Shown: positions 1-64,000 of the stretch, one piece after another
How positions within the stretch are numbered: position 1 is the first letter of the stretch
Layout of the letters: the number at the start of each line of letters is the position of its first letter
Virus record (IMG/VR): IMGVR_UViG_3300033141_003168
Location: 32,001-96,000 of that record
From: a virus
Strand: one strand, 5' to 3'
DNA: 64,000 nucleotides
The notes under the pieces: model-generated
The model's database searches: none
Told to the model about the DNA's origin: nothing
The model's input: only the letters and a program-made list of their open reading frames with translations
Translations under genes and position numbers: made by a program

Positions 1-678
1 CTGCGGTATATGGTCGATTACGTCGGGGAAGATTCATCTTTCAAACGACTGTTACAACTTAATGGCGCAGGGTCAAGCAAAATAACGAAACTAAAGTTTG
101 ACGAATTGTGTGTTCTGCATGAATACAGGATGGGTGAAGTTAATATCGGTTCCGATATTTTGGACATGGTGCTTCAATTACGCGGTCAGTTGAAACGTGA
201 CGGGATTACAGTTTCGGATAGACGTTGGAGAACCGCGTTAGACATTTTGAAAGTAGAAGCAATGTTGCAAGAACGCAACGATGTTCACCAAGACGATCTT
301 GAGATACTCGCGCACATGTTATGGAACCAACCTTCAGAGAAGAAGCAGGTAATGAGCGCGGTCATGCAAATATCCAACCCGGCACTTATGAGGGCAATCG
401 AAGTGAAGGATGTGTGCGCAGATGTTTATTCAAAAGCAATGAGCGCACCGGACGACGAGAAGGACGGGTACGGTATCGAGGCGAATAAGAAACTCGGAAC
501 CGGTATTAAAGAATTAGAAGGACTCGTAACAGTTCATCAGTCGAAAAGATTGGGTGAAATCATTAGTCAGTTGCGGAGATGGAAGTCAGAGGTTTTACAT
601 CATTGTCTTGGGATTTCACCAATGGAAGACGAAGATGACGACGAGGAAATCGACGATGAAGCGGAGGTTCTGGTTTAA
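1..678 (+). CDS. MoxR/RavA-like AAA+ ATPase, C-terminal part (5' truncated by window edge)
   Basis: Frame is open from base 1 (LRYMVDY...). The lid-type motif 'VSDRRW' and the position directly before a VWA gene fit RavA/MoxR. Confidence 0.7.
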   Translation: MRYMVDYVGEDSSFKRLLQLNGAGSSKITKLKFDELCVLHEYRMGEVNIGSDILDMVLQLRGQLKRDGITVSDRRWRTALDILKVEAMLQERNDVHQDDLEILAHMLWNQPSEKKQVMSAVMQISNPALMRAIEVKDVCADVYSKAMSAPDDEKDGYGIEANKKLGTGIKELEGLVTVHQSKRLGEIISQLRRWKSEVLHHCLGISPMEDEDDDEEIDDEAEVLV

Positions 679-715
679 GGCAGTTTGACAATACGCAACA
701 GTAGGAGGCGCAAAC

Positions 716-2230
716 GTGGAAATGGAATTAGACAAAAACACGGTCAATAACGACGCATGGGATTTAGGTACTTACGCAAACCTCGAAAAGGACTCCGACG
801 TACTACAAGAGGTTTCGAGCGAAGGTACGGATACATTAAATACCTTTCCGCACTTGATGGAAGACTTGTTTTCATCATATTTTAAGTTCGCGCCGAAAGT
901 GAAAGAAGAGGTTTCTTCGGAAGTAAGTCTGAACAAAAGCCTCATCGAGGAAACCATGACCACCAGTGAATACGGCAACTTGAGAATGGCAACACAGTTA
1001 GACGAATTCAATTCGGCAATGGCAGTTGCGGTGACCTCAAAGGAACTCGTAGAAAAGATCAGAGAATCAAGCGAACTTTCAGAGGCGGCGCGGGACGCGA
1101 ATCAAGTGAACGCATTGTCCACAGAACAGGCCGACATTGACGCAAGCCTTGAGTCGTTAAGAGACTTGTTAAAAAACAAGCTGAAAAAACCTTTAGAGAA
1201 CAAATTGAAAAGGAAGCAGGGGCAGTTACAGAAGGACGCGAAGAAATGTTCATCTCAACTTGCCGCAAGTGAGAAGCAAATGCAAAAGTCCATAAGCGGG
1301 ACACGCGACCAACAACGGGTAGCAATGAGGGCGGCGGTTCAGGCCGCGTCAGACAAGGTAGATGAAATGTCGCAACAGTGTGACGCATGGGGCAGTGAAC
1401 CGGGTGCGATTACTAAGATGCCATTGGGCCAAAAAATTGCACTTGCGAAAAGGTTGTCAAACGCCGACAAGTTAAAAAAGATTGCTGAGTATGCGGGGCG
1501 TATAAAGAACATCGCGTTTCGTAAACAACAAACAAGAATCAAACGTGGTGCAACAGAAATAGAGTCCATTGAAACCGGCAACGACTTGGGTAAGATGTTA
1601 CCAAGTGAACTCGCACTTTTAACACCGGAACTTGAAGACGAATTTCTCCGTAAATATTCCGAGAAAGGATTATTGCAATACAGCCTGAACTCGAAAGAGA
1701 AATTAGGTCGTGGGCCGATGGTAGTTTGCATTGATACTTCCGGTTCGATGAGTGGTCAACGGGAGTACTGGTCAAAGGCCGTCGCACTCGCACTTTCGAG
1801 TATTGCAATAAAAGAGAAACGAGGGTTTGTTTTGATCTTCTTTTCATCTGGTAGTGATTGTGTTGAATTTGAGTTTCCCATAGGCGGGAAAGATCGACTT
1901 CAAAACATGATGTCTGCAATGGAAACATTTATCGGTGGCGGTACGGATTTTGAAGTACCGTTGGTGAGGGCCATGAGTTATATTGAAGGTTCGGAATACA
2001 AGAAGGCAGACATCATTTTCATTACCGACGATGAGTGTGATGTTAGTGATAGCTTTGCTAAAGAATTTGATGCCCTAAAAGAAGAAAAAAGATTTTCTTG
2101 CTTTGGAATTTCGGTGGAAGCTTCGCATAACACGCTTGATACTTTTTGCGACAAAGTATTTCCTATTCACGAAATGGCAAACGACGTGGCAGTGTTGGAC
2201 GGTTTATTCAGTGTAGATTATTCAAAATAA
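716..2230 (+). CDS. VWA-domain protein (ViaA-like partner of the AAA ATPase)
   Basis: MIDAS motif 'CIDTSGSM', 'GGTDF' and 'IFITDD'; long N-terminal coiled coil. Confidence 0.85.
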   Translation: MEMELDKNTVNNDAWDLGTYANLEKDSDVLQEVSSEGTDTLNTFPHLMEDLFSSYFKFAPKVKEEVSSEVSLNKSLIEETMTTSEYGNLRMATQLDEFNSAMAVAVTSKELVEKIRESSELSEAARDANQVNALSTEQADIDASLESLRDLLKNKLKKPLENKLKRKQGQLQKDAKKCSSQLAASEKQMQKSISGTRDQQRVAMRAAVQAASDKVDEMSQQCDAWGSEPGAITKMPLGQKIALAKRLSNADKLKKIAEYAGRIKNIAFRKQQTRIKRGATEIESIETGNDLGKMLPSELALLTPELEDEFLRKYSEKGLLQYSLNSKEKLGRGPMVVCIDTSGSMSGQREYWSKAVALALSSIAIKEKRGFVLIFFSSGSDCVEFEFPIGGKDRLQNMMSAMETFIGGGTDFEVPLVRAMSYIEGSEYKKADIIFITDDECDVSDSFAKEFDALKEEKRFSCFGISVEASHNTLDTFCDKVFPIHEMANDVAVLDGLFSVDYSK

Positions 2231-2255
2231 ACTACTACGGAAACCGGATTAATAA
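2229..2255. repeat. 27-bp palindromic element, copy 1
   Basis: AAACTACTACGG-AAA-CCGGATTAATAA; overlaps the VWA stop and precedes the next RBS. Confidence 0.9.
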
Positions 2256-2272
2256 AAAAAGGAGAAAATATT

Positions 2273-2818
2273 ATGTCTAAATTTGAAATTGTAGTTTACG
2301 CAGTGAAAGAAATTATGGTTAACAGCACCGAAGAGGGTGCGGAAGTTGGAGAAAAAGAACTTAGTTTTCAAAAATTTCCTATAGCGTCTATTGTGTATTC
2401 TAAGGCAGTAGTTCTGGCGAGTTATGATCCTCGCGAAGTGTACTCTGTAGGTGTATCCGTAATGTCTGCAAAAGACAATCCCTGCAAGAAAACAGGTAGA
2501 GTGATAGCATCACAAAGGGCTATCGGTGTGCTACTCGCAGACAGGAATAACGGTGCTTATAAGAGACACGCCGAAGCGTACAAGAAGGATCGAAGCGTGG
2601 TGCATAAGAATGTGCGTGTTATCACCGAACTTGAAGGTATTGTGGATGTACGTTTTTTTAGTTATACACTTGTGAGCGCAAGCGGGAAATATTATTTTAC
2701 AACCGCAGATTTTGCTGTGCGCATAAATTTTATTTTTGGCGCATTACTCAAACCGGAGGATGTACCGGAGAAAATAAAAGCCGTGCTGGATAAGAAAACG
2801 GAGGTCGCTAAAAAATGA
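2273..2818 (+). CDS. hypothetical phage protein
   Basis: AAGGAG RBS; motif 'GVSVMSAKDNPCKKTGRVIASQRA'. Confidence 0.6.
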   Translation: MSKFEIVVYAVKEIMVNSTEEGAEVGEKELSFQKFPIASIVYSKAVVLASYDPREVYSVGVSVMSAKDNPCKKTGRVIASQRAIGVLLADRNNGAYKRHAEAYKKDRSVVHKNVRVITELEGIVDVRFFSYTLVSASGKYYFTTADFAVRINFIFGALLKPEDVPEKIKAVLDKKTEVAKK

Positions 2819-3678
2819 GCAAAGCGTTAACCGAACTACAAAAATCAATAGGCAAACATTCACTGTTAGGATCAATCGTGTACTGGTCATTTCATGATGT
2901 AGACATACCGGCAGACGAATTGCAAATGGCCCTTAATGCATACGATCTTGATTTAAAAGTTGCGAATGTTTCAGATCGCCGTGCGCTGACGAAAGCGTTA
3001 GGAATTTTGAAACGCGCCTCAAAAGATAAGTTAATAGACAAGATCATCGAGGACGAAGATCAAGTTGTGTATGCAGTGTTGGACAAAGCCGTTGATTATA
3101 AGGAAATGGAATTGAACGTCGAAAATCTTAATGCGGTAATTTTCGACAAGGCCACAAAGATACTTGAATTCAAGAAAAATGGTGACGCAATTTCTACCGA
3201 AGTCGAGGAGTTGTTTTATAGTCTTCAAGGTACATATAACGCGGAGGACATGAGGCGGTTGGTTAAAACCTTTATCAAGCGACTTGGAGGTCTGACCTTA
3301 CGAGAACGTGGCGGTGTTTATTTTGTTCCGGTTACAGCATTGACGGAAGTTACAAAATTGAGTAAACTTGTCGATGCCCAATTTTCAGATTCCTACGTTG
3401 CGTCATTGGGAATCATTGACACAACAAAAACCAAAGCCACAGTGGAACGGGACTTCAATCGTGAGATGGTTTCGGAGATAGAATCGGCGGCAAATGAACT
3501 TGTAACGCTTCTTGGTAGTAATGATGAAGTCAGGGCGTCGTCGCTCGAAGTCAGACTAAAAAGATACAGGTTCATGCGGGACAAGGCTGAAATGTATGCC
3601 GAACTTTTACAGGCTGACTCAGGAGTGTTGTTTAAAAAGATACGCAAGATGGAAAAGATAGTTACGGAAATGTTATGA
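2815..3678 (+). CDS. conserved protein of AAA/VWA loci (DUF6744-like)
   Basis: 'LGSIVYWS' and 'LRERGGVYFVP' motifs; context next to AAA-VWA. Confidence 0.55.
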   Translation: MSKALTELQKSIGKHSLLGSIVYWSFHDVDIPADELQMALNAYDLDLKVANVSDRRALTKALGILKRASKDKLIDKIIEDEDQVVYAVLDKAVDYKEMELNVENLNAVIFDKATKILEFKKNGDAISTEVEELFYSLQGTYNAEDMRRLVKTFIKRLGGLTLRERGGVYFVPVTALTEVTKLSKLVDAQFSDSYVASLGIIDTTKTKATVERDFNREMVSEIESAANELVTLLGSNDEVRASSLEVRLKRYRFMRDKAEMYAELLQADSGVLFKKIRKMEKIVTEML

Positions 3679-4421
3679 TTGAACCGAACAACACAAAAAA
3701 GAAAACATGTCCGACCTGCGGAAATTCATTTGAAACTGAACATGGACAAAAGAAGTATTGCAATGACGACTGCTGGCCTTGTCGAAGCAAGACGTACTGG
3801 AAGCCGGGAGGAACCGGTGTTAAGAAAATGTTACAAGACGAGGCGCGGCGCAAACGGTACGAGAGGTTGAAGTGGTACATAAAATTCGGTTTGAACCAGT
3901 CTGAAATCGCGAAGGAGGAAGGTTTATCACGACAACGAATTTCTCAGTTAATTAAACGGTACGATTTGTATGAACTGTACCTCGATGTTAAACGAAGTTT
4001 GTCTGCTAAATTTTGTAGTAGGTGCGGTAAACTTATAGAAGATAAAACGGTACTTGCGATTAATTGTGTTGATTGTTCTCCGATTCCGATTATGGAACCA
4101 CGTCCATGCAAAGGTTGTGGGCGTAGTATTACAACGGCAAGTTGGGGTTACTGTCAAACGTGTTACCGTAAGTACGGGCCGAAAAACAAAACGTGTTCTT
4201 TATGTGGCGCAAAAACTGTAGTTCTTTTAGGCAAAGGTTTATGTACTGTGTGTTATCAGCGGTTATATCACAGGGCCAAAGTTGCGGCAAACGGCGGGGT
4301 ATTAATTCCGCGTAGAATTGTAACCAATCAGGAACTTAAAATTTGCGAGGAGATGAAAAGCGAGATGCTTTTAAGCCCTAAACGGAAAGGGGGTAGGCAT
4401 AAACGCACGACCGTTAGATAA
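3675..4421 (+). CDS. multi zinc-ribbon protein with HTH
   Basis: Many CxxC pairs and the HTH 'LNQSEIAKEEGLSRQRISQLI'. Confidence 0.65.
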   Translation: MIEPNNTKKKTCPTCGNSFETEHGQKKYCNDDCWPCRSKTYWKPGGTGVKKMLQDEARRKRYERLKWYIKFGLNQSEIAKEEGLSRQRISQLIKRYDLYELYLDVKRSLSAKFCSRCGKLIEDKTVLAINCVDCSPIPIMEPRPCKGCGRSITTASWGYCQTCYRKYGPKNKTCSLCGAKTVVLLGKGLCTVCYQRLYHRAKVAANGGVLIPRRIVTNQELKICEEMKSEMLLSPKRKGGRHKRTTVR

Positions 4422-4448
4422 AAGTTAGTAATGAAAGGAGCCAATAAA

Positions 4449-5489
4449 ATGGCAAAGAAAAAAGTAGCAAAGAAATCAAAGGTAAAGACTGGAACAAAGA
4501 CGACAAAAAAGAAATCAACGGGAGCAAAAGCGACAGAAAAGAAAGTCAATAACGTCGGGCCAATTAAACAAGTTGATCCGAAAGAATTAAGTATTCACAA
4601 ACTGAATGCAAAATTCTTTGGCGCGATGGGCGCGGACGAGTTTGCGAAATTAAAAGACGACATCAAGGCAAACGGAATTCGCGTACCGCTTATTGTAACA
4701 AAGGACATGGAGATCATCGCGGGCAAGACAAGGTTGAAGATTGCGAAGGCACTCAAGTTAAAAGTGGTGCCGGTTACAATCGTCGGGTTTCCCGATGAAG
4801 AAGCAGTAGCAAGAGCCGTTGTGGGCGACAACATCCTCCGCAGGCAACTGATAAAGTCCGAGAAAGTTCGTATCGGTAAAGAACTTGAAGTCATGTTTAA
4901 GAAAACCGGTGGGGTTGAGAAACCCGGCAGGCCGAAGAAGGACAAAGCAGGTAAAGCAAAAGATCAGAAGAAAAAAGTCGGTGCGAAATATGTGAAGACT
5001 GGTAAAACCGCCGCCGATAAAGCAGCGGAAGAAATGGGTATTTCGCCTACACAGTATCAGGACACAAAACGCGCCGTCAAAGTTCCGAATGAAGTTGTGA
5101 AACGGCTTGACGCAGGCGACATTTCAATTACTCTTTCAGGTTCGATTTCCAAACTGCCGCCCGAAGGCAAAAAGAAGGCTGCGTCGATTTGCAAGAAAAC
5201 GGAGAATAAAAAAGTCTTGAAAGAGATGTTGGAAGCTCTTGTAAAATCGTTTACAGGCGAGGACGCAAACGCGGACAAGATCGTAAAGAAGGCAAACATC
5301 CTCAATGCAAGACTTCTTGATTTCATCGACAACGACTTAGCGCCGGTGTGGGCCAATGTTTCTGAAGGAAAGAGGACGGAATTTATCCAGAGTTTCAGGC
5401 AGATTCAAACTCGAATCGTCAAGATGAAAGAGGACGTGAATGGCGACAAAAAACCCGCAGACAAAAAGAAGAAAAAAGCGAAGAAGTAA
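4449..5489 (+). CDS. ParB-like protein (ParB-N domain plus HTH), Lys-rich termini
   Basis: 'DDIKANGIRVPLIV...IIAGKTRL' ParB box and HTH 'AAEEMGISPTQY'. Start moved to the ATG after AAGGAG. Confidence 0.8.
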   Translation: MAKKKVAKKSKVKTGTKTTKKKSTGAKATEKKVNNVGPIKQVDPKELSIHKLNAKFFGAMGADEFAKLKDDIKANGIRVPLIVTKDMEIIAGKTRLKIAKALKLKVVPVTIVGFPDEEAVARAVVGDNILRRQLIKSEKVRIGKELEVMFKKTGGVEKPGRPKKDKAGKAKDQKKKVGAKYVKTGKTAADKAAEEMGISPTQYQDTKRAVKVPNEVVKRLDAGDISITLSGSISKLPPEGKKKAASICKKTENKKVLKEMLEALVKSFTGEDANADKIVKKANILNARLLDFIDNDLAPVWANVSEGKRTEFIQSFRQIQTRIVKMKEDVNGDKKPADKKKKKAKK

Positions 5490-7533
5490 AGCAGTAATAA
5501 AGTTTCAACGAGTAGATGATTATGTGTGGGTAGCGTTTCCTTACGACGAGGAAATTCTTGCAGAGGTACAAAAGGTTGAGGGGCGAATTTGGGACGGACA
5601 AGTAAAGCAGTGGAAGGTGCCCGTTGAATGTTTTAAGGAGTTACATCATTACACCAAAGGCTTTCAACGGGAGTACGCGCCGAACCTGCTTGCACCACAC
5701 CTGTTTATCTCAGATCGCTACCCTTACCAGTTGCGATTACACTCTTTGAGTAAAAAGACTCGCGCACAAATCAAGGGTGAATATAAAACCGATCAATTCG
5801 GGATCATTAAACCCGGTCAAGCCATAAGGGCTTTGAAGTCCAGTTCGTTCGTCGTAGACGATCAGAGGGCTATTATGGACTTCATTGAATTGTTACACAA
5901 GGTCAGAACTTCCGTACCCAAAGCACCGGGGATAATTAGGACAGGCAAAGCGTTATTTCCTTATCAATATAAACCCGTCAATACGATGTTAGCCTTCAAG
6001 AGAATAATCGTTGGCGACGAGATGGGATTAGGAAAAGCCGCCTACGGAGTTTTCGCTTTTGCACGATTGCTTTTTCTCAAAAGGATTTCACGTTGTCTTG
6101 TAGTTTGTCTTTCGAGTAAAAAGTATGACTGGCGCGACGAGTTCGATTTTTTCACTAAAGGAATTTCAACGGCAGTTGTTGACGGCGACAAGGTGAAGCG
6201 AACTGACATTTGGAACGGTACGCAAAATGTTACCATCTGCAATTACGAACAACTGGTTAGTGATTTTGGTGAATCGACCACACAGTTTTGGGATGTGGTA
6301 ATGGCAGACGAGATTACTAAGATCAAATCTTTCAAGTCGAAGCGCACTAAGGCTTTTCGTAAATTAGAATCAGAATATCTGTGGATGTTTTCGGGTACAG
6401 TTGTCGAGAACAATTTGTATGAGTTATATAATGCCTTGCGAATATTACATCCCACAAAACTTGAACCTGTTCGACAGTTCGGTATGCGATATGTTAAGCA
6501 AGATCAGTGGGGTGGTATCAAAGGGTATCGTAACATGGACGAGATCAGGGCAAGAGTTCAAGGTATTGTAGTCAGGAGGTTTCGCGAAGATAAAGAGGTT
6601 ATCACAGGTGGCCTCGACAAACAACCCACGGTACACGACGAAGACCCCATCATCGTTGATTTGTGTCCTGTCACACAACGACTTTATAATGCAGTGTCGG
6701 AGGATATGCGCACGACGGCGAAAGCTGCAAATAAATTTGCCCGTGAATTTGGCGCGATGAACCGACTAATTGCAGAACTGATTGAACAACGCGACGAGAT
6801 AAAAAGGATCAAGGTGAAAAAGAAAGTCACAAGGAAAATCAATCGGCTTACCGAAACAATCGAACCAATTAGGAAAGACATGATGGAATTGAGAGGCGCG
6901 ACGGTTTCCTTGTTTACCTTGTTAAGGCAGATTGGGGATTCGCCTTTTTTGTTGCATGACTCGAACGCGGAGGTTGCGGAGAAGTATCAAATCGAGTATC
7001 TTTCAAAATCAGAAGAAGCGCACTCAACGAAGCTTCACAAGTTAGTGTGGTTGTTGCAGGAGGAAATTCCCGAGGGCGCGAAGGTCATAGTGTTCTCGTG
7101 TTTTGAAAGGATGGTACGAAGGATCGCACAAGAATTGAAGTCACACGGTATTACTCGAATGACAGTGGACGGATCGTTAGGAGCAGATGCAAAGTATCAA
7201 AGAGTGCAATCATTTAAGAAACGGCGTACTCGCATCCTTGTCGCTACTGATTGTTTGGCCTACGGCCAGAATCTACAAGAGGCTCAGTATATTGTGAATT
7301 ACGACTTACCTTTTAATCCCGCTGTGTTGCAACAACGCAACATGAGAAATAATCGTGGTGTAGCTACCATGTTTGATGATTTATATATTTATAATTTAAT
7401 TGCCAACACTCCGGTTGAGTTGCGTGTTCTTGAAGTCCTAAAGCCCAAGGTCGAAGTTTCTAAACAGGTGTTCATGTCCAAAAAGAGACAAGGGTTTGGT
7501 TTCAAGGGAATAGTTAAACTCTTGGAAATTTAA
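5440..7533 (+). CDS. SNF2-family helicase with N-terminal HARP-like domain
   Basis: 'GDEMGLGK', 'ADEIT', 'SGTVVENN', 'YGQNLQ', 'YDLPFNP'; N-terminal 'FPYD...RIWD...WKVP'. Confidence 0.85.
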   Translation: MATKNPQTKRRKKRRSKAVIKFQRVDDYVWVAFPYDEEILAEVQKVEGRIWDGQVKQWKVPVECFKELHHYTKGFQREYAPNLLAPHLFISDRYPYQLRLHSLSKKTRAQIKGEYKTDQFGIIKPGQAIRALKSSSFVVDDQRAIMDFIELLHKVRTSVPKAPGIIRTGKALFPYQYKPVNTMLAFKRIIVGDEMGLGKAAYGVFAFARLLFLKRISRCLVVCLSSKKYDWRDEFDFFTKGISTAVVDGDKVKRTDIWNGTQNVTICNYEQLVSDFGESTTQFWDVVMADEITKIKSFKSKRTKAFRKLESEYLWMFSGTVVENNLYELYNALRILHPTKLEPVRQFGMRYVKQDQWGGIKGYRNMDEIRARVQGIVVRRFREDKEVITGGLDKQPTVHDEDPIIVDLCPVTQRLYNAVSEDMRTTAKAANKFAREFGAMNRLIAELIEQRDEIKRIKVKKKVTRKINRLTETIEPIRKDMMELRGATVSLFTLLRQIGDSPFLLHDSNAEVAEKYQIEYLSKSEEAHSTKLHKLVWLLQEEIPEGAKVIVFSCFERMVRRIAQELKSHGITRMTVDGSLGADAKYQRVQSFKKRRTRILVATDCLAYGQNLQEAQYIVNYDLPFNPAVLQQRNMRNNRGVATMFDDLYIYNLIANTPVELRVLEVLKPKVEVSKQVFMSKKRQGFGFKGIVKLLEI

Positions 7534-7557
7534 TTACTACGGAAACCGGATTAGTTT
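7531..7557. repeat. 27-bp palindromic element, copy 2
   Basis: TAATTACTACGG-AAA-CCGGATTAGTTT; its TAA is the helicase stop codon. Confidence 0.9.
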
Positions 7558-7575
7558 TCGGAAAGGAGGGACACG

Positions 7576-8073
7576 GTGGCAAAGGTTGATAAGGCGTGGT
7601 GTATAAAAGAGTATCTTGAAATCGCGAGGGAAGAAGTGAAGATTAAAATCAGGAAAGAACGACTGGCAACGGCAATACAAAAACTCGCGGATAAGTTTGA
7701 CAAAGGTACTCCGAAAAATGCAACGCGCAAGTTTGAGGTAGTACACGGTAACAGGAAATACCGTTGCTCCAAAATAGCAAGGTCAACAACGATAGCACTG
7801 TCGGGTGTTGTTGAGGATGTGTTGGGTAAGGAAGCGAAAAACTTTAAAGTTGCAATCGTTAAGGTCGATGACAAATCACTGTCAGGCGATTGGGCCGAAA
7901 TTCCTAAAGAGGCAAAGGTTGCCTTAAAGCCCTACACGAAAGTCAAAAAGGAATACGACGTTAAGAAATTAAACGACGCATTTCTGAAAGGTGACATTAC
8001 CAAATCGCAACTTGTTTCAATGACAGAAGAGGTGGTTGTGTATAATGTCAAAGTTAGTGTTTTAAAGAAGTAG
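7576..8073 (+). CDS. hypothetical protein
   Basis: GGAGG RBS before a GTG start; 165 aa, basic. Confidence 0.6.
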   Translation: MAKVDKAWCIKEYLEIAREEVKIKIRKERLATAIQKLADKFDKGTPKNATRKFEVVHGNRKYRCSKIARSTTIALSGVVEDVLGKEAKNFKVAIVKVDDKSLSGDWAEIPKEAKVALKPYTKVKKEYDVKKLNDAFLKGDITKSQLVSMTEEVVVYNVKVSVLKK

Positions 8074-8108
8074 CGGTACTATAAAAACGAAGAGGAGCCA
8101 GAAGACAA

Positions 8109-9041
8109 ATGGCAACAGAGAAAAAGAAAAGCAAGAAAGTAATTAAGGACGTAAAGGCAGGCGCGGCAGTAAACGTAGAACAGAAGGACAGGATCGGCGC
8201 AAGATCAACCATGCGAGTGAACTTGGGAAATTATTGCCACACAGATCAAACAGTGTGGGTTGATCTTCCGGTAGGTTTTACGGAAGACGAACTTGCGGAA
8301 GCTCTCGCAGGTTCGCGCAAACAACTCGACGGCCTCAACGATGAAATCCAGGCCTTCTTAAAACGGGAGAATCTTTCGATAGGCGACATTCCTGAAGAGG
8401 ATGAAGAGGATGAAGAAGAAGATGAAGGCGAAGAAGAAGACAACGGCGAAGATGAGGAGCCGGAGGAAGATGGGGAAGACGACGAAGAAGAGGAAGAGGA
8501 AGACGAAGAAGGTGGGGAATCCATGACCCGCGACGAGATGGAAAAAAAGAAAGCCTCCGAATTGCGGAAAATTGCAAAGGGTCTCAAACTCGAAACAACG
8601 AAACTCGTTAAAGTTGACCTTATCAACTTGCTTGAAAAACATTGGGCCGAAGGCGGCGACGAAGACGAGGGTGATGAGGACGACGGCCTCGACGAAATGA
8701 CTCGCAAGGAACTCAAAGCGTATGTCAAGGAAAACGAACTCGAAGTGAAGTTCACGAAAAGCAAAACCGAAGAGGACATAGTTAAAGAAATTCGTGATCT
8801 CGAACCGGAAGAAGAAGAGGAGGAAGAGGAAGAAGATGAAGAAGGCCCGGACGAAGACGACCGTCGCGAAGAACTTGAATCCAAGAAGACCAAAATCGCG
8901 GAAGTAAAAAAGATTGCACTTGAACACGGCATTAAAACCAAGGACAAGAAACGTGCCCAGTTAGTCGAAGAAATTCTCGCCGCCGAGTTTGAAGAGGAAG
9001 ACGAAGATGAAGAAGAGGAAGACGACCTGGTCGAAGTTTAA
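8109..9041 (+). CDS. highly acidic protein with three small helical (Rho-N/HeH-like) repeats
   Basis: Poly-E/D tracts separate three roughly 35-aa 'ELRKIAK/ELKAYVK/EVKKIAL' modules. Confidence 0.6.
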   Translation: MATEKKKSKKVIKDVKAGAAVNVEQKDRIGARSTMRVNLGNYCHTDQTVWVDLPVGFTEDELAEALAGSRKQLDGLNDEIQAFLKRENLSIGDIPEEDEEDEEEDEGEEEDNGEDEEPEEDGEDDEEEEEEDEEGGESMTRDEMEKKKASELRKIAKGLKLETTKLVKVDLINLLEKHWAEGGDEDEGDEDDGLDEMTRKELKAYVKENELEVKFTKSKTEEDIVKEIRDLEPEEEEEEEEEDEEGPDEDDRREELESKKTKIAEVKKIALEHGIKTKDKKRAQLVEEILAAEFEEEDEDEEEEDDLVEV

Positions 9042-9052
9042 GGAGAAGAAGG

Positions 9053-10309
9053 ATGACGCAAACGAGTGGAAGTATAGAGAGTCGGGTTTTAAGTGCGGCA
9101 GTGAGGTTGAACAAAATCGACTATCTGACCACACGGTTGCGCGAGGAACATTTCACCGGTGTCAATCGGAAGGTGTTCAATTACTTGTTGGAGAAGTGGA
9201 GTCGCCATAAGGCGGCTCCCTCCTTCAAGTTTCTCCGCGAAAAATTTCCGACGTTTGAAGTAGCGTCGCCCAAAAAGTGCAAGGACTTTGAATACCTGAT
9301 TGAAGAATTAAGCGAACGCGCCACCACTGCGACGGTAGCAGGTTTACTTCGCGAGAGCGCAACGATGTTATCTCGCCTCCACGATGAAGGGAAAGTACTC
9401 GAAGTTTTAGATTTTCTCGAATCAAAAATCAGGATTGCGCGTTCACTCAGTATGTCGGGTGAAGCGTTTAAAATGAAAGAGAGGGCGGGCGATTTTATTA
9501 CCAACGACTACAAGAACATTGTTAAGATGGATGGGATGTTGGGAATACCTTTCGGGATCGAAGCGCTTGACGGAGCCGTTCACGGTATGAAGGATGGCGA
9601 ATTGATTGCGCTCTTAGCTTTTGCCGGTGAGGGCAAAACGTATCTTAGTCTTTTGATTTCAGGCTTGTTGTGGCAAGCGGGATACAACGTCGCGTTCTTC
9701 TCACTTGAAATGGACGCGGAGACAGTAGCGCGTCGGTTATATGCAGTTATGGCAGGCGTGTCGGTCGAGGATTATTTATCCGGCGTTTTATCAGATGAAG
9801 AGGTTGACAGGATAGAGGATTTTGCACAAGAGGCGAGTACATGGGACGCGGAACTTATCCTCGACGACGATCCCATCCTCACGAATTCAATGATGAAGTC
9901 AAAGTTGCATGAGTACGGAGTTGACGTAGGTATTGTCGATTATCTGACACTCATGCAAGGTGACCCGACATTAAAAGGTCACATACAGTTTGACGAGTTG
10001 GTGAAAGGTGCAAAATTAGTTGCGCGTGAATTGGGAATCCCGATTCTTGTAAACGCGCAAGGGACTAAAGACTCAGGCGAATCAAAAATACCTCCGAAGT
10101 TAAGTCAGGTGGGAGGTGGTATGCCATTGTCAAAACACACTGATGTGGTAATATCGTTTTGTAGGATCGGGCCGAACTACACAATAGCGATCCGCAAAAA
10201 CAGGAACGCATTATTACAACCCACGATTCGCCTTGTCTGGTCATTGACAGACGGAACAGGACTGCTTTGTGAAAGTACGATAATTCAGGATTTCAATACA
10301 GACATTTGA
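9053..10309 (+). CDS. dnaB: replicative DNA helicase
   Basis: 'GIPFGIEALD', Walker A 'AFAGEGKT', 'FFSLEM', 'VDYLTLM', 'KNRN'. Confidence 0.9.
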   Translation: MTQTSGSIESRVLSAAVRLNKIDYLTTRLREEHFTGVNRKVFNYLLEKWSRHKAAPSFKFLREKFPTFEVASPKKCKDFEYLIEELSERATTATVAGLLRESATMLSRLHDEGKVLEVLDFLESKIRIARSLSMSGEAFKMKERAGDFITNDYKNIVKMDGMLGIPFGIEALDGAVHGMKDGELIALLAFAGEGKTYLSLLISGLLWQAGYNVAFFSLEMDAETVARRLYAVMAGVSVEDYLSGVLSDEEVDRIEDFAQEASTWDAELILDDDPILTNSMMKSKLHEYGVDVGIVDYLTLMQGDPTLKGHIQFDELVKGAKLVARELGIPILVNAQGTKDSGESKIPPKLSQVGGGMPLSKHTDVVISFCRIGPNYTIAIRKNRNALLQPTIRLVWSLTDGTGLLCESTIIQDFNTDI

Positions 10310-10327
10310 GAAAGGAGTTTACCAAAA

Positions 10328-11242
10328 GTGGGAATTACCAAAAAGTCAGGGAAAGGCAGGTCGGCCAAAAATAAAGGCGACGACAAAATGCCGGTTCGAC
10401 CTAAAGGCATGTCGTTAGAAGATTTTAAGAAGTACAATAAAAGCGAAGAGGCGAAAGGCGGCAAGTACAAAGATTTCCGTAAGAACCATCAATTCACGCC
10501 ACCGCCCGATTCGACTTCATGTGTTCGCTTTATGACAGACGGGCAAGACGCATATTATTATCGCGGCTTTACCCATGAGATTTTTAGCGGTACGAAAAGT
10601 TATCGCGAGTTTCTTTGCCGCAACGATGAAAAAGGAAAGGGTGATTGTCCGGCCTGTAAAAAAGGCGTACCGCGAAAGTTCTTTTCCGTGTGTGCGATTT
10701 ACCTCAAGTGGGTAAAAGACGACGATCAAGAAAAGATCGCGGAGTACAAGTACGGGAAAGAAACCCGTAAGCTGAAAGGTTTTAAATACTGGAGTCATTC
10801 GCGGACGGTGATGAAGCAGATTGCCTCTAAGATCGGTTTGAAAGGATTGAAGGGCCGCGACTGGTTTGTGGTTCGAGAAGGGTCAGGTATGAATGATACG
10901 AAATATTCACTCGAAGGTGACGATCTCTCCAAATTTAAGAAGAAAGTGACAAGCAAAAGTCTTGCGTTCTTCGATAATTATATCAACGGCTTGAACAAGT
11001 CAGTGAAGGAGATCAAGGCAATGATTAAAGGCTGGGAGCCGCAGGAGAGTGATGCGCTTCCCGACGAAGACGACGAGAGTGAGTTTGACGACATGAACAG
11101 GAAGCAGTTAAAGAAATTCATTCGTGAGTACGACGAGGAATTTAAATTTTTCAGTTCTCAGTCGGACGACGATCTTCGCGAAACTGCCGCAAAACTTGAA
11201 GCAGACACGGACGGTGACGATCTCGAAGAAGACGACCTGTAA
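10328..11242 (+). CDS. single-stranded DNA-binding protein (gp32-like)
   Basis: Lies between helicase and primase; H/C...CPAC Zn site, 'REGSGMNDTKY', acidic tail. Confidence 0.65.
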   Translation: MGITKKSGKGRSAKNKGDDKMPVRPKGMSLEDFKKYNKSEEAKGGKYKDFRKNHQFTPPPDSTSCVRFMTDGQDAYYYRGFTHEIFSGTKSYREFLCRNDEKGKGDCPACKKGVPRKFFSVCAIYLKWVKDDDQEKIAEYKYGKETRKLKGFKYWSHSRTVMKQIASKIGLKGLKGRDWFVVREGSGMNDTKYSLEGDDLSKFKKKVTSKSLAFFDNYINGLNKSVKEIKAMIKGWEPQESDALPDEDDESEFDDMNRKQLKKFIREYDEEFKFFSSQSDDDLRETAAKLEADTDGDDLEEDDL

Positions 11243-11254
11243 AGGAAAGGTTGA

Positions 11255-12196
11255 ATGATTTTAAGTACTTCTACACCCGAAGATGTTTTACATTTTTACG
11301 GAGTATCGACGCGACGGGCCAGTGGCGAACTTTCTTTTATGTGTCCATTTCATCCCGATGGTTCTTATTCGGCTTCAATGAATATTAATACCGGGTTATG
11401 GATTTGCCATTCATGTGGTGAACGAGGAAATATTTATCAGTTCATTGCAAAACAAGAAGGAACATCAATCGCCCAAGCCGAGGAAATGGTTTTTGCGCCG
11501 TCACTAATAATGGCAGGTATGCTTTCGGAACCAGAGGAAGAGGAGGATCGGAATGTTGTTAAGGTTTCCGAAGTCCCATTACCCAGTTACGCGAAATTGT
11601 ATTTTATGAATCGTGGCTTTTCGCTTTTAACATTGAAAGGTTACGGTGTGACTTACGACAGGAACAGCGACAGGGTGTTACTTAAAGTTTCAGACAGTCG
11701 GGGAAACGTGGGAGGAACAATAGGCCGCGCACTTACGAGTAGATTAAAACCGAAATATCTTTTTTCTAAAGGTTTGAAAAAGGGTAGATTTTTATTCGGT
11801 CACGCGCAGGCTTTGCGTTCTTGTATCGGCACGAGGAAATCAAAAGTGCTTCTCGTTGAAGGCCCACTTGATGCAATGAAGGCTGCGCAATCGAGGTTCC
11901 CTGCCGTTGCAGTAATGGGAGCGATTGTTTCCGAGGCGCAGGTGTCGTTACTCGCTTCATCGTTTGATTATGTTTATATCGCCGCCGATGTTGACCCGGC
12001 AGGTCGGGAACTTGAACGTCAAGTAATAACCGTACTGGAGCCGATTTACGGAAACAGGTTGAAGGTAGTGCCGTTGTTACAGAAAGATGTTTGCGATTGT
12101 ACCCATGAAGAGTTAAGGGTTGCAGTCCGAAGTTCCTATTCGCCCCTTGTGTACGATATTACAGAGATTACAGAGGCGCGAATAGCGGAGGCATGA
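11255..12196 (+). CDS. dnaG: DNA primase (CHC2 Zn finger plus Toprim)
   Basis: 'CPFH...WICHSC', 'LVEGPLD', 'DVDPAG'. Confidence 0.9.
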   Translation: MILSTSTPEDVLHFYGVSTRRASGELSFMCPFHPDGSYSASMNINTGLWICHSCGERGNIYQFIAKQEGTSIAQAEEMVFAPSLIMAGMLSEPEEEEDRNVVKVSEVPLPSYAKLYFMNRGFSLLTLKGYGVTYDRNSDRVLLKVSDSRGNVGGTIGRALTSRLKPKYLFSKGLKKGRFLFGHAQALRSCIGTRKSKVLLVEGPLDAMKAAQSRFPAVAVMGAIVSEAQVSLLASSFDYVYIAADVDPAGRELERQVITVLEPIYGNRLKVVPLLQKDVCDCTHEELRVAVRSSYSPLVYDITEITEARIAEA

Positions 12197-12416
12197 AGGA
12201 TATTTTATTTATGTTTATATTGGGATATGCGCAACGAAACACGCCGCGAACAACCTTAACGTCGTGAGAACGTGTTTTCGTTGCGTAAATCGCCATACAG
12301 AGCGCAATTACTGTACCTGTTGCGCCTTTACGTTGTACAATAACGACGGTTAAAGAATTGGGGGTGACAATAACATCGTTAAGTTAAGAAAAATAAAAGG
12401 ATGTCGCCGTTGCGAA

Positions 12417-15400
12417 TTGCGCGAAGGGGCGACACAAGTAGTCACAGGGCGAGGGCCGAAAGACGCAAAGGTGGTTATTATCGGCGAAGCACCGGGCAAA
12501 GAGGAAGATAAGAGCGGCAAACCTTTTGTGGGCCGTTCAGGAAAACTTCTTTCAGAAGCTTTGAAAAATTCGGGGTTGAAAGAAAAAGATGTTTACATTT
12601 CCAACGTAATAAAATGTCGCCCTCCAGAAAATCGAACACCGACTCGTGAGGAAATTGGTCTGTGTAAAAAATGGCTTGATCTTGAACTCGATCTTATTAA
12701 ACCGGATTTTATAATGACACTTGGAGAAACGGCAATGTTTCGGTTGCTTGATTTTAAAGGAATCGCATCGAGGCGCGGTAAGGTACACAGGTCGGCGGAA
12801 TACGGAAAAGTGTTTGTTACCTATCATCCCGCCGCTGCACTACGCAACGTGAACCTCAAGAAAGTTTTTATGTCAGACGTTGCGCGATTTGTGCGATTAG
12901 TAAAAGGTAAAGTTCGTAAACGTGAAAAGCTTGAGTCTATAGTTTCGATAAAAGGAACAGAGGATAAAAAATTAGTACACCTTCACGTTCACGACGAGTT
13001 TAGTGTGTTGGACGGTTGCGGTAAGGCAGAGGAATTTGTTGGGGCCGCGAAAAGGTTGGGCATGGGTACACTCGCGACAACGAATCACCGATCTATTAGT
13101 GGAGTGCCATCGTTTCTCCGAGCCTGTGACAAAGGTGGCATTAAGCCCATCGTCGGTTGTGAGATCGAAGTCGTTGATGATATGTATTTCAAAGACAAAT
13201 CAACGCGAGGTAAAGCGAGACATTTAATTACGTGGTGCGATGGGCAACAGGGATATGATAATTTATTGAAACTTGTTACTTTGTCAAATGTTGAAGGATT
13301 TTATTTTAAGCCGCGAGTCGATTGGGATATGTTGAAGAAGTACAAAGATGGACTCGTTTTTGGTACCGCTTGTTTAGGTGGGCCGCTTTGCAAGGCCATC
13401 ATGGAACCGGATGAACCAGACCCCGATAAGGTTGCAAAGCGATTAAAAAAGATTTTAGGGGATAACCTTTTTGTTGAAATTATGGCAACAGACCAACCCC
13501 AACAACGGCAAGTAAATAAGGCATTGATAGACATTGCGAAATACCACAAGATGCCACTCGTTGCAACGGTAGATGCGCATTATCCTACGCCACGGTATGC
13601 AGACGTTCACGACATACTCCTGATGGTGCAAATGAATAATACGATCAGGCATACTAACAGATTTAAGTTTGATACAAAACAACTGTATTTGATTCCTTCG
13701 GGCGAAATGAAAACACGTTTACTCGAACAAGGATTACCACCCGACGCAGTTAGAAAGGCAATGCGAAACACGGTAGTGATCGGCAAGACATTGAGTACGG
13801 TAAAGATTCCCAAGCTGAATGTGAAGGACGCGCTTCCAGCCTCGAAGTGGAAAAACGAGTTTAGGGTTTTTGAGAAACGGACTATGGCAAAATGGAGGGC
13901 ATACAAGAAAAATGTTTCTAACGCAAAACGGTCTCGATATATAAAGAGGTTTAAATATGAGTTGGAAGTTATACAAAGGCATGGACTCATTAATTACTTT
14001 TTAATAACCACCGACATTATTAACTATTGCAAAGCCGAAGGCATACGAACAGGATCACGCGGAAGTGCGGCAGGTTCGTTAGTAGCTTTCCTTTTCGGGA
14101 TCACAAAAGTTGATCCGTTAGTTTATGATTTAATGTTTGAAAGGTTCCTTGGGCCGGAACGGTTGCAGTCAGGATCGTTGCCTGACATTGATTTAGACAT
14201 AGATTATACGCGACGTGAAGAAGTCATTAAGTATGTTTGTGATAAGTACGGTGAAGATCACGTTTCTCCATCATGTACGTTTTCAAGGATGCGCGGAAAA
14301 GCGGTTTTAAAAGACGTTGCGAGAACGCAATGTATTCCTGTGAAAGAAATAGAAGCAGTGACGGAGTTAATACAGAGTGAGAAAGAAGACGAATCATCGG
14401 AGGAAATATTTTCAGTTATCGAGGACGCGGTTCAGCAGTTTGAAGTGTTCAGGAAGTTTGAAAAGAAGTATCCGTTAGTAGTTCGTGCGGCTCTGAAATT
14501 AGAAGGTCAGGTTCGACATTTGGGCGTTCATCCGGCAGGGTACTTCATTACGAACAGTAAAATTTCTGAAATCACTCCTATCATAAAAACCGGCAATCGT
14601 TTTGTTACTGGTTACGAGGCGAGCGACCTTGAGAAAATCGGACTTACAAAATTTGATTTTCTTGGGCTTCGTACACTGTCGGTCATAGAGCAGGCATCGA
14701 AAACAGCGAAGGTTAATATTGACGACATACCTACCGACGACGAAAAAGTTTATTATTCATTTTCGCAAGGACACACACGAGGCATATTTCAGTTTGACGG
14801 CGGTGCAACGCGACTCCTGAAACAATGGCACTCACAAAGCATCCTCGACCTAACAATGGTCAACGCGGCGAACAGGCCAGGGCCGTTGCAGTCCGGTATG
14901 ACAAGACGCATTATGGATGATAGAAATGAGCGTCCTGTAGATCAACAGAATTCCGCGTTGGAAGAACTGTTGAAAGAAACTCATGGTGCTTTGATTTACC
15001 AAGAACAGGCTATGAAAATTTTACGCGAAGTTGGTGGCTTATCGTTGCTTGATGTAGATAAAGTCCGCAAACTAATTGCAAAGTCAAAAGGTGTTGCTGA
15101 AATTGAAAAACATAGATTAAAGTTTGTTAAGGGTGCGCGGAAGAATGGATTTACAAAAACTGACGCGAACGATATTTTTAGTTTTTTATCGGAATTTGGT
15201 GGGTATGGGTTCAATCGCAGTCACGCGGCTGTTTACGCCTATCTCGCTTATCAGACAATGTGGTTAAAAGTTCATTACCCTGCGGCTTTTATTGCGGCTT
15301 ATCTTTCAGTCCACACGGGTACGCAAGACATTACGTTGTTGGTTTCGGAGGCGTTGCGATTAGGAGTTAAAATATTGCCGCCGTCGATTGAAAAGTCTGA

Positions 15401-16133
15401 CGTAGGATTCAAGTCAGGTAAACGTGCGGTGCGCATTGGTTTGGGATCAGTACCATATATTGGCGTGGGTGCGGCGAAGGAGATTTTAAACAATCGGCCT
15501 TTTACTTCATACGGTGATTTTCTCAATCGTGTGAACTTGGGGAAACTTAATGCAAGGGCCGTTAAAATTTTAGCAGAGGTGGGAGCGTTTTCTTTTCCCG
15601 GTATTTCAAATCGTACCATTGCCGAAAAGCACCAAGATATTATTGAAGTAAAGAAAGGGTTAGAACCTGACGCGAAAATTAAGATAAAGAATTTATCGGA
15701 GTATACGGAAGATGAATTTTTGCAACAACGCGGTGGTCGATTAGGATTGCCACTTGGTCTTTTGAAACTTTCAGAATTCAGAATGAAAATTCAGGCCGAA
15801 GGAGACAGGGCAGGGAAGTCGTCAAAGAAGTTTCGGCTTGTAACTGGTCTTGATGTTGACTTGCGCTCAGACGATCTTATCGTCGTTGCGATTAACTCGG
15901 TTCGAGAACACAAAACAAAGAATCGGGATTTAATGGCGTTCCTGTCAATCGCAGATGAGACAGGAGAGCGCGGTGTCATAGCGTGGCCCAGTACTTATGA
16001 AATGTGGAAACAAGATTTAAAGGTAGGGAATATAATTGCATTTCGCCCGAAAGTAAAAGACGGTGAATTATTTATGGAGGCGAATCGGAAGTTCAGATGT
16101 TTGCTCAGATCAAATACAGAAAAGGAGGATTAG
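12417..16133 (+). CDS. dnaE: family-4 uracil-DNA glycosylase fused to DNA polymerase III alpha subunit
   Basis: UDG: 'IGEAPG','PFVG','KCRPPENR','TYHPAA'. PHP: 'HLHVH'. Polymerase: 'RGSAAGS','PDIDLD','KFDFLGL','YGFNRSH'. The true start is probably slightly upstream (see findings). Confidence 0.93.
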   Translation: MREGATQVVTGRGPKDAKVVIIGEAPGKEEDKSGKPFVGRSGKLLSEALKNSGLKEKDVYISNVIKCRPPENRTPTREEIGLCKKWLDLELDLIKPDFIMTLGETAMFRLLDFKGIASRRGKVHRSAEYGKVFVTYHPAAALRNVNLKKVFMSDVARFVRLVKGKVRKREKLESIVSIKGTEDKKLVHLHVHDEFSVLDGCGKAEEFVGAAKRLGMGTLATTNHRSISGVPSFLRACDKGGIKPIVGCEIEVVDDMYFKDKSTRGKARHLITWCDGQQGYDNLLKLVTLSNVEGFYFKPRVDWDMLKKYKDGLVFGTACLGGPLCKAIMEPDEPDPDKVAKRLKKILGDNLFVEIMATDQPQQRQVNKALIDIAKYHKMPLVATVDAHYPTPRYADVHDILLMVQMNNTIRHTNRFKFDTKQLYLIPSGEMKTRLLEQGLPPDAVRKAMRNTVVIGKTLSTVKIPKLNVKDALPASKWKNEFRVFEKRTMAKWRAYKKNVSNAKRSRYIKRFKYELEVIQRHGLINYFLITTDIINYCKAEGIRTGSRGSAAGSLVAFLFGITKVDPLVYDLMFERFLGPERLQSGSLPDIDLDIDYTRREEVIKYVCDKYGEDHVSPSCTFSRMRGKAVLKDVARTQCIPVKEIEAVTELIQSEKEDESSEEIFSVIEDAVQQFEVFRKFEKKYPLVVRAALKLEGQVRHLGVHPAGYFITNSKISEITPIIKTGNRFVTGYEASDLEKIGLTKFDFLGLRTLSVIEQASKTAKVNIDDIPTDDEKVYYSFSQGHTRGIFQFDGGATRLLKQWHSQSILDLTMVNAANRPGPLQSGMTRRIMDDRNERPVDQQNSALEELLKETHGALIYQEQAMKILREVGGLSLLDVDKVRKLIAKSKGVAEIEKHRLKFVKGARKNGFTKTDANDIFSFLSEFGGYGFNRSHAAVYAYLAYQTMWLKVHYPAAFIAAYLSVHTGTQDITLLVSEALRLGVKILPPSIEKSDVGFKSGKRAVRIGLGSVPYIGVGAAKEILNNRPFTSYGDFLNRVNLGKLNARAVKILAEVGAFSFPGISNRTIAEKHQDIIEVKKGLEPDAKIKIKNLSEYTEDEFLQQRGGRLGLPLGLLKLSEFRMKIQAEGDRAGKSSKKFRLVTGLDVDLRSDDLIVVAINSVREHKTKNRDLMAFLSIADETGERGVIAWPSTYEMWKQDLKVGNIIAFRPKVKDGELFMEANRKFRCLLRSNTEKED

Positions 16134-16304
16134 TTATGATTTTAAAACTTTCATCGCAGTAACATTCGCGAGTATATTTTCATTGATTGCTATATATTTA
16201 CCGCATCTTTATAATTTTGCCATTTTTTATCTTTTATTTATGATAATAATTTTGCAGTTAAGCCCGGACGAATAATGAAGTATTCTTAAAACAGAAAAGG
16301 AGAA

Positions 16305-16874
16305 ATGAACATGGGATTTGACTTAGGAGATTTGAAACGACTTGGCAAGAAGGTTTTGAAGAAGGGTGGCGCACCGATATTAGGTACATTACTCGGTGGG
16401 CCTGCCGGTTCGATTGCGGGAGATATTCTTGGTAATTTGTTTGGCGGCGACAAAAGTGCAAAGGAAATTGAAAAACTAATTGACACCGATCCTGCCGCTT
16501 ACGCAAAACTCAGAGAATATGAAATGAAACACAAAGAGGCGTTACAGCAACTTGAGATTGAAGAAAAGAAAATGTATCTTGTCGATATTCAATCAGCGCG
16601 GACACGTGAAGTAGAATTTGTAAAAGTAACCGGAGGACGTGATTGGTTTCATACTATTGTCGGTTCACTTGTGGTTGCCGGATTTATGGCAACTGTGGTT
16701 ATTTCTTTTAAGATTGTGCCGCCTGTGGGATCGGAACGTCTCATTGGAATTTTAATAGGTACACTTGGGGCCGGATTCATTCAGGTGTTAAATTATCTTT
16801 ATGGTTCTTCAAAAGGTAGTGCCGACAAGGCGAAAACACTTGAACGAATTGCCGCGAATGGCAGCGGAAAATAA
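16305..16874 (+). CDS. holin-like membrane protein
   Basis: 'APILGTLLGGPAG' N-terminus, coiled coil, two TM helices, 'YLYGSS'. Confidence 0.55.
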   Translation: MNMGFDLGDLKRLGKKVLKKGGAPILGTLLGGPAGSIAGDILGNLFGGDKSAKEIEKLIDTDPAAYAKLREYEMKHKEALQQLEIEEKKMYLVDIQSARTREVEFVKVTGGRDWFHTIVGSLVVAGFMATVVISFKIVPPVGSERLIGILIGTLGAGFIQVLNYLYGSSKGSADKAKTLERIAANGSGK

Positions 16875-16899
16875 ACTACTACGGAAACCGGATTAATTA
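16873..16899. repeat. 27-bp palindromic element, copy 3
   Basis: AAACTACTACGG-AAA-CCGGATTAATTA, overlapping a stop codon. Confidence 0.9.
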
Positions 16900-17281
16900 A
16901 ATTTTGAAAAAAAGGGAAAATGTTAAAATGCAAAAGGTAATAGCAATCATAGCGATCGGTGATAAAGAATACGAAGAGGAATTGACGGTTGAAAGTCTTG
17001 ATTCGCCGGAAGATGCCGTTCGGAAAGTAATAAAATTTTTTAATCAAGTCGAGAAAACAAGATATGGAAAAAAAGCACAATTGCGTCGTTTTGTCTGCAT
17101 CAAAGATTTGGGCCGCGAATATGAAGATCATGACTGGGATAAAGTTAATTTCGTTTCTCTGCCTGACGGTTCAGATAGATGGAAGTGTAAGAAATGCGGT
17201 CAGGTTATCAAACGGGTTTTAGGACAAGGATTTGAACACGCTAAACCGTGTAAGCTAAAACAACCTGAGAAAAGAAAGTAA

Positions 17282-18058
17282 ATGAGCGCAACAAAGAAAT
17301 TGGATCAAGATGTACAAGATATTTTTTCAAAGTGTACTATTCAAGGTAACGTAGTGTTGTTGCCCGAAGGCCAACTTGAACGGGTGATATATGTGAAAGT
17401 TGATAAGGCGTTGAAAGCACTGGGTGGCAAGTGGAACCGCAAGTTAAAAGGTCATGTATTTTCACAAGGCGAAGACCTTCATGCGTTACTGGGGCAAGCA
17501 ATCAAGTCGGGCGAAGTAATTGACAAAAAACAACTGTTTCAGTTTTATGAAACGCCTCGATCACTCGCGGAACGTGTAGTCGAACTTGCAGAAATAGAGG
17601 AAGGAATGTTAGTACTCGAACCCTCTGCGGGTGGTGGTGTAATTGTCAACGCAGTATTAGCGAATACTGAGGCAAGGGATATTCTTGCGATTGAATTGAA
17701 CAATTTTTGTTGTGATAACATGAGGAATTTGTTTCAATATGAAGGCTCCAGAGTGACTATCATTCAAAATGATTTTCTTGAAACTAATCCGAAGCCTATT
17801 TTCGACAGAGTTGTTATGAATCCTCCGTTTACGAAAGGTCAGTGTGTAAAACACATCCTTCATGCACTGAAATGCTTGAAGTCCGGAGGCAGACTTGTTT
17901 CGATTGCGAGTCCGGGAATAATGTTTCGGGAACAAAAACTGTATAAAGAAGTCAGGGCATGGATAAAGCGGGCGGGATTTTATGAAGAGAATCCCAAAAA
18001 TTCATTCAAACAGTCGGGCACGGCAGTAAACACGATCACAATAGTAGTTGAACGATAA
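17282..18058 (+). CDS. SAM-dependent amino-methyltransferase (N6-adenine type)
   Basis: 'FYETP', motif I 'LEPSAGGG', motif IV 'MNPPF', 'FKQSGT'. Confidence 0.85.
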   Translation: MSATKKLDQDVQDIFSKCTIQGNVVLLPEGQLERVIYVKVDKALKALGGKWNRKLKGHVFSQGEDLHALLGQAIKSGEVIDKKQLFQFYETPRSLAERVVELAEIEEGMLVLEPSAGGGVIVNAVLANTEARDILAIELNNFCCDNMRNLFQYEGSRVTIIQNDFLETNPKPIFDRVVMNPPFTKGQCVKHILHALKCLKSGGRLVSIASPGIMFREQKLYKEVRAWIKRAGFYEENPKNSFKQSGTAVNTITIVVER

Positions 18059-18072
18059 TAATCGGAGGCAAT

Positions 18073-19194
18073 ATGGCGAAGAAAAAATCTGTCAAGAAAA
18101 AGAAGAAGGCCAAAAAAGAAGTTGTTCTTACGGAACGAGAACAAGGCTTAGTCGAACGCGTCTTCGAACTCAACAAAACTTACGGCAAAGAAGAGGCATT
18201 TATTTTGCCGGGATCAGATGTGGTGTTCGGAAGTGTAAGGATGCAACCCACGGGCATACCGGCACTTGATAGAATGTTAGGTGGTGGATTTCCCGAAGGA
18301 AAAAACATTGAAGTATTCGGGCCAGAGGGTGGTGGGAAAACGACTCTTGTTCTAAATTATGTAGGTGAGAGGATGAAGGAAGACAAGATGTGCGTTTGGT
18401 TCGATGCGGAAGATTCCCTTGAAGTCCAGTGGGCAAAAAAGTTCGGGATTAGGGTTCAGAAACAACGCAAAGGTGAATCATTAAAAGATGCGTTAATTCG
18501 CGCAATCACTACGAGGTCATTGCTATTATGTAAACCTCAAGTTGGGGAACACGCCCTTGATGCAATGAAAGCGTTCTGCGGCTTTGTTGATGTGATGGTT
18601 GTTGATTCTGTTCCGGCATTGCAACCTATTGCAATGTTGGAAGCATCGAATCTTGACAATTTCATGGGACTAAAGGCGAGAATGATTTCACAAGGGATCG
18701 ACAACATTGTTTCTGTGAATAAGAAGAAAGACCCTTCAACGATAATTTGGATCAATCAGTTAACTACAAATATTGGTGGGTATGGTAATCCTGAAATAAC
18801 GCCGGGAGGAAAACGCCTCAAGTTTTATGCGAGACTAAGACTTGGAGTGCGGCAAATTGCGTTTGAGAAACTCGACAAAAAAAATCCTCGTCCCGGTCAA
18901 AGAATTGCTTGTTATGCAAAAAAGAATTCCTATTACCCGCCACACCGTAAGGCACAGTTCAACCTTATGTATAAGGGTCACTTTGATATTAAAGGTCAAA
19001 TTATTGATCTTGCAAAGGAGTATGAGATCATAGAACGCAAGGGATCATATCTTCACTACAGAGGAGAGAAACGGCAAGGCGATACTAATTTCAAAAAATT
19101 TCTTATCAGGAATCCCGACGTATATGCCGAACTTTTAGAACTTGTTGTTGAAAATATTAACGAGGAGATTGCAGATACGAAGGGAATATTTTAA
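18073..19194 (+). CDS. recA: RecA recombinase
   Basis: 'TGIPALDRMLGGG', 'GPEGGGKTT', 'VVDSV', 'WINQL', 'TPGGKRLKFYA'. Confidence 0.93.
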   Translation: MAKKKSVKKKKKAKKEVVLTEREQGLVERVFELNKTYGKEEAFILPGSDVVFGSVRMQPTGIPALDRMLGGGFPEGKNIEVFGPEGGGKTTLVLNYVGERMKEDKMCVWFDAEDSLEVQWAKKFGIRVQKQRKGESLKDALIRAITTRSLLLCKPQVGEHALDAMKAFCGFVDVMVVDSVPALQPIAMLEASNLDNFMGLKARMISQGIDNIVSVNKKKDPSTIIWINQLTTNIGGYGNPEITPGGKRLKFYARLRLGVRQIAFEKLDKKNPRPGQRIACYAKKNSYYPPHRKAQFNLMYKGHFDIKGQIIDLAKEYEIIERKGSYLHYRGEKRQGDTNFKKFLIRNPDVYAELLELVVENINEEIADTKGIF

Positions 19195-19218
19195 TTACTA
19201 CGGAAACCGCAGTAGTTT
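19192..19218. repeat. 27-bp palindromic element, copy 4
   Basis: TAATTACTACGG-AAA-CCGCAGTAGTTT; its TAA is the recA stop codon. Confidence 0.9.
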
Positions 19219-19233
19219 ATTTGAGGAGCAGTC

Positions 19234-19614
19234 ATGGCGAAAGGTTTTGATTGGTTAAAAAATTCAAGAAAGAAAAGGTCAATGTCATACCATAAGGGCA
19301 AAGAGGATGAGAAGGAAGGCGCGAAAAAATTAGGCATGTTTAAGACGAAAGGATCAGGCAATACAGGTGTTAGAAAAAATGATCTTTACGACGCGGTGTT
19401 CTGCGGCGAGTTAAAATGTACTGACGGGAAACAGTACACGTTACATCTTTCCGATTTGGTTAAACTTATTCAGTACGCGCATATCGCGAGTTCGATTCCT
19501 TATTTCAGGATAACATTTCGCAAGCCCAAAAAACGATCTTTTGTAATTATGAGGGAAGACGATTTTATTACACTCAAGGAGTTAGCAAATGGCAAAGAGT
19601 TCAGCAATGAGTAA
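19234..19614 (+). CDS. Hjc-like PD-(D/E)xK nuclease / resolvase
   Basis: 'GSG...KND...GELKCT' pattern; follows recA. Confidence 0.6.
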   Translation: MAKGFDWLKNSRKKRSMSYHKGKEDEKEGAKKLGMFKTKGSGNTGVRKNDLYDAVFCGELKCTDGKQYTLHLSDLVKLIQYAHIASSIPYFRITFRKPKKRSFVIMREDDFITLKELANGKEFSNE

Positions 19615-20497
19615 ATTGATAAGGGCGAGTGAAATCGATCCCTTATCAGCATTACAACTTGACATAGTACAGAGTAAACAAGAATCGGTTCATGGGACGG
19701 ATGGTTTTTTTCATCCTTCCTCAATTTCAAAGTTCTGCAAACGATCACTTGTATTGCCATACCTGACAGACGACGACGGCAATAAGGTGGCAGAAAAAAT
19801 CATCACGCCTGACGCGAGGCTCGAAGAGGTTTTTGAAGTTGGTACGTTCGGTCACATAAGAAAACAACTTCGACTTGTTCATGCAAACCTCTGTCTTCAA
19901 TGGAAGCCGTTGTCAAAAAGAGAAGAGGCGTACAAGAAAGAATTATATGATGAGTATTGGTATGAACCTGCGTCGGTAATGACAGAATTATGGAACTTCG
20001 CGAAGGAATATTATTGCATCGAAGTATCCATGAAAGATGTTGCGGAAAACGTGAAGGGCCATTGCGATAGTATTATTTTATTCAAAGGCGGCTTTTGGTT
20101 TTGGGAATTCAAGACTTGGAATTCTTTTGCTTGGGCCAAATTGAATTGTGCGGAACTGCCGCATAGGATTCAGGCGATAACTTATATGAGGTACATAAAA
20201 AAGAAATATGGGAAGAAAACTTTTTACGGGCCTGACGGTGAAAAATACACCATGAAGGACGTGAAGGGTTGTAGATTTTGGTATGAGAACAAAGACACAC
20301 AGATCACAAAGCAGTACACGATTGCGTCTGATAAAGAATTAGAAAGGCGGGTAGTGAAAATGTTAGCGTCGGCGCATAAGTTTTTGAAGGCAAACAAATT
20401 ACCGAAACGTGTGTATCATAATAAAGGATCAAAGCCTTGTCGCTGGTGTGATTGGTCACATTTTTGTTTCGGTAAAGGGGGCAAGAAATATGTCTGA
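19589..20497 (+). CDS. Cas4-like PD-(D/E)xK exonuclease
   Basis: 'HPSSISKFC', 'GHCD', 'EFKT', 'QAITY', C-terminal CxxC-x5-C. Confidence 0.75.
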   Translation: MAKSSAMSKLIRASEIDPLSALQLDIVQSKQESVHGTDGFFHPSSISKFCKRSLVLPYLTDDDGNKVAEKIITPDARLEEVFEVGTFGHIRKQLRLVHANLCLQWKPLSKREEAYKKELYDEYWYEPASVMTELWNFAKEYYCIEVSMKDVAENVKGHCDSIILFKGGFWFWEFKTWNSFAWAKLNCAELPHRIQAITYMRYIKKKYGKKTFYGPDGEKYTMKDVKGCRFWYENKDTQITKQYTIASDKELERRVVKMLASAHKFLKANKLPKRVYHNKGSKPCRWCDWSHFCFGKGGKKYV

Positions 20498-20990
20498 TAA
20501 ATACCAACCTTACAGAGACTATGCGGTAGGCGATAAGGTAAGAATTACTTCGGGGAGAATTGTTGATACAATTTCGCGGGCTTATGTTTTTGAAGACGAC
20601 AAAACCGCAACGTGGTTTGATAAAGATAAAGAATTAATTCTTAAAGGATTTAAAAAGCCACCGCGCCTAAAACGTGTTCACGTGGATGAAAATCTCAATC
20701 AGATTCCACAAAAACTTGTTGCAAGATACCGCAGACCGTTTTTTATTACTTGGCACGAATCGAATCAAGCGATATATGTGGGATACGCAGTTAGACATTT
20801 GGGTGAAGTGGTTTACTGTGAGTATAATTACGGATATGAGTACAACAATGAAATCGAAAAAGGTGGCTATCTGAAGGAGCGACGAGTTATATTTCTTGCG
20901 AGGCTTCGGTTTTGTGAAAACGGTGAAGAACATCTTACATTTTTTGACGAGATACAAAAGGTCGCAGATACGGTAGAGGAGGTACAATGA
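20490..20990 (+). CDS. hypothetical protein
   Basis: The ATG at 20490 overlaps the end of the upstream gene and is a likelier start than 20409. Confidence 0.5.
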   Translation: MSDKYQPYRDYAVGDKVRITSGRIVDTISRAYVFEDDKTATWFDKDKELILKGFKKPPRLKRVHVDENLNQIPQKLVARYRRPFFITWHESNQAIYVGYAVRHLGEVVYCEYNYGYEYNNEIEKGGYLKERRVIFLARLRFCENGEEHLTFFDEIQKVADTVEEVQ

Positions 20991-21589
20991 AGATTAAACG
21001 TAGTTTAGAAAAACAAAGGACGGGTCGCAAAAAGTCCACGGCAAGGAAGGCTTCAAAGATTACTCAGTTTTCGGAACTCGATTTGCAAATGCCTAAGAAA
21101 AAAGCGGAATGGAAAATACAAGACTTCGATGGACTCGCAGAAGGCATGAAGGTCGCGGAAAGAATTGGATTGCCGACGCCGAAGTCGCCAACGGTTGAGG
21201 AGATCGACTGGCCGGGAGATGCACTTCCCGACGTATCTTATAAAGTGTTATCACAACTATTGGGGCAACTTGGTGAATTATCAGCTTATGCCTCATGGTT
21301 ACTCTTTGTTTCGGAGGCCGAAAGGGAAGCGTGGGAGGCGAAATATGTATATGCGTTAGAGCAACGTGTTTTGAAACACGAAAACGCAGGCTATCAACAA
21401 CGCAATCATGAACTTCGCGAAGCACTTGCAGACGGGGAACAAGATGTGAAATACAGGTTGAAAAGATTTTTAAGAGCATCGGCACTTGTGAAAATCATAG
21501 GTGGTTTAGTAGCGACGTATGACAATTACTACACGAAGTTGAGTCGGGAGTTAACAATGAGGGAGGCGGGGTGGCGAAAAACTCGTTAA
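20987..21589 (+). CDS. helical protein, possibly UvsY-like recombination mediator
   Basis: Coiled coil ending 'LSRELTMR' inside the recombination cluster; functional call is weak. Confidence 0.35.
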   Translation: MKIKRSLEKQRTGRKKSTARKASKITQFSELDLQMPKKKAEWKIQDFDGLAEGMKVAERIGLPTPKSPTVEEIDWPGDALPDVSYKVLSQLLGQLGELSAYASWLLFVSEAEREAWEAKYVYALEQRVLKHENAGYQQRNHELREALADGEQDVKYRLKRFLRASALVKIIGGLVATYDNYYTKLSRELTMREAGWRKTR

Positions 21590-21606
21590 CGCGGAAAGGA
21601 TAACAG

Positions 21607-22215
21607 ATGTCTGAGAAAAACACGCTAAAAGTTATATCGGTTGGTTTTGATCCCGGTTTTGGCAAAGGCGGGTATGCAATTACTTACGGCGAAAAAGCAC
21701 CGGGTAAACCGTGGAAGGCGCGAGTAATAGAATTTAATTATTTTAAGACCGATATTTCTAAGGCAAAGGGAAAAGGTCTTATTCGCGTTTCAAGCGACGA
21801 TCAGCGCAGGCTTGATGAAATATTAAAAGTAATCCTTTACGTTGCGGACAGGGCGACTGAGGCGCGGGAGAATGCAGGTGCGCAAGTAGTCATTGCCGGG
21901 ATGGAATGGTTCACACCTTTTAAGTCAGGTGGCAGAGGGTGGACGGCTGTACTCACGGTGGGAATGGTTTATGGATTATTCAGAACCCGCGCGGATCAAT
22001 TTTACGTTCATCTTAATACAGACATTAAAAAAGATTTCGCCGGAAAAGCAAAGGCTTCAAAAGAAGAAGTGATACAACTGGTTCAAGAGAAGTTCGGAAT
22101 CGACGAGTTTGAAGGTGCAAAAGAACTACGGGAGCATCAGGCAGATGCAATCGCAGTAACGATTTTGAATCTGTACGAGTACGACAAAATAATGAATCCT
22201 TTAGGGAGGGTATAG
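21607..22215 (+). CDS. ruvC: RuvC-like Holliday junction resolvase
   Basis: 'VGFDPG', 'GME', 'GKAKASKEEV', 'HQADAIAV'. Confidence 0.8.
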   Translation: MSEKNTLKVISVGFDPGFGKGGYAITYGEKAPGKPWKARVIEFNYFKTDISKAKGKGLIRVSSDDQRRLDEILKVILYVADRATEARENAGAQVVIAGMEWFTPFKSGGRGWTAVLTVGMVYGLFRTRADQFYVHLNTDIKKDFAGKAKASKEEVIQLVQEKFGIDEFEGAKELREHQADAIAVTILNLYEYDKIMNPLGRV

Positions 22216-22216
22216 A

Positions 22217-22828
22217 ATGGAAGAAATCAAACGTGTAAAAGACCCGGCAAAATTATTGATTAAAACTGGTTTGTTGTTTGAAATCAACAGGCGAGTGTTA
22301 CACCCGTTCGGACTTGCAATGGAAGTGATAGTGGTTGACAAGGCCGAAGAGTTCAAAGAAGAACTTGCAGACATTGAGGCGCAGATTGCGTATTGTAAAA
22401 TGGTGTCCGATACCGCGATCTTAAAACAAATGGTGGACAGGCATCGTGCTATGAATAAAATGCTTTTGGAATTTCTCGAACTCAAAAAGCAGTCGTGGTG
22501 CGGACGCATCGGTGGGATATGGGATTATCGCGACGATCCCGAAGGCATGTTGTTTCAAGAAGAGACGTTTCAAACGGGTGTCGAAAAGTTTGATAAATTC
22601 CTAAAGGGATTCGGAAACAAAAAAATCCAACAACGAAAAAAAGTTTTAGGTTTTGTCCTGCAAGGAGAAGAAAATACTAAGTTGTACCGCTACCCATGCA
22701 AAAATCGAGAACAAGATCATTTTCGTAAGTGCGAAGGTTGTGGTGATGAAGCGACTAAAGAAGATTGCGACGGAGTATCATTATGTCAGGAATGTTATGA
22801 TGAAATGAAGAATTTTTTTAATCTGTAG
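22217..22828 (+). CDS. hypothetical phage protein with C-terminal Zn ribbon
   Basis: 'EINRRVLHPFGLAM', 'WDYRDDPEG', two CxxC pairs. Confidence 0.6.
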   Translation: MEEIKRVKDPAKLLIKTGLLFEINRRVLHPFGLAMEVIVVDKAEEFKEELADIEAQIAYCKMVSDTAILKQMVDRHRAMNKMLLEFLELKKQSWCGRIGGIWDYRDDPEGMLFQEETFQTGVEKFDKFLKGFGNKKIQQRKKVLGFVLQGEENTKLYRYPCKNREQDHFRKCEGCGDEATKEDCDGVSLCQECYDEMKNFFNL

Positions 22829-22850
22829 CTGATTGAAAAGAGGTTGACAA

Positions 22851-24407
22851 GTGGCAAAGAAAAAACGCAATGAACAGGGTGAGTTCAGTTTCAAAGTTTC
22901 AAAGCACGATGTACAATTGATAAAGAAGCTCTACAAGAAACCTTTGAAGGAGCAAAATGCGGGTGCGTGGATCGAGGTTAACAAAGGTCGTGTCTATTTA
23001 TATCTTTGCACCTCGGCACGTCGGCGCACACAACGGCGTATAAGGTTAACGTGTAAAGCGAAAGGTCAGGGCATGGCGCACATACCACACGATTTACCTT
23101 CCCGTTTAGAAAGTTGCAAAGTTTCATTGAGTGGTGGCAAATTAAAACTTGGTCTCGATGAATTCAAACAGGCTGCGGCAATCAAGGAAGAACTTGAGGT
23201 GGTGAACATTTCAAACGAAACATTAGTTTACAAAGGCAAGTTAGGCGAGTTGCGCGAAGCAATTCAGTATGCGACTTCGTTTCTATACGAAGATGACGGT
23301 ACGGCAAAGAGTGATTGGTACGGCAATAGCCCAAATCTTAAAGAAGCTTTACCAAGGGCGATACAGTTTTACGATGATAAATGTTATTGTTTAAATAGTT
23401 ACTACATGGTCGTTTATAAAGTGTGCGGAATAAAGAAATCGTTTACACTGAATAACGCCGCGCATAAAGATTTTCTCGCGACGACTAAATCATTGAAAGC
23501 ACATTTATCCGATAATACTATAGTGAAGATATTTCTTACAGACGACAATGGCAAAGGGCAGGGCGGTACGCCACCTTCAAACGCTTTGATTTCGCAACCA
23601 TACGTTCTGCGGATCGGCAAACACTATCAATATTATTATGAAACATTTAAACTCAAACCGGACTGGTACAGCCGGAATTTTGAAAGGATTATGGGGACGC
23701 AAACAAGATATATATGGAGTGCGGAGTTTTCTCCGAACAAGATTCTCGAACCGATAGAAAAGTTTAAAAAGGAAATAGTGGAAGCATTAATGATTGCTGA
23801 TTCGGAATTAAAAAGTGCGAGCGCAAGGAAAATTTTTGAAAGCGAATTTCCTTTCATAAAATTTGGGATTCATTGCCACGACATTTTGGAAATAAAAGTT
23901 GAAGCACAATCAAAATTTTCAGAATTGTCGAATTCATTTTGCGAAAAAAGATGGAGAATTAAAGGCAAAAATAGTCTTGTCGCTTCCGGACTTGAGAAAT
24001 TTTTGTATCCTTTTGAATTCACTTTGAATCGAGGCTACGTTAACAAAGTGTTTTCACATCGTAAAATTCAGAACGGCAAGTTCCGTTTATATTATCTTGG
24101 CCCATTTCAACCAGTGGTTTTTAAATGTGACGGATTAAAAGGTGGGATTATGATAGTGGGGACGGGATTAGAGAGTCGGTTTGATAAAAGGTTTATGGAA
24201 CATGGATACGCGGGGCCGTTCAGATTGGGCGAAAATGTAATTGGGATGAATCTTAAAGGGGCGACAATAGAAGGTAAAGTTATTGAATTAGGACAATTAC
24301 TAACGGTTCAAGATGACGATTGCGAAAGGCGTTTTGCGATGTTTGGTTCGGCAGTTTCGCAAGAACCTAAGTACCCGGCAAACTTCAGGTGGAGAAATGA
24401 AGGTTAA
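22851..24407 (+). CDS. possible divergent sliding-clamp (DnaN-like) protein
   Basis: C-terminal 'FTLNRGYV...LYYLGPFQPVVF...GIM' resembles the last beta-clamp domain; the phage has DnaE. Confidence 0.35.
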   Translation: MAKKKRNEQGEFSFKVSKHDVQLIKKLYKKPLKEQNAGAWIEVNKGRVYLYLCTSARRRTQRRIRLTCKAKGQGMAHIPHDLPSRLESCKVSLSGGKLKLGLDEFKQAAAIKEELEVVNISNETLVYKGKLGELREAIQYATSFLYEDDGTAKSDWYGNSPNLKEALPRAIQFYDDKCYCLNSYYMVVYKVCGIKKSFTLNNAAHKDFLATTKSLKAHLSDNTIVKIFLTDDNGKGQGGTPPSNALISQPYVLRIGKHYQYYYETFKLKPDWYSRNFERIMGTQTRYIWSAEFSPNKILEPIEKFKKEIVEALMIADSELKSASARKIFESEFPFIKFGIHCHDILEIKVEAQSKFSELSNSFCEKRWRIKGKNSLVASGLEKFLYPFEFTLNRGYVNKVFSHRKIQNGKFRLYYLGPFQPVVFKCDGLKGGIMIVGTGLESRFDKRFMEHGYAGPFRLGENVIGMNLKGATIEGKVIELGQLLTVQDDDCERRFAMFGSAVSQEPKYPANFRWRNEG

Positions 24408-24672
24408 CTTCGAGGTAATAGAGTCGGATTTATGCGCATATAAAGTACAGGCGATCTTTTGTGGGGTCGTAGTGATCTTTAAGTTTAATCAAGCTAAACC
24501 CCAGGTGTTCGAATCTTGCGTTTGCGATACTAATGGGATTGACCTTGGACCGAAAATTCACAAGGATAATGAATTTAAAAATTTCGTAGATGCAGTAATA
24601 GATCGGTTTTTTCACGAGGTAGCCGAACCAAGACAGAAACGAATCTTCAGTTTTAAAATAAACTAAAAGGGA

Positions 24673-25484
24673 ATGAACATGGAAATTAGAAACCAGTTGG
24701 GAATGTTCCCTGACATCAATCGAGTAACAATGACGACGCAGGCGGAGGCGTTGGAAGCAGTAGAAAAATTCTTTGGAAGAGTGCAACGCGCAACAAATGA
24801 AATGTCCCGGCAGGTACTCAATAGTGTTGTAGGATCGTTGACGTTTACCAAGCGTGGGAAAAAACCCATGAACAAAGACTGCACCTTATGGCAACACGAA
24901 AAGGTTAGTAAAGAATTGCACAATGAAATAGTTGAAGTGTTGGACGTATTACACTCCGCGCCACCTTGCGATTATTTTGGGCAAATTGCAACGGAACACG
25001 GTGCACTCGACAAACATAAATCACAATTTTTACACCCCCTCAAGTTGGCGAAATGATGGTTAAAATGATGTTCCCGGATATTCACAACGACGACAAATTT
25101 ATTACTGCGGCAGACCCATGTTGCGGTACAGGTAGATTTTCTTTATACACTTTAATCCAGAGAAAAAATATTGCCTTCTATTCCAATGATGTAGACATAG
25201 ACTTGATAAGGGCGGCGGCTTTAACACACTGGATTTATTTTCCAATGGATCAAGAATGGGTTAAAGAGGATAAACGGTTTTGGTTTTTTCTCAGAATGAA
25301 TTCTTTAAGTCATCCAGTGGGTAGTGATTCGACCGAATGGTTATTCTCAAATCGTTGGGATCAACCCGCCAGTCTTTTGGAGGCACCGGACTCGCGTGGT
25401 TATACCGCAGAAGAAGTGAAGATGATTTTTGAATCAGTGAAAGGAGAGCCAAGTGGCGATCTCAAAACGCCTACGCAGTTGTGA
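24673..25484 (+). pseudogene. N6-adenine MTase-like gene split by a 1-nt frameshift
   Basis: 'DYFGQ...KSQF' continues as 'FTPPQVGEMMVKMM...DPCCGTGRF...DVD' in the -1 frame at the T5 run 25027-25031. Confidence 0.7.
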
Positions 25485-26451
25485 AAGGGGATAAGTAATG
25501 TGGAAAGAAAAATTTAAACTGCCAAAGTTGGATAAAGAACAAACGTCGGACTTGCGAATCGCAGTCAGTTTGCGGATTATAAAACCGAAACCGGAAGTCA
25601 AAGGTTGTTCACTTTGCAAGAAATACAAATCTACTCAACGTCACAAGACTGTATTATGTGAGGCGAAGTGTCCGGCAAACGTAATGTTCCGAATACATCG
25701 CAGGGTACAAGAACGTTCGGCGATGAGCAACGGATTCATGCAGTACGACTCAACTATTTGCGGACACTATGCGGCGTTGTATGCGAAGAAAAAAACGAGG
25801 CAACAAGCAATTAATTTCATTAACGAAGTCGATATGCAACTTCGATTAAAGGAGAAGGCATGAAGACTAATTTGCGGAGAGTAATTCATAATGTTTTAGC
25901 ACAGGCGTTTCTTACAGGACTTGGTTTTATCGGCGCATTTTTATTCAGGAATGTTTGGTGCATTTTTGTTGCACTCGTGTTGGTGTTTTTTACCTATGCG
26001 GTTTTTTCGGATACACCAGATAAGGAAGGGTAAGGGGGTGATAAGGATGACAGATGAAAAAAAAGATCAAGAGCAAATTAACCATTATTCCCGCGAATTA
26101 ACGAAGACAGAAAAGTTAGTTTCGGAAACGGTTCACAAGTTTGTGGGTATGAACGGTTCAGGTTTCGGGATTTACAACTCCGCAACAGAAAAACTGGTAT
26201 TGGTTGTGGGTATGTCGATCATACGCAGTGCCTTTGCAATGTGCCTTAGAGAAGGGTTGATAAAAGGCTATGAAGTTTTGCGAGTGATTCGAGTAGACGA
26301 CCCGGTAATACTTGAAGGTATGAAATCAGAAGTGGTGGTAGGAGTCAACGCGCTGATCTCGTTTGAAAAGCCAAGTTTGCTGTTGACACCAAAAGCACAG
26401 GAGGATAAGTTTGAAGTACGGTCATTTAATACGGTTTTTGAAATCACTTAA

Positions 26452-26478
26452 AAACTACTCCGGTTTCCGTAGTAATTA
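26452..26478. repeat. 27-bp palindromic element, copy 5
   Basis: AAACTACTCCGG-TTT-CCGTAGTAATTA, intergenic. Confidence 0.9.
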
Positions 26479-26502
26479 AATTTTTGGAAAGGAAAAATAA
26501 AA

Positions 26503-27012
26503 ATGGAAGAACGACCAAACGTAATAGTTGGGAGAACGGTAAGAGCAAGAACCGGGTGCGGTAATTTATACATTACCCTCAACGAGAGTGATGGTAAGTT
26601 ATTTGAAGTCTTTACACAAATGGGACATTCGGGAGGATGCGCGGCGGCGCAATCACAGGCCGAGTCGTTGACTTTATCAATAGCCCTACGCAGTGGAGCC
26701 GATCCTTTTGAACTAATGACACGACTTGTAGGTATACGATGTGACCACGAAGGGGAAGGCACAAACGGAATCCTCGGTTGTCCCGATGCACTGGGTAGGG
26801 CTATCGGTTATTGGATGGGTTATTACGATGAAAATTTACAGCCTATCGCGGGTAAGGAATTAAAAATGTGTAACATTTGCCAAAAACAAAGTGGGTATTT
26901 TTACGAATGTTGTGAGTGCGGAAAATTTGTGTGTCTACGATGTTCACCGCGAGGTTTTACGAATCGAGAATTGTGTCGATATTGTGTTGAAACAGAGCAG
27001 AAGAAAGGGTGA
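26503..27012 (+). CDS. stand-alone TSCPD domain (class II ribonucleotide reductase C-terminal-like) with Zn finger
   Basis: 'TGCGNLYITLN...FEVF...GGC...LVGIRC...GCPDALGRAI'. Confidence 0.8.
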   Translation: MEERPNVIVGRTVRARTGCGNLYITLNESDGKLFEVFTQMGHSGGCAAAQSQAESLTLSIALRSGADPFELMTRLVGIRCDHEGEGTNGILGCPDALGRAIGYWMGYYDENLQPIAGKELKMCNICQKQSGYFYECCECGKFVCLRCSPRGFTNRELCRYCVETEQKKG

Positions 27013-27221
27013 CTTAATTCTTTACCGCTGCGCCTGATGGAAGGAGGTGATTTAAATGAGCCAAAATGTAAAAGAGGAAAATGAAGTAACAAAACATTGT
27101 AGAACTTGCGGTAAATGTTGCCAAGAAGGGTGTGGACTTGGTGGTGATTGTGGAGTTGATTACATTCACTGGGAAGCCGTTGTTGGCGAAGAAACAAAGG
27201 AAGTGAAAGGAGAAGAATAAA

Positions 27222-28070
27222 TTGATTTTGATTACAGTTATAGTTTTGTTGGCAGGTGCACTTGGTTGGGGATTGCGTGGGGTATTAGGCGGATTTCTTG
27301 GCGCACTCGCACCCGGCATGATGGTAGGTACAGTTTTAGCGATAGGCATGAAACCCGAACACCCCGAAACTTTCGTACTTATTATTACTATCGCGTCGGG
27401 TTCGTGTGGGATTATACCTTATGCGAAGTTTCTTAATTGGATAATAACGACACCGGAGAAATTTATTAAAGGCGTTGTGGGTTATGTCGGTGTGAGTTGC
27501 CTGTGGGGTTTAATAATGGGAGCCGCGGTTAGTGTGTTATTTAAAGGGGCTTGGGATGCGGAGATTATTTTTATCCCGGCTTTCGTTTCTGGTGTGATAG
27601 GTTTTTTCGCATCATACGCACTAAAATATTTTGTGATTAAAGGACATCCGTATCCGTGGAAAATGTTGGAGTTTATTTCAGGCGTCGGAGTGTTCGCGTC
27701 CTTGCCATACATACTACAACAAACGAGCGTGAGTGCGCGTGTAACGAACGAAAACGCGGCAATGATTATATTGGTCATTGTTTTATTAACGCCTGTTATA
27801 ACCACGATCAGGCGCGTCCTAAACGATTGGACTGTTCAGGTGGATATTGTGTTTAGTTTGTTGTACGCAATCGGCATAGTCGGGAGTTGGTTTTGCAAGG
27901 TGATGCCGATGGAGTTAAATCCGATTCTCGCAATCACTTGGTACACTTATGTTGCCGATCTGAAACACGCGGCGACTGATCCAAACGCGAGGCCGATTCG
28001 CATGGCGTTTCTTGCGTTGTGGTTTGTTACGATAATTTTCACAGTAATGTTGGTAATATTAAGGAGGTAG
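27222..28070 (+). CDS. polytopic membrane protein
   Basis: About 8-9 hydrophobic segments. Confidence 0.65.
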   Translation: MILITVIVLLAGALGWGLRGVLGGFLGALAPGMMVGTVLAIGMKPEHPETFVLIITIASGSCGIIPYAKFLNWIITTPEKFIKGVVGYVGVSCLWGLIMGAAVSVLFKGAWDAEIIFIPAFVSGVIGFFASYALKYFVIKGHPYPWKMLEFISGVGVFASLPYILQQTSVSARVTNENAAMIILVIVLLTPVITTIRRVLNDWTVQVDIVFSLLYAIGIVGSWFCKVMPMELNPILAITWYTYVADLKHAATDPNARPIRMAFLALWFVTIIFTVMLVILRR

Positions 28071-28351
28071 AAAGTGAGTAATAAAGAAAAGCAAGATTGT
28101 GCGGAAGCAAGGGATTGCTTGCAAGTACCGTTTTCAGGTTACATGGTTCTTAAATATCAGAGCGGGAAACCCGTTATTGCCGTTCAATCAACAGGGATAG
28201 TTTGGAATGATATTTTCTGTAGTTTGTGTGATAAGTCATTGATTGAACAATCAAAAGAATTTCAAACTTTAGTTGCGCGAACACTTGGAGATAGAGATAT
28301 TATAGTTTCGTTAAAATTGAAGTTACATAGATCAGAAGGTGAGGATAAGTA

Positions 28352-30499
28352 ATGAAAACAATAACTATCGAAGCAACAACCATTTCGGATGCCTGGTTTC
28401 AGTGCATCTGGAGCCTGATAGATAACGGCTTCACTTACAAGATCGAGGATGGTTCATTTGTGGGCGATAAGCGGCTTGAGTTTGATTTTATCACAGTTGT
28501 GATTACACATCCGCAAACAAGACCGCTCGAACCGGATATACCGCCAGATTATGGAATACCTAATCCAGTTGAGCCGGGATATATCGACAAGTATGTTCCT
28601 TACCTTATGACGGCGCATAAAGAACCGGGAGAACAGTACACCTACGGTTCACGTTTGATGGAAGGTGATGCTTACGAGGACGAGACTTTTCGCGCTCCTG
28701 ATTTTCCTGATACTCCGCTGTATATTTTGAACTGGGTTAATCAGGTTCAGCATTTTATAAAGCGCATGAGAGAAAAGCCAAACGGCAATCAATACATCCT
28801 GCAAGTTGGTCAACCTTCTGATTGTCTATTACCAGACCCGCCTTGCGTTCTACCAGATTCATTGATATTTACTGAAGATGGTTATACAAAAGCTAAAGAT
28901 ATAAAAGAAGGAGACAGGCTATTTACCCATAAAGGAAGAGTAAAGAAGGTAACAAAAGTATTTAACAGAAAATATGACGGTAAAATAAACAACATAAGTA
29001 CAAAATTGCGTAAAACTACGTTGTCACTTACACCAGAGCATCTAGTGTTTGTTATAAAAGTAGATAAGTGTTACGATAAGAAAATGACATGTAAACCATT
29101 GTGCAAAAAACAATATTCGTGTTATGAAAAACAAGGGTTAACATGTAAAAAGTCTTACAAGGATTATAAAGAGGAATGGATAGATTCAAAAAATATAACA
29201 ACAAATCATTTTCTTCCTTTCCCAAGATTTGATTATAGTTATATGCCAGCTGTGGATATAAGTATAGAAGAGTTAAGTGTCATGGGATTATTTTTAGCTG
29301 AAGGGGATTATTCTGATGGGTTAAGATTCAGTCTCGGAGAGCATGAAGAAGATTTAATAATAACAATAATTTCGTTGATGAAAAAGGTTTATGGGTTAAA
29401 GCCGCATATCGATAATCACGGGCAAGGTTCTTCAAGAATAAAATTTTATTCAAAGGAATTAGAAAATAAATATAGAGAATTATTTGGTGCAGGTGCAAGA
29501 AATAAAAAAATACCATTTAATTTTTTGTCCCTTAGTATAGAAAAATTACAAGCATTTATAGATAGTTTTATCGAAGGAGATGGATACAGAAGAATAAATA
29601 GAGAACAAACAAACATATTTACGACATCTGAGCAAATGTATAAAATGTTTGAGCTTATATTGATAAAAATAGGGTATATGCCTTCGACCAGTATTGTGAA
29701 TATTAAAGATTCTAATATAAATGGAAGGGTGATAAAAGCCAATGGCGTAGGGTATAATTTATCGTTTATAGAGAAAAGAACAAAAGATAAATACTTATGG
29801 AGTAATAATGAATATTTTTACATTCCGATCAATAGTATATCTACTGTAGATTATAGTGGTGATGTATATAATTTTGAAGTAGAGGATGACAATTCGTATA
29901 TAGCTGATAATATAGTTGTTCATAATTGTCTGCGCCACATAGACATGAGGATTAAGGACGGCGAGTTAATTTTCTACCCCTATTTTCGGAGTTGGGATTT
30001 ATGGTCTGGCTTCCCGGCGAACCTTGGAGGACTCGTACACTTACAGGAATACATGGCGGATGAGATCGGAGTCAAGCCGGGGCCGTTTGTTTGTTCCTCA
30101 AAGGGTCTGCACATCTACAAGTATGTATGGGAACTCGCGGAGATCAGGACGGGTAAGAAAGTCGGCATACCAATAGCGACACCTGACGGCGACGACCCGC
30201 CGAGTGATTCTATTCAGATGTTTGACGAAGCGCGGAAAGAATGGATTTGGGTTCCCGAAGGAACTGCATATATGCCTATAAAAGATTTTGAAAGTGTGCA
30301 TAATATGTTGCTACTTGTTGATTGTGACGGGCAATTCGGGCGCACTCCGAAGATAAGCGAGATCGAGTCATGGACAAATCAGGACAGGCAAGAAGTTATA
30401 TCGTGGGCGGAATCGGTTTACTTTGATGCGTCAGATAATGACGTTGACATTCCTGAAATCCCTTATGTACTAACGGTCTTGCCGAAGGCGGCGTTATAA
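28352..30499 (+). CDS. thyA: thymidylate synthase (ThyA fold) with intein and C-terminal extension
   Basis: 'YTYGSRL', 'DPP|C LRHID', 'FRSWD...FPAN', 'GLHIY'. Confidence 0.85.
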   Translation: MKTITIEATTISDAWFQCIWSLIDNGFTYKIEDGSFVGDKRLEFDFITVVITHPQTRPLEPDIPPDYGIPNPVEPGYIDKYVPYLMTAHKEPGEQYTYGSRLMEGDAYEDETFRAPDFPDTPLYILNWVNQVQHFIKRMREKPNGNQYILQVGQPSDCLLPDPPCVLPDSLIFTEDGYTKAKDIKEGDRLFTHKGRVKKVTKVFNRKYDGKINNISTKLRKTTLSLTPEHLVFVIKVDKCYDKKMTCKPLCKKQYSCYEKQGLTCKKSYKDYKEEWIDSKNITTNHFLPFPRFDYSYMPAVDISIEELSVMGLFLAEGDYSDGLRFSLGEHEEDLIITIISLMKKVYGLKPHIDNHGQGSSRIKFYSKELENKYRELFGAGARNKKIPFNFLSLSIEKLQAFIDSFIEGDGYRRINREQTNIFTTSEQMYKMFELILIKIGYMPSTSIVNIKDSNINGRVIKANGVGYNLSFIEKRTKDKYLWSNNEYFYIPINSISTVDYSGDVYNFEVEDDNSYIADNIVVHNCLRHIDMRIKDGELIFYPYFRSWDLWSGFPANLGGLVHLQEYMADEIGVKPGPFVCSSKGLHIYKYVWELAEIRTGKKVGIPIATPDGDDPPSDSIQMFDEARKEWIWVPEGTAYMPIKDFESVHNMLLLVDCDGQFGRTPKISEIESWTNQDRQEVISWAESVYFDASDNDVDIPEIPYVLTVLPKAAL
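28844..29926 (+). mobile_element. intein with LAGLIDADG homing endonuclease (361 aa)
   Basis: Starts 'CVLPDS', block B 'LTPEH', 'GLFLAEGD' and 'FIEGDG', ends 'VYNFEV...VVHN' before Cys; visibly more AT-rich than its flanks. Confidence 0.92.
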
Positions 30500-31334
30500 T
30501 GTTCAAATTTGAAACCGAATTAATAAGCTCGTTATTTAAAAAATCTAAGGAGGTAAAATGAGTAGAAAGAACAAAAGGTCGTTGCGTAAGAAACGAAAAC
30601 GCAAGACTAAGAAAAAGGAGGAAGTGAATGGATATAGAAGACAGAAATGCGGAACTAAGTGAAAAAGAAATATTGGGATGCAGGCTTGTGGCGTTTGTAC
30701 TGAAACAAAAAGACCAAGTAATAAACAATCGTCTGGTGTCTTTGTTCAGAACCGAGTTTGAAGTTCGCGCGGAACTGATAGTAGAAAGCAAACGGTGGAT
30801 TTACAGTCCAGAACCGTTTGAGGATGCAAAAAGAAATTATATTTTTCATCGCAGAGGTTCCGGTATCGTGAAGTTTAGTTTGGCTTGCGAGGGTGAAAGT
30901 CCAGTGGAAGTTGAACTAAACCTTGAAACAAAAGAAGTCAGTACGTTTCATACACAGGGAATGATATTTCAATAGGAGATGCATTATGTTTTTTGAAGAA
31001 GGTTCACACAAGCTTACTAATGATGAAGTCGAAGTGTTTCATGTTATATCTAAGTTGTTAAAATTTGCGGAAGAAAAAATGTTTGAACCCGTAGATCAAG
31101 AATTACTATCAGATTTTAATATCGAATTTGGCGTTCAAGGTGATTTGGTATTTGATACAGGAGGTCATTTCAAACCCAAATCCAGACATTATATCCGATA
31201 TTTTCCGACAAACGGGAAAACACATTTTTGCGTTCTTTCTAATAGTACATTCATCATTGTAATTGTGTCCGGAGGCAATGAACCGATTGAACTGGAAATA
31301 TTATGAACGCTAAGAAAAAATCACTTTACAAAGG

Positions 31335-31742
31335 ATGCGGTTTCAACAGGGAGGAAGTATAATGCAAAAGACACCCGGCAGACATGCAGCATGGCTATTT
31401 ACAGAGCAAAGAATGAAAGCGGTTAAAAAGTATATCGTGAACCTCATGGGGCTTGAGGATTTTCTTCGTGACTATCTTGACAAGTCACCCGACGATAGCT
31501 CGACTGACGTAATGCACTGGTCAAACATTTTCATTTATAACTACGGCGATTTTATAAAACAAATCGTGTACCGAAAAACCTACGGCGGCAAGAGGTGGGA
31601 GAAACGACTGGCGACCGAAGCATTCGGTGAGGCGATGTTTGCCTTAATGATAGTTGCAATCAAGAGCGGTATTGACATTGCAGAAGCGGCAGACATAGTT
31701 GCCGACAAGTATAACAATCAGGAATGGAAGAAGAAGAATTAG
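31335..31742 (+). CDS. MazG-like all-alpha NTP pyrophosphatase (putative)
   Basis: 'EAFGEAMFALMIVAIKSGIDIAEA' resembles the MazG C-terminal helices; close to thyA. Confidence 0.4.
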   Translation: MRFQQGGSIMQKTPGRHAAWLFTEQRMKAVKKYIVNLMGLEDFLRDYLDKSPDDSSTDVMHWSNIFIYNYGDFIKQIVYRKTYGGKRWEKRLATEAFGEAMFALMIVAIKSGIDIAEAADIVADKYNNQEWKKKN

Positions 31743-31927
31743 GAAAGGAGGAGTTACCAGCTATGAAATCACTAAAAGATGAAATCTCTTCTGGCGAAGA
31801 TCATGCACAAAAAGCAGAAGACAAACACCTCGCATCGGTACCGGAATCATGTCGCGACTGCAAAAGTGTATTTGTATGTGGTTGGAAACATCGGCATAAA
31901 GAGTGTGACGGCAAGGAATAGATTTTA

Positions 31928-31954
31928 AAACTAATCCGGTAACCGGGGTAATTT
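31928..31954. repeat. 27-bp palindromic element, copy 6 (degenerate)
   Basis: AAACTAATCCGG-TAA-CCGGGGTAATTT, intergenic before an RBS. Confidence 0.8.
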
Positions 31955-32161
31955 TCGAGGAGAGAAAATGAGTAAAGGCCACAAGATACACAGTTCGCTT
32001 TTTGCCGTAGTAATCAACGGCGACGAAATACTTCTTGATCCACACGGCAGGCCATTTTTGTTTGTCGAGGAGAGCAGGGCCGAGAATGTTATTAGCGGCT
32101 TAGACTTTTACCCTTCGTCTGCGAAGGTTCACGAAGTAGACGTTGACGACATAGGGGAGGT

Positions 32162-32542
32162 ATGAACGTGCAAGAACACACGATTTTTATTAACCATGAA
32201 TTCAGGTATGACTTGGTTGAGATTATGTTGAGGCGCACTACAAGGTATCCGGCGAATCCCAACCTGACGCAAAGCGAGTTTGCGCGAGTTAAAGATGAGA
32301 ATGGCAGACTGGAATATGTTAAAACGAACGAAGGAAGAAAAGTTCCGGCTCTGCTCGCACTCACACAGGAGGAACTACTTGCGTTGTATGAAGCACTCAC
32401 GGAATACATGAACTGCAAGGGGATTCAAACAACACCGGAGTCAACGATGCGAGGTCAGCTTGAAAGAACTGGTGTGCACCTTAAAGATATGCGAAGGATA
32501 GCCTTTAAGCAGTTGGGAATGGCAGAGGGTGAGGTAACGTGA
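32162..32542 (+). CDS. hypothetical phage protein
   Basis: GGAGG RBS, 126 aa, 'HLKDMR' C-terminal motif. Confidence 0.55.
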   Translation: MNVQEHTIFINHEFRYDLVEIMLRRTTRYPANPNLTQSEFARVKDENGRLEYVKTNEGRKVPALLALTQEELLALYEALTEYMNCKGIQTTPESTMRGQLERTGVHLKDMRRIAFKQLGMAEGEVT

Positions 32543-33493
32543 AAAATACCGAAGACGAATTACGAGACAGGCTGCAAAGTTTTGTTGGTATGAAAAATAC
32601 GGGAACCACTCACCACCTGATTAAAAGGACAACGGAAGTTCTTTTGGAGGAACGCGGGGTCGTTACCGACGAAAATGTGGTTGAAAGTTCCCAAGACGAG
32701 GAGAATGAAAACGAATGAGTTACAGTAGCTTACAACACAGCACTAAAGGTACGAGGGTGGCAATCGTACGGCGACGCGCTAAAAAACGCGCACAGCGGCA
32801 ACGGAGGCTGTCTGCTCAAAGGGCAGAGGCTAATGCTATGAGTGATGGACTGACCTCTAAAGGACAACGCCTCAATTCAACATCGCATTTTAAAGCATTA
32901 CGACACCTAAACGTCATAGGAAAGCCGAGGGTGAGGTCGTGAAGTTTAAATTCGACGGCAAACTTACAGACACAGAGAAGAAGTCGGTTCGCGCGCAAGT
33001 CTGACCACAGAGGGAATAGATATTCTGGATATGAATTTTTGTTTTCGAGTTTGTGGAAAAGTTTTTTTGGCTCGAAAAATTTGTATCGAAGACAAACTTG
33101 TAAATCACATTCTTGATTTTAGTTTAACAGCCGTGATTAGAATTCCTTTGCAAAACGATGTTTATAAAAATGTAGAATCGACGAGTGAAAAATTGACATG
33201 TAAAAATTGCGATGTTCATCACACTTGTAAATTTGTGGCTACGTATGAACCAGACATTCGCGGAGAGGAATTTTGCAATTATCAACCTGATGACTGTCCA
33301 AGATTAAAGGGGTGAAACTAAATGGCAGATAAATGTCCCAAGTGCGGTAAGACTTTTAGAGTGTACGCAGAATTCAAAGACCACGTATGCGAAGTTGAGA
33401 AAACGGCAATGGTAGACAAAGCACCTGATCCTAAGACTGAAGAGGCAGATGGATCGGAAGGAAATGAAGTTGTGAAATAATTATAACTTGATT

Positions 33494-33522
33494 TTGACAT
33501 ACGGGTAGGGTTAAGTTATCAT
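33494..33522 (+). promoter_or_regulatory. sigma70-type promoter
   Basis: TTGACA-17 bp-TATCAT upstream of the ORF at 33548. Confidence 0.7.
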
Positions 33523-33813
33523 TTGATAGTGAAGGGGTGGTGAAGGGGTGGTGAATGATGAGTCAGTCCGGCGAGTATTAAACTCATTTCGATTAACAAA
33601 CTCTTTTGTTCTTGTTTCAACTTCCACTTCCATTTCTAACGGCAGGCGAAATCGCCAACTCCTTGTAGTCAAAGATTGGGAAAATAATGTACCTGTATCG
33701 AAAGAAGAACTCAGAAAAGCGTTTGCAATTTTGGAACGCTCCCTGGGAGTAACATTCAGACCGAAACGAGTACAACCGGATTACCCGAGTGAAAAGAAAT
33801 AGTCAGAATAAAT

Positions 33814-33842
33814 CTTCCGGTCATTAGTACCGGGATTTTTTT
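33814..33842 (+). terminator. probable intrinsic terminator
   Basis: TTCCGGT-cattagt-ACCGGGA stem followed by a T run. Confidence 0.55.
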
Positions 33843-34365
33843 GTATAATCATGAAAGGGACAAAAATCAGAATGGCAAAAAATACCGCAAAACCTAAAAA
33901 GTGGAAACCTTTTAAACTAAAAGCAGGAGAAATTCTTTTATGCGGAGATAAAAATCGGGAAGTCGCGGTCAGGTTTACAGCACTTGGCGATATTCAAGTC
34001 AGGACGAGACGCCGTGCCTGTTGGCCCGGTACATGGGCAAATGTGCTTAAACATTTACGTAGTGAAATTTTTATCGAAGAAGGAAAGCGAAAACGGCGTT
34101 CTACAAAAACTACTGAAGAAGCGTTGAAAACATTAATTGAGTTTGAGGAACTAAGCATCAGAAGGATTGATGCAGTTGCAGTTGCAATCGTTGAACAGTG
34201 TCCCTGTTGCGATAACGGGAAGCATCGAAAGGAAGCGAAAAAAATTATTAACCCGGTAGTGAAGACATCAAGATTCGGCATAAGACGCACGTTATATCAA
34301 CGTACTTACAGTTTAATGGATGCATAAGCAGACTGTTGTTTTTTCATGGGAAATTAAGGTATAAA

Positions 34366-34392
34366 AAACTACTACGGTTTCCGTAGTAATTA
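34366..34392. repeat. 27-bp palindromic element, copy 7
   Basis: AAACTACTACGG-TTT-CCGTAGTAATTA, intergenic. Confidence 0.9.
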
Positions 34393-35850
34393 AATGAAAG
34401 GGTCAACATGATGGAAGAGATCACACAAGAGCAAGGGGATTTTTACGGCGAGGTAATTTTGTTGGCAAAAAGTTTGATTGCGTTGATACCGAATGAGGTT
34501 CTTGAGATTACGTTAAAGGGGTTGCGGAAACAATATACGATAATGCCTTACCAAAACCCAACGGCGTGGAAAGAAGGAGGCCAGGAAAAACTCGAAAAAG
34601 AAATTGCAAGTTGCCTTGCACTAATCGAATATCGCAACAGGTTAGTAAATCTCGGTATGATATTATCTTCAGACAAAGACATTATAAAATGGAAGGAGGT
34701 GAAGAAAAATATTCAACCCGGTGTTCAAAAGCTTCTGAAGGGGTTCGGCCTAAACACAAAAGAAATATTTGTACAACCGGACAAAGGAGGTTGAAGCGGT
34801 GAAGGTAGGAACTGAGTATCAGTTGTTAGACAGGCTCGACAAAATGATTCCTTGTGGTTACTGTGACAATGAATTTTTTAATGAACCAAAATTGCAAGAT
34901 AAACAATTTGCAGAATGTGCTTTAATTTAAAGAAGTCTTTTTTGATGCAAGATTGATTTGCATAAATGGAAAGGAGTCGAGGATTGGTTGCTTTATATGA
35001 TAAGTGTAAAAGGTGTGACACGAAATCATATTACACTTCACGTCCCGGCCCTTAAAAAAAGAGAAAAGAGGAATCAAGTTATGGATGACGGACGCGGAAA
35101 GTTTATTGAACACAAAGACGAGGCAGATGCCAAAAAGGAAATGGGTAAGAAGTTTCCAAACCGAACTGACAAAACAAGTGGGATATTCAAAGTTGGTGAA
35201 GTTCTGGAAATACGCGGTAGCAGATTCAAGATAGCGTACATCAAATCAAATGGCGGTATGACTCTACGATTACAAAACCGGGAGGAATAATGACAGACTG
35301 GCGCAAAGCAATTATGGAAATTGACGAAGTAGTAGAGCAAGACATTTGTAAAGAGGAACCGAACGATTGGGAGATTGATTTCCTCGACAGCATACGCGAT
35401 TTGGATTTATTATCGTCGAAACAAGAATCAAAACTTAATGATATTTATGAGAAAGTTACGAGGTGCTAAATATGAGTAATAACCTGACAGTGGCAGAATT
35501 GAAACGACTGCTCGTACCCGGTAAAAAATTAATTCTGTTGTCAAATTGGGAAGGAGACGAACCACGCAAAAGGAAAGTCAAGTGGGTAACCCCGACCTTC
35601 GTTTTCTTTACAGGCGATGGGATAGAAGATACATCAAGGCTTCGCTGGCCCAAAGCAAAGAATTTGGAAAAGACGGGCGACGGATTTAAAATATTACATC
35701 CCCTCAATAAGGTTGGTGCAGTTTACCAGTGGGTAAAGACGACCGGTGCGCATCATTAAACTGATTCGTTTACTTGAAAGAAGAGGGCAAGGTCGCATTT
35801 AATAAAGTGAACGAAGACATCTGGAAAATTATTAAGAGAGGAGCGTCAAA

Positions 35851-36366
35851 ATGTCAAAAAGGAAAATTAAATCTATTATTGTACATCATTCAGTAAGTAG
35901 GTGGGGAGATGGTGCGGTTATTAAACACTGGCACCAAGACAAAAAGCCACAAGGAAACGGGTGGAAACATCCGGGGTATCACGTTGTTATCTGCAACGGA
36001 TTTCCTAATTATTATACTTTTAGGCACGGAGTGCTTAATCGTGCGGCAGATGGGCGCGTAGACCGCATCTGGACTGAATCACAAAGTACTAATGGTTGCA
36101 AATATGCAAACATGAACGCATTACACGTTTGTATGATTGGCGACTTCGATAGTTACGAGCCTACGGAGAATCAAATGAAAAAGTTAATTGACTTACTTAC
36201 TTTCTGGTGCAAGAAATATAAACTCGATCCGCAGAAAGATATTTATGGACACGGTGAAATGCAAAAGAAAATTGGCAAGGAAGGATACTCAAAAACTTGT
36301 CCCGGTAAAAATGTTGATATGGATGTAATTAGAAATTTAGTTTTTGCCGAAAGACACTGGTTTTAG
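35851..36366 (+). CDS. N-acetylmuramoyl-L-alanine amidase (Amidase_2, endolysin)
   Basis: 'IIVHHS', 'GYH', 'VCMIGDF', 'GHGE...KTCPG' Zn ligands. Confidence 0.9.
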   Translation: MSKRKIKSIIVHHSVSRWGDGAVIKHWHQDKKPQGNGWKHPGYHVVICNGFPNYYTFRHGVLNRAADGRVDRIWTESQSTNGCKYANMNALHVCMIGDFDSYEPTENQMKKLIDLLTFWCKKYKLDPQKDIYGHGEMQKKIGKEGYSKTCPGKNVDMDVIRNLVFAERHWF

Positions 36367-36407
36367 AATTGCAAAGATTATTATAAACGAAAGGAGCAAA
36401 ATGAAGC

Positions 36408-37229
36408 ATGGCACCAAATAAAAAGATCATTCCGAAAATATACATGATGATCGGCAATGTAGGATCGGGTAAAAGTGATCTCGCTCGCCACCTGTGTAAG
36501 AAATACGGCGCAGTGAGGGTTTGTATGGATGACATCGTTATGATGGTTCACGGCGAGTACGGCAGGTATGAAAAAAAGTGTAAGAACATGTACCATGCAG
36601 TCGAGATAGAAGTGATAGAAACGGCAGTCAAAAAAGGATTCGATGTAGTGATTGATCGAACAAATCTGGACTTAGCAGGCAGGGCGCGATTCATGTTGCT
36701 TGCAAAGTCGCTTCGAGCCGAAGTGATCGGATACCTTTTCCCCACAATGTTAGATGTAGTACCGGAAGTGCTCTTAAAACGGCGTATGAAAAATCCTCGT
36801 GGCAAAACTCGAAGTCAATGGATTTCTATAATCAATAAGCAGGCAATGGCTTATGAAGTCCCGACGATAGATGAGGGCTTCAAAGAGATCGTTGATGTTG
36901 CCGACGACTGCCAGTTTTTTGCAGTTGACTTTGACGGCACGATTGCAAAGGACAGCAACGGTTACCCGGCACCCGGCACCACTAATGATGATGTAATTGC
37001 GGCAATGCGAAAATTTTGGTACGAGTCGATTCAACACCGAATCATATTATGGACTTGCAGACATGATGATGCACTTTCGATTGCACTACAATTTATGCGA
37101 GAAAATAAGATTCCTTATGACTATGTCAACGAAAATCCACACTGGGAAGGCGGGAGCAGAAAAGTGTTTGCACACGCCTATCTCGATGATAGGAACATGG
37201 CCTTCGCATTAAACGAAGGCGAGGAGTAA
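36408..37229 (+). CDS. P-loop kinase fused to HAD phosphatase (polynucleotide kinase/phosphatase-like)
   Basis: 'GNVGSGKS', 'IDRTN', then 'AVDFDGT', 'LWTCR', 'YLDDR'. Confidence 0.8.
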   Translation: MAPNKKIIPKIYMMIGNVGSGKSDLARHLCKKYGAVRVCMDDIVMMVHGEYGRYEKKCKNMYHAVEIEVIETAVKKGFDVVIDRTNLDLAGRARFMLLAKSLRAEVIGYLFPTMLDVVPEVLLKRRMKNPRGKTRSQWISIINKQAMAYEVPTIDEGFKEIVDVADDCQFFAVDFDGTIAKDSNGYPAPGTTNDDVIAAMRKFWYESIQHRIILWTCRHDDALSIALQFMRENKIPYDYVNENPHWEGGSRKVFAHAYLDDRNMAFALNEGEE

Positions 37230-37479
37230 AGCTATGGGCTGTGTGATTAAGTGTAAGTGTGGTTACGCCGTAAACGCCCGCGAAGGTATGTGTCCTTTCT
37301 GTAAAAGGCAATTTGCGGTGCGACAGGAGTTGCCTTTTGAGTTCGAGCCCGTTGTGTTTTTCAATAAGTGCGAAACTTGTAATTTCGGCAACGGCAAAGG
37401 TGAGAAGCGTAGATGTTCAGTGTTCAGGGAAATGTGTTTTAAAATAACTAAAAATTGCACAGTCCACAACAAAATAAAA

Positions 37480-37506
37480 TAATTACAACGGTTTCCGTAG
37501 TAATTA
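37480..37506. repeat. 27-bp palindromic element, copy 8
   Basis: TAATTACAACGG-TTT-CCGTAGTAATTA; its TAA is the upstream stop codon. Confidence 0.9.
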
Positions 37507-37528
37507 AAAAATAAGGAGGACTTAAAAA

Positions 37529-38806
37529 ATGATCGACACCAAAATTTGTAATGGAGGAATTAAACTTGTCAGTCAGCAAATTAAGTGGGCTGATTCGGTC
37601 ACGGTTGGTTTGTGGATTCCGCGAGGTAGTTTTCACGAAAAGTCATTTGAGGAATATGGGGCGCACCATTTTATAGAACACATGTTATTCAAAGGCACGA
37701 CGACTAAATCTGCCGAAGATATTACTCGCACTATTGAATCCAGCGGCGGTACTGTGAACGCATTTACTGGGAACGAATATACATGTTACCACATTACGAT
37801 CTTGAAGCAGTATTGCTCGCTTGCACTCGACATACTGCTTGATATGTATTTCAACTCGACGTTTCCCGAAGATGAGTTTGAGAAAGAAAAGAACGTTGTA
37901 CTTGAAGAAATCAAACGTCGAAAAGATGACCCCGGTATTTTTGTTCAGGATTCGGCAATAATGTCTAACTACGATGGAGTGTGTGGGCACCGTGTGGTCG
38001 GAACGAATGAGAGCATAAGGATAATGTCTCGAAAGTTTTTGCTTGAGTTTTACAAACATTCCTACAAGTCTGAAGAGATGATAGTTAGTTTTGTCGGCAA
38101 TCTACCTGCTGACGAAGTACAAGACATCATCGAAACCTCTTGCAATAAACTTACTTTTAAGGATCACCGGTCTTCAATTTCATCTGCTGAAGGTGCCTTC
38201 ATTCCGCAGGTAAAAGTTTTAACGCGGGACGTAGAGCAGACATACTTGGTTATGCTATCTCAAGGGGTCTCATTTATAAATGAGGATCGACCGACGCTCT
38301 GGTTGATCGACGCCATCTTGGGTACCGGGATGAGTAGTAAACTGTTTCTCGAAATTCGTGAATGCCTTGGCCTTGTTTACACCATCTACAGTTTTGCGTG
38401 GGAATTCAAGAGCTTTGGGATGTTTGGGATTCAGGCGCAAACGGGGAAGGACAGATTTGAGCAAACGATCTCAAAGACAGTAAACGTCTTAAATAAACTC
38501 GCTATCGAAGGAGTCAGCGACATAGATATTGACAGAGCAAAAACGATGATGGTGTCTCAGATTTTAATGGGCGATGAAAAGCTTTACAGTCTGTTTTACC
38601 AGTTGGGCGAAGGAGCCGTACTTGGTAAGAATTTTGAAAGCGGCGAACTTGTTGATTTAGTTGAACGAGTAACGCCGAAGATGATTTCGGAAATGTTAAA
38701 ACAAATCGCACGGCCTAAAAAATTCGGAGTGACAGTGATGGGTAGCTACGATGATAAAGAGGCAGAGAAACTTGCAGGAGTGGTTGAAAACATTATTGGC
38801 GGCTGA
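37529..38806 (+). CDS. M16 (pitrilysin/insulinase) zinc peptidase
   Basis: Inverted zincin 'HFIEH', 'NAFT', 'EKNVVLEE', 'SSKLFLEIRE..GLVY'. Confidence 0.92.
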   Translation: MIDTKICNGGIKLVSQQIKWADSVTVGLWIPRGSFHEKSFEEYGAHHFIEHMLFKGTTTKSAEDITRTIESSGGTVNAFTGNEYTCYHITILKQYCSLALDILLDMYFNSTFPEDEFEKEKNVVLEEIKRRKDDPGIFVQDSAIMSNYDGVCGHRVVGTNESIRIMSRKFLLEFYKHSYKSEEMIVSFVGNLPADEVQDIIETSCNKLTFKDHRSSISSAEGAFIPQVKVLTRDVEQTYLVMLSQGVSFINEDRPTLWLIDAILGTGMSSKLFLEIRECLGLVYTIYSFAWEFKSFGMFGIQAQTGKDRFEQTISKTVNVLNKLAIEGVSDIDIDRAKTMMVSQILMGDEKLYSLFYQLGEGAVLGKNFESGELVDLVERVTPKMISEMLKQIARPKKFGVTVMGSYDDKEAEKLAGVVENIIGG

Positions 38807-38836
38807 TATATCGCCTGAATAAAAAGGAGAATAACG

Positions 38837-39796
38837 ATGAAAGATACTAACGGAAACGAACATCCCGAAGTGGATGAAAAGGTCAGGGAGGGTTTAGATA
38901 AGATCGAGGAGAGCATTGCGGAGTCAGTTTCTTATTATGTCTTTGCTCAGAAATCGTGGTTCAAAATCAGGCGGTGGTTCTATGTCAGGAAGTGTTGGTT
39001 GAAATTGATATGGGCTTTGTTTTTGAAAAAGCGCAAAGGTTATATCAAAACCTTCACGATTCCGAAAATCAGCAGTGGTAATCACCTTGAGTATAAAGTC
39101 GTACCAGTTCTCGCCACCGCTGCTGAGTATATTGAAATAGATTTCAAATTAACTAAGGAAAGGGATAAAAGAACTATGAATGAATCAATGTACGGAAAGT
39201 TTCCAGTGATAGAAACGATAGACGACGACTTCAAGTGTCCGAAATGTGGTTTTGTTATTACTAAAATATTGTTTGCTGATATAGATACTGGCAAACCGGT
39301 ACCCGGTGAAAAATGCCCGAATTGCAAGATACCTTGGGACTACGTTATTCAAGAAAAGGACTCCAAAATTTTCATTCGCACCTTGAAGGCGTGTATTTCA
39401 GTGATTGAACTAATAATTGTTGAAGGAAAAAGTCCATACGAAATAGTGACCGGCGAACCCTCTGACGATACTGTTGAAATTGAAGATGAACCAAAACCGT
39501 TTCCGAATTACGCTGTGAGTTTTCTAAAGATTGAAGGATCACTTGACGGCGACATAATCAGGACGGTTGAGTTCATTCGAGATAATCAAGTTGCGATTGC
39601 AGTTCATTCGCGTCATAAAGAAAATAATCCTCGTAAGTTCAAGAGTTTTCAGATCGACTTGGATCGTGAGAACCTATTGGAATTAAAGGACTGGGTTGAC
39701 CACACACTTGAGTTTGAGTGTCCTAAGTGCTACAAACAAATTTGGCCGACATTGAAGGACAACAAATGTCCACACTGCGGTGAGATTGTGAGATAG
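38837..39796 (+). CDS. hypothetical protein with two Zn ribbons
   Basis: CPKC...CPNC and CPKC...CPHC. Confidence 0.55.
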   Translation: MKDTNGNEHPEVDEKVREGLDKIEESIAESVSYYVFAQKSWFKIRRWFYVRKCWLKLIWALFLKKRKGYIKTFTIPKISSGNHLEYKVVPVLATAAEYIEIDFKLTKERDKRTMNESMYGKFPVIETIDDDFKCPKCGFVITKILFADIDTGKPVPGEKCPNCKIPWDYVIQEKDSKIFIRTLKACISVIELIIVEGKSPYEIVTGEPSDDTVEIEDEPKPFPNYAVSFLKIEGSLDGDIIRTVEFIRDNQVAIAVHSRHKENNPRKFKSFQIDLDRENLLELKDWVDHTLEFECPKCYKQIWPTLKDNKCPHCGEIVR

Positions 39797-41086
39797 AGGA
39801 GAACCATGAAAAAAATTATTTTAACGTGTGGCTGTGGTTCAACGTCGTTCGAACAAATGACAGTTGAACCTGAACCAATATTACGCAAAGAACGAATTAT
39901 CTTTAAATGTCTACAGTGTGGTGAACTTGCGGAATTAAAACACGGTATGATTTATAAAGCAGGCGATGTTCATTATTATTACGAAGAAGAACTAAAAGAC
40001 GAGTTTAAGTTAGAATGGGAATTTAATCCTTGGTAAAGTGGTGATTCGTGTACGTTAAACTTATCAATATCGGAGTCCCCAATATATACACTGACATTAT
40101 GTGCAGGTCGTGCCACACCGTTCCTTGGGTTTCATGCGCCTGTGTTTCGTGTATGATGAGGTTTGGGACGTTAAAGGTTATTAGGGCCGTCCCTTTGAAA
40201 CTAATTGTTTACAGGGAGCGTTTCGGCAATAATGATTTATTTGTAACATACACACCGAACATCGTTGATCCACACGATCTTGTACCACGGTTAATGTGGG
40301 AAACGTCGGAGTACGAGTTATACAAATACACAGGAACGAGGTTGAGGATATAATCATGGCAAAAGTACCACTACCTGAAAGAGAAGGCGGCAGGCAATGG
40401 AAATTCAAACATAGTCAGTTTCAAATCGACTTACATGGTTTTCTTTGTAAGAATCCCGGCGTAACATTTGGAAAGATCGTTGACTTCTTTTTCGAGAGCG
40501 ATGCACATTACAAAGGACAGTCGCGCGATAAACTAAAATTCAGTATCAGGACGCGCATTGAAACAATGTACTGCCGCAGTATCATTGATTACGAGGCGTT
40601 CAAAGCGAAACGCCATCACTGGGCCTTAGACGAAAAAGGAAAGAGGATATTATGAAGGAGAGTTTAACATTTCAAGACATCGAGAATATTAAGCATTGGT
40701 ACAAAGTCAAAAGCGGCGAAAGCAGTTGTGAGGTCGAGGAGATTGGTACGTTATTGAAGTTCGGTATTCGTGACCGGGTTCGTCATGGAAGAAAATTTAA
40801 GCATGATTGTAAAATGTGTATCTTCCTTGGGCCTGAAAGTAAAGATGGCGATCCAATCCTTGCCGATTATGATGTTTTCTATTGCACTGGCACTGGTAGT
40901 CTTGTAATAAGGTTCGGCAGCAACGGGCCTGACTACTGGAGTGGCAAACCTTCTGAACTTGAATTTATTATAGAACAGATGAAAAAGAACAACGCTCTTC
41001 CACAACAAGTTAAAATTTTTGGGCGAGCACTTCTTTTATTTTCCAAGACCGGAATTGAGGAAGAGAAAGGGGGATGGATTAGCCTA

Positions 41087-41115
41087 TTTACAAGTAAACA
41101 AAAATAGTCTATAAT
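41087..41115 (+). promoter_or_regulatory. sigma70-type promoter in the IS left end
   Basis: TTTACA-17 bp-TATAAT. Confidence 0.7.
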
Positions 41116-41725
41116 GTACAATATGAATACTTATACTGTTACGGAAGCTGCAAAAAGACTGAACAGGTCCGTGGGCACTTTGCAAAGATGGGACAGGCAG
41201 GGAGTCCTGAAGGCTAATAGGACTAAAACCAATCGCAGGTACTACACCGAAAAGCAGCTAAGAGAGTTTCTTGGAATTGACGTTTCTGCTGAAAGCAAGC
41301 GTGTCGTCGCCTATTGCCGCGTATCTTCTCAAGCGCAAAGGCCGGATTTAAAGAACCAACGTTCTGTCATAGAAGATTTCTGTATAGCTAAAGGACTCGC
41401 CAATGTTGATTATATAACGGAGATAGGCGGGGGATTAAACCTCAAGAGAAAAAAGTTTCTAGAAATAATAGACGACATTTGTTCTGGGAAAATCTCCCAC
41501 CTCGTAATTGCGCATAAAGATCGGCTATGTAGATTTGGATTTGATTTAATACTACATCTATGTAAAAAAAACGATTGCGAAATATTGATTCTTAACAGCG
41601 AGAAATTAAGTCCCGAACAGGAGATGGTTCAAGACTTAATGACGATAGTGCATACTTTTTCGAGCCGATTATACGGATTAAGGAACTATAAGAAATCTTT
41701 GAAAGAAGCATTAAGCCAAAAATGA
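41114..41725 (+). CDS. tnpA: IS607 transposase (MerR HTH plus serine recombinase)
   Basis: 'TLQRWDR...RRYY', 'YCRVSS', 'AHKDRLCRFGF', 'FSSRLYG'. Confidence 0.93.
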   Translation: MYNMNTYTVTEAAKRLNRSVGTLQRWDRQGVLKANRTKTNRRYYTEKQLREFLGIDVSAESKRVVAYCRVSSQAQRPDLKNQRSVIEDFCIAKGLANVDYITEIGGGLNLKRKKFLEIIDDICSGKISHLVIAHKDRLCRFGFDLILHLCKKNDCEILILNSEKLSPEQEMVQDLMTIVHTFSSRLYGLRNYKKSLKEALSQK

Positions 41726-42891
41726 TCTTAGCGCATAAAATACAACTTGACCCCACGGTGAAGCAGAAAATTTATTTTAACCAAGCCTGCGGGACGGCAA
41801 GATTTGTATGGAACTGGGCTTTAGAGGAATGGAATAAGCAATATAAATCCGGAAAAAAACCAAACGCTAATTCTTTAAAGAAAAAATTTAATGTATTGAA
41901 GTACAAGGAATACCCGTGGATAAAAGATATTCACCGAGATGCCCATTCCCAACCATTCGCAAATCTCCAAAAGGCCTTCAATGGATTTTTTAAAAAGAAA
42001 TCAAAATACCCAAAATTCAAAAAGAAAGGAAAACGCGATTCATTCTATGTCGCGAACGATAAGTTTAGGATCAATGACAAGGAAATAAGACTTCCCAAAA
42101 TAGGGTGGGTTAGGCTTACCGAAGCTCTTCGCTTCGAAGGCAAGGTGACATCTGCCGTCGTCTCCCGCAAAGCCGACAAGTGGTACGTATCGGTAATGGT
42201 GGACGTGGGAGATTATGTAAAACCCAGAAATAAAAATGGAATAATAGGAATAGACTTGGGGCTTATTAACTTTGCCACATTATCTACGGGGGAAAAAATA
42301 AAAGCACCTAAACCATTAAAGCGTAATTTAAAAAGACTTCAGAAGCTATCCAAGAATCATTCGAGAAAACAAAAGGGTTCAAAAAATAGAAATAAATCCG
42401 CTATGAAATTAGCAAGACTTCATGCAAAAATTTCAAACATAAGAATTGATTTTATTCACAAGCTAACGACGAGACTCTGTAACGAGAACCAAGTTATAGT
42501 AATAGAGGGATTAGCTGTGAGTAATATGATAAAGAACCACAGATTAAGTAGGGCGATAAATGATGTCGGATGGTATGAATTCCGTAGGCAATTGGCATAT
42601 AAGAGCCTAATTTACGAAACTAATTTAATAGTAGCCAACAGGTTCATGCCCTCATCGAAGATATGTAGTAACTGCGGAATCGTAAAGAAGACTCTTTTCT
42701 TGTCAGAGAGAGTTTATAAATGTGACAAATGCGGAGTCGAGATTGATAGAGATATTAATGCCGCGAAAAATTTACATACCCTCGGCTTGAGGGAAATTCA
42801 AGCCTGTGGAGAGAATGTAAGACCTGCTATTTTAGAGGCAGTTTTTGGTGAAACAGGAACTAAATCGTGTTCACTTGTGAGCACAAATTAG
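41722..42891 (+). CDS. tnpB: RNA-guided endonuclease TnpB
   Basis: RuvC triad 'GIDLG', 'VIEGL', 'DRDINAA'; Zn finger CSNC/CDKC. Confidence 0.93.
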   Translation: MILAHKIQLDPTVKQKIYFNQACGTARFVWNWALEEWNKQYKSGKKPNANSLKKKFNVLKYKEYPWIKDIHRDAHSQPFANLQKAFNGFFKKKSKYPKFKKKGKRDSFYVANDKFRINDKEIRLPKIGWVRLTEALRFEGKVTSAVVSRKADKWYVSVMVDVGDYVKPRNKNGIIGIDLGLINFATLSTGEKIKAPKPLKRNLKRLQKLSKNHSRKQKGSKNRNKSAMKLARLHAKISNIRIDFIHKLTTRLCNENQVIVIEGLAVSNMIKNHRLSRAINDVGWYEFRRQLAYKSLIYETNLIVANRFMPSSKICSNCGIVKKTLFLSERVYKCDKCGVEIDRDINAAKNLHTLGLREIQACGENVRPAILEAVFGETGTKSCSLVSTN

Positions 42892-42906
42892 AAAGCAGTT
42901 GATTAA

Positions 42907-43512
42907 ATGATAAATGATTTTCCCAATAAAAAATATCAAATAATCTATGCCGATCCACCGTGGAGTTATCGGGATAAAGCGTTGGCGGGAAATAGAGGCG
43001 CATGCTTTAAATATCAGACACAAGACAAAGAATGGATTGACAATTTACCCGTTAAAGATATTGCCGCTGATGATTGTGTATTATTTCTATGGGTAACAAT
43101 GCCAAAATTGAATGAGTGTTGGGAACTTATAGAGAAATGGGGTTTTGAATACAAAACAGTTGCTTTTACATGGGTTAAGAGAAATAAGAAAAAACCTACA
43201 TGGTTCTGGGGTATGGGATGTTGGACAAGAGCTAATTCAGAAGTGTGTTTATTGGCAACGAGAGGAAAACCAAAAAGAATAAATGCCGGTGTTCATTCCG
43301 TGATAGACACACCAATCGAGGGACATTCTGTAAAACCGGATTTAGTCCGCGAAAGGATTGTAAAACTTATGGGTGACATGTCGCGCATAGAATTATTTGC
43401 GCGTAATAGAACAAAGGGTTGGGATGTATGGGGAGATGATGTTCTCCCCAAAATAAAAGAAACTCCCATGAAAAGAAGGTTTTCTCGCACTCTATATTGT
43501 TCAAGGAGATGA
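42907..43512 (+). CDS. MT-A70 family adenine methyltransferase
   Basis: 'IYADPPW', 'LFLWVT', 'HSVKP', 'IELFAR...GWDVWG'. Confidence 0.9.
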   Translation: MINDFPNKKYQIIYADPPWSYRDKALAGNRGACFKYQTQDKEWIDNLPVKDIAADDCVLFLWVTMPKLNECWELIEKWGFEYKTVAFTWVKRNKKKPTWFWGMGCWTRANSEVCLLATRGKPKRINAGVHSVIDTPIEGHSVKPDLVRERIVKLMGDMSRIELFARNRTKGWDVWGDDVLPKIKETPMKRRFSRTLYCSRR

Positions 43513-43736
43513 GTAATTAAATGACAATAAAACAAAAATCAAAGATACCTGATTGGACGTATTATTTTCTAAAATTGTGCACGTCTTTAGTTAAAGGAAT
43601 TGAAAATTCGTTTTCTAAAAAATGTTCCGAAGAAAAAAACACGGCTAAAACCAACTGATAGCAAAAGGGTGTCGGAAGCCACCCATCGCATATCAAATTA
43701 TCAATACTAATAAGTAAGAAAGGTTCATAGAGAAAA

Positions 43737-44789
43737 ATGGCGAAAAAAACTAAGAAAATTACAGGTGGCGCAAAGACACCCAAAGTCAAGAAGAAAAAGG
43801 GGCGTCCCGTCATTAAAGGTAATAATAGCCCCAATGGAAAGAAACGTCCCACCCTCGGCGATTTTCGGGATCGGAATTTGAAGGGTGGCAAAACAAAAAT
43901 CAAGAAGATTAAGAAAAAAAAATCACGCTCGTCTTGTGACGCCGTTTCACAAGCGAGTGCTATAGGAGAAAAGGAATCGCGGAAAGAAATTTCTCAGTAT
44001 CTATCTCCACAAGATACTACAGTAGAGATAGAGAATAATATAAGCGTAGAGGAAGCACAGGGAGAAGGAGGAAAGAAGTCACAATTAGGTACACGTAAGT
44101 CCTTAGAGGATGATACTATAAACAAGGAACGTATGAAAACAGGTACACGTGGTTCTTTAGATGATGATACCAAATTTCTCACACGTGAATCCGAAACAGT
44201 TCCACTTGACGAAGGTATGGAACGTATATCCGAAATTTCTTCTCTCCCGTCAACGTCTCCCCCAAGCCCCCCTCCTACTACCTCCTCCCTGCGCCTCCCG
44301 GTACAGACGTTTGGTAAGGGGAGATTCAAAATAACAAATGATGAATTACGCTCCTGCCTGGATCAGGGAATGAAAATCGTAGAGATTGCTACAGCTTATA
44401 ATATGAATCGCCGCTCTCTCACAAAACGTATCAGGAAATTAGAACAGGACAGCTTAGACCAGGTTCTACAGTCTGTCACAGCCGCAGGTGCGCCGGTATT
44501 GAATGTAGCAGAACAAATTTCTTTTCTTAACCGCGCCACGATAGATATTCTCAGGGATTCTAATACAGGAGCTAACACAAAACTTTCAGCAATAAAACGC
44601 GCAGAACAGCAGAATGAATTACAGGTCAGGATGCAGCAGATACTTCTCAACGTACAGGAGACACAGGAATTTCAGCGTGTAATTGTAGAAACCATAAGAG
44701 AACTTGATGTGACTTATCCCGGTCTTCGGGAAGTTTTCGTGAAGAGACTCCGCGTGCTGAAAGAATTAAAGGGTGTCGTAAAAAAATAA
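43737..44789 (+). CDS. HTH protein with long disordered N-terminus; candidate terminase small subunit
   Basis: Lys-rich and Ser/Pro-rich N-terminus, HTH 'GMKIVEIATAYNMNRRSL', helical C-terminus; last large + strand gene before terL. Confidence 0.4.
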   Translation: MAKKTKKITGGAKTPKVKKKKGRPVIKGNNSPNGKKRPTLGDFRDRNLKGGKTKIKKIKKKKSRSSCDAVSQASAIGEKESRKEISQYLSPQDTTVEIENNISVEEAQGEGGKKSQLGTRKSLEDDTINKERMKTGTRGSLDDDTKFLTRESETVPLDEGMERISEISSLPSTSPPSPPPTTSSLRLPVQTFGKGRFKITNDELRSCLDQGMKIVEIATAYNMNRRSLTKRIRKLEQDSLDQVLQSVTAAGAPVLNVAEQISFLNRATIDILRDSNTGANTKLSAIKRAEQQNELQVRMQQILLNVQETQEFQRVIVETIRELDVTYPGLREVFVKRLRVLKELKGVVKK

Positions 44790-44894
44790 ATCAGCTTAAT
44801 TTCTTTTTCCAAAAAACAATTTCCTCGCGTTTATTTTGTACAAATATTAGCTTATTCAAAGGGTGTCATAAGCTTTTTATAAAGGGTGTCATAA
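44768..44894 (+). repeat. direct repeats AAAGGGTGTCRTAA (3 copies; a fourth core at 43664)
   Basis: Copies at 44768, 44858 and 44881; AAAGGGTGTC also at 43664-43673. Confidence 0.75.
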
Positions 44895-45078
44895 AGTCTT
44901 AAAAATGTTTTCTATCCGTCCACCACTCGCCACAGCAGGAAAGTTTTTCATTTTAACTTCTTCTTCCCCAGTGACACACCGTGTTTAACTATTCGTGGTG
45001 GACGGCTTTTTTTATTTTGCATTTTCCACACCCCCCTTTATTTCCTCGTTTTCCTCTCAGCGGATTTTACTCCGCCAT

Positions 45079-45113
45079 ACCGCTCTTTGCATAATCGCAG
45101 GGAGCGGTTTTTT
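45079..45113 (+). terminator. probable intrinsic terminator
   Basis: ACCGCTCTTTGC-ataatc-GCAGGGAGCGGT stem followed by a T run. Confidence 0.65.
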
Positions 45114-45155
45114 CTTCGTTCTTATATTACATCCCCCTATGAAAAACATCTAATT

Positions 45156-45182
45156 TAATTACCCCGGTTCCCGTAGTAATTA
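45156..45182. repeat. 27-bp palindromic element, copy 9
   Basis: TAATTACCCCGG-TTC-CCGTAGTAATTA. Confidence 0.85.
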
Positions 45183-45406
45183 AATATTTTCCCACTACAT
45201 AAACTCCGCTTGAAATTCTCCATACTGGCAAATTCCCATTATTTTTGAAAATCGGCTTTTATTTTATACCCTTGAGCGCCTCTTCACGCGATTTTTAGAC
45301 ATTGCCGCTTGTCTTACTACATCCTGATAAAAGGATCGCTTAGAGCGCAACATACATATACTATAACGTATTTATGCGCAGCGGCGATGTTTATTGTTTT
45401 GTGAAT

Positions 45407-45433
45407 AAATTACAACGGAAACCGTAGTAGTTT
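45407..45433. repeat. 27-bp palindromic element, copy 10
   Basis: AAATTACAACGG-AAA-CCGTAGTAGTTT. Confidence 0.9.
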
Positions 45434-46096
45434 AATTACAGTAAATCCCTCCTGGTATCAATGAAATATTTCCCACAGTATTTGTACACAGCAGCGGGAG
45501 AGATCACGTAAGGGAAAGTCTTTTCTTCCTGCCGCACAGAAGATTTCCCGCTCCGGGGAAAACGCATAAGAAATAATTCGCGTAAGAAAAACTTTCCAGC
45601 GGAATATTCCCCACACCGGACACGTGTATAATGTAAGAGAAAAATGCTCTTAGAGAAAAAATTGTTCAGAGAAAAAACTCTCAGGAGAAATCTTTCCACC
45701 GTGCGCGGGACACAGCAGGGAGAAAAAACTAATCTGGTTTTTCGTTGTAATAAAAAAAGACTTTTCCTTAGCGGGATACCGGAGATAGATCGCGGAAAGA
45801 AATTCTCTCAGAGATCAACATACAAAAGATACTACAGCGGCGGTATAGTGGTAAGATTATTTTCCGCCGCCACTGTGTGTGTGGCGCGGTGCGCAGGGGA
45901 AAATCGCGCGAAATTACTGTGAAAGTTGGTGTGAAAATGTCTGAAATAAAATGCAGTTACGGAGATAAAAAAAGAGCGTGGGGTGTGGGGGATAGCTAAA
46001 TGGGCGTCCGAAATGAAGACCGTTTACAATTTGGGTAAGAAAAATATATATGTAAAAATGGAGTAAAAAATTTTTTGAAAAAATTAACCTGAAAAC

Positions 46097-47056
46097 TTAT
46101 GGAGTGGGAATGACGTTAGCAAATACCCTGCCTCTTCGTATCTCGCTTACCAGCCAGTATTTCAAATTGTATTGTTCTGAGAGTTCTTTTACGATTCCTT
46201 CGTGCCAATCGTTTTTGAGTTTATATTTTATCTTGGCGATTGTTTTTAAACTGGTATTGTGTTTTTCCGCGAGGCGTTTTAATTTTGCTACTTTCTTTTC
46301 AAAAATGCCTTTTTTAATTTTCTTTCTGCGGCGGCTGGAATTAAGTTTAGGAAAATTCAACGGCGCACCGTCTCTATCTGCACATTCGTCGCGCACCAGT
46401 GCTGCGAGTTTTGCCGTGTGATACGATCCCAAATTTTTACCCTTATAAATCGCGATCCATGATGTTCCTTCTCCTGATATACCGACATATTTGTTTTTTG
46501 CTTTTTTGCGTTTTCTTACAGTTCGTTTATCGAGAACAAGTTTTTTGCGAAATTGTTTTTTCTGTTCCGCTGTAAATTCCGGAAAATTTAAACAGGCAAA
46601 CTCGCCATGAAGTTTTCGTGCGGCTTCATCGTAAGCGAAAGCGGCATAATCTGGTTTTGAATAAGAACCAAGATTTTTATTTTTCCCATCGACCGCGATG
46701 ACTGTATGAAAATTTCCGCTACTCATTCTGTGTATTCCTTTGAAATGTCCTTTTCTCCTCGCGGGTTGATTCCATGCGTTTTGTTGTTTTGTGCAGAGGC
46801 GTAAATTTGATCTGCGGTTATCAAACTTATTTCTATTTTTATGATCGGGTATTAAATCGTCAGGCAGTTCGTCTATGTTATTCATTCTAAATAAAATAAT
46901 CTGATGTAAGTAGGTATCTTTTCGTTTTCCGTTTTCCTTACGGTTTCCATGTCTGTAGGCGTAACCCTTGTTACCAACACGCCAGGTGTATTCGGCAAGG
47001 TCGGCGTCTATCTTACTAATAAGGATCGTTTCACCTTTTGCTGTTTTCAATTTCAT
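46097..47056 (-). CDS. HNH endonuclease with AP2 DNA-binding domains
   Basis: 'DHKNRNKFDNRRSNLR' HNH, then two 'LGSY...AA..YD/RD...LNFP' AP2 repeats. Confidence 0.9.
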   Translation of the reverse strand: MKLKTAKGETILISKIDADLAEYTWRVGNKGYAYRHGNRKENGKRKDTYLHQIILFRMNNIDELPDDLIPDHKNRNKFDNRRSNLRLCTKQQNAWNQPARRKGHFKGIHRMSSGNFHTVIAVDGKNKNLGSYSKPDYAAFAYDEAARKLHGEFACLNFPEFTAEQKKQFRKKLVLDKRTVRKRKKAKNKYVGISGEGTSWIAIYKGKNLGSYHTAKLAALVRDECADRDGAPLNFPKLNSSRRRKKIKKGIFEKKVAKLKRLAEKHNTSLKTIAKIKYKLKNDWHEGIVKELSEQYNLKYWLVSEIRRGRVFANVIPTP

Positions 47057-47082
47057 TTTATTTATTCCCTTTCTGTCAACAT

Positions 47083-47111
47083 ATTATAATTTATAATATT
47101 TGAATTGTAAA
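47083..47111 (-). promoter_or_regulatory. sigma70-type promoter for the HNH-AP2 gene
   Basis: Minus strand TTTACA-17 bp-TATAAT. Confidence 0.7.
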
Positions 47112-47131
47112 ATTTTTTTCTTTTGCGTTTT

Positions 47132-47158
47132 TTATTACTACGGAAACCGGAGTAATTT
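47132..47158. repeat. 27-bp palindromic element, copy 11
   Basis: TTATTACTACGG-AAA-CCGGAGTAATTT. Confidence 0.88.
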
Positions 47159-47581
47159 CCGATCTTAAACCATCGTGTCTTGCTGAAAATCTTTGTACGG
47201 GATATGTTTAAAAAACCGTAGGCCATTCCAGTACCGGCACATTTTAAGCAGTTCTTCTTGTGTCCAATTCGGAGAAACATATTCTCTTTATTATCGTTTA
47301 CTTCAATTTCTATTTCGGCCATTATTATCTGCTTCATCTAACTGCTTCTTTCAAATCAGATTTTTATATCGTCCTGCAACGTCTATTGCTACACGATCCG
47401 GCTTCGCAATACGCGAACATACAGCGCATGTACTTAAATCGTCGCTGAGAAGAGTACAGAGTACGTCCAGCGGATAATGTTGCTGTAGAAAGCGTACCTT
47501 GCGAACCGGTGGCGGTAAGAGTCGAATCGTTTTCTTCTTACCGGGTTTGAATTCGAACAATTTCACTTTGATTTTTTCCTT

Positions 47582-48166
47582 TCAAAATAGTTTTTTAATG
47601 CTGTCAGCAACTATTACTATTGCTTCCGCAATATGTTCGGATTTAATAATATCTGAATCGTAAGAACTAAGTGCGAGAACAGTTCTTGCAACAACTTTGA
47701 TATTTTCTACGTGTTGCGGATACAGAGAATAATGTTTTACAGCTTGTTCGAGAAGTTCAAGTGCGGCAGGATCAATCTTACGCGGAACATCGGGCAATCG
47801 TGCTTTTCCTTCTTTGATGCGTTTCTTGATAACTGCAATTGGTTCGGCGAAATTTGTGACTATCTTACTTGCTTCGACCCGCGTCGCCTCGCAGATTATC
47901 GGGTAACGATCTAATTTCTTTTTAATCTTACTGTGTACGTGCATTACTTGAAACGTCGTACATTTACATTCCCTTGTGTAGTCTCCATAATAACCGCAAT
48001 AACAGGGTGCGGTTAAGTAGGTTTGTTTCTTCGTAAGAAATTCCTTTGTATAATTCCTGAGCGTCGGATGAAGTTCGAAAGCGGCGAAGATTAAAATGTT
48101 ATGATCTCCAGTTGCTGCTATTTCAATACACCTCTTTACACTTTCGTTTCCTGGCATTTGTGACAT
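47582..48166 (-). CDS. ComM/YifB (Mg-chelatase-like) homolog lacking the ATPase core
   Basis: 'GNESVKRCIEIAATGDHNILI', 'PCYCGYYGD..ECKC', 'LDR', 'KVART', 'EHIAEA'; no Walker A or B. Start at MSQM after AAGGAG. Confidence 0.75.
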   Translation of the reverse strand: MSQMPGNESVKRCIEIAATGDHNILIFAAFELHPTLRNYTKEFLTKKQTYLTAPCYCGYYGDYTRECKCTTFQVMHVHSKIKKKLDRYPIICEATRVEASKIVTNFAEPIAVIKKRIKEGKARLPDVPRKIDPAALELLEQAVKHYSLYPQHVENIKVVARTVLALSSYDSDIIKSEHIAEAIVIVADSIKKLF

Positions 48167-48194
48167 TGCGTTTTCTCCTTTATTTATTTTCAAT

Positions 48195-48221
48195 AAACTA
48201 ATCCGGTTTCCGTAGTAATAA
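48195..48221. repeat. 27-bp palindromic element, copy 12
   Basis: AAACTAATCCGG-TTT-CCGTAGTAATAA, upstream of the ComM-like gene RBS. Confidence 0.88.
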
Positions 48222-48511
48222 AAATTATTTCCCGAATACTTTTTGTCTGTATTCAACGAGTTCAACCGGATCGGAAATGTGTGTTACAAATCCCGTTGGT
48301 AAATCATTCGACCTTTCACGTAAATCTCCGCGCCTGCGTAAGACCATTTCCTCACCGTTGTCAGTTATCGTCAGCGTAAACGAACCGTCTTTGTTATGTT
48401 TGACGAGTTTGCCTATGACTCGGCGTCCGGTGAAAAAATCTACCTCGACTTCGAACTTGTCTCCGATTGTGTAACTGTAATCATTCATGTGTGTGCTCCC
48501 TTTTTGTTTTA

Positions 48512-48739
48512 TTAAACTTCCGTTTCGATTCCCGTTGCGATGTGTACTGCGGATCGAATATAATCTGAAAGCGAATTAAATCCGAGTTCCTTTGCCTTTC
48601 TCTGCGCGAGACGCTTGTTATACTCTTCGTCCTTATAGAAGATCATAACCGGCTTTTCAAAAATAGATTTGCGACCGGCACCGGCTCGAAAACCGCCCAT
48701 CGTTTTCTTCTGTTTAATCTTCGGCTGCTTTTGATTCAT
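48512..48739 (-). CDS. small DNA-binding protein (ribbon-helix-helix-like)
   Basis: 'GGFRAGAGRK' followed by 'AKELGFNSLSDYIR'. Confidence 0.6.
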   Translation of the reverse strand: MNQKQPKIKQKKTMGGFRAGAGRKSIFEKPVMIFYKDEEYNKRLAQRKAKELGFNSLSDYIRSAVHIATGIETEV

Positions 48740-49419
48740 GAATTCCTCCTTTCATCTTTATATAAATGTCTTTGAAATCTTTGTGTCTTGCTAATTGATT
48801 TTGTTCTGATCGGCCTTTCACCTGCAATGTCTCTAATGTATTGACTAACGAGCCATGCGAGCCACTCCTTACGCTCTGTACCGATACCATGTGCGGCTAC
48901 ATTAGAATTAAAAGGTTCTAATGCGCGTTTAATTTGTTCGGTGTATTTGCGATTTGCGGGATCATGTTTATATTGTTTTCCTGTCATTTTATCATTATCG
49001 GAAAAGTTAATTAAACAAATGTTCGAGGGTTCATGTCTGATTGTGTCGGTTATCGTTTCATAGGTTGCGCAAGTAATATAAACATCGTTTGCAATGTACG
49101 GCCATGTTCGGAGTGAAATTTTGTCGCTGTAACAATATGCTTCGATTTCGGGATTAAATTGACAGTTTAACTCCAAGGCTGCTATGCTGATTGCTTCTTC
49201 TACCGTTGTCGCGTTTTTTAATTCAACGTGTCGGCCTGTAGTAATTCCTTTTTTATTAGTGTGTTCGATTTCAAGAAAATAATAAGGATTATCACTTCCG
49301 TGATAAAAAGTAATTATGATATAATCACCATTCGCCATGTGTCCGCGAAGGGTATGTGATATTCCCTGACGTTGTAACTGAACTTCTTCACGTTCTCTGT
49401 TTTGTTTTGTGCTGTTCAT
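48736..49419 (-). CDS. hypothetical protein
   Basis: 227-aa ORF with GGAG RBS in the minus-strand operon. Confidence 0.55.
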   Translation of the reverse strand: MNSTKQNREREEVQLQRQGISHTLRGHMANGDYIIITFYHGSDNPYYFLEIEHTNKKGITTGRHVELKNATTVEEAISIAALELNCQFNPEIEAYCYSDKISLRTWPYIANDVYITCATYETITDTIRHEPSNICLINFSDNDKMTGKQYKHDPANRKYTEQIKRALEPFNSNVAAHGIGTERKEWLAWLVSQYIRDIAGERPIRTKSISKTQRFQRHLYKDERRNS

Positions 49420-49676
49420 GTTTTTATTCTCTCCCTTTGTAGTTTATATTCCTGCAATAAGCTTTTCTTTCTTAGTGGTTTCGCCGGTAATAAAATCCTT
49501 TTCATATTCAATCGCTTTGTTTTCTTCAACACTTGCGGGAGAAAATAAATAATAGTGAGAATCGGAAGGGAAAGGTTTATCAACGATAGAATAACCATAA
49601 TAACCGCTTACAATGTATTTACTCTTTTTGTTTTCCTTTACGAGTTTTACTACTTTTCTGACAGCTTGATAGATAT

Positions 49677-50129
49677 TCATTTTTTTATTCTCCTTTTTTT
49701 CTTAAACGAAAATCCATTCGTGTTGATATTTTTTCTGAATGACTTTCCGTCTGAAGTTTTGATCGTACACCAATTATCTTTCTGCATAACACAGCAATTT
49801 TCTTCTACGATTTTTGTTGCTTTCGGGCGGCGGCGTGAACCGCCCCATTCAAGATATTTCACGGTACAAATACCGTGATCTATAATTTCGGAGTCAGGAG
49901 ACTTCCATGTTTTCAATTCGGATAAAATTTCCAGCGCATCTTCTATATCGTAATAGTCTGTTGTGTTATACCAACTGGAAGTGTGATGCCACTCACACGG
50001 TTTCAGTAGTTCCTTTATCGCTGCTGTTTTTACTTTCAGTTTCCGTGCCAATGTTGATGCGGGAAAACGTCCTTCATTTTCTGCTGCTACTGCATTGTTT
50101 GATTTTGAGAAATCTACGTAACCTGCCAT
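49677..50129 (-). CDS. hypothetical phage protein
   Basis: AAGGAG RBS; 'SNNAVAA...EWHHTS...TDYY' motif. Confidence 0.6.
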   Translation of the reverse strand: MAGYVDFSKSNNAVAAENEGRFPASTLARKLKVKTAAIKELLKPCEWHHTSSWYNTTDYYDIEDALEILSELKTWKSPDSEIIDHGICTVKYLEWGGSRRRPKATKIVEENCCVMQKDNWCTIKTSDGKSFRKNINTNGFSFKKKRRIKK

Positions 50130-50355
50130 TTTTTTGTTTCTCCTTTTTTTATTTTATGCTTCTACAAAAGGCTCAGTTTGATTTTTTTCTTTGCGTGTCT
50201 GATTCAATTGTTTCTGAAGGCGTTCTATCCGGTTTCGGAGTTGCTTTTCACGATTCATCAAGTTAGTGTATTTCGGGTTTGCGTTGTAGGTTTTTCCTGT
50301 TTCCATTTTCATGTGTTCCTTTCTCCTTTTTGATTTTTTTAACCGCTGATAATTT

Positions 50356-50916
50356 TCAGGCAACTTCATTTTTAACATATTCGTCATAGGCTTTTTTCAG
50401 GCTTTTAAATCTTTTTTTCGAAACCCTGCAAGCCCTCCGGCGTTTTGTGTCAACCTTCGCCCGTTGTTTTTTCTGTGCTTTTTCCGGGTAGGGAAGCCTT
50501 TCTTCTACTAATTTTCTCACGGCATTTCTTTTGGCCCTTGCGGTTTCGAGATTGAAAAAAGATTTTGTCACAACTTCTTTTTTTGCGGCTTTCTCGGTTT
50601 CCAGTTTTTCAACTAAGCCTTCAGCCTCAGTGTACTCATAATTCTCTTTCGTTTTTTCGGCTTCGTTCGGCTCTTCTTCTTTTTCATAAACATAGTCGGG
50701 ATCGTTTTTCATATCTAAAAGATCGGCTATCAGATTCGACGCTTGATTTTTCGTTAGTTTCCACACCTCACACTGGCGATTCGCGTACCAGCTATGGACA
50801 TCGTGGCAGAGATTGAATAACTCTTGTTCCCAATTTTCGCCGTAAACTTCCTTCGCCAGGCTGGTTGCATATTTCACTTGTTTGTCGGTGGCCATATTTT
50901 CTGGATCGTATCTCAT
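50356..50916 (-). CDS. hypothetical protein, first gene of the minus-strand operon
   Basis: 'ATDKQVKY...LTKNQASNLI' motif; RBS and promoter upstream. Confidence 0.6.
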   Translation of the reverse strand: MRYDPENMATDKQVKYATSLAKEVYGENWEQELFNLCHDVHSWYANRQCEVWKLTKNQASNLIADLLDMKNDPDYVYEKEEEPNEAEKTKENYEYTEAEGLVEKLETEKAAKKEVVTKSFFNLETARAKRNAVRKLVEERLPYPEKAQKKQRAKVDTKRRRACRVSKKRFKSLKKAYDEYVKNEVA

Positions 50917-50946
50917 TTTTTTCTCCCTTTTTTATCTTACACTCAT

Positions 50947-50975
50947 ATTATAATGCCTCAACTTGAATTTGTAAA
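50947..50975 (-). promoter_or_regulatory. strong sigma70-type (early) promoter
   Basis: Minus strand TTTACA-17 bp-TATAAT with A/T tracts upstream. Confidence 0.75.
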
Positions 50976-51155
50976 GCGTTTTCAAAAGAAAGTTGGTTTC
51001 AAAAAGGCTTGGAAAACCCTACGTTTTTTAGATTTTGAGAAAAAAATTAAAAATAATTTGTTTAATTTTGCTGTAATTTTGCAACGGAACTGTCATTTTT
51101 TGGAAAAATTCTATTCATATCGGGTGGAGGCGTGAAGCGCGGGCGAAATGGCTTC

Positions 51156-51184
51156 TTGACATAAATGCTAAAATACGCTACTCT
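51156..51184 (+). promoter_or_regulatory. sigma70-type promoter
   Basis: TTGACA-17 bp-TACTCT. Confidence 0.5.
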
Positions 51185-51231
51185 GAAGGTGTGTGTGTTT
51201 GTGTTTAATTAAAAAACCGCTCCTGCCGTTT

Positions 51232-51259
51232 CCGGGCTACTAACTGGTAGCCCGGTTTT
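51232..51259 (+). terminator. hairpin / probable terminator
   Basis: CCGGGCTAC-taactg-GTAGCCCGG followed by TTTT. Confidence 0.6.
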
Positions 51260-51286
51260 CATTTTAAAACAATTTTTTTCAGTCTC

Positions 51287-51315
51287 TTGACATGATGGTA
51301 TCATGGTGGTATCGT
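51287..51315 (+). promoter_or_regulatory. sigma70-type promoter upstream of the head module
   Basis: TTGACA-17 bp-TATCGT with extended TG. Confidence 0.6.
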
Positions 51316-51351
51316 CAATTAAGATAAGAATTAAACTGAAAGGTATTAAGA

Positions 51352-51666
51352 ATGGCAAATACGCAACGCAATTTGGGCGCAATAAAAATAACCGCGAAAT
51401 TTTTAACGGGTATATTAAAAGCGACTGATTGTTTGCCACACGATGCGCAGGCCGTCGAACTCGTTGAACTGAGTGCTGACGAAATCGCCCTAATTGTACA
51501 TCATAAAACATTACCCCATTTACCAGAAGGAGTTAACATTCCTGAAATCGAATTGCGTCCCGGCGAAGGTAAGTTAAAGATAAAAGAAAACCTTCAGGCC
51601 GACGAAAATAGTAATGTGAGGACAACTATAACTAAAGGCAAAAAATATCCTTGGGAAGCAAATTAA
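51352..51666 (+). CDS. hypothetical protein
   Basis: 104-aa ORF downstream of the promoter. Confidence 0.5.
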   Translation: MANTQRNLGAIKITAKFLTGILKATDCLPHDAQAVELVELSADEIALIVHHKTLPHLPEGVNIPEIELRPGEGKLKIKENLQADENSNVRTTITKGKKYPWEAN

Positions 51667-51670
51667 AATT

Positions 51671-51697
51671 TAATTACTACGGGAACCGTTGTAGTTT
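51671..51697. repeat. 27-bp palindromic element, copy 13
   Basis: TAATTACTACGG-GAA-CCGTTGTAGTTT. Confidence 0.88.
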
Positions 51698-51708
51698 ATT
51701 GAGTCAAA

Positions 51709-51921
51709 ATGAGTAAGAGTAAATATCGCAGATTGAACATACAACTTGAACCGGAACTTATCAGTAAGCTTGATGAGGTTGCAAGTGAAATCGGACTTGA
51801 GAGGGCGGCACTGATTCGAGTCGTGTTGTGGTTATTTATAAAAGTAATAACGACGTTTCCGAATTCAAAAGTGAAAAGGGTTTTGCATGACTCTATCGAA
51901 AACACAACAAGCAAAAGATAA
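51709..51921 (+). CDS. ribbon-helix-helix (CopG-like) protein
   Basis: 'RLNIQLEPELISKLDEVASEIGLERAALIR'. Confidence 0.7.
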   Translation: MSKSKYRRLNIQLEPELISKLDEVASEIGLERAALIRVVLWLFIKVITTFPNSKVKRVLHDSIENTTSKR

Positions 51922-53488
51922 GATAGTCAAAGCTGAAGATCATTTCAACGACTTAATTACTAAACTCGAAAATGATTCCTTTGAGGAAATGTCTCCAGAA
52001 GCATACGGCCTGCCGCATGATTTCAAGACTAAAAATGAACTACAGGAATGGATTGAAAATAATCTAAAAATTCTAAAAGACGGCAAAGAAATAAACATAA
52101 AACTAATTCCAAAACAAATGAAAATGATTTGGGATTATTGGACGCGCAAAACAGTTTCCGGGATTTTATGGAAGCCGCGTGGCGGGGGTGGTTCGCTTAC
52201 AGTTGCTATAATAATTTTTCTTTTTATGGTGTGGAAAAAATTCTCATTTAAAGATTTAGCTGGATCGGGCGAACAGGCAAAAAATGTATATGATTATGTA
52301 AAAGGATTCTTTTCAGAACAATGCGTCGGAGTGCGTGGTGCTACTATTGTCAAGGGTGAACCGCTTAAAACAAATACAGAACTTGTAACAGGGCCATCGT
52401 TACAATGTGTTCCTACTTCTGAAAAAGCTGCACGAGGCAAACATCCTCCAGGAATTGTAATCGACGAGGCGTGTCAATCTGATCCGTCAGTTGATTCAGT
52501 TATTGAGGCTGCATTAAATATGGTATTTTCAGAAAAAGAATATTGCATTATTGCCGATTCAACATTTCATGTTCCATTCGGATGGTTTCAGGATAATTGG
52601 GATAATGCAGAATTACGTGATTATGTCAGATATAAATGGAGTATTTATGATTGCATGGCCCAATGTGATGATGAAATGGATTGCCGTAACTGTTTTTTGA
52701 CTCAGAGAATACCTGTATTAAACGCGAACGGCAAAATCAAAAAATACAAATATACGGGTTGTAACGGTAAGGCAAGGAAATCACAAGGGTGGTTAAGTCG
52801 AAAAAATGTAATAGACGCTAAAAAGAAAAATACGGCAGAAACTTATCGCGTAGAATATGAATGTCACAGGCCTTCAACTAAAGGCAGGGTTTATCCTAAA
52901 GAAGATTGCGACAGGGCATTTACTCGCGACTATGATCTTGTGAAATTACTTAAAAATGTGAGATCGTCAGTAGGAATAGATTGGGGTTTTGATTCACAAA
53001 CCGCAGTGATACTTTCGCAACGACATCTTAATCATATTGCTGTTCCTAACGAGGCGTTTTTTACGGGAACGAGTACGAGTGATATTATCGCGTATCTCCG
53101 CAGACTTAAAAGAAAGACTGGTGAGTTTGTAGTATACGCAGATGCGTCGCATCCGTTTAATAATCTCGACGTTGCTAATGCGGGATTCAAAGTTCAGGCC
53201 GTGCCCTTTAATCTTTACAAAAAGTTAGGCATAGATAATGTCGCAAAATATTTTGAAATGAGTCGGTTAAAAATAAGCAAGGAGTGTCGAATACTCGAAA
53301 GTCAAATAAATAAGTATCGCAAGGATGAACAAGGCCGACCGGTGAAGTCAAATGACCATGGTGCAGACGGATTAATGTGCTCATTGTTACACTTCCTATT
53401 TCTTAATGAATTCGCGATAGATGAAGATGGTGAAGTTCAAGACATAGGAACTCAAAAGGAACAACAAGGCGGGGTGATTTTAATATGA
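51887..53488 (+). CDS. terL: terminase large subunit
   Basis: Adenine-binding 'LIPKQ', P-loop 'KPRGGGGS', 'RGKH..IVIDEA', nuclease 'GIDWG' and 'DHGAD'. Confidence 0.85.
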   Translation: MTLSKTQQAKDKIVKAEDHFNDLITKLENDSFEEMSPEAYGLPHDFKTKNELQEWIENNLKILKDGKEINIKLIPKQMKMIWDYWTRKTVSGILWKPRGGGGSLTVAIIIFLFMVWKKFSFKDLAGSGEQAKNVYDYVKGFFSEQCVGVRGATIVKGEPLKTNTELVTGPSLQCVPTSEKAARGKHPPGIVIDEACQSDPSVDSVIEAALNMVFSEKEYCIIADSTFHVPFGWFQDNWDNAELRDYVRYKWSIYDCMAQCDDEMDCRNCFLTQRIPVLNANGKIKKYKYTGCNGKARKSQGWLSRKNVIDAKKKNTAETYRVEYECHRPSTKGRVYPKEDCDRAFTRDYDLVKLLKNVRSSVGIDWGFDSQTAVILSQRHLNHIAVPNEAFFTGTSTSDIIAYLRRLKRKTGEFVVYADASHPFNNLDVANAGFKVQAVPFNLYKKLGIDNVAKYFEMSRLKISKECRILESQINKYRKDEQGRPVKSNDHGADGLMCSLLHFLFLNEFAIDEDGEVQDIGTQKEQQGGVILI

Positions 53489-54014
53489 AAAAGTTTTTAC
53501 TTATCAGTGCGTCTTCGAGGAAAAATCTTGAGAACAAAATCAATGAATACGCTGAAAAGGGTTACACGGTTATAGGAGTTGCGGAATGGCATGAGGCTAT
53601 TATTCTCGAACATGAAGGGCTACCAAAAATAGAATCACAAGAACAGGAAGAACAAACGGACGGAGTTGTAGTAAGGTTGTGTAATTTCGATCAATATTGT
53701 GCGTATCAAGGTGAACAAACTTTAGATGATAAGGACGTGCTTGAATGTACCAAAACTTATGCTCCTAACGAAAGTCCTTGCTCACGATTATTACAAGAAA
53801 TAACACAAAGGGGGTTTGATAATGTCGGATGATAAAACGTATACAGAGCGCAACACAAGCTATCTTGAAGGAATAGAGCGGTGGATTAAAGAAAATTTAT
53901 TGCAAAAAGGTGAGTACGGATTCGCGACCTTGACTGTACGAGTTCAGGATGGTAATATTCAAGAAGTAAGGACTGCGCGAGATCAAAAACTTATGCCTGT
54001 TGAGGTAAAAAATA

Positions 54015-55706
54015 ATGGACAAGAAAAATCAAAATAACCAAAGTGAAGAAGTCGATGATGCAGTGGTGACCGCAACGATTATAGAAACAGATTTGTTAAA
54101 GCATTCAACTCAGTTACAAATTACGAAAAAATCATGGGGCGGCACCAATGCTATATCACCTCCGCACGATCCGGTGGCGTGGGGTGCAATGCCTTCCTAT
54201 TCAACGCGGCTAACCAAGTGCATTGCAACTTATGTTCAAAACACCGTTGGGTACGGTTGGTTAATCAAACCCACAAAAGAAGTTGAAGATGCGTGGAAGG
54301 AGCTATCAGACGAATTAAAAAGGACATATAATATTCAAAAAAATCGCCTCGAAAAACTTTTCAATCGACCCAACAAAGAAATGCCGTTTACCGAAGTTAT
54401 GCGACAGGAGGGAACCGACGAGGAAGCAACGGGTAATGGATACCTTGAAATAGTCAGAAACTTGCGTGGCGAACCTGCTGAAATTTATCATGCACCGGCA
54501 AGTATAACTCGGCGTAAAGAAGGTACGGGTTTTATTCAAATGAAACAGGGCAAAACAAGATATTTCAAAGATTTTGGTGACAAACATATAATGAACAAAT
54601 CGACTGGTGAATATGAAGGTGATGAATTGCCACTTGAGGATCGTGCAACTGAGATTATTCAATTCAAAATTTATTCTCCGAATTCTCCTATTTACGGATC
54701 ACCGCGATACCTACCTGCTGCGCCTGCAATTTCTGGAGGAAGAGCAGCGGCGGTTCGTAATATGATGTTCTTCAAAAACAATGCAGTGCCGCCGATTGTA
54801 GTTACTGTCACCGGAGGCGCACTATCACCGGATTCCGTTGAGTCAATTCGTTCCTTTATGGCAACAGAACAGAAAGGTTTATCAAACCAACACAGGGCAA
54901 TGGTGTTGCAATCGGAATCAAGCGGTATCGGTACTCTCGGAAATTCCGGTGCAAAAATCGACGTTAAGGAAGTCGGAGTCGGATCAAAAGACGATGCATC
55001 TTTTATGGATTATCGGGCGGCAAATGATAATGAAATCAGAGAGGCGTTTGGTATCGGTGAAGTGTTCCTCGGAACGATGAAAGACATAACAAAAGGCAAT
55101 GCGGTCGAGTCGCGGCGAATCACAAATGACCAAGAATTCAAACCTGCGAAAAAAGTTAAGGAATATAAAATTCATTATACAATTATTGAGGATATGTTTT
55201 CGCAAGAAAAATCAATGAGTATGACTGATGCATTATCGAAGTGTTTCTCTGATGAAGATAATCTTAAAAAAGCAATGACGCTCTCACCATTAGAACGGCG
55301 GTATAAAATCGAAGACGAATTGGACAAACAGTTTATCAAGGTAATAAAGGTTGAAGGTGACGAAGTAAAATTTAAGTATCGGGCAATGGCAACACTTGAG
55401 TTTATTCAGCCTCGAATAACCGACCCGGTTGAAGACGCAAGAGTACAGAAAATCTACAGTGACCTTGCGGCACTTACTATAAACGAAATCAGACAGAACA
55501 TAGGTAAACAACCTTACACTCATAAGTGGGCTGACCTTCCCATTGCAATTCTTTTACAACTCGATAAGATCGAAAAGAAAAAAGTAAAGGAAGAAAGTAA
55601 TGGTGAAGTAGAAGTTCCAGAAACAAATGAAGATGACGGTGTTGAGGCGATTACGGATAAATTGTTGGCAATTCGCGATAGCATTTTAAAAGACATTCAG
55701 GACTAA
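54015..55706 (+). CDS. portal protein
   Basis: 'TGNGYLEIVR', 'IYGSPRY', 'FFKNNAVP', 'IREAFG', 'TINEIR'; follows terL. Confidence 0.88.
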   Translation: MDKKNQNNQSEEVDDAVVTATIIETDLLKHSTQLQITKKSWGGTNAISPPHDPVAWGAMPSYSTRLTKCIATYVQNTVGYGWLIKPTKEVEDAWKELSDELKRTYNIQKNRLEKLFNRPNKEMPFTEVMRQEGTDEEATGNGYLEIVRNLRGEPAEIYHAPASITRRKEGTGFIQMKQGKTRYFKDFGDKHIMNKSTGEYEGDELPLEDRATEIIQFKIYSPNSPIYGSPRYLPAAPAISGGRAAAVRNMMFFKNNAVPPIVVTVTGGALSPDSVESIRSFMATEQKGLSNQHRAMVLQSESSGIGTLGNSGAKIDVKEVGVGSKDDASFMDYRAANDNEIREAFGIGEVFLGTMKDITKGNAVESRRITNDQEFKPAKKVKEYKIHYTIIEDMFSQEKSMSMTDALSKCFSDEDNLKKAMTLSPLERRYKIEDELDKQFIKVIKVEGDEVKFKYRAMATLEFIQPRITDPVEDARVQKIYSDLAALTINEIRQNIGKQPYTHKWADLPIAILLQLDKIEKKKVKEESNGEVEVPETNEDDGVEAITDKLLAIRDSILKDIQD

Positions 55707-55710
55707 ATAA

Positions 55711-57780
55711 ATGTTGAAAGAAAAACAGAGGGTTGCGTTATCGTTACTTGACGATATAGTGCGTCTTACGTTAGGCGAATCCATCGGATTTATGAAGCAG
55801 GCGGGCGCGAAGCAAATGCAAGATTTTATTCTCAATCAGGAAAAAGAAGTATTCGATAGCATCCTCGCAGGTTTTGCCGATTCGATTAAGACAACCGATA
55901 AGCAACTTGCGGCAAGGGTCGCGAAGCTAACCGTTCCTGGCAATTTCACGGTGGCGAAAACCGGTAAGAGAATTTTGAAATCTTCTGCACAGAAGGATTT
56001 TCTGAAATGGTCTGAAAAAATTTGGGGCAAAGATATTTCAAGGAAGATAAATCAGAAGATAAACCGTACTATTGAGAAAGCGTACAGGGCCAGTAAACAG
56101 TTTGCAGCCTCATCCGGCAACCTTCCGAATATCTGGACTGCGAAGGACACGCGGGCATTAAACTTACTGGATAAGGGGTTTACTGGTTGGCTGAGTTCCG
56201 ATTATATCCGCGTTTCTGATCCGAGGATCAAAAATATTCTGAAAACCCAATTTGGGAAGGCGGTTGATACAGAAACGATTGCACGAAAACTCGAAGAAAA
56301 ACTTGGTAATACCTATAAAGATTATAAATCGTGGAATCAATTAGCAAGTTATCAAGTAAACCTTGCACGAAACGCCGGTCAGATTTATACTTATCAACAA
56401 AGCGGTATCACCGAAATTCAATACACCGCAATTATCGACAAGCGTACGACTCCGTTCTGTCAGGACATGGACGGCAGGGTGGTGTTTGTTGAAGACGTTA
56501 CAACACACACAGATAAATTGTTGTCGTTTGATAATCCCGACGCTATAAGAGAATTTAAACCGTTTGCATTTTCTGAACAAATAGGTAATACCAAAAAATA
56601 CAGGCACTTTGCAGGCGGTCATCAAATTAAGTTTCCAAAAACAAACGACCCAAAGTTAAACAGTAAAACTTTTGACAAGGCTGGCGTAATATTGCCACCG
56701 TTTCATAACCTGTGCAGAACAACTACCATAATATCTTCAAGAATTGTTTCTGACTTTGTTTCTCCGGTTGCTGCGGTTCCTGTTGGTGTTAAAACACCGG
56801 CGATGGCTCCAAGACCACCATTACTTGCTGTACCAAAGGGTAAACCACCATCAGTAGCCAGAGCGGTAGAAATGAAACCCGAAAAATTATTTTTTGAACA
56901 AATTCAAACGGCTGGTGAAATGGAATTGCCGGTTGTAAAAGGTGTTATGGAATTATTAAAGAAGAAAGCACCAGATAAATTTTTTCATAATCTTAATTCT
57001 CTTAACTTTTTTAATGAAAAGAATGCGGGGCTTTTATTTAAAAAATGGACGGGCGATAAAATGTCAAAATCAACTGGAGGGTTTTATTCAAAATTAAAAA
57101 GAGGCATGGTAGTACGAAATGATATGATACCTGGACTCGTGATGGACACACCCCTTACGCGCTTACGTCTTGCCGAAGAAGTAGCGTTTCACGAATTAGG
57201 TCATCATGTTGAATATAATCTTCTTCTGCATCCCAGTTATGTGAAAAAAGGTGCTCCTATATTGTCACGATGGCTGGATTACTCAAGAGCTATAAAACCC
57301 ATTGATCGAATTACGAGTTATGCAGGAATAAATGAAAAAGAACATTTTGCCGAAGCTTTTACTCACTATTTTCGAGGGGGTTCATCTAAGGCAATTTTAA
57401 AAGAACGTGAACCAGGAGCGTTTAAGATTATGAATGAACTTTCTGAAGCTTTCTCAAAGAGTTTGGCTGTCATGCTAAATGGTTTACTTGGGGAGTTTAA
57501 TTTTTTGAAGCGGGTAAAGTTATCAAAAGAAGAAAAGGAGTTAGAAAGAATATCAATTGAAGGCGTTGAATTTCTTTGGGGTGAAATAATACAAGAGAAA
57601 AAGGATAAGATTGCTTTTGAAATAGTTACATTTCTTTATCCAGGAAATAAATATTTTTCTGAAGCTGTTTTTTGGCATTTTTTACGTAAAGGTTATGATA
57701 AAAATGTGGCTGCCAAAATGGAAAAGAAAGCTAAGAAAATATTAAGTAACGTAACAATCCGCATGTTATCTATTATATAA
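55711..57780 (+). CDS. MuF (SPP1 gp7-like) head morphogenesis protein with C-terminal zincin metallopeptidase
   Basis: 'DKRTTPFC...PPFHNLCRT' MuF motifs; 'HELGH...ITSYA...EHFAEAF'. Confidence 0.85.
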   Translation: MLKEKQRVALSLLDDIVRLTLGESIGFMKQAGAKQMQDFILNQEKEVFDSILAGFADSIKTTDKQLAARVAKLTVPGNFTVAKTGKRILKSSAQKDFLKWSEKIWGKDISRKINQKINRTIEKAYRASKQFAASSGNLPNIWTAKDTRALNLLDKGFTGWLSSDYIRVSDPRIKNILKTQFGKAVDTETIARKLEEKLGNTYKDYKSWNQLASYQVNLARNAGQIYTYQQSGITEIQYTAIIDKRTTPFCQDMDGRVVFVEDVTTHTDKLLSFDNPDAIREFKPFAFSEQIGNTKKYRHFAGGHQIKFPKTNDPKLNSKTFDKAGVILPPFHNLCRTTTIISSRIVSDFVSPVAAVPVGVKTPAMAPRPPLLAVPKGKPPSVARAVEMKPEKLFFEQIQTAGEMELPVVKGVMELLKKKAPDKFFHNLNSLNFFNEKNAGLLFKKWTGDKMSKSTGGFYSKLKRGMVVRNDMIPGLVMDTPLTRLRLAEEVAFHELGHHVEYNLLLHPSYVKKGAPILSRWLDYSRAIKPIDRITSYAGINEKEHFAEAFTHYFRGGSSKAILKEREPGAFKIMNELSEAFSKSLAVMLNGLLGEFNFLKRVKLSKEEKELERISIEGVEFLWGEIIQEKKDKIAFEIVTFLYPGNKYFSEAVFWHFLRKGYDKNVAAKMEKKAKKILSNVTIRMLSII

Positions 57781-57821
57781 GAAAACATTAATTTTTAATT
57801 TAGAAATTACGGGAGGACAAA

Positions 57822-60800
57822 ATGGATTTAGAAAAAATTTCAGTACCTTATGAAAACCTCAATCAAATAAAAGAACTCGACGACGACGTACTCCTTGACG
57901 ATCACCGCTGGATGCATGTTTATTGGGCTAACTTAAAACGCGGAAATAAAATGGAGAATTGGGATAAAGAAATCGTAAAGAAAACCCATGCCGCAATAGT
58001 ACAGGAAATGTTACTTAGATTTTTCTTTCCCGCGATGGCACTTGAACTCGACCAGACAGAAGAAACTATTAAAGTTGTTACTGAATGGTTAGAATTAGGT
58101 GCAATGAAAGTTATAAGTGCCGCAGAGGGAATGGATTTAATTCGTACTGAAAGTTTTATTGAAAATGTTCATAAACACACAAAAATTCCACAAGGGATTT
58201 TAATTGCACTTTGGAATGTAGTTGAAATGGAATTAAATAATCGCGGTATGCCGGGAGGAAATGAACCGTCCTGGAATCAGGAAAAACAACAAAGTGGTTC
58301 CGGTCGTGGTTCGGCAGGAAAGCAGAGAGGCAGTTATAATAGTCCCACGTTCGCCTACATAGCAGTTTACGGCAAAGAACCTGATATACCTTTAAGCGGC
58401 AGAATAAACAGCCCTGAGAAGGAATGGAAAGATGGTATACTCGTAGACGAACATTTAAAACTCGAATGGCTTGATTCAATCGACGCAATCGAGGAACTTG
58501 AGTTGAGAGCTTCATGTGAAGGCCACGGTGAAAACAGGGTTACGCATGTGGTTGTTCGTTTAAAATCGCGTAACGAAACCGAAAGCAAAAAATTAGTTGA
58601 AGTGTTAAACAATAAAGACGATATTTATTCAAAATATGATGTAGGAACAGAAGGATATCCCCGAATAGTTATTGCGGGAAAAACGTGGTACGGTCAACCA
58701 GGTTGGAATGATTGGTGGGAGACTTTATCTGAAAAAATAAAAACGGCACTAAAAGCAATTAAGAAAGAGCTTGAAGAAAATTTATCAGTAGGAAAATCTT
58801 TACTCGTTTGTTCCAATTCGGAATGGTATTCAAAATATTCTTTACCGATCGCAGAATCTGACATAGAAGAAACGGATTGGATTGAATTTGAAAAAACGAA
58901 ACCGCCTTTTATGTCGCCCGGTGGCAAGATGCGGCAATCAAAACAACTTGTAACTTACATACCCGAACATAAGATTTACTGTGAACCGTTTGCGGGGGCG
59001 GCAAACGTATTATTTAGGAAAGAACCTTGCGAAAATGAAATTCTTTCCGATCTTGATTCGGATTTAATTGTTACGTGGAAGTTCATCAAAAGTTGTTCTG
59101 AAATTGATTTGGGAAAATTGTCAAGATTTTATTGGGAGCGGCCCAAAGATAAAAAACATTTTAAATCTATTTCAGATCAAGAATGCGATAGCATGCTTGA
59201 TACGGTTTATAAGTTTATGTATGTTCGTTACTGGGGTTTCCGAGGCGGTAAAACATTTAGTGAATCAATCGCACAAGATCGCACGGCACTTCAAGGATCG
59301 GCATGGGAACGAATTAAAGGGAAAATAGTACGGGCTAAAGATCGAGTTAAGAATGTGAAGTTCGAGCGGGCGAATTACGAAGATGCCATCGCAAAACACG
59401 ATTCCAAAATTACGTTTTTTTATCTTGACCCGCCTTACGGCAAGACAGGTGCACACTATTGGAAAACTTTAGATTATGAAAAACTCCTAAATGTGGTAAA
59501 AAAAATAAGAGGCAATTTTTTATTGCAACTTCACAATGATGATAAAATAAAAAATTTATTTGGAAAGCATTTTAAAATTTACACAATCACTGCTCGATAT
59601 ATTAGAAATCAATCGTCGCCAGACATGGGACAATTATATAATGAGACGGAATTACTTATAAGCAACTATGAATTAAAAACAAGTGCAAGTAAGTCATTTG
59701 CAATGGACGATGATCTTGCACCCGTGGCATCTTCAGGAATAGAGTTGGGTAAAGAAATTCAGTTTGATGACATTCTTTCCGACTTCAACGACGATTATGT
59801 AATTGATCCGGCTTTCATTTCTCTTGGCGGGAACATTCTTTCGGGTGAAACAGATGAAATGGTTGATTACCACGTGAGTGGAAATTTCGGGCAAGATTTC
59901 AAAGTGCCACTTGAATTCAGACTTGGACGCGGTTCATCTTTTACCGAACGGCAGTCAATAAATTATCATGCCGAAAAAACGGATGTAGAATTAGAACCGC
60001 TATATGCACTCGTAGCGCGAAGGATAAATAAGAAAAATACTATCATACAAATGAACTTTACGGATCGCGTTTCTACTCCGCAGAATCCTCCTGATTTAAT
60101 TACTCCGGAAACCGGAGTAGTTTTTGAAAAAAGTGGTGAAACAAATCTGATTTTAAAAGAAACCGTCATAAATGAGGCAAAGGCATTTATACTTGTTACG
60201 CCATTCGTTTACGTAGTAGGTGGTGTAGTTACGCAAGGCGCAACCAAAGGCGATGTAGACATTCTTATTCGAGGACAGTTCGATGAACCGTTTCTTAGTA
60301 AAATTACACAACCGCTAATTGATAGATCGAGTACACCAAAACGACTTCACTTTCTTGACGACAAATATCACGGCCCATTTACTGCTCACGTTCCGATTTA
60401 TGAATTGATGCTTGTGCCGGTAAGTTTGCTGGAAAATTCAGATACAAAAAAACAAAGAGTGGCTTCGCCAGAATTAATAAGGGAGGCGGCGCGGTCAAAA
60501 TCAGAAGATCGTATAGAAATGTTTCGCTTCTTCACCGCAATGAAACCGACGAAAGGATTTTTTCCGGAACAACGACAAACAATAGATGCGTTTTTATCGC
60601 TTTTTAAGGAAGACAATTTTCCAGTAATGGCGACTAAAAAATATGATGGTATGGCTTCGCTGTGTTGGAAGTCCGGAAAGCGTGTAGAAATATGGTCTAT
60701 CGAAGGAGAAAATAATACCGACCGTTTTCCGAATGTCGTAAAAGAAATTCAGGAACTAAATGCGGATGAACTCGCTTTGCTTATTGAAATTGAAATGTGG

Positions 60801-64000: not shown

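What the first reader, a model, noticed from the sequence alone, without database searches (positions are those of the whole stretch)
47582..48166. Minimal ComM/YifB homolog with the ATPase core deleted: possible dominant-negative decoy
Seen: a 194-aa ORF with ComM-like segments in order (G.E.VKR..EIAA.G.HN.L; PCxCGY.GD...CxC; LDR; KVART; HIAEA). It goes from the strand before Walker A to the Zn module in about 25 aa, with no GPPGxGK, no Walker B and no N-terminal Lon-like domain. It keeps an RBS and an open frame in the strongly promoted minus-strand block. Established: ComM is a hexameric AAA+ branch-migration helicase for natural transformation, and mobile elements often disrupt comM. Inference: the phage protein may poison host ComM rings to block transformation or recombination-mediated curing.
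Basis: partly seen in the sequence, partly recalled or inferred. Interest (0 to 1): 0.72.

Follow-up and report, generated by a model that had tools for sequence, protein, structure and literature searches.

The report
Motor-less phage copy of ComM
A 110-kb phage carries a small, well-conserved gene that is the bacterial DNA-recombination motor ComM stripped of everything that burns ATP or grips DNA; it belongs to a large, undescribed, mostly viral family whose likely job is to bind rather than to act, perhaps as a mimic of the host motor, which remains untested.

Summary
Window 47585-48166 (-) encodes a 194-aa protein with an RBS. It matches ComM/YifB at both ends and lacks the middle: the family profile aligns to Legionella ComM 189-234 and 339-497 (E 2.5e-33). 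ComM 1-188 (Lon-like domain, linker) and 235-338 (H2i loop, Walker B, sensor 3, PS1 hairpin) are absent, and the P-loop is degenerate.

It is not a decaying fragment. An exhaustive search found about 115 cluster representatives among the top 150 hits with the same deletion. They form one side of a tree branch against 69 full-length ComMs (support 95). The AlphaFold model is confident (pLDDT 94.9) and overlays ComM (Z 14.5, rmsd 2.5 Å over 175 residues). Nearest ESM Atlas clusters are 65-83% viral. I found members in 14 viral contigs (GC 28-65%), always in runs of small ORFs and never with a fixed neighbour.

ATP-site residues are relaxed across the family. The Cys4 zinc knuckle, helix alpha0 and the lid are kept.

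Binding or mimicry is my leading reading, with DprA, which docks on ComM's lid, as likely a target as ComM rings. A DNA-associated role unrelated to ComM is a serious rival.

This scan found the same family twice before, in other genomes.

The parts
47585..48166 (-). Coding sequence of the 194-aa mini-ComM (stop codon 47582-47584)
   Evidence: Translation. Pfam PF01078 in two pieces. Family profile against ComM 8rxd, E 2.5e-33. AF2 pLDDT 94.9.
48175..48181 (-). Shine-Dalgarno site (aAGGAG), 8 nt upstream of the ATG
   Evidence: Read directly from the sequence.
48107..48145 (-). Helix alpha0 (residues 8-20) with the ComM-type motif K11-R12-x-x-E15-I-A..G20; among the most conserved parts in both mini and full-length proteins
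   Evidence: Model secondary structure. Column conservation.
48062..48085 (-). Position of the former Walker A loop (residues 28-35, AAFELHPT): degenerate, no GK[ST]
   Evidence: Motif scan and alignment. In full-length proteins the P-loop P is 97% and G is 100% conserved; in minis they are 30% and 40%.
47960..48004 (-). Cys4 zinc knuckle (C55, C57, C67, C69)
   Evidence: All four Cys are invariant in 97 of 97 short relatives and in the full-length set.
47588..47872 (-). Helical lid, equivalent to the Mg_chelatase_C domain (residues 99-193), ending in H178-I-A-E-A182
   Evidence: PF13335 at E 0.0026, below cut-off here but recorded for most family members. Overlays ComM up to residue 500.
48204..48217 (-). 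Copy of a dispersed palindrome core (TACTACGGAAACCG) between the upstream gene's stop and this gene's RBS
   Evidence: 14 copies in the window against 0.03 expected.
50947..50975 (-). Near-consensus sigma-70-like promoter at the head of the minus-strand block that contains the gene (a consensus match only)
   Evidence: 11 of 12 hexamer matches.

Best explanation
SHOWN. The gene is intact and conserved. It belongs to a large, single-origin, mainly phage-borne family of 'mini-ComM' proteins. These proteins keep ComM's helix alpha0, three strands of the AAA+ sheet (by my assignment beta5, beta1 and beta4, which are contiguous in the AAA+ strand order), the Cys4 zinc knuckle and the helical lid. 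They have lost the Lon-like N-domain, Walker B, both DNA pore loops and sensor 3. In this phage the P-loop is also gone, so the protein cannot hydrolyse ATP or translocate on DNA.

INFERRED. It therefore works by binding, not catalysis. Three observations point to a near-universal host factor as its partner. What it retains is a subset of ComM's own conserved surfaces. It has no fixed phage partner gene. It occurs in phages of very different hosts. The most likely reading is a structural mimic of ComM that competes for a ComM partner: either DprA, whose winged helix docks on ComM's lid domain, or ComM protomers themselves. That would interfere with host ComM-dependent recombination early in infection. 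The confidence given (0.4) is for this inferred mimic mechanism; the 'shown' part I hold at about 0.95.
For: Identity and architecture:
- split Pfam/TIGRFAM matches.
- the family profile aligns to ComM 189-234 and 339-497, E 2.5e-33.
- pLDDT 94.9, pTM 0.90; alpha0, beta1, alpha1, beta4, knuckle, helix, beta5, lid.
- ComM is the top structural match (Z 14.5, rmsd 2.5 Å, 175 residues aligned, model 1-194 to chain 191-500).
- TM 0.88-0.89 onto full-length YifB/ComM models.

What the deleted segment held in Legionella ComM (PMC11612176): H2i 281-289, E302, R316 and PS1beta 324-336.

A family, not decay:
- 739 hits, most of the top 150 short and aligned end to end.
- alpha0-to-knuckle spacing is 37-58 aa (mode 44), against 145-149 in full-length proteins.
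- all 69 full-length proteins fall on one side of a branch (support 95); the only 'minis' among them are two rows that are not typical minis (270 and 432 aa).
- pN 0.38 against pS 0.84.

Viral setting:
- nearest clusters are 65-83% viral.
- members in 14 viral contigs, GC 28-65%.
- no conserved neighbour; always in runs of small co-directional ORFs.
- no full-length ComM and no DprA in this phage or in five other carrier records.

Constraint pattern: P-loop, sensor 1 and the arginines are relaxed. Alpha0, Cys4, E108, R116, the I163-A164-L166 helix and H178/E181/A182/Y185 are kept. No column is newly conserved in minis.

Partner logic (literature): DprA's winged helix binds the ComM Mg-chelatase-C domain (VcComM L455, R497; PMC12012524). 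ComM is near-universal outside Bacilli and Mollicutes (PMC6158740).
Against: No interaction was tested.

The VcComM R497-equivalent arginine is kept in only 47% of minis. In this protein the C-terminal QYR motif is replaced.

A non-integrating lytic phage has no obvious need to block transformation.

About 40% of family members keep GK[ST], and one clade keeps GKT invariant. The ancestral function may therefore involve nucleotide binding rather than pure mimicry.

Fusions to a SymE/AbrB-like domain and tandem double modules fit a DNA-bound, self-associating protein with its own function.

Conservation of ComM-like residues may only reflect fold maintenance.
Confidence: 0.4

Rival explanations
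1. Ring poison. The mini protein inserts into or caps nascent host ComM hexamers through AAA+ side-by-side contacts and stalls them.
For: It keeps the same relative geometry of sheet remnant and lid as a ComM protomer. This particular protein still has R87 and R161 at the positions of ComM R381 and R463. Natural tandem double-module proteins suggest that mini modules contact each other side by side.
Against: Those arginines are not kept even in its two closest relatives. Family-wide they are kept in 13% and 49% of members. The Lon-like ring domain and the P-loop face are missing. ComM hexamerises only with ATP and DNA (PMC6158740). No interaction was tested.
Confidence: 0.15
2. Autonomous DNA- or nucleic-acid-associated factor. 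The zinc knuckle plus lid module is a binding, oligomerising or (in some clades) nucleotide-sensing unit used by phages for their own early regulation or DNA transactions. It would have no connection to host ComM beyond ancestry.
For: P0027 and P0118 carry a SymE/AbrB-like swapped-hairpin domain in front of the mini module (E 1.2e-8, above cut-off for P0027). P0044 and P0104 are tandem double modules behind a Cys-rich N-terminus. The four Cys are 100% conserved. One clade keeps an invariant GKT. The gene sits among early-type small ORFs.
Against: No column is newly conserved relative to ComM. ComM's known DNA contacts (pore loops, Lon-domain lysines; PMC11612176) are exactly what was deleted. 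One relative (L223) has lost the zinc knuckle yet keeps the rest. There is no match to any PHROG or defence family.
Confidence: 0.3
3. Non-functional remnant of a captured host comM gene that is decaying.
For: Mobile elements often sit in or next to comM (PMC11441513). Public 'phage' records do contain comM pieces.
Against: The frame is intact and has an RBS. About 115 diverged cluster representatives share the same architecture and form one clade. pN is far below the saturated pS. The AF2 model built from mini sequences alone reaches pLDDT 94.9.
Confidence: 0.02
4. Inactive subunit of a phage-encoded AAA+ machine, by analogy with the ATPase-dead delta and delta-prime subunits of clamp loaders.
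For: ATPase-dead AAA+ modules commonly serve as structural subunits of mixed rings (established knowledge). Five family members give weak hits to a clamp-loader PHROG through their P-loops.
Against: There is no full-length ComM-type partner in this complete phage or in five other carrier records. No conserved neighbour gene exists.
Confidence: 0.05

Closest known systems
ComM (Legionella pneumophila, PDB 8RXD/8RXT; Vibrio cholerae ComM) and E. coli YifB (TIGR00368)
   Same: Clear homology at both ends (profile E 2.5e-33). Same alpha0 motif, same embedded Cys4 knuckle, same lid with the H-x-A-E-A motif. The model overlays ComM 191-500 at Z 14.5, rmsd 2.5 Å.
   Different: Lacks the Lon-like N-domain and linker (ComM 1-188). 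Lacks ComM 235-338: H2i, Walker B E302, sensor 3 R316 and the PS1 hairpin. The P-loop is degenerate, and sensor 1 and the arginines are relaxed. It is 194 aa against about 500, and viral rather than chromosomal. It scores 43 bits against the 362-bit family cut-off.
BchI/ChlI magnesium chelatase and MCM helicase AAA+ domains (the AAA+ group that carries H2i and PS1 inserts)
   Same: Same fold class. Next-best structural matches, Z 12-13.
   Different: Those are active motors with complete sheets and pore loops. None is a natural core-deleted form.
ATPase-dead AAA+ modules such as the clamp-loader delta and delta-prime subunits (functional analogy only, from general knowledge)
   Same: An AAA+-derived fold kept for binding after loss of catalysis.
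   Different: Those keep the full alpha/beta domain and act inside a defined heteropentamer. Here two sheet strands and their helices are gone and no partner ATPase is encoded.
Mobile-element interference with ComM: AbaR islands and serine-recombinase elements inserted in comM (PMC11441513)
   Same: Would target the same host pathway if the mimic reading is right.
   Different: Those act by disrupting the gene. This would act through a protein, and that action is not shown.

Membership tests
ComM/YifB (TIGR00368 / NF007365 equivalog) | [quoted passage not shown] | tested here: not met
   The protein starts at the equivalent of ComM residue ~189. PF13541 has no match anywhere in the 110-kb phage.
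ComM/YifB (TIGR00368 / NF007365 equivalog) | Walker A P-loop, GPPGxGK[ST] | tested here: not met
   Residues 28-35 read AAFELHPT, and there is no G....GK[ST] motif. About 40% of other family members do keep GK[ST].
ComM/YifB (TIGR00368 / NF007365 equivalog) | Walker B glutamate, H2i and PS1-beta pore loops, sensor 3 | tested here: not met
   ComM 235-338 has no counterpart. 119 alignment columns present in full-length proteins are gapped in at least 80% of minis. Residue roles are taken from PMC11612176.
ComM/YifB (TIGR00368 / NF007365 equivalog) | Embedded Cys4 zinc knuckle (PCxCG...CxC) | tested here: met
   C55, C57, C67 and C69 are present and invariant in 97 of 97 relatives.
ComM/YifB (TIGR00368 / NF007365 equivalog) | C-terminal Mg_chelatase_C lid domain | tested here: met
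   PF13335 at E 0.0026, 18.7 bits, below the 26-bit cut-off for this protein. It is recorded for most family members. The lid overlays ComM up to residue 500.
ComM/YifB (TIGR00368 / NF007365 equivalog) | Whole-protein score over the curated cut-off | tested here: not met
   TIGR00368: 43 bits against 362.4. NF007365: 13.4 bits against 530.
Viral 'mini-ComM' family (unnamed, uncharacterised) | About 185-235 aa with alpha0-to-knuckle spacing of about 37-58 residues (full-length: 145-149) | tested here: met
   194 aa. The KR-x-x-x-[IV]-A motif at residue 11 to C55 is 44 residues, the family mode.
Viral 'mini-ComM' family (unnamed, uncharacterised) | Falls inside the single clade of short forms | tested here: met
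   FastTree on 194 shared columns places it in a starred 7-row all-mini group. All full-length rows lie across one branch with support 95. This is a FastTree tree only; no AU test was run.
Known anti-phage defence or phage protein families (PADLOC, PHROGs) | Profile match | tested here: not met
   PADLOC gives none for this protein. PHROGs gives only phrog_1651 at E 5e-4, and no shared PHROG for the 85 members scanned.

The most novel reading that the evidence does not exclude
Mini-ComM is a widespread phage-encoded protein mimic of the host recombination motor. By occupying DprA's winged helix and/or ComM protomers it would shut down ComM-dependent branch migration during infection. That would be a protein-level anti-recombination or anti-transformation strategy used by phages of many bacterial phyla, and the first assigned function for ComM's zinc knuckle and lid outside the motor.
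Probability: 0.25. Interest if true: 0.8.

Novelty: new variant of a known kind. Interest (0 to 1): 0.55.

Why it matters
ComM/YifB is near-universal in bacteria. The roles of its zinc knuckle, alpha0 motif and lid are poorly understood.

A natural, highly diversified family that keeps exactly these parts and discards the motor works as an evolutionary dissection. It shows that these parts have an ATP-independent function worth keeping.

If that function is competition for DprA or ComM, phages would have a previously unrecognised way to disable host recombination. The proteins would also be ready-made inhibitors for studying natural transformation.

If instead the module has its own DNA-linked role, it defines a new small phage protein family built from an AAA+ remnant.

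Either way, the family is annotated today only as 'magnesium chelatase family protein' or 'ATPase with chaperone activity'. For this member, which has no P-loop, that label is misleading.

Tried and rejected
Neither self-association nor ComM/DprA docking could be modelled.
- The metagenome contigs and genome-contig scans were flooded by ordinary full-length comM genes, because the search patterns fell on the zinc motif. They gave outgroup sequences but no new minis and no host.
- tblastn of three family members against 50,697 INPHARED phage records found only full-length comM. The two records I opened, both labelled 'UNVERIFIED Bacteriophage sp.', carry bacterial-looking neighbourhoods (comM-dprA-topA in one). 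Other hits were comM pieces at prophage ends. No mini form appeared.
- BFVD structure search found no short look-alike.
- PADLOC gave none for this protein, and only weak P-loop hits for other members.
- Relatives of a virus record cannot be drawn, so the host was not identified.
- No tRNA genes in the window.
- The look-up of sequencing runs: none was listed and no RNA holder was listed.
- dN/dS proper could not be computed because pS is saturated.
- I considered that the gene is the attP-bearing spare copy used by comM-integrating phages. I rejected this for this phage because it has no tyrosine or large serine recombinase.
- The TTG start at 48265 was rejected in favour of ATG 48166.
- Two literature searches found no description of truncated phage ComM proteins. 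That covers only the held library.

Full report
THE GENE

On the minus strand, ATG 48166 to the stop at 47582-47584 encodes 194 aa. AGGAG lies 8 nt upstream of the ATG. Between the upstream gene's stop and this RBS sits one copy of a dispersed palindrome core, which has 14 copies in the window against 0.03 expected. The longer TTG-started frame listed by the ORF finder is therefore unlikely.

The gene lies in a minus-strand block (about 50916-46097) of small ORFs without family matches, plus an HNH endonuclease. One near-consensus promoter-like site heads the block. Promoter-like sites in the region are not more frequent than in shuffles.

The window is part of a complete 110,331-bp virus record with direct terminal repeats. 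It encodes a DNA polymerase, helicase, terminase, portal and a giant head-associated protein. It has no tyrosine integrase or large serine recombinase.

WHAT THE PROTEIN IS

Pfam Mg_chelatase matches in two pieces, profile 2-28 and 156-205 of 207. TIGR00368 (YifB) gives E 2e-11 but only 43 bits against a 362-bit cut-off.

A profile of 85 short relatives aligns to Legionella ComM (8rxd) with E 2.5e-33, again in two pieces: profile 5-50 to ComM 189-234, and profile 52-192 to ComM 339-497. According to the ComM structure paper (PMC11612176), the missing segment 235-338 holds:
- the H2i loop (281-289);
- the Walker B glutamate E302;
- sensor 3, R316;
- the PS1-beta hairpin (324-336).

The missing N-terminus is the Lon-like domain, which also contacts DNA. 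This protein additionally has no P-loop; residues 28-35 read AAFELHPT.

AlphaFold2, run with the short-family alignment, gives pLDDT 94.9 and pTM 0.90. The order of elements is alpha0 (8-20), beta1 (24-27), alpha1 (30-40), beta4 (49-52), knuckle (53-70), helix (71-82), beta5 (90-93), then a helical lid (99-193). In the AAA+ strand order 5-1-4-3-2, the three strands I assign as kept are contiguous (my assignment; established AAA+ topology), so the deletion removes an edge of the sheet rather than its middle.

ComM is the best structural match. Foldseek gives TM 0.68-0.69. VIA-align gives Z 14.5, rmsd 2.5 Å and 175 aligned residues, with model 1-194 on chain 191-500. The ESM Atlas model overlays full-length YifB/ComM models at TM 0.88-0.89.

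NOT A ONE-OFF

An exhaustive HMMER scan of 1.84 billion cluster representatives gave 739 hits at E <= 1e-3. Most of the top 150 are 185-235 aa and align end to end.

Measured from the alpha0 motif to the zinc motif, 115 of them have a spacing of 37-94 residues, nearly all 37-58 with a mode of 44. The 24 full-length hits cluster at 145-149.

I built a FastTree of 115 short and 69 full-length sequences on 194 shared columns, leaving out the deleted columns. All full-length rows fall on one side of a branch with support 95. The only short rows on that side are two that are not typical minis (270 and 432 aa). If the root lies among full-length proteins, this is one origin followed by wide diversification. 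This is a FastTree result with long branches present, and no AU test was run.

Against its nearest phage homologue (46% identity, in L001), pN is 0.38 while pS is 0.84 and saturated.

WHERE THE FAMILY LIVES

The three nearest ESM Atlas clusters (198-216 aa, 94-142 members) are 65-83% viral, Uroviricota.

Pattern scans of IMG/VR recovered members in 14 viral contigs of 18-149 kb, with GC from 28% to 65%. Carrier phages therefore infect very different hosts.

All-against-all BLAST of the neighbouring ORFs found no conserved neighbour beyond close phage pairs. The gene always sits in a run of small co-directional ORFs.

Neither this phage nor five other carrier records, three of them 100% complete, encode a full-length ComM-type protein or DprA.

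The family has no PHROG, no PADLOC match, no short counterpart in BFVD and none in INPHARED. Two full-text searches found no paper on it. JGI labels some members 'magnesium chelatase family protein' or 'predicted ATPase with chaperone activity'.

WHAT SELECTION KEEPS

I compared 113 minis with 69 full-length proteins column by column.

Relaxed in minis:
- the P-loop (P 97% to 30%, G 100% to 40%);
- the sensor 1 asparagine (97% to below 13%);
- the LLDR arginine, ComM R381 (99% to 13%);
- a lid arginine (97% to 19%);
- ComM R463 (96% to 49%);
- the arginine of the QYR motif (90% to 47%).

Kept in minis:
- the alpha0 motif (G, K, R, A, E, A, G, H);
- all four Cys;
- E108 and R116;
- I163, A164 and L166;
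- H178, E181, A182 and Y185.

No column is conserved in minis but not in ComM. About 40% of minis still have GK[ST], and one clade keeps GKT invariant behind a conserved N-terminal helix. This phage's clade has lost the P-loop entirely.

MECHANISM

Shown: the protein lacks every element that ComM uses to hydrolyse ATP and to hold DNA in its pore.

Inferred: it acts by binding.

Published work gives one concrete candidate. The winged-helix domain of DprA binds the Mg-chelatase-C (lid) domain of ComM, and this recruits ComM to the recombination site (VcComM L455 and R497; PMC12012524). The lid is exactly what the mini protein keeps. ComM itself is a monomer that rings up only with ATP and DNA (PMC6158740).

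A stand-alone mimic with no phage partner, present in phages of many phyla, fits a conserved host target such as DprA or ComM.

Several points count against this reading:
- DprA-contact residues are not well kept, and this protein lacks the QYR motif.
- This phage does not integrate, so blocking transformation or 'curing' brings no evident benefit.
- Natural fusions exist in which a SymE/AbrB-like DNA-binding domain precedes the mini module (P0027, P0118).
- Tandem double modules exist (P0044, P0104).

The fusions and double modules suggest self-association and work on DNA. I therefore hold the mimic reading at about 0.4 in total (decoy for DprA or ComM), the specific ring-poison version at 0.15, an autonomous DNA-associated role at 0.3, and decay at 0.02.

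COMPARISON WITH KNOWN FAMILIES, AND NOVELTY

The protein is homologous to ComM/YifB but fails four of the six defining features tested: the Lon-like domain, Walker A, Walker B with the pore loops, and the family score cut-off. It should not be filed as a ComM/YifB equivalog or as an ATPase. It is a member of an unnamed viral family derived from ComM, that is, a new variant of a known kind.

Two earlier follow-ups in this scan (e1-5693002, e1-2301454) reached the same description for members in other genomes. My tests here were made independently on this window.

LIMITS

- The host is unknown.
- The two large-collection scans were swamped by ordinary comM genes.
- No sequencing run was listed.
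- No binding, expression or phenotype has been shown.

Noticed in passing
window 48204-48217, with 13 further copies (e.g. 2233, 7535, 16877, 19196, 47136, 63362): The dispersed palindrome core TACTACGGAAACCG occurs 14 times within one mismatch, against 0.03 expected. One copy sits in the 58-nt gap between the upstream gene's stop and the mini-ComM start codon. Earlier first-reader notes on this genome describe the same element.
   Followed up: partly
window 46097-47056 (-): A 319-aa HNH endonuclease (phrog_99 E 2e-34; Pfam HNH_3) ends the same minus-strand block. A near-consensus promoter-like site lies at 47111-47083, just upstream of it.
   Followed up: partly
proteins P0044 and P0104 (531 and 550 aa, metagenomic): Natural tandem duplications: two mini-ComM modules in one chain behind a Cys-rich N-terminal region. 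This hints that the modules contact each other.
   Followed up: partly
proteins P0027 and P0118 (237 and 256 aa, metagenomic): Mini-ComM modules fused behind a SymE/AbrB-like swapped-hairpin domain. PF08845 scores E 1.2e-8, above cut-off, in P0027. This hints at work on nucleic acid.
   Followed up: partly
L223:6995-7522 (IMGVR_UViG_3300029286_000313): A 175-aa family member has lost the Cys4 zinc knuckle altogether while keeping alpha0 and the lid.
   Followed up: no
alignment A6; L207, L208, L209: A sub-clade of 215-240 aa keeps an invariant GKT and adds a conserved N-terminal helix (L-S-D..L...E..RR). In the provirus record IMGVR_UViG_3300041955_001975 the gene lies about 0.5 kb downstream of two serine-recombinase-like genes at the record's end.
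   Followed up: partly
L020 (MT835528.1) and L101 (MT835774.1), INPHARED: Records deposited as 'UNVERIFIED: Bacteriophage sp.' carry full-length comM in bacterial-looking neighbourhoods. In MT835528.1 it is followed by dprA-like and topA-like genes; in MT835774.1 it sits among housekeeping-type ORFs. They look like bacterial contigs rather than phages.
   Followed up: partly
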